From: a virus
Lineage: Duplodnaviria; Heunggongvirae; Uroviricota; Caudoviricetes
Strand: one strand, 5' to 3'
Virus record (IMG/VR): IMGVR_UViG_2663763286_000025
Span: 1-4,179 of that record
DNA length: 4,179 bases
Shown here: one piece after another, positions 1 to 4,179 of the stretch
Position numbering within the stretch: the stretch's first letter is position 1
How the letters are laid out: each line of letters begins with the position of its first letter
Notes under the pieces: model-generated
Database searches by the model: none
Told to the model about the DNA's origin: nothing
Seen by the model: the letters and a program-made list of their open reading frames with translations, nothing else
Translations under genes and position numbers: made by a program

Positions 1-117
1 ACGTGGGTGGACTGGTATAACAATCGACGATTGCTGGAAAGGCTGGGCCATATTCCTCCGGCAGAAGCAGAAAAAGCTTATTATGCTTCCATCGGAAATA
101 ATGATCTGGCAGCCTGA
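1..117 (+). mobile_element. 3' end of a DDE transposase gene (integrase-core C-terminal tail, IS3-family-like); 5' part lies outside the window
   Basis: Frame 1 is open from base 1 and translates to TWVDWYNNRRLLERLGHIPPAEAEKAYYASIGNNDLAA, stop TGA at 115-117. The W-x-x-W-Y-N-x-R-R...L-G...P-x-E pattern is the typical C-terminal tail of DDE (retroviral-integrase-like) IS transposases. The exact IS and its terminal inverted repeat cannot be determined from the window. Confidence 0.55.
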
Positions 118-421
118 GTTCACAGATAAAATACTCTCCAGGAAACCCGGGGCGGTTCATACTGCTGTCTGCCCAAATTGCTCTCATGAAGAACCCAGTG
201 AAACAGACGACATTGTTTGGTCTTACCGTTCACGGGAAACGCCAGCCACCGACGCTTTCCTGGCTGAAGTGCGGGCGCAGGCGTTTAATGACCTTTGCTC
301 GGTGTTCGTTAAGGACGCGACGGTTGTCGGGCTGGACGATGGCGACATCGTTACGGTGAAAGAAGCGACGGACGCCCTGCTGCATTGTGCGGAACAGCTT
401 CGCAAAGGAGGCAACCAGTGA
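118..421 (+). pseudogene. Possible 3' remnant of a prophage gene whose 5' part was displaced by the IS; boundaries uncertain
   Basis: The track ORF 83..421 begins inside the transposase tail, so its N-terminus is a chimera. Its distal part stays open and ends with TGA 419-421, overlapping the GTG start (418-420) of the next gene in a GTGA arrangement typical of coupled phage genes. No credible start codon with an RBS lies downstream of the transposase stop in this frame. Confidence 0.3.
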
Positions 422-1179
422 GCAAGATTGACTTTCAGGCACTGCGTGAAAAGGCAGAGAAAGCAACTAAAGGAAGCTACATCGTAGGGCATACATCTGT
501 TAACCAGCACGGCAATTTAACAGGAGTTTTTGTTTGTCAAAAATGGAAAGGAGAGCCAGGTGGCGTGATTGCAGAATGTCACGTTAACTGTCTGGTTGAA
601 ACAGATGCTCAGGCTTATGCAAACGCAGAATTCATAGCAGAGGCTAACCCAGCTACCGTACTGGCACTGCTGGATGAACGGGAAAGAAACCAGCAATACA
701 TCAAACGCCGTGACCAGGAGAACGAGGAGATTGCGCTAACGGTAGGGAAGCTGCGTGTTGAGCTTGAGGAGACAAAATCAAAACTCAACGAGCAGCGCGA
801 GTATTACGAAGGTGTTATCTCGGATGGAAGTAAGCGTATTGCTGAACTGGAGAAAAGCGAAGAGCAACTCATCAACGAGCGTGACCATGCTGAGTCTGCT
901 TTAGCTGATATGTATTTTGCAGCAACCGGGGATAGGCCTGAGTGGAGTAACTGGTTCGGTTTTTCAGATGCTGTCAATGCCGTGGTTGACAGAATTGCTG
1001 ATTTAGAAGCTAAACAGCCATCGCCAGTAGTACCGGAAGGATTGATTAAAGCAGTGCGCTTCTATGAACAGGTTAAGCGTGAAAATCCGCCAGTCGAAAC
1101 CGGAGCATGGAAAGACGCTGTTGACTGGGTGCTCAAAGAGGCTTGTCAGGCTGTAAACATTCGCATCAAAGGAGAGTGA
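418..1179 (+). CDS. Ead/Ea22-like prophage protein (253 aa) with a central coiled-coil segment
   Basis: GTG at 418 sits 6 nt after a strong Shine-Dalgarno AAAGGAGG (404-411). The N-terminus SKIDFQALREKAEKATKG and the motif AEFIAEANPATVLALLDERE are recognisable Ea22-like signatures. The central region (ERNQQYIKRRDQENEEIALTVGKLRVELEETKSKLNEQREYY...) is heptad-like and charged. The track start at 385 is TTG without an RBS and is probably an artefact. Stop TGA 1177-1179. Confidence 0.75.
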   Translation: MSKIDFQALREKAEKATKGSYIVGHTSVNQHGNLTGVFVCQKWKGEPGGVIAECHVNCLVETDAQAYANAEFIAEANPATVLALLDERERNQQYIKRRDQENEEIALTVGKLRVELEETKSKLNEQREYYEGVISDGSKRIAELEKSEEQLINERDHAESALADMYFAATGDRPEWSNWFGFSDAVNAVVDRIADLEAKQPSPVVPEGLIKAVRFYEQVKRENPPVETGAWKDAVDWVLKEACQAVNIRIKGE

Positions 1180-1180
1180 G

Positions 1181-1369
1181 ATGAACGGACAAATATCAAT
1201 TATTCGCCCTGGCGCTTGTGACGAAGAGATAAGGCTGATTATCCGCCTTGCGATGGGTAGAACAATAACTGCTCTCATTACTCCAGAAAATCTCGCATTA
1301 GCATTAACCGGAAAGTCAGACCTGCCAGTAGAGCTAAAGCTGCGAAATGTTGAGATTAAGGTGAAATAG
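1181..1369 (+). CDS. Hypothetical small prophage protein (62 aa)
   Basis: ATG at 1181 is preceded by GGAGA (1171-1175) and lies 1 nt after the upstream stop. The ORF fills the gap between two recognisable genes on the same strand with no competing frame. No family recognised. Confidence 0.55.
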   Translation: MNGQISIIRPGACDEEIRLIIRLAMGRTITALITPENLALALTGKSDLPVELKLRNVEIKVK

Positions 1370-1371
1370 CT

Positions 1372-2040
1372 ATGACCACTATTACCAAAGAATGGCTACA
1401 GAAAACGATTACCAGCATTGAGTCAGCACGGGATGAAATACCGTTCGGACTCGATGAAGATCAAAGCAACATGCTTACCGCATTTAAAATTGCACTGGCA
1501 TCACTGGAACGCGAACAGATTCGCCACGAGCATGCCAAATGGTCTGACTCCACATTTGGCTGCGTTGGCCCCATTGGTCCACTGAAACACCTATCAAAAG
1601 AGGCTCTGGAAGCCGCAGCCGAACCTGACGATCTCAGCGAGTGGGCTGATATGCAGTTCCTGTTGTGGGATGCACAGCGCCGTGCTGGTATCAGTGATGC
1701 TGAAATTACCGCTGCTATGGAAAATAAATTGAAGATCAACATGGAACGCCAGTGGCCTGAACCAAAAGATGGTGAGCCTCGCTTGCACATTAAAGAACCC
1801 GACAACTCTCCGGGAACTCCGGATAGTTGGATAAGCTGTAGTGATCGAATGCCTGAAAAGGGCCAGAACGTGCTTATTTCGGTGAATTTCGATAGCTCTC
1901 TGGTTGAACCGCTAATATGCTCCGCACGCTATACCGGAAGCACCTTTCGGCGCGGAGATGCAACGATTAAGCCGGGTAATGGTATTGAGCAAGCAACTCA
2001 CTGGATGCCGCTACCGGAACCGCCGCAGGAGGTGAAGTGA
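1372..2040 (+). CDS. DUF550 (dATP/dGTP pyrophosphohydrolase-like, MazG-type) N-terminal domain fused to a DUF551 C-terminal domain (222 aa)
   Basis: ATG at 1372 lies 2 nt after the upstream stop. The N-terminal half (HAKWSDSTFGCVGPIGPLKHLSKEALEAAAEPDDLSEWADMQFLLWDAQRRAGISDAEI) matches the phage DUF550 pyrophosphohydrolase-like domain as I recall it. The C-terminal half (WISCSDRMPEKGQNVLISVNF...ATHWMPLPEPP) matches DUF551. Stop TGA 2038-2040. Confidence 0.7.
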   Translation: MTTITKEWLQKTITSIESARDEIPFGLDEDQSNMLTAFKIALASLEREQIRHEHAKWSDSTFGCVGPIGPLKHLSKEALEAAAEPDDLSEWADMQFLLWDAQRRAGISDAEITAAMENKLKINMERQWPEPKDGEPRLHIKEPDNSPGTPDSWISCSDRMPEKGQNVLISVNFDSSLVEPLICSARYTGSTFRRGDATIKPGNGIEQATHWMPLPEPPQEVK

Positions 2041-2612
2041 TGAACAACTTAATGATCGACCTTGAGACGATGGGGAAAAATAAGGATGCACCGATCGTTT
2101 CCATTGGCGCGGTGTTCTTCACTCCAGAAACCGGAGACATCGGACAAGAATTCTATACGGTTGTTAGCCTGGAAAGTGCTATGGGGCAAGGAGCTACACC
2201 TGACGGCGATACCATCCTGTGGTGGTTGAAACAAAGCCCTGAAGCACGAGCTGCAATCTGTATTGATGATACTTTGTCGATCAGCGATGCTCTCTCAGAA
2301 CTAAATCATTTCATTAACCGGCACGCAGACAATACGAAATATTTAAAAGTCTGGGGTAACGGAGCCACCTTCGACAACGTAATTTTACGTGGAGCTTATG
2401 AGCGAGCAGGACAAATCTGCCCGTGGGCATACTGGAATGACCACGATGTACGCACGATCGTTACGCTTGGGCGTTCCATCGGATTCGACCCCAAAATGGA
2501 CATGCCTTTCGATGGCGAACGGCACAACGCCCTGGCTGATGCCCGTCATCAGGCAAAATATGTTTCCGCTATCTGGCAGAAATTAATTCCTGCCACCAGC
2601 ACAGAATTATGA
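2040..2612 (+). CDS. DnaQ-like DEDDh 3'-5' exonuclease, phage type (190 aa)
   Basis: ATG 2040-2042 overlaps the upstream TGA by one base, with AGGAGGTG at 2027-2034. The three Exo motifs are visible: MIDLET (Exo I, D and E), GNGATFDN (Exo II, D) and ERHNALADARH (Exo III, H-x4-D). The track start at GTG 2037 is an in-frame alternative. Confidence 0.75.
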   Translation: MNNLMIDLETMGKNKDAPIVSIGAVFFTPETGDIGQEFYTVVSLESAMGQGATPDGDTILWWLKQSPEARAAICIDDTLSISDALSELNHFINRHADNTKYLKVWGNGATFDNVILRGAYERAGQICPWAYWNDHDVRTIVTLGRSIGFDPKMDMPFDGERHNALADARHQAKYVSAIWQKLIPATSTEL

Positions 2613-2648
2613 TTTTCCCGGGTGCAGCCGGTTTTGATGGAGAAAATT

Positions 2649-2930
2649 ATGAACACCTTGTTTTTACTGATGGCTGAATTCAATACCTCAAACATTGAAC
2701 TCTCAGCAGTTAGCCAAAAGTACTTTGGTATGAGTCCAGCCACAGCAGAAGCAAAAGCAAACGCTTGTAAGTTGCCCGTTCCAACATATCGCATCGGCAC
2801 ATCACAAAAAGCAAAACGTTGCATCAATATTCAGGATCTTGCGGAATACATAGACAAAAGACGAGAAGAAGGACGTATCGAGTGGGAACAGGTCAGAACA
2901 GGCAAACAGAAGGGCAAAGAACATCACTAA
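2649..2930 (+). CDS. PrtN-family / excisionase-like small DNA-binding protein (93 aa)
   Basis: The N-terminus MNTLFLLMAEF and the C-terminal DLAEYIDKRREEGR resemble the pyocin-activator PrtN family found as Xis-like proteins next to prophage integrases. ATG 2649 lies 6 nt after GGAG (2639-2642). In-frame alternatives at GTG 2622 and ATG 2637 lack an RBS. Stop TAA 2928-2930. Confidence 0.65.
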   Translation: MNTLFLLMAEFNTSNIELSAVSQKYFGMSPATAEAKANACKLPVPTYRIGTSQKAKRCINIQDLAEYIDKRREEGRIEWEQVRTGKQKGKEHH

Positions 2931-2932
2931 AG

Positions 2933-2958
2933 AAAAAACCCGCCTAAAGGCGGGTTTT
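2933..2958. terminator. Rho-independent hairpin terminator, bidirectional but stronger for the minus-strand transcript
   Basis: Perfect 6-bp GC-rich stem CCCGCC (2939-2944) and GGCGGG (2949-2954) with loop TAAA. It is flanked by an A6 tract (2933-2938) and a T4 tract (2955-2958), so the minus-strand RNA ends in six U and the plus-strand RNA in four U. It lies 2 nt after the PrtN-like stop and 19 nt after the stop of the minus-strand small ORF. Confidence 0.7.
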
Positions 2959-2977
2959 CAAAAAGCACCAGCTATGA

Positions 2978-3151
2978 TCATGCTGCTTTGCGACGACGAA
3001 GCTTACCCTGCTGCTCTTTACCAGAGACAGTAGCGTGAGTGAACGCATTAGGAGCAGCCTTCATCAGAACTTCAACAGCAGCCCCCATACCTGCGAATGC
3101 TTTCATTGTGTCGAACTTAAGCTGTGGCTTAGTTGCTTTTTGATCTTCCAT
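2978..3151 (-). CDS. Small hypothetical protein (57 aa), last gene of the minus-strand cassette; not in the supplied ORF track
   Basis: Manual translation of the reverse strand gives MEDQKATKPQLKFDTMKAFAGMGAAVEVLMKAAPNAFTHATVSGKEQQGKLRRRKAA. ATG is at 3151-3149 with GGAG 6 nt upstream on the minus strand, and TGA at 2980-2978. It sits 39 nt downstream of the 139-aa gene and just upstream of the terminator. No family recognised; the C-terminus is basic. Confidence 0.4.
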   Translation of the reverse strand: MEDQKATKPQLKFDTMKAFAGMGAAVEVLMKAAPNAFTHATVSGKEQQGKLRRRKAA

Positions 3152-3190
3152 AGAAAACTCCAGAAGCTATACCGAAACAATTCCTGTTGT

Positions 3191-3610
3191 TTACTCATCA
3201 TCAATAGATGATACGCAATATTTATTTTTAAATTTAAGGTTCTTTGGCGTAACTTCATCAGATATATCAAAACCGTCCAGAATTCTATTGAATGTAGCTT
3301 CTGGCATATCATCATGAACAGAAATCTCACCCGATCGCTGCTTTCTAACCATGTTATCCACTCGCCAAATTATAGCTTCAGCGTAAACAACATAACTTGG
3401 ATGCTTGATAAAGCGATGATCACCGGAATTCAAGACGCAAGACGGATCGTGGGGGACCCCATCCTTGATACTAGAAATATTAACAACTAAAACACAATAA
3501 CAATCGTTAACGGGGTAATAAACAGGATCATTACAAATCACATGAAGATGATTGCATGGCCCAGTTGGGGCAAGCACAGTTCCTTTCCTGTATGGCTGAT
3601 AATCCGTCAT
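3191..3610 (-). CDS. Hypothetical 139-aa Cys/His-rich protein, translationally coupled to the Panacea-domain gene; candidate toxin/effector
   Basis: Its start ATG (3610-3608) overlaps the upstream stop TGA (3609-3607) in an ATGA arrangement and has no independent Shine-Dalgarno. The protein has Cys at 19, 26, 37, 39, 58 and 132 and His at 21, 23, 54, 65, 70 and 99 (for example GPCNHLHVICNDP and NDCYCV). No hydrophobic transmembrane stretch and no family I can name. Confidence 0.6.
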   Translation of the reverse strand: MTDYQPYRKGTVLAPTGPCNHLHVICNDPVYYPVNDCYCVLVVNISSIKDGVPHDPSCVLNSGDHRFIKHPSYVVYAEAIIWRVDNMVRKQRSGEISVHDDMPEATFNRILDGFDISDEVTPKNLKFKNKYCVSSIDDE

Positions 3611-4179
3611 GATAATTGCAAAGAAAATTCCTTAAGTTTCTGAGATTCTTCCATTTTGCCAATTATGCGATTAGCCTCATCCTCGCTTTTACCCTCACTG
3701 ATCAGCATTTCTTTCAGGTCTATAGGCTTACGAGAATTGCCAGGATTGTGCCACTCTGGACAAACGCTTTCTAAATGCGTCATGTTTGCGAGATCAAATC
3801 GGTTCATATGCCCATACAGAGAATAGATTTCATCTAAAATCCGGATATCTGCACGGCTCAACTCATCAAAGACCTCGTCTGCATCCATTTCCCTCGGATC
3901 TGAACGCAACAACACATCATGCCCGTTCGTCTCTATCAAGTTGTACCAGTAGTCACCAATGCCTTCAGCCTTACCACGAATCAAGTTCAGCGTATTCGAC
4001 ATGACTGGACCAAATTTCATAGAGTAAAGGCTATCTTCGCCGATCATCCTGCCATGCTTCAAAATCGACTTGCGGTTAGACAGATAGAGCAGCTTCATCA
4101 ATTTCAGATATGCCATGCGCCCACCTCGCTTAAGAAGTAGGTATGCAGCCATTTGAGCTACTTTTTCTTCGCAAAACAT
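3607..4179 (-). CDS. Panacea-domain (DUF4065, SocA/PanA-like) protein, putative antitoxin (190 aa); start codon at the window edge
   Basis: The N-terminal region AAYLLLKRGG...YLKLMKLLYLSNRKS...MKFGPVMSNTLNLIRG matches the Panacea pattern (A-x-Y-f-l ... KLxKLLY ... GPV). The ATG is the last three bases of the window (4179-4177), so the promoter, and any 5' extension, cannot be seen. Stop TGA 3609-3607. Confidence 0.7.
   Translation of the reverse strand: MFCEEKVAQMAAYLLLKRGGRMAYLKLMKLLYLSNRKSILKHGRMIGEDSLYSMKFGPVMSNTLNLIRGKAEGIGDYWYNLIETNGHDVLLRSDPREMDADEVFDELSRADIRILDEIYSLYGHMNRFDLANMTHLESVCPEWHNPGNSRKPIDLKEMLISEGKSEDEANRIIGKMEESQKLKEFSLQLS

Follow-up and report, generated by a model that had tools for sequence, protein, structure and literature searches.

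A probable RdfN-type excisionase gene and an exchangeable, putative toxin–antitoxin cassette at the attachment-site end of a dusA-type lambdoid prophage

The window, that is, the whole stretch of 4,179 nt that was analysed, carries a plus-strand run of early-left lambdoid genes upstream of a convergent block of three minus-strand ORFs occupying 2978-4179. The features located in it are as follows.

1..159, plus strand: 3' end of an IS3-family (IS600-like) element, annotated as IS3-like/IS600 transposase in matching genomes
7-117, plus strand: C-terminus of the IS transposase, part of the IS600-like 3' end
418-1179, plus strand: Ead/Ea22
between Ead/Ea22 and the following gene, plus strand: 62-aa ORF
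1372-2040, plus strand: dATP/dGTP pyrophosphohydrolase-DUF551 protein
2040..2612, plus strand: Rv2179c-like 3'-5' exonuclease (Pfam PF16473, E 4e-75), penultimate gene of the early-left operon
2649..2930, plus strand: PrtN-family gene, probably an rdfN-type excisionase, 93 aa (PF11112), last gene of the early-left operon
2900..2930, plus strand: variable 3' tail of rdfN (codons 85-93), left edge of the variable region against three of the four other cassette types
2935..2958, either strand: intrinsic terminator hairpin between the convergent units, stronger on the minus strand
2978..3151, minus strand: 57-aa ORF (PHROG 2741) with a GGAG ribosome-binding site
3191..3610, minus strand: putative PanT-like toxin, 139 aa, with a predicted, distantly MazF/Kid/CcdB-like fold and no Pfam family
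3607..4179, minus strand: predicted PanA antitoxin (Panacea/SocA domain), 190 aa (PF13274)

The original prediction had described a xis-like gene ending at 2930, a terminator after it and a foreign-looking convergent block of 1.2 kb, and this layout is borne out. The G+C content is 37-45% over 3000-4050, as compared to ~44-55% (mostly 46-52%) upstream, and the start codon of the 190-aa gene forms the last three bases of the window. Neither an integrase gene nor a tRNA was found within the 4,179 nt, and an Rfam search of the window returned no match. At the opposite edge, homology to uninterrupted prophages begins at ~160 in the megablast comparison with E. coli genomes; the IS600-like element interrupts the early region and marks the window's prophage as degraded. 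Among the related phages and prophages inspected, most keep the exonuclease gene upstream of that for PrtN, the exceptions being N2250, where it is absent, and EC4115, where it is truncated.

The hairpin at 2935-2958 has a folding energy of −16.2 kcal/mol (z = −5.0), and none of 200 shuffled sequences folds as well. A scan for the terminator consensus calls it on the minus strand only, with 11 pairs followed by TTTTTTCTTT, while just four U follow the stem on the plus strand. This suggests that the hairpin terminates transcription of the convergent genes more effectively than that of the PrtN gene.

The 93-aa PrtN protein matches PF11112 (PyocinActivator/PrtN) with an E value of 9.7e-23 over profile positions 1-73 of 74, and PHROG 1300, annotated as 'excisionase', with an E value of 3.6e-39. 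Its length lies within the ~76-100 aa of the small PF11112 proteins of the RdfN type. It is 61% identical to a V. cholerae PrtN protein across all 76 aa of the latter, which is taken here as a protein of an SGI1-like dusA element and is not equated with the assayed RdfN of IMEVchUSA3. The V. cholerae element also has PcrA/YbjD-like genes and an MpsA-like Integrase_1 gene, a content that fits the description of some Vibrio elements by Durand 2021. RdfN is the PrtN-domain protein of dusA-specific integrative elements; its deletion abolishes excision, and RdfN together with Int is sufficient to excise a mini-element (Durand 2021, PMC8409611). In relatives 98-100% identical to the window, the insertion site is the dusA 5' end, and a tyrosine integrase gene adjoins the restored dusA. 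The early-left region of the window and those of the annotated relatives inspected displayed no second Xis-like gene. The gene product is thus most likely an excisionase of the RdfN type, as judged from its family matches and its context, in agreement with the role first proposed for it.

The DNA past position 4179 was read in relatives (the cassette up to 100% and most of the window 99.8% identical) and not in the window's own genome. When the window was compared by megablast with 5426 complete E. coli genomes, the region matched in many strains, the closest relative, 2013C-3492, being 99.8% identical over the 77% of the window covered. Three unrelated genomes (2013C-3492, O157:H7 NE1092-2 and 2024CK-00474) were inspected, and in all three the Panacea gene is followed by ~250 bp, a 105-bp 5' fragment of dusA, and then host yjbM and zur. 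The arrangement of PrtN gene, cassette and junction is present in 205 complete E. coli genomes, with the orphan dusA 5' fragment and host DNA ~250 bp past the cassette. At the opposite end of the 45-kb prophage of 2024CK-00474 lie a full dusA, a gene for a 365-aa tyrosine integrase (PF00589) transcribed away from dusA, dinI and tail fibre genes, and 2013C-3492 has an intact dusA-int-dinI junction 36 kb from the cassette. The integrase gene of both relatives checked is thus found at a distance of 36-45 kb, where it adjoins the restored dusA of the other junction. This dusA-int-dinI junction occurs in 729 of the 5426 genomes and an rdfN-type PrtN gene besides dusA in ~750 of them, so that the prophage family is found in ~13% of complete E. 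coli genomes.

When attB (the empty site of BL21) is aligned with the two junctions and with the dusA 5' end carried by the phage, a common core emerges, TCGAGCAT, at which host identity switches and which corresponds to the dusA codons Met-Leu-Asp; the phage provides a diverged replacement 5' end. The position of this switch in the relatives places the prophage edge ~253 bp past the window end. The pattern agrees with that of dusA-associated integrases, whose element brings a new dusA 5' end and leaves the original one as its outer boundary (Farrugia 2015, PMC4482086). A tRNA scan of the junction region of the closest relative found none, which, along with the lack of an Rfam match in the window, argues against a tRNA-type att site. 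The order expected past 4179 is CAGGTTCCCAATAGGCTCCCAC, ~50 bp, TCGAGCAT, dusA codons 35 to 1 on the minus strand, and yjbM. The DNA beyond the cassette had been suggested as the place to look for an integrase, an attachment site or a tRNA; in the prophage it would hold the attachment junction, with the orphan dusA 5' fragment followed by host yjbM/zur, in place of an integrase or tRNA gene.

The maps of two free phages, mEp460 (NC_019716) and Lys8385Vzw (MT225100), run from the exonuclease through the PrtN protein, the convergent cassette, attP and the integrase to dinI. The Lys8385Vzw record is circular and carries the same cassette as the window, and the PrtN protein is labelled 'excisionase' in the mEp460 annotation. 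The attP region spans 340-455 bp in these phages and contains repeats of the motif AGGTTCCC(A): on the side facing rdfN there are two direct copies of AGGTTCCC separated by 11 bp, the first of which begins at a distance of 64 bp from the core, and the int side has two direct copies and one inverted copy. These repeats are putative arm-type integrase sites.

These maps also settle where the cassette lies relative to the integrase gene. The original prediction started from the rule that a PrtN/Xis-like gene normally sits beside int and offered two explanations for the window, insertion of the cassette between xis and int or loss of int. The rule fails for the dusA-specific integrative elements studied, which have no xis downstream of int and a separately placed PrtN-domain RDF (PMC8409611). 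Insertion between xis and int holds on the circular map of Lys8385Vzw and mEp460 and breaks down in the prophage, where attP splits the two genes to opposite ends. Loss of int finds no support in the 99.8% identical relative, in which an intact int adjoins the restored dusA at a distance of 36 kb.

For the interval between rdfN and attP, E. coli genomes were searched with the segment spanning rdfN through the dusA remnant, and representatives were inspected. The same flanks enclose at least five alternative gene sets, all convergent with rdfN: (i) the window type, with 205 genomes; (ii) the EC4115/mEp460 type, a 177-aa uncharacterised protein and the same 57-aa ORF; (iii) the UTAK-1 type, a different Panacea antitoxin and a 153-aa protein; (iv) the N2250 type, the Panacea antitoxin WP_000287252.1 and WP_000019186.1; and (v) the R11 type, a 179-aa protein and a YafO toxin. 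In Kurata 2022 (PMC8832971), WP_000287252.1 is the antitoxin of the E. coli STEC O31 PanAT pair, which is experimentally validated and membrane-targeting, and the pair carries the label 'NotPhage' in the dataset. The accession of the N2250 toxin, WP_000019186.1, is one number apart from that of the validated STEC O31 toxin, WP_000019185.1.

On the left, the slot begins within rdfN: UTAK-1, N2250 and R11 share DNA homology with the window as far as 2899/2900, and EC4115 (type ii) through 3164; the PrtN proteins of the different cassette types are conserved up to T84, being invariant at all but eight positions, and their tails diverge thereafter. On the right, the slot of four types reaches up to the first AGGTTCCC repeat (L001 16207, window-equivalent ~4370), and that of the fifth, the UTAK-1 type, ends ~40 bp earlier (L001 16165). 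A synthetic query joining rdfN to the att arm found rdfN within ~720 bp of the arm in none of the 5426 E. coli genomes, so that an empty slot does not occur in this species. The cassette alone was found in 206 E. coli genomes as compared to 205 with the full context, never on plasmids, and is confined in E. coli to the slot between rdfN and attP.

Relatives in other genera were sought with a scan based on a PrtN alignment, taking one genome per species, which yielded 80 loci. The opposite strand downstream of PrtN was then searched for the DusA motif [RKH][FLYW][SCTA][VILT]APM, which ends at the crossover and has, by our own estimate, a chance expectation of ~6e-4 per locus. At 11 loci the motif lies 75-144 bp past the PrtN stop codon and there is no cassette; they belong to Mixta, Xenorhabdus (two loci), Gilliamella, Klebsiella, Serratia, Rosenbergiella, Pluralibacter, Morganella, Colwellia and Pseudorhodoplanes. 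Pseudorhodoplanes is an alphaproteobacterium, so that the cassette-less loci extend over Gamma- and Alphaproteobacteria. Most of them display the PrtN stop codon, a pair of direct repeats whose sequence varies by genus, an AT-rich spacer of ~45-50 bp and the core.

Six further loci have 1.1-2.9 kb of cargo between the PrtN gene and the dusA motif. The cargo is the window's PanA-toxin pair in Kosakonia and Pluralibacter (83-87% identity), the YafO type in Phytobacter, the 177-aa type in Escherichia sp., an HTH protein with an IrrE/M78 peptidase-like protein in a Gilliamella element, and an HTH-M78 fusion protein with further ORFs in a Paraferrimonas element. Comparison of the cassette-less with the cargo-bearing loci defines the cassette as an insertion between rdfN and the attP arm, which answers the earlier call for such relatives. 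In some dusA elements of other genera (L031, L070, L071 and L084), int directly follows rdfN in convergent orientation and is followed by a full dusA, e.g. Pectobacterium L031, so that members of the family differ in where rdfN lies with respect to attP. As judged from these comparisons, the convergent block is exchangeable cargo in an att/int-proximal hotspot and not backbone. The hotspot surmised in the original prediction is thereby supported, and a cassette universal at this position, named there as a finding that would overturn it, is not what the five E. coli types and the cassette-less relatives elsewhere display.

The 190-aa protein matches PF13274 (Panacea/SocA) with an E value of 1.8e-18 over residues 27-137, i.e. 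it has the domain found in the antitoxins of PanAT systems, and 4 nt (ATGA) are shared between the end of its gene and the start of the toxin gene. The two-gene arrangement is kept across unrelated contexts in Shewanella, Kosakonia, Pluralibacter and Burkholderia. A yicC-integrated island of Shewanella japonica has a toxin homologue (53% identical) immediately behind a Panacea gene, the two overlapping by 4 nt, and the same overlap is found in the Kosakonia and Pluralibacter prophages. Occurrence of the pair in the unrelated Shewanella island indicates that the antitoxin and toxin genes travel as a module. The 57-aa ORF belongs to PHROG 2741, a family of unknown function, and is found among phage records (tblastn) only in the rdfN-attP slot, in five records; being common to the window and EC4115/mEp460 types, it is not specific to the PanAT module.

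The 62 homologues of the 139-aa toxin, from Enterobacterales, Vibrio and Shewanella, have no Pfam domain. Their N-terminus, MTxYxPYRKGTVLAP, is conserved and favours the ATG at 3610 over the shorter RefSeq call of 128 aa. The family alignment reveals H21, H23, C26, D55, C58 and H65 as invariant; the His/Cys cluster among them (H21, H23, C26, C58 and H65) is not known as a feature of MazF or CcdB. The AlphaFold2 model built from this alignment (pLDDT 90.7, pTM 0.84) has an SH3-like barrel of the MazF/CcdB type, and the top fifty Foldseek hits are all MazF-family endoribonucleases, with modest scores (best E 4.7e-3, TM 0.44-0.61). At the sequence level, the toxin gave no match to Pfam or NCBIfam models, MazF/PemK/Kid included, and profiles of PDB sequences gave the family nothing below E 0.35; hhalign found no relationship to E. 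coli MazF (probability 0.3%) or to CcdB. Since these tests are negative, the link to MazF is one of fold, and assignment of the protein to the MazF family was rejected.

The structural model gives the 139-aa protein a MazF/CcdB-type fold, and its mode of action is probably that of a toxin of this type. Pairing of a Panacea protein with a MazF-like fold has a precedent in two validated PanT toxins, predicted to be PemK/MazF-like, which inhibit translation (Kurata 2022, PMC8832971). PADLOC matched none of the four proteins and has no model for the pair, and NCBIfam gave nothing near its cut-offs for the window proteins. Neither the PanA nor the toxin accession of the window occurs in the portion of Dataset S1 of Kurata 2022 that was covered (PMC8832971). 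Promoter scans found nothing above chance; the sole candidate for the cassette (L001 16170-16142, TTGACC-17-TAAACT) is a 9-of-12 consensus match of chance frequency.

Taken together, the window most plausibly represents, with a probability of roughly 85%, the ordinary end of a dusA prophage, in which an RdfN-type excisionase gene is followed by swappable toxin–antitoxin cargo and the attachment site, the integrase gene being at the far end. What is read directly from the sequence and its comparison with relatives is the geometry of the junctions, the place of int, how the slot varies and where its boundaries lie, and the domain content. As the last gene of the early-left operon, rdfN would be made only after induction. 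The tyrosine integrase gene, lying on the other side of attP, would come to stand at the opposite prophage end next to dusA with its phage-restored 5' end; its transcription would lead away from the junction and presumably start at a promoter of its own within the att region. Expression of Int and of the RDF would then be uncoupled, by analogy with KplE1 and HK620. Between rdfN and the two arm-type-like attP repeats, the slot would hold the terminator, the 57-aa ORF and a type II toxin–antitoxin operon, PanA first and then the toxin. The hairpin would end both convergent transcripts. Transcription of the operon would start close to the att arm, probably at a promoter of its own, and run from the prophage edge towards the interior; as in a moron, the cassette could then be expressed during lysogeny whatever the state of the lytic programme. 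Direct binding by PanA is the most likely way in which the toxin is neutralised, as established for the PanAT family (PMC8832971), and defence against phages and/or stabilisation of the prophage is the most likely function of the pair.

A different history, in which an integrase gene once followed the xis-like gene, was deleted and had its place taken by the cassette, would suit a degraded prophage with an IS600-like element in its early region, and int does directly follow the PrtN gene in the four elements of other genera mentioned above. However, the att junction follows the slot in the E. coli relatives inspected and int is intact at the other junction, the 99.8% identical relative included; attP lies between cassette and int in the free-phage genomes, and the genome counts for the int junction and rdfN (729 and ~750) agree, which renders such a deletion highly improbable. 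It is just as hard to credit that the convergent genes are conserved phage backbone, for instance lysogeny or recombination accessory genes. A slot never empty among 5426 E. coli genomes and a 57-aa ORF common to two cassette types are what one would expect of backbone, but five unrelated gene sets share this slot between identical flanks, cassette-less relatives exist in other genera, the G+C content of the cassette is below that of the backbone, and the same PanA-toxin pair occurs in the unrelated yicC island of Shewanella.

As for the PrtN-like protein, the founding Pseudomonas PrtN is a transcription activator of pyocin genes, after which the Pfam family is named, and RDFs often act as regulators too; the window's protein could then be an activator, with the true RDF encoded elsewhere. 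This is unlikely in view of the 61% identity to the 76-aa PrtN protein of V. cholerae, from an element class with RdfN as its sole RDF (PMC8409611), of PrtN genes 75-144 bp from the att junction beside arm-type-like repeats in Gamma- and Alphaproteobacteria, and of the early-left regions of the window and the annotated relatives inspected, where no other Xis-like gene is seen. Somewhat less improbable, yet still doubtful, is a PanA-toxin pair that does not arrest growth, being inert or, e.g., a regulator with a nucleic-acid enzyme devoid of toxicity. The toxin has no sequence-level match to any known toxin, its invariant His/Cys cluster is not a known feature of MazF/CcdB, and PADLOC and NCBIfam are negative; against this stand the Panacea-domain partner and the 4-nt gene overlap, conservation of the pair across genera and contexts, a fold search that yields almost exclusively toxins of toxin–antitoxin systems, and the validated PanAT antitoxin in the same slot of sister prophages.

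The preferred reading, an ordinary dusA-prophage end, closely resembles the dusA elements with RdfN (PMC4482086, PMC8409611). Both integrate at the 5' end of dusA, leave an orphan 5' fragment outside and supply a new 5' end; both have the integrase beside the restored dusA, no xis beside int, and a PrtN-domain protein near the other junction. They differ in that the window belongs to a lambdoid tailed prophage and not to an SGI1-like mobilisable island, that its rdfN ends the early-left operon whereas an AcaCD-responsive promoter is used in SGI1-like islands, and that a cargo cassette lies between rdfN and the junction in the window's prophage type. With mEp460 and Lys8385Vzw the prophage shares a 98% identical backbone and the order exonuclease, PrtN, cargo slot, attP, int, dinI; in mEp460 a 177-aa protein replaces PanA and the toxin, and the 57-aa ORF is kept.

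In the KplE1/HK620/Sf6 module, too, integrase and RDF are transcriptionally uncoupled (PMC2951348), although the proteins (IntS/TorI), the target (the argW tRNA) and the RDF family are unrelated to those considered here. In KplE1/HK620 the integrase promoter and the att region overlap, and it is on RDF expression that the switch to excision depends (Panis 2010, PMC2951348). Lambda likewise combines a tyrosine integrase with a small DNA-bending RDF encoded distally in the early-left operon. In lambda, however, xis and int are adjacent, co-transcribed from pL and on the same side of attP, whereas in the window type a terminator follows the RDF gene, and attP and the cargo cassette separate it from int; the window accordingly does not display the lambda arrangement. 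Like PanAT systems (Kurata 2022, PMC8832971), the cassette has a Panacea antitoxin gene upstream of an unrelated small toxin gene, and the validated STEC O31 antitoxin WP_000287252.1 occupies the rdfN-attP slot in N2250. The window's toxin belongs to another family, without a Pfam model and with an invariant His/Cys cluster, known here from its sequence and model.

The architecture is already described for dusA elements and PanAT systems, and none of these findings overturns current understanding. What is new is modest: the boundaries, precise to within a few bases, of a toxin–antitoxin cargo slot in a prophage family of ~13% of complete E. coli genomes, and an uncharacterised, putative toxin family with a predicted MazF-like fold paired with PanA. 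One may speculate further, at rather long odds, that the rdfN-attP slot is a dedicated exchange site for toxin–antitoxin and defence cassettes, that a promoter near the repeats couples toxin activation to excision, and that the toxin represents a new metal-dependent activity on a MazF fold. Its invariant H21, H23, C26, C58 and H65 could confer such metal dependence. With cassette promoters a few tens of bases from the AGGTTCCC repeats, assembly of the Int/RdfN intasome or loss of the prophage could shut off antitoxin synthesis; if this is true, an excision-coupled toxin would act in post-segregational killing of cured cells or as a checkpoint on induction.

For annotation, the locus is a trap, as a 'missing' integrase gene next to a PrtN-type excisionase gene is normal in dusA prophages, the edge of which lies just past the cassette. 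The antitoxin of a validated PanAT pair is now placed in a prophage cargo slot. A family with several cassettes of toxin–antitoxin or unknown genes at one spot would further offer a compact natural system in which to study how cargo benefits its prophage.

In the dusA prophage of E. coli N2250, the cargo slot between rdfN and the attP arm (L007 1804-2848) is occupied by a gene for WP_000287252.1, the antitoxin of the validated STEC O31 PanAT pair; the STEC O31 PanAT row of Kurata Dataset S1 closes with 'NotPhage' (PMC8832971). Other proteins encoded in the slot are as follows.

L005 2200-2733 (EC4115): alternative cargo, a single 177-aa protein
L010 5809-6342 (mEp460): alternative cargo, 177-aa protein
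Window 2978-3151, minus strand: 57-aa ORF (PHROG 2741), preceded by a good ribosome-binding site

The 177-aa protein appears to be the commonest alternative cargo of the slot in E. coli, turning up in about 5 of the 60 rows sampled at even intervals from a search made with the stretch from rdfN to the dusA remnant (the orphan 5' fragment of dusA at the prophage edge), and the protein of EC4115 and mEp460 has no match in Pfam. The 57-aa ORF is common to two cassette types and, in phage records, is found in the rdfN-att slot only.

The putative toxin of the window's cassette (3191-3610, minus strand) is annotated in RefSeq as WP_014640052.1, with a length of 128 aa. The toxin N-terminus is conserved across 40 homologues, which favours an ATG further upstream, at 3610, as the predicted start and gives 139 aa rather than the RefSeq call; with this ATG, the toxin ORF and the PanA stop codon share 4 nt. 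Homologues of both PanA and the toxin were located at two Burkholderia loci of the one-genome-per-species PrtN scan.

L085 5026-5840, strand opposite to the PrtN gene: PanA and toxin homologues
L088 5033-5847, strand opposite to the PrtN gene: PanA and toxin homologues

The Burkholderia toxin homologue displays 51% identity to the window toxin over 67 aa, and the pair sits immediately upstream of the PrtN gene; the module and the kind of neighbour are the same and the side is reversed.

The early region of the window's prophage is interrupted by an insertion element, inside which the window begins.

Window 1-159: IS600-like element of the IS3 family, 3' end

Since the closest relatives of the window carry IS600 at another point and are devoid of the Ea22 gene, IS activity is eroding this prophage lineage. 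Separately, a dATP/dGTP pyrophosphohydrolase domain (PF04447) and DUF551 are fused in one ORF at 1372-2040; in relatives this gene is split in some and truncated in others.

At two further scan loci (L047 6312-6948 and L049 6386-7006), a partial or fragmented integrase gene directly follows the dusA remnant that trails the PrtN gene, which suggests a tandem second dusA element, now decayed. A Pseudorhodoplanes MAG (L089 651-6360) contains an entire dusA element that spans just about 4.7 kb, in the order dusA, divergent int, other genes (∼3 kb) and PrtN gene, with the dusA remnant 92 bp after the latter; this element is a natural minimal form of the dusA-element layout.

The crossover core TCGAGCAT occurs in two tandem copies in the Lys8385Vzw record (L011 6395-6410), which could be a real duplication or an artefact of assembly or circularisation. 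Direct repeats also occur in pairs, separated from the core by roughly 45-50 bp.

L001 16207-16229 (E. coli relative): paired direct repeats CAGGTTCCCAATAGGCTCCCAC
L011 6331-6352 and 6539-6574 (Lys8385Vzw): the same E. coli repeats
L019, L040, L047, L053, L076 (other genera), 3' of the PrtN stop: paired direct repeats

The repeat sequence varies by genus while the spacing is preserved, the pattern to be expected if the repeats are arm-type integrase sites co-evolving with the integrase.

Follow-up and report, generated by a model that had tools for sequence, protein, structure and literature searches.

Cargo exchange at a prophage end and a small basic protein gene probably orphaned from a GNAT/microprotein module

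The stretch analysed here (the window) comprises 4,179 nt of a Caudoviricetes virus record, IMGVR_UViG_2663763286_000025, and carries three consecutive genes on the minus strand. The first of these, at 3607..4179, encodes a Panacea (SocA/DUF4065) domain protein of 190 aa (WP_000458583.1; PF13274, E 1.8e-18), and there is a 4-nt overlap between its stop and the following gene when the long start of the latter is taken. This second gene, at 3191..3610, encodes a 139-aa protein (128 aa in the RefSeq version, WP_014640052.1) that belongs to phrog_19071 and pairs with Panacea genes elsewhere, and it is the putative PanT toxin partner of the Panacea protein. Its stop ends at 3191, and a spacer of 39 nt (3152..3190) separates it from a 57-aa ORF at 2978..3151, which was recognised as a gene for a small basic protein by ORF listing, PHROG, RefSeq, dN/dS, AF2 and pI. 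The ATG of the small ORF is at 3151-3149 and the TGA at 2980-2978. Its translation, MEDQKATKPQLKFDTMKAFAGMGAAVEVLMKAAPNAFTHATVSGKEQQGKLRRRKAA, is identical to that given in the first-pass annotation of this DNA, which had also placed a GGAG Shine-Dalgarno 6 nt before the ATG and the ORF 39 nt behind the 139-aa gene. Both distances were confirmed in the sequence, with the GGAG at 3158..3161 of the minus strand and TTTTCT between it and the ATG.

A Rho-independent terminator, identified by terminator scan and folding at 2934..2959 (minus strand), closes the transcript of the small ORF. It consists of an 11-bp G+C-rich hairpin followed by UUUUUUCUUU and folds at -23 kcal/mol (z = -4.0), and none of 200 shuffles folded as well. 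The stem starts at 2959 according to the scan, or at 2958 when a strict G-C stem is taken, and this places it 18-19 nt after the stop of the small ORF, in agreement with the 19 nt noted before. The terminator is common to the small ORF and a convergent PrtN-family/excisionase-like gene of the prophage backbone on the plus strand (2649..2930; PF11112, E 1.3e-22; phrog_1300 excisionase; also supported by RefSeq). A hairpin with a T-run was also found 3' of every homologue of the small ORF.

The ORF had been described as unlisted, which holds for the ORF track available to the first-pass annotation, but not in general. The protein is present in RefSeq as the hypothetical protein WP_000390069.1, its homologue in phage mEp460 is annotated as mEp460_024, and phrog_2741 (function unknown) matches it with E 1.5e-35, residues 1-57 aligning with positions 1-57 of the 57 in the profile. 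As a gene the 57-aa ORF is nothing new, having been annotated as hypothetical before.

In the window there are 48 ORFs of at least 30 aa, so an ORF of 57 codons is not beyond chance; because it means little by itself, the case for a real gene rests on comparison. A protein search gave homologues that were 65-98% identical and nearly all 56-58 aa long, in E. coli, Salmonella, Enterobacter, Atlantibacter, Pseudescherichia, Franconibacter and Cronobacter. Further copies were found via the partner gene described below in Edwardsiella, Serratia, Photorhabdus, Shewanella and phage Eeyore. When 1.84 billion representative proteins were searched with a profile, 14 clusters were recovered, and given this number the family is a small one. 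The small ORF was intact in all 106 loci collected at that stage, the NG86 (Nei-Gojobori) dN/dS against the window copy was 0.10-0.29 with dS up to 1.4, and of the six frames the sense frame alone stays open in all 13 divergent homologues. Two antisense ORFs on the plus strand, at 3035-3211 and 3039-3143, were rejected as genes, being interrupted by stops in several homologues. Frame conservation and the ratio of synonymous to nonsynonymous substitution had been proposed earlier as checks on the ORF, and both favour a gene; neither frameshifts nor conservation confined to the nucleotide level was seen among the homologues. Judged by these substitution patterns, the 57-aa ORF is protein-coding, with a basic product of about 6 kDa that is under purifying selection.

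The members of the small-protein family are 53-61 aa long. Their signature starts with (F/Y)-D-T...A-F-x-x-M-G-A-A-V-E-x-L-x-K-A-A-P, which is followed by a variable linker and then by (Q/H)-G-(K/R), a basic run and a terminal Ala-Ala (rarely Val-Ala). The basic run and the AA/VA end are present in all divergent representatives, even in the most divergent clusters, for example as RRRKAA, RKVAA or KNKAA. The basic tail described in the first-pass annotation is borne out by the C-terminus of the window copy (...RRRKAA) and its pI of 10.2, and across the family the pI is 9.4-10.8. In the AF2 model of the 57-aa protein (overall pLDDT 65) one helix is predicted at residues 15-32 (pLDDT 75-81), with both ends disordered, and this helix is amphipathic. 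No match to the protein was found in Pfam, NCBIfam, PADLOC or an alignment-based search of PDB sequences, and neither Pfam and NCBIfam nor the single-helix AF2 model indicated a ribbon-helix-helix (RHH)/DUF1778 domain. The small protein probably acts as a small binding or neutralising factor, and since it is mostly disordered with a single helix, it may be a binder that folds on its target. The signals recognised by ClpX include the ...LAA end of ssrA and the ...RRKKAI end of MuA, and the basic run and Ala-Ala/Val-Ala C-terminus of the small proteins resemble them.

Upstream of the small gene, on the same strand, lies a gene for a protein of 177-184 aa in every genus besides two orphan cases. 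The 178-aa partner gave no meaningful match to Pfam, NCBIfam, PADLOC or PDB sequences, and its identity as a GNAT comes from the fold search only. The AF2 model of the partner from phage mEp460 (mEp460_023) has a pLDDT of 92.8. When this model was searched against the PDB with Foldseek, the best 50 of 308 matches (E <= 0.001) were all GNAT acetyltransferases, with E about 1e-6 to 2e-5 and TM 0.43-0.59. Among these best matches were AtaT, TacT3, KacT, GCN5, SpeG, RimI/RimJ, NatD and a lasso-peptide acetyltransferase; the ranking mixes toxin GNATs with other GNATs, and an AtaT/TacT-like activity is neither supported nor excluded by it. In motif B of the partner Y148-x3-G152-F153 is invariant, and motif A is atypical (HPLxGxM). 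According to the structural model the ~178-aa partner is a GNAT-fold acetyltransferase-like protein. It is acidic, with a pI of 4.3-5.5 and a net charge of -4 to -18. Neither the ORF listing nor Pfam revealed a GNAT gene in the window.

The pair of GNAT gene and small gene was found in mEp460-type prophages of E. coli, in Salmonella, Enterobacter, Pseudescherichia, Franconibacter, Edwardsiella, Serratia, Photorhabdus and Shewanella, and in phage Eeyore. Its locations differ widely. In E. coli and Salmonella it lies at the prophage end between attP (dusA) and xis, and in metagenomic contigs, Edwardsiella, Serratia and phage Eeyore it is found between the antiterminator Q and the lysis genes. 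In Photorhabdus the pair sits among tail genes, in Shewanella it adjoins a DNA methylase gene, and in Pseudescherichia and Escherichia sp. it forms chromosomal islets by an EamA-like transporter gene.

Loci were also chosen by the GNAT gene alone (n = 112; 80 viral and 32 metagenomic). The small ORF was found in all 112 of them, 79-248 nt downstream and on the same strand, in a set where GNAT identity falls to 33% and which includes 27 distinct small proteins. One of these ORFs, that of phage Eeyore (L107 2798-2959), is absent from the annotation. The small ORF occurs without the GNAT gene in two lineages. One is the arrangement of the window, which we call the PanA arrangement (205 of the ~563 E. 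coli carriers), and the other is a podovirus-like lineage of Cronobacter type, with a variable upstream neighbour. Outside these orphan lineages the small gene is strictly coupled to the GNAT gene. The asymmetry, with the GNAT never alone (0/112) and the small gene sometimes alone, is the pattern of a type II toxin-antitoxin (TA) pair, and the argument is built on two independent orphaning events.

The two orphan lineages differ in what has been kept. Cronobacter-type orphans have lost the tail and kept the helix, with a dN/dS of 0.14 at a dS of 0.74. This constraint may reflect a role of the helix that does not need an adjacent GNAT, and such a role would fit equally well with an anti-addiction function and with a substrate or effector. 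In the PanA arrangement 6 nonsynonymous and 3 synonymous polymorphisms were counted as compared to 13 and 35 in the GNAT arrangement (Fisher p = 0.048, the samples being non-independent), and of the six nonsynonymous changes three lie within the final four residues. This suggests, marginally, a relaxed constraint on the orphan copies in the PanA arrangement.

Just two arrangements are seen upstream of the small ORF in E. coli. The PanA arrangement, with the Panacea gene, the 139-aa gene and the 39-nt spacer, is present in 205 of 5,426 complete E. coli genomes and in phages SKA5 and Lys8385Vzw. The GNAT arrangement, with the ~178-aa gene and an intergenic region of ~195 nt, is present in 358 of the same genomes and in phage mEp460, and hardly any of the ~563 carriers falls outside these two. 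Based on BLAST comparison of one arrangement with the other, the shared left flank ends at -1222 (PanA) or -817 (GNAT) relative to the ATG of the small ORF, which is 194 nt upstream of the Panacea start and 84 nt upstream of the start of the 178-aa gene. Homology resumes 13 nt upstream of the ATG, where the suffix common to both arrangements is GGAGTTTTCT, and this sets the right-hand junction of the swap at ~3164/3165, inside the 39-nt spacer. Because homology resumes only at -13, positions 3165-4179 of the window are exchanged cargo, and the small ORF lies just outside it. The Shine-Dalgarno is the sole remnant of the native upstream region of the small ORF. The site of exchange is the slot between attP (dusA) and xis, and with both arrangements common in E. 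coli this is a clean, base-resolved case of cargo exchange at a prophage-end hotspot. What is newly identified is this base-level cargo swap, and the ORF as an orphaned member of an uncharacterised GNAT/microprotein module.

The exchange also affected the expression signals. Where the small gene occurs outside the window, a conserved promoter-like -10 element follows directly on the GNAT stop, and a leader of ~80-250 nt is present. Folding of the 40-60 nt upstream of the ATG in 13 lineages gave no single significant fold (z -1.4 to +0.7), and a short hairpin just 5' of the Shine-Dalgarno recurs. The native promoter-like element and leader are missing from the 39-nt spacer, and a promoter scan of the window detected no minus-strand promoter for the small ORF. 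Because the native signals are deleted and no such promoter was detected, expression, if any, would be by read-through from the Panacea operon. The small ORF of the window is most likely read through from the PanA operon to the shared terminator.

We propose, with a probability of roughly 0.55, that the small ORF is the downstream member of a mobile GNAT/microprotein module and was orphaned here by the swap of a Panacea cassette. The module would consist of two genes, one for an acidic GNAT-fold protein of ~178 aa and one for a basic microprotein of 53-61 aa. The toxin-antitoxin cassette of Panacea and 139-aa genes would have replaced the GNAT gene together with the promoter-like region and structured leader of the microprotein. 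The exchange would have stopped ~13 nt upstream of the ATG, and the small gene would have survived to be found now 39 nt behind the PanA operon.

As to function, we suggest tentatively, and at less than even odds, that the microprotein binds the GNAT and neutralises or regulates it, in the manner of an antitoxin with a labile AA tail, and that it has no target in cis in the window. The two proteins are complementary in charge (pI 4.3-5.5 versus 9.4-10.8), and the amphipathic helix and basic tail could dock on the acidic surface of the GNAT. The near-invariant C-terminus of basic run and Ala-Ala would confer proteolytic lability, as for an antitoxin encoded after its toxin, and with a promoter-like element and leader of its own, the antidote could be expressed independently of the enzyme. 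A toxin/antidote relationship is suggested because the GNAT is never found alone and the small gene sometimes is, which is the pattern predicted by such a pair. The window copy would be at most a leftover antidote against GNAT genes from related phages.

Several observations do not sit easily with this proposal. Motif A is atypical, and the acidity of the GNAT argues against the tRNA acetylation carried out by known GNAT toxins; tRNA-binding GNAT toxins are not known to be acidic to this degree, and it is unlikely that the partner acts on tRNA like AtaT/TacT. In most type II pairs the toxin is basic and the antitoxin acidic, and the charge pattern found here is the opposite. A gap as long as 79-248 nt, with a promoter-like element for the downstream gene, would be unusual in a TA operon. 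Also, the Cronobacter-type orphans are under purifying selection, and a function without an adjacent GNAT is possible.

The proposed module shares some properties with the known GNAT type II TA systems (TacAT, AtaRT, KacAT, ItaRT). These are also mobile two-gene modules with a GNAT of ~175 aa and a small partner, and the structural neighbours of the GNAT studied here include AtaT, TacT3 and KacT. Their antitoxins are DNA-binding RHH (DUF1778) proteins of ~90 aa, encoded upstream of the toxin gene and overlapping it. In contrast to TacA/AtaR/KacA, the small protein has 53-61 aa and one helix, with no RHH and no Pfam match, and its gene lies 79-248 nt downstream of the GNAT gene with its own promoter-like element and no overlap. 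We rejected a TacA/AtaR-like antitoxin on account of the missing RHH/DUF1778, the wrong gene order and the genes not overlapping. The window copy resembles orphan antitoxins and anti-addiction remnants in that the small partner outlives the larger one and the C-terminal tail is relaxed. It differs from them in that the antidote role is putative here, and the helix of one orphan lineage is still strongly constrained. By its location, near the att end or downstream of Q, and with its own promoter-like element and terminator, the GNAT pair is like the cargo of lambdoid moron slots, which is a likeness of location and not of function.

A literature search found no description of a prophage module of GNAT and small protein, and GNAT is not mentioned in the NetFlax paper. 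An extended version of our proposal is an undescribed phage toxin/antidote or defence/counter-defence module, of which the window ORF would be an orphan antidote retained against GNAT-carrying relatives. We regard this version as speculative and rather unlikely. In such a module the gene order would be inverted, the structured leader would be regulated independently and the neutraliser would be a single helix with a degron tail, and the orphan antidote beside the unrelated PanAT would shield the lysogen. The real lead is the uncharacterised GNAT/microprotein module. Its two genes are strictly coupled and travel between moron slots in temperate phages, in hosts ranging from Escherichia to Shewanella, and neither Pfam nor NCBIfam nor PADLOC has a model for them. 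If it is a toxin/antidote, anti-phage or anti-defence unit, a non-RHH neutraliser that is encoded downstream would join the GNAT toxin repertoire. A conserved microprotein with a likely C-terminal degron would then also join the few phage small proteins that are functionally understood.

The same pair could be organised the other way round, with the small basic protein as the substrate or effector and the GNAT as its modifier, for instance by Lys or N-terminal acetylation of a microprotein that binds nucleic acid or the ribosome. The small protein would in this case have kept some activity of its own after loss of the GNAT. An acidic enzyme with a very basic partner is in line with this, and in the Foldseek ranking the peptide and protein acetyltransferases (NatD, RimI/RimJ, lasso-peptide) stand level with the toxin GNATs. 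It would also agree with the constrained helix that the Cronobacter-type orphans keep after losing the tail, and with a small gene that has its own promoter-like element and leader. However, the coupling in 112/112 loci and the loss of the GNAT only are explained equally well or better by a toxin and antidote, and no nucleic-acid-binding fold was predicted by AF2. We consider the substrate or effector role unlikely, at a minor but real share of the probability.

It is less probable still that the small protein is an autonomous accessory factor of the phage, such as an inhibitor of a host factor or a lysogeny or exclusion factor, which still works beside its new neighbour and shares with the GNAT gene only a co-inherited moron neighbourhood. 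In two lineages the small gene has been kept without the GNAT, in one case at a dN/dS of 0.14, and it has separate expression signals, with its own terminator in all lineages. Against such autonomy, the pair stays together in at least 4 genomic slots and in chromosomal islets, across orders, and a GNAT that is never alone in 112 loci is hard to explain without functional dependence.

The first-pass annotation had seen in the ORF a third component of the Panacea/139-aa cassette, acting as a regulator, a chaperone or a second antitoxin, and this we now consider very improbable. Co-transcription is probable, with the same strand, a 39-nt gap and neither a terminator nor a detectable promoter in between, and the three-gene order is fixed in the 205 E. 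coli genomes and in phages SKA5 and Lys8385Vzw. Some PanAT loci do have accessory third genes, and the small ORF lies, like these, within the 100 nt used as criterion for three-gene architectures (Kurata et al. 2022, PMC8832971). However, such third genes were found in small fractions of the loci only and probably have no general role in toxicity or neutralisation (PMC8832971). Unlike them, the window ORF is not conserved with the pair in other taxa and derives from the previous occupant of the locus, beyond the exchanged segment. Pairs of Panacea and 139-aa homologues are present in Yersinia phage YeP1, Klebsiella phage ST13-OXA48phi12.5, Pseudomonas phage Sirocco and an Endozoicomonas plasmid. 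All four are compact two-gene units with a convergent gene or terminator within 17-37 nt, which leaves no room for a third gene, and an HMM search found no homologue of the small ORF in these four loci (best E 0.15). None of the three window proteins could be traced by accession in the text-form supplements of PMC8832971. Constant co-occurrence of the ORF with its two upstream genes, which had been considered earlier, did not hold up, the conserved partner elsewhere being the GNAT-fold gene that the window lacks, and the excess of nonsynonymous polymorphism in the PanA arrangement also speaks against a cassette function. By comparison of these loci, the minus-strand cassette is a two-gene PanA system followed by a leftover gene of earlier cargo, and is not tripartite.

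That the region is no gene at all, but a chance ORF, a 3' UTR or a small RNA with its 3' end at the terminator, is effectively refuted already by the dN/dS of 0.1-0.3 with saturated synonymous sites, the single open frame and a conservation at the protein level that extends to Shewanella. In a permissive Rfam scan no family reached its gathering score, and the weak sub-threshold matches cluster on the terminator, where they merely reflect its hairpin. The 193-nt sRNA-17 has been reported from mEp460-type prophages (PMC7719688), but its diagnostic 21-30-mers are missing from the window, and in related contigs it maps ~3.5 kb beyond the small ORF.

In the related loci that carry the GNAT gene, which encodes an acidic GNAT-fold partner, the small ORF is preceded by a spacer of 79-250 nt. 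Examples are found at 538-733 in L087, 4845-5000 in L004 and 3038-3220 in L101 (coordinates local to each locus), and none of these spacers is present in the window. The spacer carries two features. The first is a conserved -10-like element located directly past the GNAT stop codon, in the form of TGATAGGAT, TGTAGGAT, TGATAGAAT or GCGTATAAT. The second, in Enterobacteriaceae, is a group of conserved hairpins together with a CCUUU or GCUUU stretch. One of the hairpins is CCAATCG...CGATTGG; another, GAGAC-N6-9-GTCTC, lies immediately 5' of the Shine-Dalgarno sequence (SD), and in the predicted folds the CCUUU or GCUUU stretch would pair with the SD. In other genera, too, a short hairpin of differing sequence precedes the SD closely. 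No single fold preceding the small ORF, those from the other genera included, reached significance.

The GNAT gene and the small-protein gene also occur as a two-gene islet in Escherichia sp. ESNIH1 and Pseudescherichia (L004, L006 and L007). In all three loci the pair is located directly 3' of a chromosomal EamA-like transporter gene, with a different downstream neighbour in each genome, and no obvious phage genes were detected among the ORFs of the approximately 4-kb upstream and 1.2-kb downstream stretch. Together these observations suggest that the pair is able to persist, or move, without a prophage. The orphan small genes of the Cronobacter-type lineage, which have no adjacent GNAT gene, share a conserved upstream block (L092 3925-4000; L226 2425-2500). 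The block holds GTGACATGTCAC, which is a perfect palindrome, along with a hairpin resembling a terminator and a -10-like element, TATACT. These features suggest that the genes have their own promoter under operator control.

The 139-aa protein encoded beside the Panacea gene (window 3191-3610, minus strand) is a member of phrog_19071 and has no Pfam domain. Its homologues form pairs with Panacea genes in phages of Yersinia, Klebsiella and Pseudomonas as well as on an Endozoicomonas plasmid, and additional homologues occur in Vibrio and Helicobacter phages. The protein likely represents an uncharacterised PanT toxin family. The RefSeq start of the gene is 11 codons later, giving 128 aa, and with this start the gene no longer overlaps the Panacea gene at ATGA.

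At its start (1-117, plus strand), the window holds the final 36 codons of an ORF (ending in DWYNNRRLLERLGHIPPAEAEKAYYASIGNNDLAA), and matching E. coli genomes annotate this stretch as the 3'-terminal part of an IS3-family transposase. IS elements thus seem to interrupt the early-left region of the prophage, and the prophages of these genomes look degraded. The published sRNA-17, an ArcA-regulated RNA from E. coli K1 RS218 (PMC7719688), is located in the same mEp460-type prophage family. It maps to the early-left region, approximately 3.5 kb past the small ORF; its sequence lies outside the window, in related contigs (e.g. L009 4596-4660). Since 'hypothetical protein' genes were discarded before intergenic regions were defined in that study (PMC7719688), the 'intergenic' sRNA-17 locus may overlap annotated phage ORFs.

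Escherichia phage Eeyore encodes a homologue of the small protein that is 53 aa long (MEMKKERLFDT...QGRRRVREAA; L107 2798-2959, corresponding to PP925821.1 19904-20065) and is not annotated in the deposited record. The record has four short ORFs across this stretch and next to it, and these are probably spurious.

Follow-up and report, generated by a model that had tools for sequence, protein, structure and literature searches.

Positions 3165-4179 of the 4,179-nucleotide stretch of phage DNA analysed here (the window), plus about 190 bp beyond its end, quite probably form a two-gene type II PanAT module, in which a MazF-fold toxin of PanT cluster T6 is combined with a Panacea antitoxin (PanA), carried as cargo by a dusA prophage. 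A TA-like module as prophage cargo had been proposed in an earlier note made from the letters of the window, and to that extent the proposal holds, as a Panacea antitoxin gene is coupled to a partner gene. The make-up and the partner had also been taken as undescribed; this part has to be withdrawn, since the partner family is cluster T6 in the published PanAT dataset (PMC8832971). The pairing is already published as a family and is not new, and the present result extends that family without adding a new kind of system. What is new is an E. coli prophage instance of T6 (relative to the rows of Dataset S1 considered here), the identification of a fold for this branch, a corrected start codon, the mapping of a swap module, and the partnership of a 57-aa gene with phrog_4350. 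Two genes labelled just 'Panacea domain-containing protein' and 'hypothetical protein', which about 4% of complete E. coli genomes carry (STEC O121, O103 and related lineages among them), thereby receive an identity that can be tested.

Setting of the pair in the prophage

Table 1. Features of the window, with positions counted from its first nucleotide.
Feature	Position	Strand	Description and evidence
panA	4179-3607	minus	intact ORF, 190 aa; Pfam Panacea
panT	3610-3191	minus	intact ORF, 139 aa; predicted toxin of cluster T6
small gene	3151-2978	minus	intact ORF, 57 aa; phrog_2741, basic protein
swappable module, part within the window	3165-4179	minus	homology breakpoints; GC 0.414
PrtN-family excisionase gene (xis)	2649-2930 (alternative start 2622)	plus	PF11112 (E 1.3e-22); phrog_1300 excisionase (E 2.8e-39); RefSeq CDS
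terminator hairpin	2934-2959	bidirectional	terminator scan and folding

The minus-strand genes of the window (Table 1) point toward the excisionase gene, which is convergent with the small gene. The remainder of the window is lambdoid early-left DNA, where a transposase gene of the IS3 family, present with its 3' end, precedes genes for Ead/Ea22, a dATP/dGTP pyrophosphohydrolase-DUF551 protein and an Rv2179c-like 3'-5' exonuclease; the PanA/toxin module is transcribed opposite to this early-left operon. Over 2900-4179 the window agrees with STEC strain 2013C-3492 at 100% identity, and near-identical copies are found in many O121:H19 genomes. In 2013C-3492, the closest complete genome, a fragment of dusA (tRNA-dihydrouridine synthase) comes next after PanA, with zur, dinF and lexA behind it. 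This places the prophage in dusA and makes PanA its terminal gene; the prophage is lambdoid and mEp460-like, and it carries PanAT as cargo at its attachment-site end. The xis/int junction to which the genes had been assigned is seen in the free phage Lys8385Vzw, with the order xis, 57-aa gene, 139-aa gene, PanA, int and dinI, but there is no int gene in the window, and in 2013C-3492 PanA is the last gene at dusA.

PanA (RefSeq 'Panacea domain-containing protein', WP_000458583.1) matches Pfam Panacea (PF13274) with strong support (E 1.8e-18; 67.9 bits, cut-off 25.7), confirming the domain named in the earlier note. The Panacea/DUF4065 domain spans residues 27-137, and the C-terminal extension beyond it carries a conserved PEW.DP.GSS.PI motif and a helix-like acidic terminal tail. 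In a paired alignment of PanAs and toxins, the T6-paired PanAs have conserved C-terminal columns T134, H135, E142, W143, P146 and I153, followed by the acidic helical tail; this conserved extension is a candidate neutralising element. Translational coupling of the partner, also claimed previously, is seen in an ATGA overlap, in which the toxin ATG at 3610 overlaps the panA stop codon, a signature of such coupling. As for a panA promoter, the module-specific upstream DNA (locus L001) holds one -35/-10-like site (TTGACC-17-TAAACT), at a frequency no higher than in shuffled sequence.

The hairpin downstream of the small gene was recognised in the terminator scan (11 pairs, 6 GC, T-run on the minus strand) and folds with -19.3 kcal/mol (z -3.9), with 0 of 200 shuffled sequences folding as well. 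It is a bidirectional intrinsic terminator common to the convergent xis and leftward transcripts. Its description as a terminator dedicated to the cassette is right as to a strong hairpin with a T-run, but mEp460 and O157 conserve the segment in which the hairpin falls, and xis uses the hairpin too; it is thus not dedicated to the cassette. Searches of Rfam gave only sub-threshold matches, centred on the hairpin, and a type I or type III RNA antitoxin was rejected.

The swapped segment and the 57-aa gene

In a blastn comparison of locus L001 with the O157 locus L040, homology stops at L001 position 8265 (window 3164) and resumes at 9473 (window ~4372). Homology with phage mEp460 stops at the same place, at about window 3164, between the 57-aa and 139-aa genes. 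In mEp460 and in O157:H7 strains, xis, the terminator and the 57-aa gene are present with 96-98% identity, and a 177-aa gene stands in place of PanA and the 139-aa gene. From the breakpoints at 3164 and ~4372, a 1.2-kb PanAT segment alternates with a 0.8-kb segment containing the 177-aa gene. The module of ~1.2 kb consists of the toxin, PanA and ~192 bp upstream that run past the end of the window. Among 5426 complete E. coli genomes, the PanA/139-aa pair is found in 208, the alternative 0.8-kb segment in 358 and the 57-aa gene in 562; the two alternatives jointly explain essentially all copies of the 57-aa gene. In the preferred reading, the PanAT module takes the place of the 0.8-kb module, and the 57-aa gene and the terminator stay as conserved backbone downstream of the swap point.

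These boundaries bear on the three-gene convergent cassette of the earlier note. Three ORFs are indeed present and convergent with xis, but they are not one unit, as the homology break at ~3164 separates the small gene from the other two. The cassette had also been called compositionally distinct from the backbone, which is true of the pair (GC 0.414 against 0.484) but not of the 57-aa gene (0.483). The description of the third protein as small and basic is correct (pI 10.2); AF2 modelled it with little confidence (pLDDT 63.8), as helices at 15-40 plus a basic tail that is disordered.

A reading of all three genes as a single tripartite TA or defence system, in which the small basic protein would be a third component such as a regulator, chaperone or trigger, has their close packing in its favour: the spacer from the toxin stop to the 57-aa start is just 39 bp and contains a GGAG ribosome-binding site, neither a terminator nor a promoter was detected between the two genes, and the 57-aa gene adjoins the pair in all 205 pair-bearing E. 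coli genomes. A conserved third gene is also known from some PanAT clusters (Kurata et al., PMC8832971). However, the 57-aa gene is missing from all 30 related PanA-toxin loci beyond the E. coli mEp460-like backbone, and in the jackhmmer search of the first 39 loci it appears in three E. coli backbone loci only (L001-L003). It is present without the pair in mEp460, O157:H7 and about 358 complete E. coli genomes, has backbone GC content, lies outside the swapped segment, and in other genera is linked to phrog_4350 instead. A tripartite system is accordingly considered very improbable. The 57-aa gene is conserved phage backbone and not a component of PanAT. It is probably co-transcribed with PanAT, or with other upstream cargo, and shared transcription is the sole tie found between it and PanAT.

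In Salmonella dusA prophages, the 57-aa gene always comes after a phrog_4350 gene of 177-179 aa, about 180-195 bp downstream of it. Phages of Enterobacter and Franconibacter have the same phrog_4350/57-aa arrangement, placed in their late region with Q/DUF968 on one side and the lysis genes on the other. Because it follows the phrog_4350 gene elsewhere, the 57-aa gene is the follower of another cargo gene, kept when PanAT replaced that gene.

Two further observations concern the alternative cargo. The phrog_4350/57-aa pair also moves into phage late regions. The C-terminal half of the 177-aa protein looked GNAT-like by eye, a candidate that was dropped as Pfam and PDB profile searches gave no support, and PADLOC returned no match for this protein.

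Conservation and predicted fold of the toxin, and its place in cluster T6

In each of the 35 loci that include upstream DNA, the gene immediately before the toxin homologue is PanA, at a spacing of -4 to +28 nt, inside the limit of 100 nt set for a two-gene PanAT. The jackhmmer searches covered every ORF of the first 39 loci, and the three loci without PanA start at a contig end. Toxin-relative loci were also drawn from 21 species genomes and Pseudomonas chromosomes, and in the Pseudomonas chromosome loci, additional to the 39, PanA is again directly upstream. The upstream partners in five other phages also match PF13274, and no conserved third gene was found in the PanA-toxin loci. The co-occurrence that had been expected for three genes is therefore seen for two: PanA and the toxin are together in all loci with upstream DNA, but the 57-aa gene occurs without the pair (562 versus 208 genomes). 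The conserved unit is the two genes, PanA and the 139-aa toxin.

The pair extends from Enterobacterales to Alphaproteobacteria and a Helicobacter prophage, and is found in lambdoid, P2-like and Vinavirales phages, in integrative islands and in plain chromosome. A lambdoid prophage of Pantoea has it between the genes for the cI repressor and N; in Shewanella it adjoins int in an integrative island, in a Yersinia phage it also adjoins int, and in a Pseudomonas P2-like phage it is beside the portal gene. Further toxin-relative loci are in a second E. coli phage type and in Vibrio (Vinavirales), Klebsiella and Helicobacter phages.

The 139-aa protein contains 6 Cys and 6 His, in agreement with the Cys/His-rich character originally ascribed to it. 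Searches of Pfam, NCBIfam and PADLOC gave no assignment, and phrog_19071 (function unknown) is its sole match. RefSeq starts the gene at an internal GTG (128 aa), and phage records start it at ATG 3610 (139 aa). The likely start is ATG 3610, as the N-terminal MT.YQPYRKGTVL is conserved among homologues.

The AlphaFold2 model of the 139-aa protein, built with 35 sequences, has high confidence (pLDDT 91.9, pTM 0.85) and shows a five-strand barrel followed by three helices. In a Foldseek search of the PDB, ranks 1-46 are all MazF chains, with E. coli MazF on top (E 1e-3, probability 1.0). Kid and CcdB are also matched, and the model thus predicts a MazF/Kid/CcdB-type SH3-like barrel with C-terminal helices. 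At the sequence level, Pfam PemK_toxin matches neither the window toxin nor any of 90 diverse family members (0/90), profile searches of PDB sequences with the toxin family gave nothing meaningful, and hhalign of the family against E. coli MazF was not significant (probability <1%). Kinship with MazF is therefore argued from the fold.

The toxin family is large, with 2660 clusters at 50% identity (E up to 1e-3). Over 90 diverse relatives, H21 is invariant, and L22, D55, C58, G63, H65, F67, S72, Y76, G113 and S117 are at least 90% conserved. The non-significant hhalign alignment sets H21 beside MazF H28/R29, and S46-S47 near T52; the MazF catalytic Arg/Thr pair is not evidently conserved in the family. 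H21, D55, C58 and H65 are candidate catalytic residues for what would be RNase chemistry.

The link to T6 comes from the survey of Panacea-containing antitoxins by Kurata et al. 2022 (PNAS 119:e2102212119, PMC8832971), in which the partner toxins were clustered. In the part of Dataset S1 considered here (PMC8832971), cluster T6 has an antitoxin-first order and toxins annotated as hypothetical, and its rows include Proteus vulgaris, Pluralibacter gergoviae, Pantoea septica LMG 5345 and 'Yersiniaceae bacterium 2016Iso4', as well as Photorhabdus, Halomonas, Gluconacetobacter diazotrophicus PA1 5 and Pseudomonas moraviensis BS3668. Relatives of the window toxin were found independently by the genome scan in three T6 strains (56, 55 and 36% identity). 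The PanA-toxin spacing measured in Pantoea septica LMG 5345 (-4, locus L023), Chimaeribacter coloradensis 2016-Iso4 (-1, L022) and G. diazotrophicus PA1 5 (+15, L034) is in each case that of the corresponding Dataset S1 row. The window toxin is 43% identical over 120 residues to P. moraviensis SDU72800.1 (E 6e-34), and sister Pseudomonas loci, represented by a member of the same 90% identity cluster as SDU72800.1, have PanA with a -1 overlap, as the relevant row of Dataset S1 lists for P. moraviensis. Judged by species and cluster, SDU72800.1 is presumably the validated PanT WP_083201923.1. On the strength of these relationships in sequence and spacing the window pair is assigned to PanT cluster T6. 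A search of the Kurata supplementary data, in the portion covered, did not turn up the accessions of the window proteins, and no E. coli T6 pair is among the Dataset S1 rows examined.

The validated P. moraviensis pair consists of PanA WP_083354365.1 and PanT WP_083201923.1 (PMC8832971). This PanT is toxic, is neutralised by PanA and co-purifies with it, preferentially inhibits incorporation of 35S-methionine, and has HHpred similarity to the EndoA/PemK/MazF RNases (PMC8832971). These properties speak against a different reading of the 139-aa protein, in which it does not arrest growth in E. coli, its barrel does another phage-related job, and PanA is a partner rather than an antidote. Such a role would agree with the absence of a PemK/MazF link in sequence searches, with near-invariant residues (H21, D55, C58, H65) that differ from the catalytic residues of MazF, and with the several candidate PanTs of the Kurata screen that were non-toxic when tested in E. 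coli (PMC8832971). A 'terminase' annotation on some T6 members, in the rows considered, points the same way, although these labels look like annotation carry-over. Against this stand the T6 member that is toxic, PanA-neutralised and translation-inhibiting, and the strict two-gene coupling with overlapping stop and start that is typical of TA pairs, and a non-toxic function is regarded as unlikely.

Proposed role and comparison with known systems

Under the preferred reading of a T6 toxin with its PanA antitoxin, the toxin would block translation, most likely by cutting RNA, with an active site that is probably made up of conserved His, Asp, Cys and Ser residues lying in strand β2 and in the long loop (residues 48-71). 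PanA, encoded upstream and translationally coupled, would bind the toxin directly and so neutralise it. Ernits et al. 2023 (PMC10440598) show that a Panacea domain on its own can be enough for direct neutralisation and that other PanAs use added segments for it, and they propose Panacea as a sensor. For the window pair itself, we infer toxicity in E. coli, RNase chemistry, neutralisation by PanA and any phage phenotype.

In a lysogen, the role of the pair would most likely be abortive infection or exclusion, prophage retention, or both, and an anti-phage or prophage-stabilising role is plausible. PanAT occupies lysogen-side cargo slots in unrelated phages. This placement and the transcription opposite to the early-left operon fit abortive infection or exclusion and prophage addiction equally. 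The literature search found no published phage-defence test of any PanAT.

A working TA whose main role is addiction, stabilising the prophage at the dusA junction or selfishly maintaining the module with no phage defence, would account for the location of the pair at the extreme attachment-site end of the prophage, for its persistence in prophages seemingly degraded by IS insertion, and for the stand-alone chromosomal pairs of the family in Pseudomonas, outside phage ('NotPhage' in the Dataset S1 rows considered). An addiction role is also discussed by Kurata et al. (PMC8832971). However, the slots used in unrelated phages (cI-N in Pantoea; int in Yersinia and Shewanella; portal in P2-like) are classical sites of lysogen-expressed cargo, and such placement fits defence at least equally well. 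Addiction and defence are not mutually exclusive. Addiction as the main role, without defence, appears rather doubtful.

The mapping establishes a two-state cargo slot in dusA prophages and sets the small backbone gene apart from the TA pair. It is conceivable, and suggested tentatively, that the slot between xis/57-aa gene and the dusA attachment site is an undescribed defence hotspot of mEp460-like prophages, with two alternative cargoes: PanAT-T6, or the phrog_4350 gene with its 57-aa follower. If so, PanAT-T6 would act by abortive infection, as the first PanAT for which this is shown, with Panacea sensing a phage cue as in the hypothesis of Ernits et al. 2023, and the 177-aa phrog_4350 protein and the 57-aa protein would make up another two-gene module, wholly uncharacterised, for defence or lysogenic conversion. 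If the pair guards lysogens against other phages, it would provide the first direct link between a Panacea antitoxin and phage defence.

Among known systems, PADLOC-DB 2.0 has no match at E up to 1 for PanA, the 139-aa or the 57-aa protein. The type VI TA SocAB of Caulobacter shares the Panacea/DUF4065 domain with PanA through SocA, whereas SocB, a DnaN-binding replication inhibitor that is degraded by ClpXP via SocA, is unrelated to the window toxin. PanA reaches just 13.5 bits with the NCBIfam SocA equivalog, whose cut-off is 190, and membership in SocAB was rejected on that score. The PanAT of E. coli STEC O31 (PanA WP_000287252.1, PanT WP_000019185.1, cluster T3) is a validated TA pair with an E. 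coli Panacea antitoxin. Its toxin, however, is a small peptide that depolarises membranes and has no relation to the predicted MazF-fold protein of the window, and both the accessions and the toxin cluster differ.

MazEF and Kid-Kis (PemIK) resemble the window pair in being two-gene operons with the antitoxin first, and a homologue of the window toxin also targets translation. Their antitoxins are of the AbrB/MazE DNA-binding type, whereas that of the window is a Panacea domain. Relative to MazF, the window toxin lacks a Pfam PemK_toxin match, has an extra C-terminal helical region of ~35 residues, and has conserved His, Asp and Cys in contrast to R29 and T52.

The closest likeness is to the T6 pair of P. 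moraviensis. Both pairs are antitoxin-first with a stop/start overlap (-1 or -4), have a stand-alone Panacea antitoxin of ~185-190 aa without an N-terminal domain, and have a toxin of ~132-139 aa, annotated as hypothetical, with a MazF-like structure predicted for the window protein. They differ in setting: the window copy is borne by a dusA-integrating lambdoid prophage in STEC and other E. coli, whereas the P. moraviensis pair is chromosomal ('NotPhage').

PanAT-T6 and its annotation in other phages

The pair of the Panacea antitoxin PanA and a toxin of PanT cluster T6 is also seen in Pseudomonas phage Sirocco and in a Vibrio element of the Vinavirales (double jelly-roll), which brings the number of unrelated phage types with PanAT-T6 to four or more. 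Sirocco's record lacks the toxin homologue and gives a 44-aa antisense ORF at that place, and in the Vibrio element the annotated PanA start is internal, with tblastn carrying PanA to the first base of the record. Among the T6 rows of Dataset S1 of Kurata et al. (2022), several Pasteurellaceae toxins carry the RefSeq name 'terminase', which looks like annotation carry-over, the protein being some 130 aa long with a MazF fold.

The start of the toxin gene in the window is also read in two ways. RefSeq/PGAP places it at the internal GTG, giving 128 aa (WP_014640052.1), whereas phage records annotate 139 aa. From the sequence, the 139-aa reading is more likely to be correct, as the 11 residues ahead of the GTG are kept in toxin homologues and the panA stop shares bases with the ATG at 3610. 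One toxin fragment labelled Shigella flexneri is identical to the window toxin.

Coordinates of features in the window and in comparison loci (L numbers)
Feature	Location	Remark
Toxin homologue, Pseudomonas phage Sirocco	L016 1486-1884	
PanA gene, Vibrio Vinavirales element	L015 1-958	
dusA 5' fragment, E. coli prophage	L001 9533-9637, just past window end	directly after panA
Toxin gene start region	window 3575-3610	ATG at 3610 vs internal GTG
phrog_4350 gene + 57-aa phrog_2741 gene	L003 4076-4979; L040 (O157) 3501-4404; L041-L051 about 2774-3674 each	
IS3-family (IS600-like) transposase gene, last 36 codons	window 1-117	
Fused ORF, dATP/dGTP pyrophosphohydrolase domain (PF04447) + DUF551	window 1372-2040	single ORF

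Integration and the remainder of the window

The position of the dusA 5' fragment shows that the prophage family of the window integrates into dusA. In the free phage Lys8385Vzw, panA and int flank the attachment site (L002 7278-7731). Among the complete E. coli genomes of the collection, none spans at least 80% of the whole window, and the best matches are mosaic with 74-79% coverage; the window thus stems from a different strain, possibly Shigella in view of the identical toxin fragment with the Shigella flexneri label. Combinations of the PF04447 and DUF551 regions vary among related phages. Sub-threshold Rfam matches at window 2926-2998 to rnk_pseudo (32 bits, cut-off 55), P9 and sroH all have the terminator hairpin at their centre; chance matches driven by that hairpin are the most likely explanation.

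A probable two-gene unit with phrog_2741

In L003, L040 and L041-L051, the 57-aa phrog_2741 gene is always found 180-195 bp downstream of a 177-179-aa phrog_4350 gene, the product of which has no match in Pfam, PDB or PADLOC. The two genes adjoin xis in E. coli and Salmonella dusA prophages, and are found in the late region, from Q/DUF968 to the lysis genes, in Enterobacter and Franconibacter phages. Together they have the look of a mobile cargo unit of two genes, as yet uncharacterised; in the window, PanAT stands in place of its large gene, phrog_4350.

Follow-up and report, generated by a model that had tools for sequence, protein, structure and literature searches.

A prophage-borne panA-panT gene pair of E. 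coli as a probable Panacea toxin-antitoxin module with a predicted MazF-like toxin fold

Gene content of the window and its prophage setting

The window, meaning the whole 4,179-nt stretch of DNA that was analyzed, carries a typical lambdoid early-left arm on the plus strand and the gene pair panA and panT on the minus strand (Table 1). The panA product matches the Pfam family PF13274 with an E value of 1.8e-18 and a score of 67.9 bits (cutoff, 25.7), and its RefSeq name is 'Panacea domain-containing protein' (WP_000458583.1). The start codon of panA is formed by the final three bases of the window, and the promoter of panA-panT must lie beyond the right end. At the other end of the window, the transposase remnant gives a weak match to the NCBIfam model transpos_IS3 (E 0.0017) that is confined to the C-terminal end of the model. 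In strain 2013C-3492, copies of IS3/IS600 also break up the same prophage arm.

A hairpin separates the panA-panT cassette from the convergent xis-like gene, and it appears to be the intrinsic-terminator-like end of the minus-strand unit. Ahead of this hairpin, 39 nt 3' of panT, lies an ORF of 57 aa with a Lys/Arg-rich C-terminus. It was considered as a third component of the module and rejected, as it is absent from every non-E. coli locus; among 35 loci, it is present in L001 and L035 only. The ORF is a passenger of the E. coli phage lineage that lies outside the conserved module.

The cassette is AT-richer than its surroundings, with 39-43% GC vs. 46-53% in the remaining window. In the circular phage Lys8385Vzw, the gene order is int (minus strand), a gap, panA, panT, the 57-aa ORF and xis (minus strand), and the cassette fills the slot between int/attP and xis. 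Once the phage is integrated, panA-panT is found at the prophage junction, where it abuts a 105-nt fragment of the chromosomal dusA, and the integrase is found at the opposite end of the prophage. The carrier of this accessory cassette is a lambdoid prophage of E. coli with dusA as its integration site, and the cassette lies next to attP. The gene of Lys8385Vzw that occupies the position of the pyrophosphohydrolase, beside the exonuclease, is labelled 'valyl-tRNA synthetase', and this label looks wrong.

Table 1. Features of the window, with positions numbered from its first letter unless another locus is named.
Feature	Position	Strand	Description or basis
IS3-family transposase ORF, 3' end	1-117	+	translation ends in WVDWYNNRRLLERLGHIPPAEAEKAYYASIGNNDLAA, followed by the stop codon
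Lambdoid early-left arm	83-2930	+	Pfam/PHROGs matches
Ead/Ea22-like protein	385-1179	+	
dATP/dGTP pyrophosphohydrolase fused to DUF551	1372-2040	+	
Rv2179c-like 3'-5' exonuclease	2037-2612	+	
PrtN/excisionase-like (xis-like) protein	2622-2930	+	
Terminator-like hairpin	2934-2959	-	11-bp stem, then T run
57-aa ORF	2978-3151	-	phrog_2741 (function unknown), E 1.5e-35
Regions considered for cassette composition and position	3000-4179; 10240-10600 in L001; 2880-4432 in L035		
panT	3191-3610	-	139 aa, ATG start; predicted MazF/Kid/CcdB-like beta-barrel, then C-terminal helices; T6 family
Codons of the conserved core	3415-3550	-	H21 (3548-3550), D55, C58, H65 (3416-3418); S72 and Y76 just downstream
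ATGA start/stop overlap (-4) of panA and panT	3607-3610	-	sequence
panA	3607-4179	-	190 aa, stand-alone Panacea antitoxin; PF13274 SocA_Panacea

The panT gene, its start codon and its coupling to panA

The original prediction described panT as an ORF of 139 aa that overlaps a neighboring Panacea gene through an ATGA and lacks a ribosome binding site (RBS) of its own. These points were confirmed: the ORF begins with an ATG and is encoded by the minus strand, a detail that the original prediction did not give, the neighbor is the PF13274 gene described above, and the ATGA is shared by the stop codon of panA and the start codon of panT. The 25-nt sequence that precedes the ATG is TTAAGGAATTTTCTTTGCAATTATC, in which the sole purine-rich stretch, AAGGAA, is located 17 nt from the start. 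Because this distance is too long for a working Shine-Dalgarno sequence, a fair reading is that panT is without its own RBS and that its translation is coupled to that of panA. An overlap of -4 or -1 is common to most of the related loci.

We regard the 139-aa ORF as a real gene and not a chance ORF because of its homologues, its confidently predicted fold and its PHROGs match. There are 62 close homologues. When 1.84 billion cluster representatives (50% identity) were searched with a profile, 2,703 matched at E ≤ 1e-3, of which 929 reached E ≤ 1e-10, and almost all had a length of about 130 aa. In PHROGs, the protein falls within the unannotated family phrog_19071 (E 3.4e-31).

The N-terminal residues M1, P6, K9, G10 and T11 are conserved among the homologues, and the ATG at position 3610 is therefore the correct start. 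The GenBank record of phage Lys8385Vzw annotates this form of panT, with 420 nt encoding the full 139 aa. The RefSeq entry WP_014640052.1 is a 128-aa form that starts from V12 (9252-9638 in L001), so that positions 3578-3610 of the window are lost. The RefSeq form is a truncation that removes 11 conserved residues and hides the ATGA coupling.

Linkage to Panacea and membership in toxin cluster T6

The gene directly upstream of the panT homologue encodes a PF13274 Panacea protein in 28/28 related genome loci, counting those whose upstream ORF could be scored. Across 28 PanA orthologues, G57 is invariant, while P58 and V59 are each conserved in at least 90%. Together these residues form the GPV motif, which the Panacea antitoxin needs for neutralization (Kurata et al., 2022; PMC8832971).

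The partners of Panacea antitoxins, including toxin cluster T6, have been catalogued (Kurata et al., 2022; PNAS, PMC8832971). In the part of Dataset S1 used here, T6 includes PanT(Pse. mor.) from Pseudomonas moraviensis BS3668, and further members come from Proteus, Pantoea septica LMG 5345, Pluralibacter, Photorhabdus, 'Yersiniaceae bacterium 2016Iso4', Salinivibrio socompensis, Halomonas and others. The same part of the dataset gives an antitoxin-then-toxin order for all of these T6 pairs and a spacing of -4 or -1 for most of them (PMC8832971).

In BLASTP searches, the 139-aa protein was 57% identical to WP_101821906.1 (E 3e-57) and 49% identical to WP_025672779.1 (E 8e-42), and these two accessions are themselves listed as T6 toxins in the part of Dataset S1 used here. 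It also shares 43% identity over 120 aa (E 6e-34) with SDU72800.1 (SAMN04490196_4922) of P. moraviensis BS3668, which we infer from the strain to be the tested protein WP_083201923.1. The loci of Pantoea septica LMG 5345 and 2016-Iso4 reproduce the spacings given for them in this part of Dataset S1, -4 and -1, respectively. In Pseudomonas phage Sirocco, the toxin homologue comes directly after a PanA that starts with MIFSEQKVAQ, and these are the ten residues that were restored to the P. moraviensis PanA by Kurata et al. (2022; PMC8832971). Collectively, the accession-matched homologues, the identity to the P. moraviensis protein, the matching spacings and the start of the Sirocco PanA indicate that the 139-aa protein belongs to T6.

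The E. coli pair is not among the entries in the part of Dataset S1 used here, and the supplements of the NetFlax paper do not list the PanT accessions of this analysis. Pfam, NCBIfam and PADLOC hold no family for the 139-aa protein, and in PADLOC-DB v2 neither this protein nor PanA has a match at E ≤ 1. Matches to ICMT and DapC were rejected as sub-threshold noise.

The original prediction had presented panT as the toxin partner of the Panacea gene, with a candidate new toxin domain of an unrecognized family. The T6 homology and the linkage to Panacea argue for the partner role. The family was unrecognized only as far as Pfam, NCBIfam and PADLOC are concerned, since two of the homologues named above are listed T6 toxins, and the domain is not new, as T6 has been known since 2022. 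The publication of that year had already described this toxin family and its pairing with Panacea, and had reported its toxicity and a MazF-like prediction; what is new is the member from an E. coli prophage.

Conserved residues

The original prediction also pointed to a soluble-looking protein with ten clustered Cys and His residues (C19, H21, H23, C26, C37, C39, H54, C58, H65 and H70) as a metal-binding or catalytic site. All ten positions are correct, the protein appears soluble and globular, and it has H99 and C132 in addition. Conservation was analyzed in a divergent set of 133 sequences, comprising 132 representatives and the window protein, with a median identity of 33%. In this set, H21, C58 and H65 are each retained in 98% and D55 in 97%, and these four belong to a larger group, together with G63, F67, S72, Y76, G113 and S117, that is conserved at about 91-98%. 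The other residues of the cluster follow another pattern: H23 is retained in 41% (otherwise F, Y or W) and C26 in 21%, and C19, C37, C39, H54 and H70 are variable. In a closer set of 211 members, conservation reaches 98-100% for H21, H23, D55, C58, H65, S72, Y76 and S117, and C26 is replaced by Met in the Pseudomonas branch. Position 47 is Ser or Thr in 98% of the members.

The alignments give a family signature of H21...D55-x-x-C58...H65...S72...Y76 with an S/T-S/T pair at positions 46-47. The ten-residue cluster is mostly lineage-specific, and the site proposed earlier shrinks to the H21/D55/C58/H65 core. This core, which includes three residues of the cluster, could still serve in catalysis or bind a metal. 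A classical multi-ligand zinc cluster seems unlikely and was set aside; the conserved Cys and His residues are H21, C58 and H65 only (plus D55).

Predicted fold and relation to MazF

An AlphaFold and Foldseek check and profile searches for a known structural phage protein had been suggested along with the original prediction. The former recovered a MazF-family fold, and the latter found no such protein in PHROGs or Pfam; a structural phage protein was rejected, as there is no PHROG structural annotation. The AlphaFold model of the 139-aa protein has a mean pLDDT of 90 and a pTM of 0.83. Its strands at residues 10-16, 19-25, 30-32, 37-47 and 72-83 make up a beta-barrel core, which is interrupted by a long loop (48-71) and accompanied by helices at 84-93, 104-116 and 122-131. 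The best 50 Foldseek matches in the PDB are all MazF-family toxins, with probabilities up to 1.00 and modest TM-scores of 0.44-0.63. The best matches among viral structures are named 'PemK-like protein' and 'Endoribonuclease'. The core of the protein is thus predicted to be an SH3-like barrel of the CcdB/MazF superfamily. The model independently agrees with the HHpred call for PanT(Pse. mor.), 'EndoA/PemK/MazF-family RNases' (PMC8832971).

No corresponding link was found at the sequence level. None of 54 members matched PF02452 (PemK_toxin) in a lenient Pfam scan (E ≤ 10), hmmsearch of PDB sequences with the family profile returned no MazF, and phmmer of the 139-aa protein against PDB sequences gave nothing meaningful. 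With hhalign, the family profile (Neff 2.7 and 5.7) aligned to E. coli MazF and Kid, both verified as exact PDB chains, with a probability of about 1%. Because of this lack of a sequence-level link, the protein is classed as 'MazF-fold' and kept out of PF02452. A non-significant but colinear hhalign alignment places S46 on the catalytic T52 of MazF, S47 on T53, and H21 beside H28/R29, and we treat it as a lead only.

Distribution and annotation of the family

panT was found in 208 of 5,426 complete E. coli genomes (~4%), invariably on the chromosome and next to the Panacea gene, and 200 of these 208 copies are at least 99% identical. Many of the carrier genomes listed are Shiga-toxin-producing O121 and related strains, and the gene is also found in induced phages. 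This gives the 'hypothetical protein' of about 4% of complete E. coli genomes a name, as a toxin of the PanT-T6 family with PanA as its partner.

Several annotation errors were exposed in the course of the analysis. In addition to the RefSeq start placed 11 codons late, several Pseudomonas and Halomonas toxin entries in RefSeq are cut to 103-108 aa. The Pseudomonas forms of 108 aa seem to begin with the Met found in place of C26, so that H21 would be lost. In the record of Pseudomonas phage Sirocco, the toxin gene is missing: the homologue of 132 aa at 1486-1884 is without annotation, and an antisense ORF of 44 codons at 1741-1875 is annotated instead. Three T6 toxins from Pasteurellaceae (Histophilus, Haemophilus and Pasteurella) are named 'terminase' in the part of Dataset S1 used here (PMC8832971). 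Given the MazF-like fold of the family, these names are probably carried over from neighboring phage genes. When proteins were clustered at 90% identity, one cluster (cluster 4) grouped the 139-aa toxin with Panacea proteins of 190 aa and a 'DUF4065' protein of 232 aa, even though the toxin and Panacea sequences are unrelated. A fusion or frameshift in a database entry may lie behind this grouping, or it may be an artefact of the clustering.

T6 is a large family, with about 2,700 clusters at 50% identity, an unusual conserved core and one tested member, and it has no Pfam model.

Proposed mechanism and alternative readings

The tested T6 member, PanT(Pse. mor.), is toxic in E. coli and is rescued by its cognate PanA only. 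It is pulled down with PanA in a stable complex, and it selectively blocks protein synthesis, as measured by incorporation of 35S-Met (Kurata et al., 2022; PMC8832971). By analogy with this homologue, the 139-aa protein is very likely a T6 toxin that is neutralized by PanA. In the mechanism that we propose, the 190-aa Panacea protein would be translated first, and the toxin would follow by coupling via the ATGA. Free toxin would arrest growth through a selective block of protein synthesis, as expected from the homology to the P. moraviensis member, and PanA would neutralize it through direct binding, which was shown for the homologue.

The chemistry is less certain than the pairing. The fold suggests that cleavage of an RNA required for translation (mRNA, tRNA or rRNA) is the most likely activity, and we consider it slightly more likely than not. 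The active site would probably comprise H21, D55, C58, H65, S72 and Y76 together with the turn at S/T46-S/T47, in place of the canonical Arg/Thr of MazF. H21, D55, C58, H65, S72 and Y76 are now defined as the first residues to mutate. Taken as a whole, the explanation as a type II PanA-PanT toxin-antitoxin module, in which a T6 toxin blocks translation, likely by RNA cleavage, is in our view probable. The cassette might plausibly benefit the prophage through maintenance or stabilization, or through defense against other phages.

MazF catalysis is metal-independent and uses Arg/Thr. The RNase reading has to be weighed against the missing sequence-level link to MazF/PemK and the modest TM-scores, and also against the fact that a catalytic Arg/Thr pair is not demonstrable and that the His/Asp/Cys/His core is unlike MazF. 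The main rival is a toxin on a MazF-like scaffold with another chemistry. In this case, H21/D55/C58/H65 would either bind a metal (Zn) or act as a nucleophile center of the Cys-His-Asp type, and the protein would cleave nucleic acid in a metal-dependent way or would modify, rather than simply cleave, part of the translation machinery. The retention of these four residues at 97-98% in sequences with a median identity of 33% is consistent with such a center, as are the missing sequence-level link to MazF and the helices added to the barrel at its C-terminus, and the translation-inhibition phenotype of the homologue is compatible with many chemistries. Against it, the fold neighbors are overwhelmingly RNases, and one Cys, two His and one Asp would also suit acid-base catalysis by an RNase such as Kid, whose site consists of His, Asp and Arg. 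We hold this alternative to be possible but doubtful. A more far-reaching version, in which the T6 PanT is a new translation-targeting enzyme built on a MazF barrel with its own His21/Asp55/Cys58/His65 center, and the E. coli copy is perhaps a phage-triggered abortive-infection module, is likewise doubtful. CcdB and MazF share a fold, and the toxin might then act as a CcdB-like poison of DNA gyrase; this is quite improbable, as the structural match to CcdB (PDB 1vub) is weaker, the antitoxin is another one, and the T6 phenotype is translation arrest and not replication arrest.

It could also be argued that the protein is not toxic in E. coli at all but a harmless accessory or structural phage protein that merely lies beside a Panacea gene. 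Eight PanA-adjacent candidates were indeed non-toxic in E. coli, and in the part of Dataset S1 used here the 'terminase' labels of some Pasteurellaceae T6 entries point in the same direction (Kurata et al., 2022; PMC8832971). This is difficult to reconcile with the strict linkage to Panacea in 28/28 loci and in 208/208 carrier E. coli genomes. The family also has a validated toxic member, a conserved gene overlap and a toxin fold, and PHROGs holds no structural annotation for it. A harmless neighbor is accordingly very unlikely. The stretch H-L-H-V-I at residues 21-25, which the original prediction found loosely reminiscent of a histidine triad, would be the basis for a HIT-like nucleotide hydrolase or transferase. 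This resemblance broke down: the H-x-H-x-H-x-x motif is incomplete, with the third His absent (H-L-H-V-I-C), H23 is conserved in 41% and replaced by F, Y or W in most of the divergent members, the Pfam scans returned no HIT family, and the fold is MazF-like and not HIT. The HIT reading is refuted by motif, conservation and fold, and its probability is next to nil. A PanA-neutralized T6 toxin on a MazF-like barrel remains the preferred reading.

Comparison with known systems

Several known systems resemble the E. coli pair to different degrees. MazF, PemK and Kid (PF02452; PDB 8zws, 4mzm, 1m1f and 5ck9) have the fold in common with the predicted structure, but there is no detectable sequence or profile similarity, and the antitoxin is a Panacea protein and not MazE, PemI or Kis. 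The window protein also has about 30 extra helical residues at the C-terminus, and the conserved His/Asp/Cys/His is found in place of Arg/Thr. The PanA-PanT pair of E. coli STEC O31 (T3) is similar in that a Panacea antitoxin neutralizes a toxin from a pathogenic E. coli. However, the T3 toxin is a small membrane-depolarizing peptide with a transmembrane segment (PMC8832971), whereas the window protein appears to be soluble with a predicted MazF fold, and the two are unrelated.

The closest characterized relative is PanA-PanT(Pse. mor.). Both systems combine a toxin of about 130-140 aa with a stand-alone Panacea antitoxin without an N-terminal domain, in an antitoxin-then-toxin order with a -4/-1 overlap, and both toxins carry the H-L-H...D-x-x-C...H core. 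They differ at position 26, which is Cys in the window protein and Met in Pseudomonas, and the E. coli copy has a short acidic C-terminal tail and the extra 57-aa ORF downstream.

Follow-up and report, generated by a model that had tools for sequence, protein, structure and literature searches.

The window, by which we mean the whole 4,179-nucleotide stretch of DNA analysed (positions 1 to 4,179 of the virus record IMGVR_UViG_2663763286_000025), is the early-left, att-proximal arm of an E. coli/Shigella lambdoid prophage. Its genes run in the order Ead/Ea22-like, dATP/dGTP pyrophosphohydrolase-DUF551, Rv2179c-like 3'-5' exonuclease and PrtN-family, the last of these annotated as an excisionase in phage mEp460, followed on the minus strand by ORF57, panT and panA. 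The features that concern us are these.

2934..2959, no strand assigned: strong hairpin terminator, an 11-bp stem and then a T run (8060-8035 of locus L001, an E. coli chromosome)
2978..3151, minus strand: 57-aa ORF (ORF57; PHROG match to phrog_2741), between panT and the terminator
3191..3610, minus strand: panT, 139-aa toxin candidate, member of PanT cluster T6 with a predicted MazF/Kid-like fold
3607..3610, minus strand: overlap of the panA stop and the panT start, ATGA, read from the sequence
3607..4179, minus strand: panA, complete gene for a 190-aa Panacea-domain antitoxin, stop codon 3607-3609 (ORF list, Pfam, RefSeq and start check)
3610..3768, minus strand: C-terminal 53 residues of PanA (138-190), beyond the Pfam profile (AlphaFold model and conservation profile)
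3769..4101, minus strand: match to the SocA_Panacea profile (Pfam PF13274), PanA residues 27-137
4003-4011, minus strand: GPV motif, PanA residues 57-59 (FGPV, 56-59)
4081-4104, minus strand: central helix KLMKLLYL, PanA residues 26-33

The panA ATG reaches the last base of the window, and the DNA 5' of it was taken from the 100% identical E. coli chromosome NZ_CP027445 (L001). There, an in-frame stop lies 49 codons 5' of the ATG with a single TTG between the two, and a GAGG stands 7 nt 5' of the ATG. More than 100 PanA homologues run to 183-192 aa, and their alignments take in 96-100% of the query. Given the upstream stop, the GAGG, and the lengths and coverage of the homologues, PanA is not part of a larger protein; the concern, raised in an earlier sequence-only reading of this DNA, that the ORF might run on into a larger upstream protein is thereby removed. 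RefSeq places the same 190-aa product on identical DNA as WP_000458583.1, a 'Panacea domain-containing protein'. Beyond the window, about 125 nt 5' of panA and at L001 9434-9406, there is a sigma-70-like site, TTGACC-17-TAAACT, which is no better than chance. No DNA-binding domain can be recognised in PanA, and the DNA upstream of panA showed no operator-like inverted repeat, which leaves no evident sign of classical type II autoregulation.

Kurata et al., 2022 (PMC8832971) named the Panacea domain and PanA and described 88 clusters of putative partner toxins. They gave as the hallmark of the domain a conserved central helix with a GPV motif in a small beta-sheet, the GPV motif being reported as necessary for the function of V. 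harveyi PanA (PMC8832971). The sequence-only reading had recognised these N-terminal hallmarks, and both are indeed in place. The profile search that it proposed also bears it out, in that PanA matches PF13274 (SocA_Panacea, formerly DUF4065) over profile positions 1-109 of 113 with 67.9 bits and E=1.8e-18, far above the gathering cut-off of 25.7 bits. Residues K26-L33, G57 and P58 show 100% conservation among 71 family members, against 97% for V59. The AlphaFold model, built with 40 relatives, has a pLDDT of 92.8 and a pTM of 0.89. It contains helices at residues 4-17, 24-42, 61-67, 76-81, 100-103, 109-122, 127-134, 155-161 and 166-189, and two small hairpins, one of which bears the GPV in a strand (57-60) beside helix 24-42. 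No solved structure resembling PanA was returned by Foldseek or by sequence search. By profile and motifs, then, the window gene is a genuine Panacea-domain (PanA) antitoxin.

The C-terminal part of PanA had been singled out as an acidic region of roughly 70 residues outside the core, perhaps for specificity or as an adaptor. That a region lies outside the core is correct; its size is 53 residues, as the profile ends at residue 137, and with 10 D/E against 8 K/R the tail is only mildly acidic. The string quoted for this region corresponds to PanA residues 162-185. In the model, the C-terminal part opens with a conserved loop bearing PEW (138-154); one short helix (155-161) follows, and then the long terminal helix (166-189), which is variable. 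Residues 138-165 are strongly conserved, with E142, W143 and P146 at 100%, I153 at 99% and G163 at 94%; H135 is also 100% conserved, and residues 1-26 are conserved at the other end of the protein. Only the terminal helix 166-189 is variable, its mean pairwise distance being 0.76 compared with 0.48 for the core.

Does this helix track the toxin? In a mirror-tree comparison, its distances correlate with those of PanT (r=0.76), the partial correlation given the core being 0.47 and that for the core itself 0.55; the core behaves likewise, and the comparison does not set the helix apart. Inter-protein mutual information with APC ranked highest the pairs that join PanA S179, K183 and S186 to PanT H23, C26, V42, N44, I80 and W82, on one face of the PanT sheet, and PanA residues 161-190 took part in 34 of the 100 top pairs, or 29 of 100 on recomputation. 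When pairings were permuted within clades, however, 42-79 of 200 permutations reached the C-terminal count of 29 in 100, and the maximum score was attained in 73-182 of 200; the summed score of the top 20 pairs was the sole measure to exceed the permutations. As within-clade permutation reproduces both the maximum score and the C-terminal enrichment, we do not use covariation as evidence for a C-terminal contact. There is a precedent for the idea in Corynebacterium doosanense, where PanA likewise consists of a Panacea core followed by C-terminal helices, and where two such helices (Phd-C) neutralise Doc (Ernits et al., 2023, PMC10440598). However, the toxin there is the Doc kinase, whereas here it is a different toxin, and half of the C-terminal part of the window PanA is conserved, the model (pTM 0.89) packing this part with the rest of the protein into a single compact domain. 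The Panacea core itself neutralises directly in the systems of B. choladocola and G. mesophilus (PMC10440598). A role for the PanA C-terminus as specificity region or adaptor is neither supported nor excluded by these data and may be kept as a candidate idea.

The sequence-only reading described panA as the first gene of a cassette, coupled to a 139-aa gene in the manner of an antitoxin-first type II toxin-antitoxin pair. This arrangement holds well beyond the window. panA and panT are co-directional, they overlap in the ATGA, and they end at a terminator that the panA-panT-ORF57 unit has in common with the converging prtN/xis-like gene. We scanned one genome per species with a PanA alignment, which gave 80 loci. 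In 78 of them, the gene that directly follows panA, on the same strand, encodes a PanT homologue (profile E 2e-71 to 6e-11), and the other two end at a contig edge just after panA, so that the pair is present, antitoxin first, in 78 of the 78 evaluable loci. The gap between the genes is -4 nt in 48 of these 78 and -1 nt in eight. The hosts are Enterobacterales, Pseudomonas, Pasteurellaceae, Halomonas, methanotrophs, Betaproteobacteria and Mariprofundaceae (Zetaproteobacteria), together with metagenome-assembled genomes labelled Nitrospirales, Anaerolineae, Ignavibacteriaceae and Thermodesulfobacteriota. Across the loci scanned, this PanA subfamily is faithfully coupled to one toxin family, unlike the partner swapping for which Panacea is known.

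ORF57 does not share this fidelity. It begins 39 nt after panT with its own GGAG Shine-Dalgarno sequence, occurs in phage mEp460 without panAT, and has a homologue in none of the 80 related PanA loci. It is probably co-transcribed with panAT and lies outside the conserved module. Kurata et al. required that a candidate pair not sit in a conserved operon of more than three genes, and panAT does not. As for panT itself, RefSeq calls a 128-aa product from a later start. The family alignment retains both M1 and the N-terminal PYRKGT motif of the 139-aa form, for which reason we take the 139-aa reading to be right and the RefSeq start to be probably wrong. No Rfam family was found in the window.

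The 139-aa gene had been called unknown, whereas it belongs to a published toxin cluster. In the available part of Dataset S1 of Kurata et al. (PMC8832971), cluster T6 includes entries from Pantoea septica LMG 5345, 'Yersiniaceae bacterium 2016Iso4', Haemophilus paraphrohaemolyticus CCUG 3718, Pasteurella testudinis DSM 23072, two Rodentibacter strains, Halomonas utahensis, Proteus vulgaris and Pluralibacter gergoviae, listed in antitoxin-first ('A|T') order with overlaps of -4 or -1. The first seven of these genomes, as they appear there, are also among our own loci, and the profile of the window PanT family matches the downstream ORF in all seven (E 1.5e-67 to 2.3e-24). Because seven T6-listed genomes are thus loci that carry its homologue, we identify the 139-aa protein as a T6 PanT.

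Cluster T6 has an experimentally studied representative, the PanT of P. moraviensis, which the available part of Dataset S1 marks 'TA' and 'EndoA/PemK/MazF-family RNAses' (PMC8832971). The P. moraviensis PanAT is one of nine validated pairs: its PanT is toxic in E. coli, is neutralised by PanA and co-purifies with it, specifically inhibits protein synthesis, and is related by HHpred to EndoA/PemK/MazF RNases (PMC8832971). The type II organisation proposed for the window pair is that of a module whose cluster representative has been validated as a type II toxin-antitoxin system (PMC8832971). The P. moraviensis proteins (WP_083354365.1 and WP_083201923.1) resemble those of the window closely in plan. 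The two PanAs belong to the same subfamily, with an N-terminus M(I)F.E.KVAQ and a conserved PEW/GK C-terminal part; the toxins are of the same family, with full-length homology and about 43% identity to a close Pseudomonas relative; and both pairs are antitoxin-first with overlapping stop and start, at sizes of about 185-190 and 132-139 aa. In the Pseudomonas locus whose PanA begins IFSEQKVAQ, PanA is 42% identical (E=4e-47) and PanT 43% identical (E=4e-32) to the window proteins. However, this identity is only about 42-43%. The two pairs also differ in setting, since the window pair lies in an enterobacterial lambdoid prophage by the att site, whereas the Pseudomonas locus is labelled 'NotPhage' in the available part of the listing.

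The accessions of the window PanA and PanT are absent from the available part of Dataset S1 (PMC8832971), where both of the E. coli entries fall outside T6, under clusters T1 and T3. T6 accessions were not found in the parts of the NetFlax paper's supplements that were available, and a literature search returned no paper on the E. coli panAT pair of the window. Judged by its sequence relationships, the window pair is a further member of a known system, its partner toxin falling in published cluster T6.

The T6 PanT family is large. An exhaustive profile search gave 2,703 clusters (50% identity) at E<=1e-3 and 929 at E<=1e-10, nearly all of 120-150 aa, and there is no Pfam model for the family. 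The AlphaFold model of PanT, built with 54 relatives, has a mean pLDDT of 90.1 and forms a barrel of the CcdB/MazF type. Compared with the PDB by Foldseek, it found only MazF chains among the best 50 matches, at E values of 5e-3 and worse and TM-scores of 0.5-0.6. At the level of sequence, PF02452 (MazF/PemK) gave no match at E<=1 in the 54 family members, hmmsearch of the PDB with the PanT family returned no MazF chain, and hhalign against a profile of 33 E. coli-type MazF sequences gave a probability of 0.1%; this narrow profile leaves room for remote homology, such as HHpred reportedly detects. With no link to MazF/PemK at the sequence level, the assignment of PanT as an RNase rests on fold similarity and on the phenotype of its homologue. 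Weak Pfam and NCBIfam matches that would make PanT an ICMT or DapC fell far below the cut-offs and were rejected.

Within the family, H21 is invariant (69 of 69), as is H65 (71 of 71); D55 is kept in 69 of 71 members, C58 in 65, S/T47 in 70 and S/T72 in 70, and position 70 is H, R or K in 65 of 71. The protein has a pI of 5.6, that is, it is not basic. A zinc site formed by H21, H23, C26, C58 and H65 was considered and dropped, as most of the wider family has F and L in place of H23 and C26. The conserved His-His-Asp-Ser set suggests that PanT is an enzyme, in the simplest case a metal-independent ribonuclease, a reading that fits the block of translation seen with the P. moraviensis homologue. 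The active-site pair of MazF is Arg29/Thr52. Going by strand order, H21 and S/T47 of PanT may stand roughly at the places of Arg29 and Thr52. In other respects, PanT departs from MazF, Kid(PemK) and EndoA (PF02452). It is without detectable sequence or profile similarity to them, is about 25 residues longer than MazF with two extra C-terminal helices, and conserves His21, His65, Asp55 and Ser/Thr47 where MazF has Arg29/Thr52. The antitoxin, too, is a Panacea protein and not of the MazE/AbrB type.

Several observations place the pair at the very end of the prophage. Phage Lys8385Vzw has its integrase gene 455 bp beyond panA, divergently transcribed; in the E. coli chromosome L001, a fragment of dusA, encoding tRNA-dihydrouridine synthase, lies 253 bp beyond panA, from which it follows that no gene pair of the integrated prophage lies further out than panAT. 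Phages Lys8385Vzw and SKA5 carry the same cassette between xis/ORF57 and int. Phage mEp460 shares xis and ORF57, but the place of panAT is taken there by phrog_4350, an unrelated gene of 177 aa, which marks the position as a variable cargo slot. The stretch 2900-4179 of the window, from the 3' end of the xis/prtN-like gene to the start of panA, has matches in 565 of 5,426 complete E. coli genomes, and in 205 complete genomes the match covers at least 80% of it at 95-100% DNA identity. PanT homologues were found in nine phage genomes with Escherichia, Yersinia, Vibrio, Pseudomonas, Klebsiella and, for one phage record derived from a metagenome, Helicobacter as hosts, and two sequenced phages encode PanA and PanT at 100% protein identity. 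In some strains, the prophage is decaying, with IS600/IS3 insertions and no integrase at the panAT end. PADLOC-DB v2 gave no match at E<=0.1 for PanA, PanT or the 57-aa ORF.

We propose, with a probability of roughly 0.78, that PanA is the antitoxin of a two-gene, T6-type PanAT module carried as accessory cargo at the att end of a dusA-integrating lambdoid prophage. By analogy with the P. moraviensis homologue, to which the window proteins are 42-43% identical, PanA would bind PanT directly and hold it inactive, and this type II neutralisation would be independent of ClpXP and Lon. Free PanT would block translation, most likely as an endoribonuclease, through a putative catalytic site made up of the invariant H21 and H65 with D55, S/T47 and S/T72, in place of the Arg/Thr pair of MazF. 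On the prophage, panAT may serve the abortive-infection exclusion of superinfecting phages or the stabilisation of the prophage itself; its location fits either superinfection exclusion or prophage retention.

The sequence-only reading called PanA SocA/PanA-like. If PanA acted as SocA does, the antitoxin of the type VI system SocAB of Caulobacter crescentus, it would deliver its toxin to be degraded by ClpXP, and its C-terminal tail would be the adaptor element. The two antitoxins do have the same Pfam domain, the C-terminal helix of PanA is exposed enough to vary fast, and Kurata et al. noted that the two mechanisms need not be exclusive (PMC8832971). However, PanA scores 13.5 bits against the NCBIfam SocA equivalog NF047745, for which the cut-off is 190, and by this measure it is not a SocA orthologue; its partner is a predicted MazF-fold protein unrelated to SocB; neither ClpXP nor Lon was necessary for neutralisation by the PanAs that Kurata et al. 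tested; and the T6 homologue and its PanA associate stably (PMC8832971). The analogy is thus not supported, and direct binding, not ClpXP delivery, is the expected mechanism; we consider a SocA-like mode of action the least probable of all the readings weighed here. Only marginally better placed, and still very improbable, is that the 139-aa protein poisons gyrase as CcdB does, or is some other binder that uses the same barrel without being a nuclease, with PanA neutralising a toxin of replication. It is also improbable, if less so, that the cassette is a passive passenger, unexpressed or non-toxic in its host. Kurata et al. found eight of 25 candidate PanTs, about a third, to be non-toxic in E. 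coli, and five not to be rescued by their own PanA (PMC8832971), and the decay of the prophage in some strains (IS600/IS3, integrase missing from the panAT end) would agree with a silent cassette. Against this, both ORFs are intact and fully identical at the protein level in two sequenced phages, all of the catalytic-candidate and GPV residues are retained, and at least 80% of the cassette is kept at 95-100% DNA identity in the 205 complete genomes.

A different kind of alternative concerns role rather than mechanism and is compatible with toxin-antitoxin action. Instead of a plain addiction or stress module, panAT could be mainly an anti-phage abortive-infection system, in which Panacea senses infection and releases or activates PanT. 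The cassette does occupy a variable cargo slot by the attP/int of temperate phages, homologues occur in nine phage genomes from five host genera, and Ernits et al., 2023 proposed Panacea as a sensor and tied the toxin-antitoxin network to defence systems (PMC10440598). However, location alone does not establish function, the null result with PADLOC gives a defence role no direct support, and no report of phage protection by a T6 PanAT was found in the literature searched. We regard this role as a real possibility while leaning against it as the main one. More speculative, and in our view unlikely, is that T6 PanT is a distinct enzyme built on a MazF-like barrel, using His21/His65, Asp55 and Ser/Thr47 on another substrate or with another chemistry, and serving temperate phages as an abortive-infection effector with Panacea as the sensor. 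The T6-type PanAT module, with PanA as direct antitoxin, is thus the reading that we prefer.

The panAT pair of the window is no new kind of system. What changes is that the 'hypothetical' neighbour of a RefSeq Panacea protein can now be named as a toxin of a published and validated PanAT type, and that the start codon annotation of panT is corrected (139 versus 128 aa). The naming applies to hundreds of prophages of pathogenic E. coli (O121, O103 and other STEC) and Shigella. Furthermore, a T6 member in E. coli as its native host would be convenient for studying how a stand-alone Panacea protein neutralises a MazF-fold toxin, and would also suit questions about the conserved His-His site and about the protection of lysogens by PanAT cargo at the end of a prophage.

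The right-hand genes of the window read leftwards, from panA, the Panacea-domain antitoxin gene, into panT, the 139-aa toxin candidate, and on towards a terminator hairpin. The features discussed here are as follows.

Features of the window
7-117: ORF at the window start (region 1-160), the 3' part of a transposase gene of the IS3 family (IS600-like)
83-421: ORF that starts inside this IS3-family (IS600-like) element
1372-2040 (+): dATP/dGTP pyrophosphohydrolase-DUF551 fusion gene
2037-2612 (+): Rv2179c-like 3'-5' exoribonuclease gene (E=4e-75)
2622-2930 (+): PrtN 'pyocin activator' family gene (Pfam PF11112, E=1.3e-22)
2978-3151 (-): ORF57, 57 aa, of unknown function (phrog_2741), between panT and the terminator; good Shine-Dalgarno sequence
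3191-3610 (-): panT, 139 aa

At L001, the E. coli chromosomal locus that carries identical panA DNA, RefSeq places panT at 8292-8678 and gives it a product of 128 aa (WP_014640052.1) that begins at an internal start. Given that M1 and the first 11 residues of PanT are kept across the family alignment, and that the ATG of the longer reading overlaps the panA stop, the 139-aa reading, rather than the 128-aa one, is probably correct; it is also the reading used in the annotation of phage Lys8385Vzw. PanT belongs to the T6 toxin family, for which no Pfam or NCBIfam model exists although it counts 2,703 clusters at 50% identity. Across this family just two residues, the histidines H21 and H65, never vary. 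About two-thirds of the members have a 5-6-residue insertion ('DPDRKHLF') preceding H21, and in these F replaces H23. Among proteins matching the toxin, the highest score is that of a partial sequence named from Shigella flexneri.

Phage mEp460 has no panAT yet keeps ORF57, and none of the 80 PanAT loci from elsewhere contains it. ORF57 is therefore a phage gene in its own right that probably just shares the panAT transcription unit. Beyond the terminator, RefSeq calls the product 'pyocin activator PrtN family protein', a label that probably misleads: the mEp460 counterpart of this gene is annotated as an excisionase, and its position relative to int is that expected for xis.

Further left, the fusion gene and the Rv2179c-like gene are joined by a GTGA overlap. 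Such a pair for nucleotide/nucleic-acid processing is typical of this lambdoid phage arm. The ORF at 83-421 is probably the remainder of a phage gene that the IS insertion cut short. The whole window in one piece was found in no complete E. coli genome of the collection (best 79%); taken with the Shigella flexneri match to the toxin, this means that the DNA may come from Shigella or from a strain not yet sampled. In the L001 strain IS3-family and IS600 elements disrupt the prophage interior.

At L001 9533-9637, 253 bp away from where panA starts, is a fragment from the 5' part of dusA, the gene for tRNA-dihydrouridine synthase. It marks the junction of prophage and host; the phage therefore integrates at dusA. 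In mEp460, the exact slot of panAT, between ORF57 and int, is occupied by an unrelated gene encoding gp23, a 177-aa protein of phrog_4350 (unknown function; L083 3946-4479). This slot, adjoining attP, is a variable cargo position, and other accessory or defence genes may be found there.
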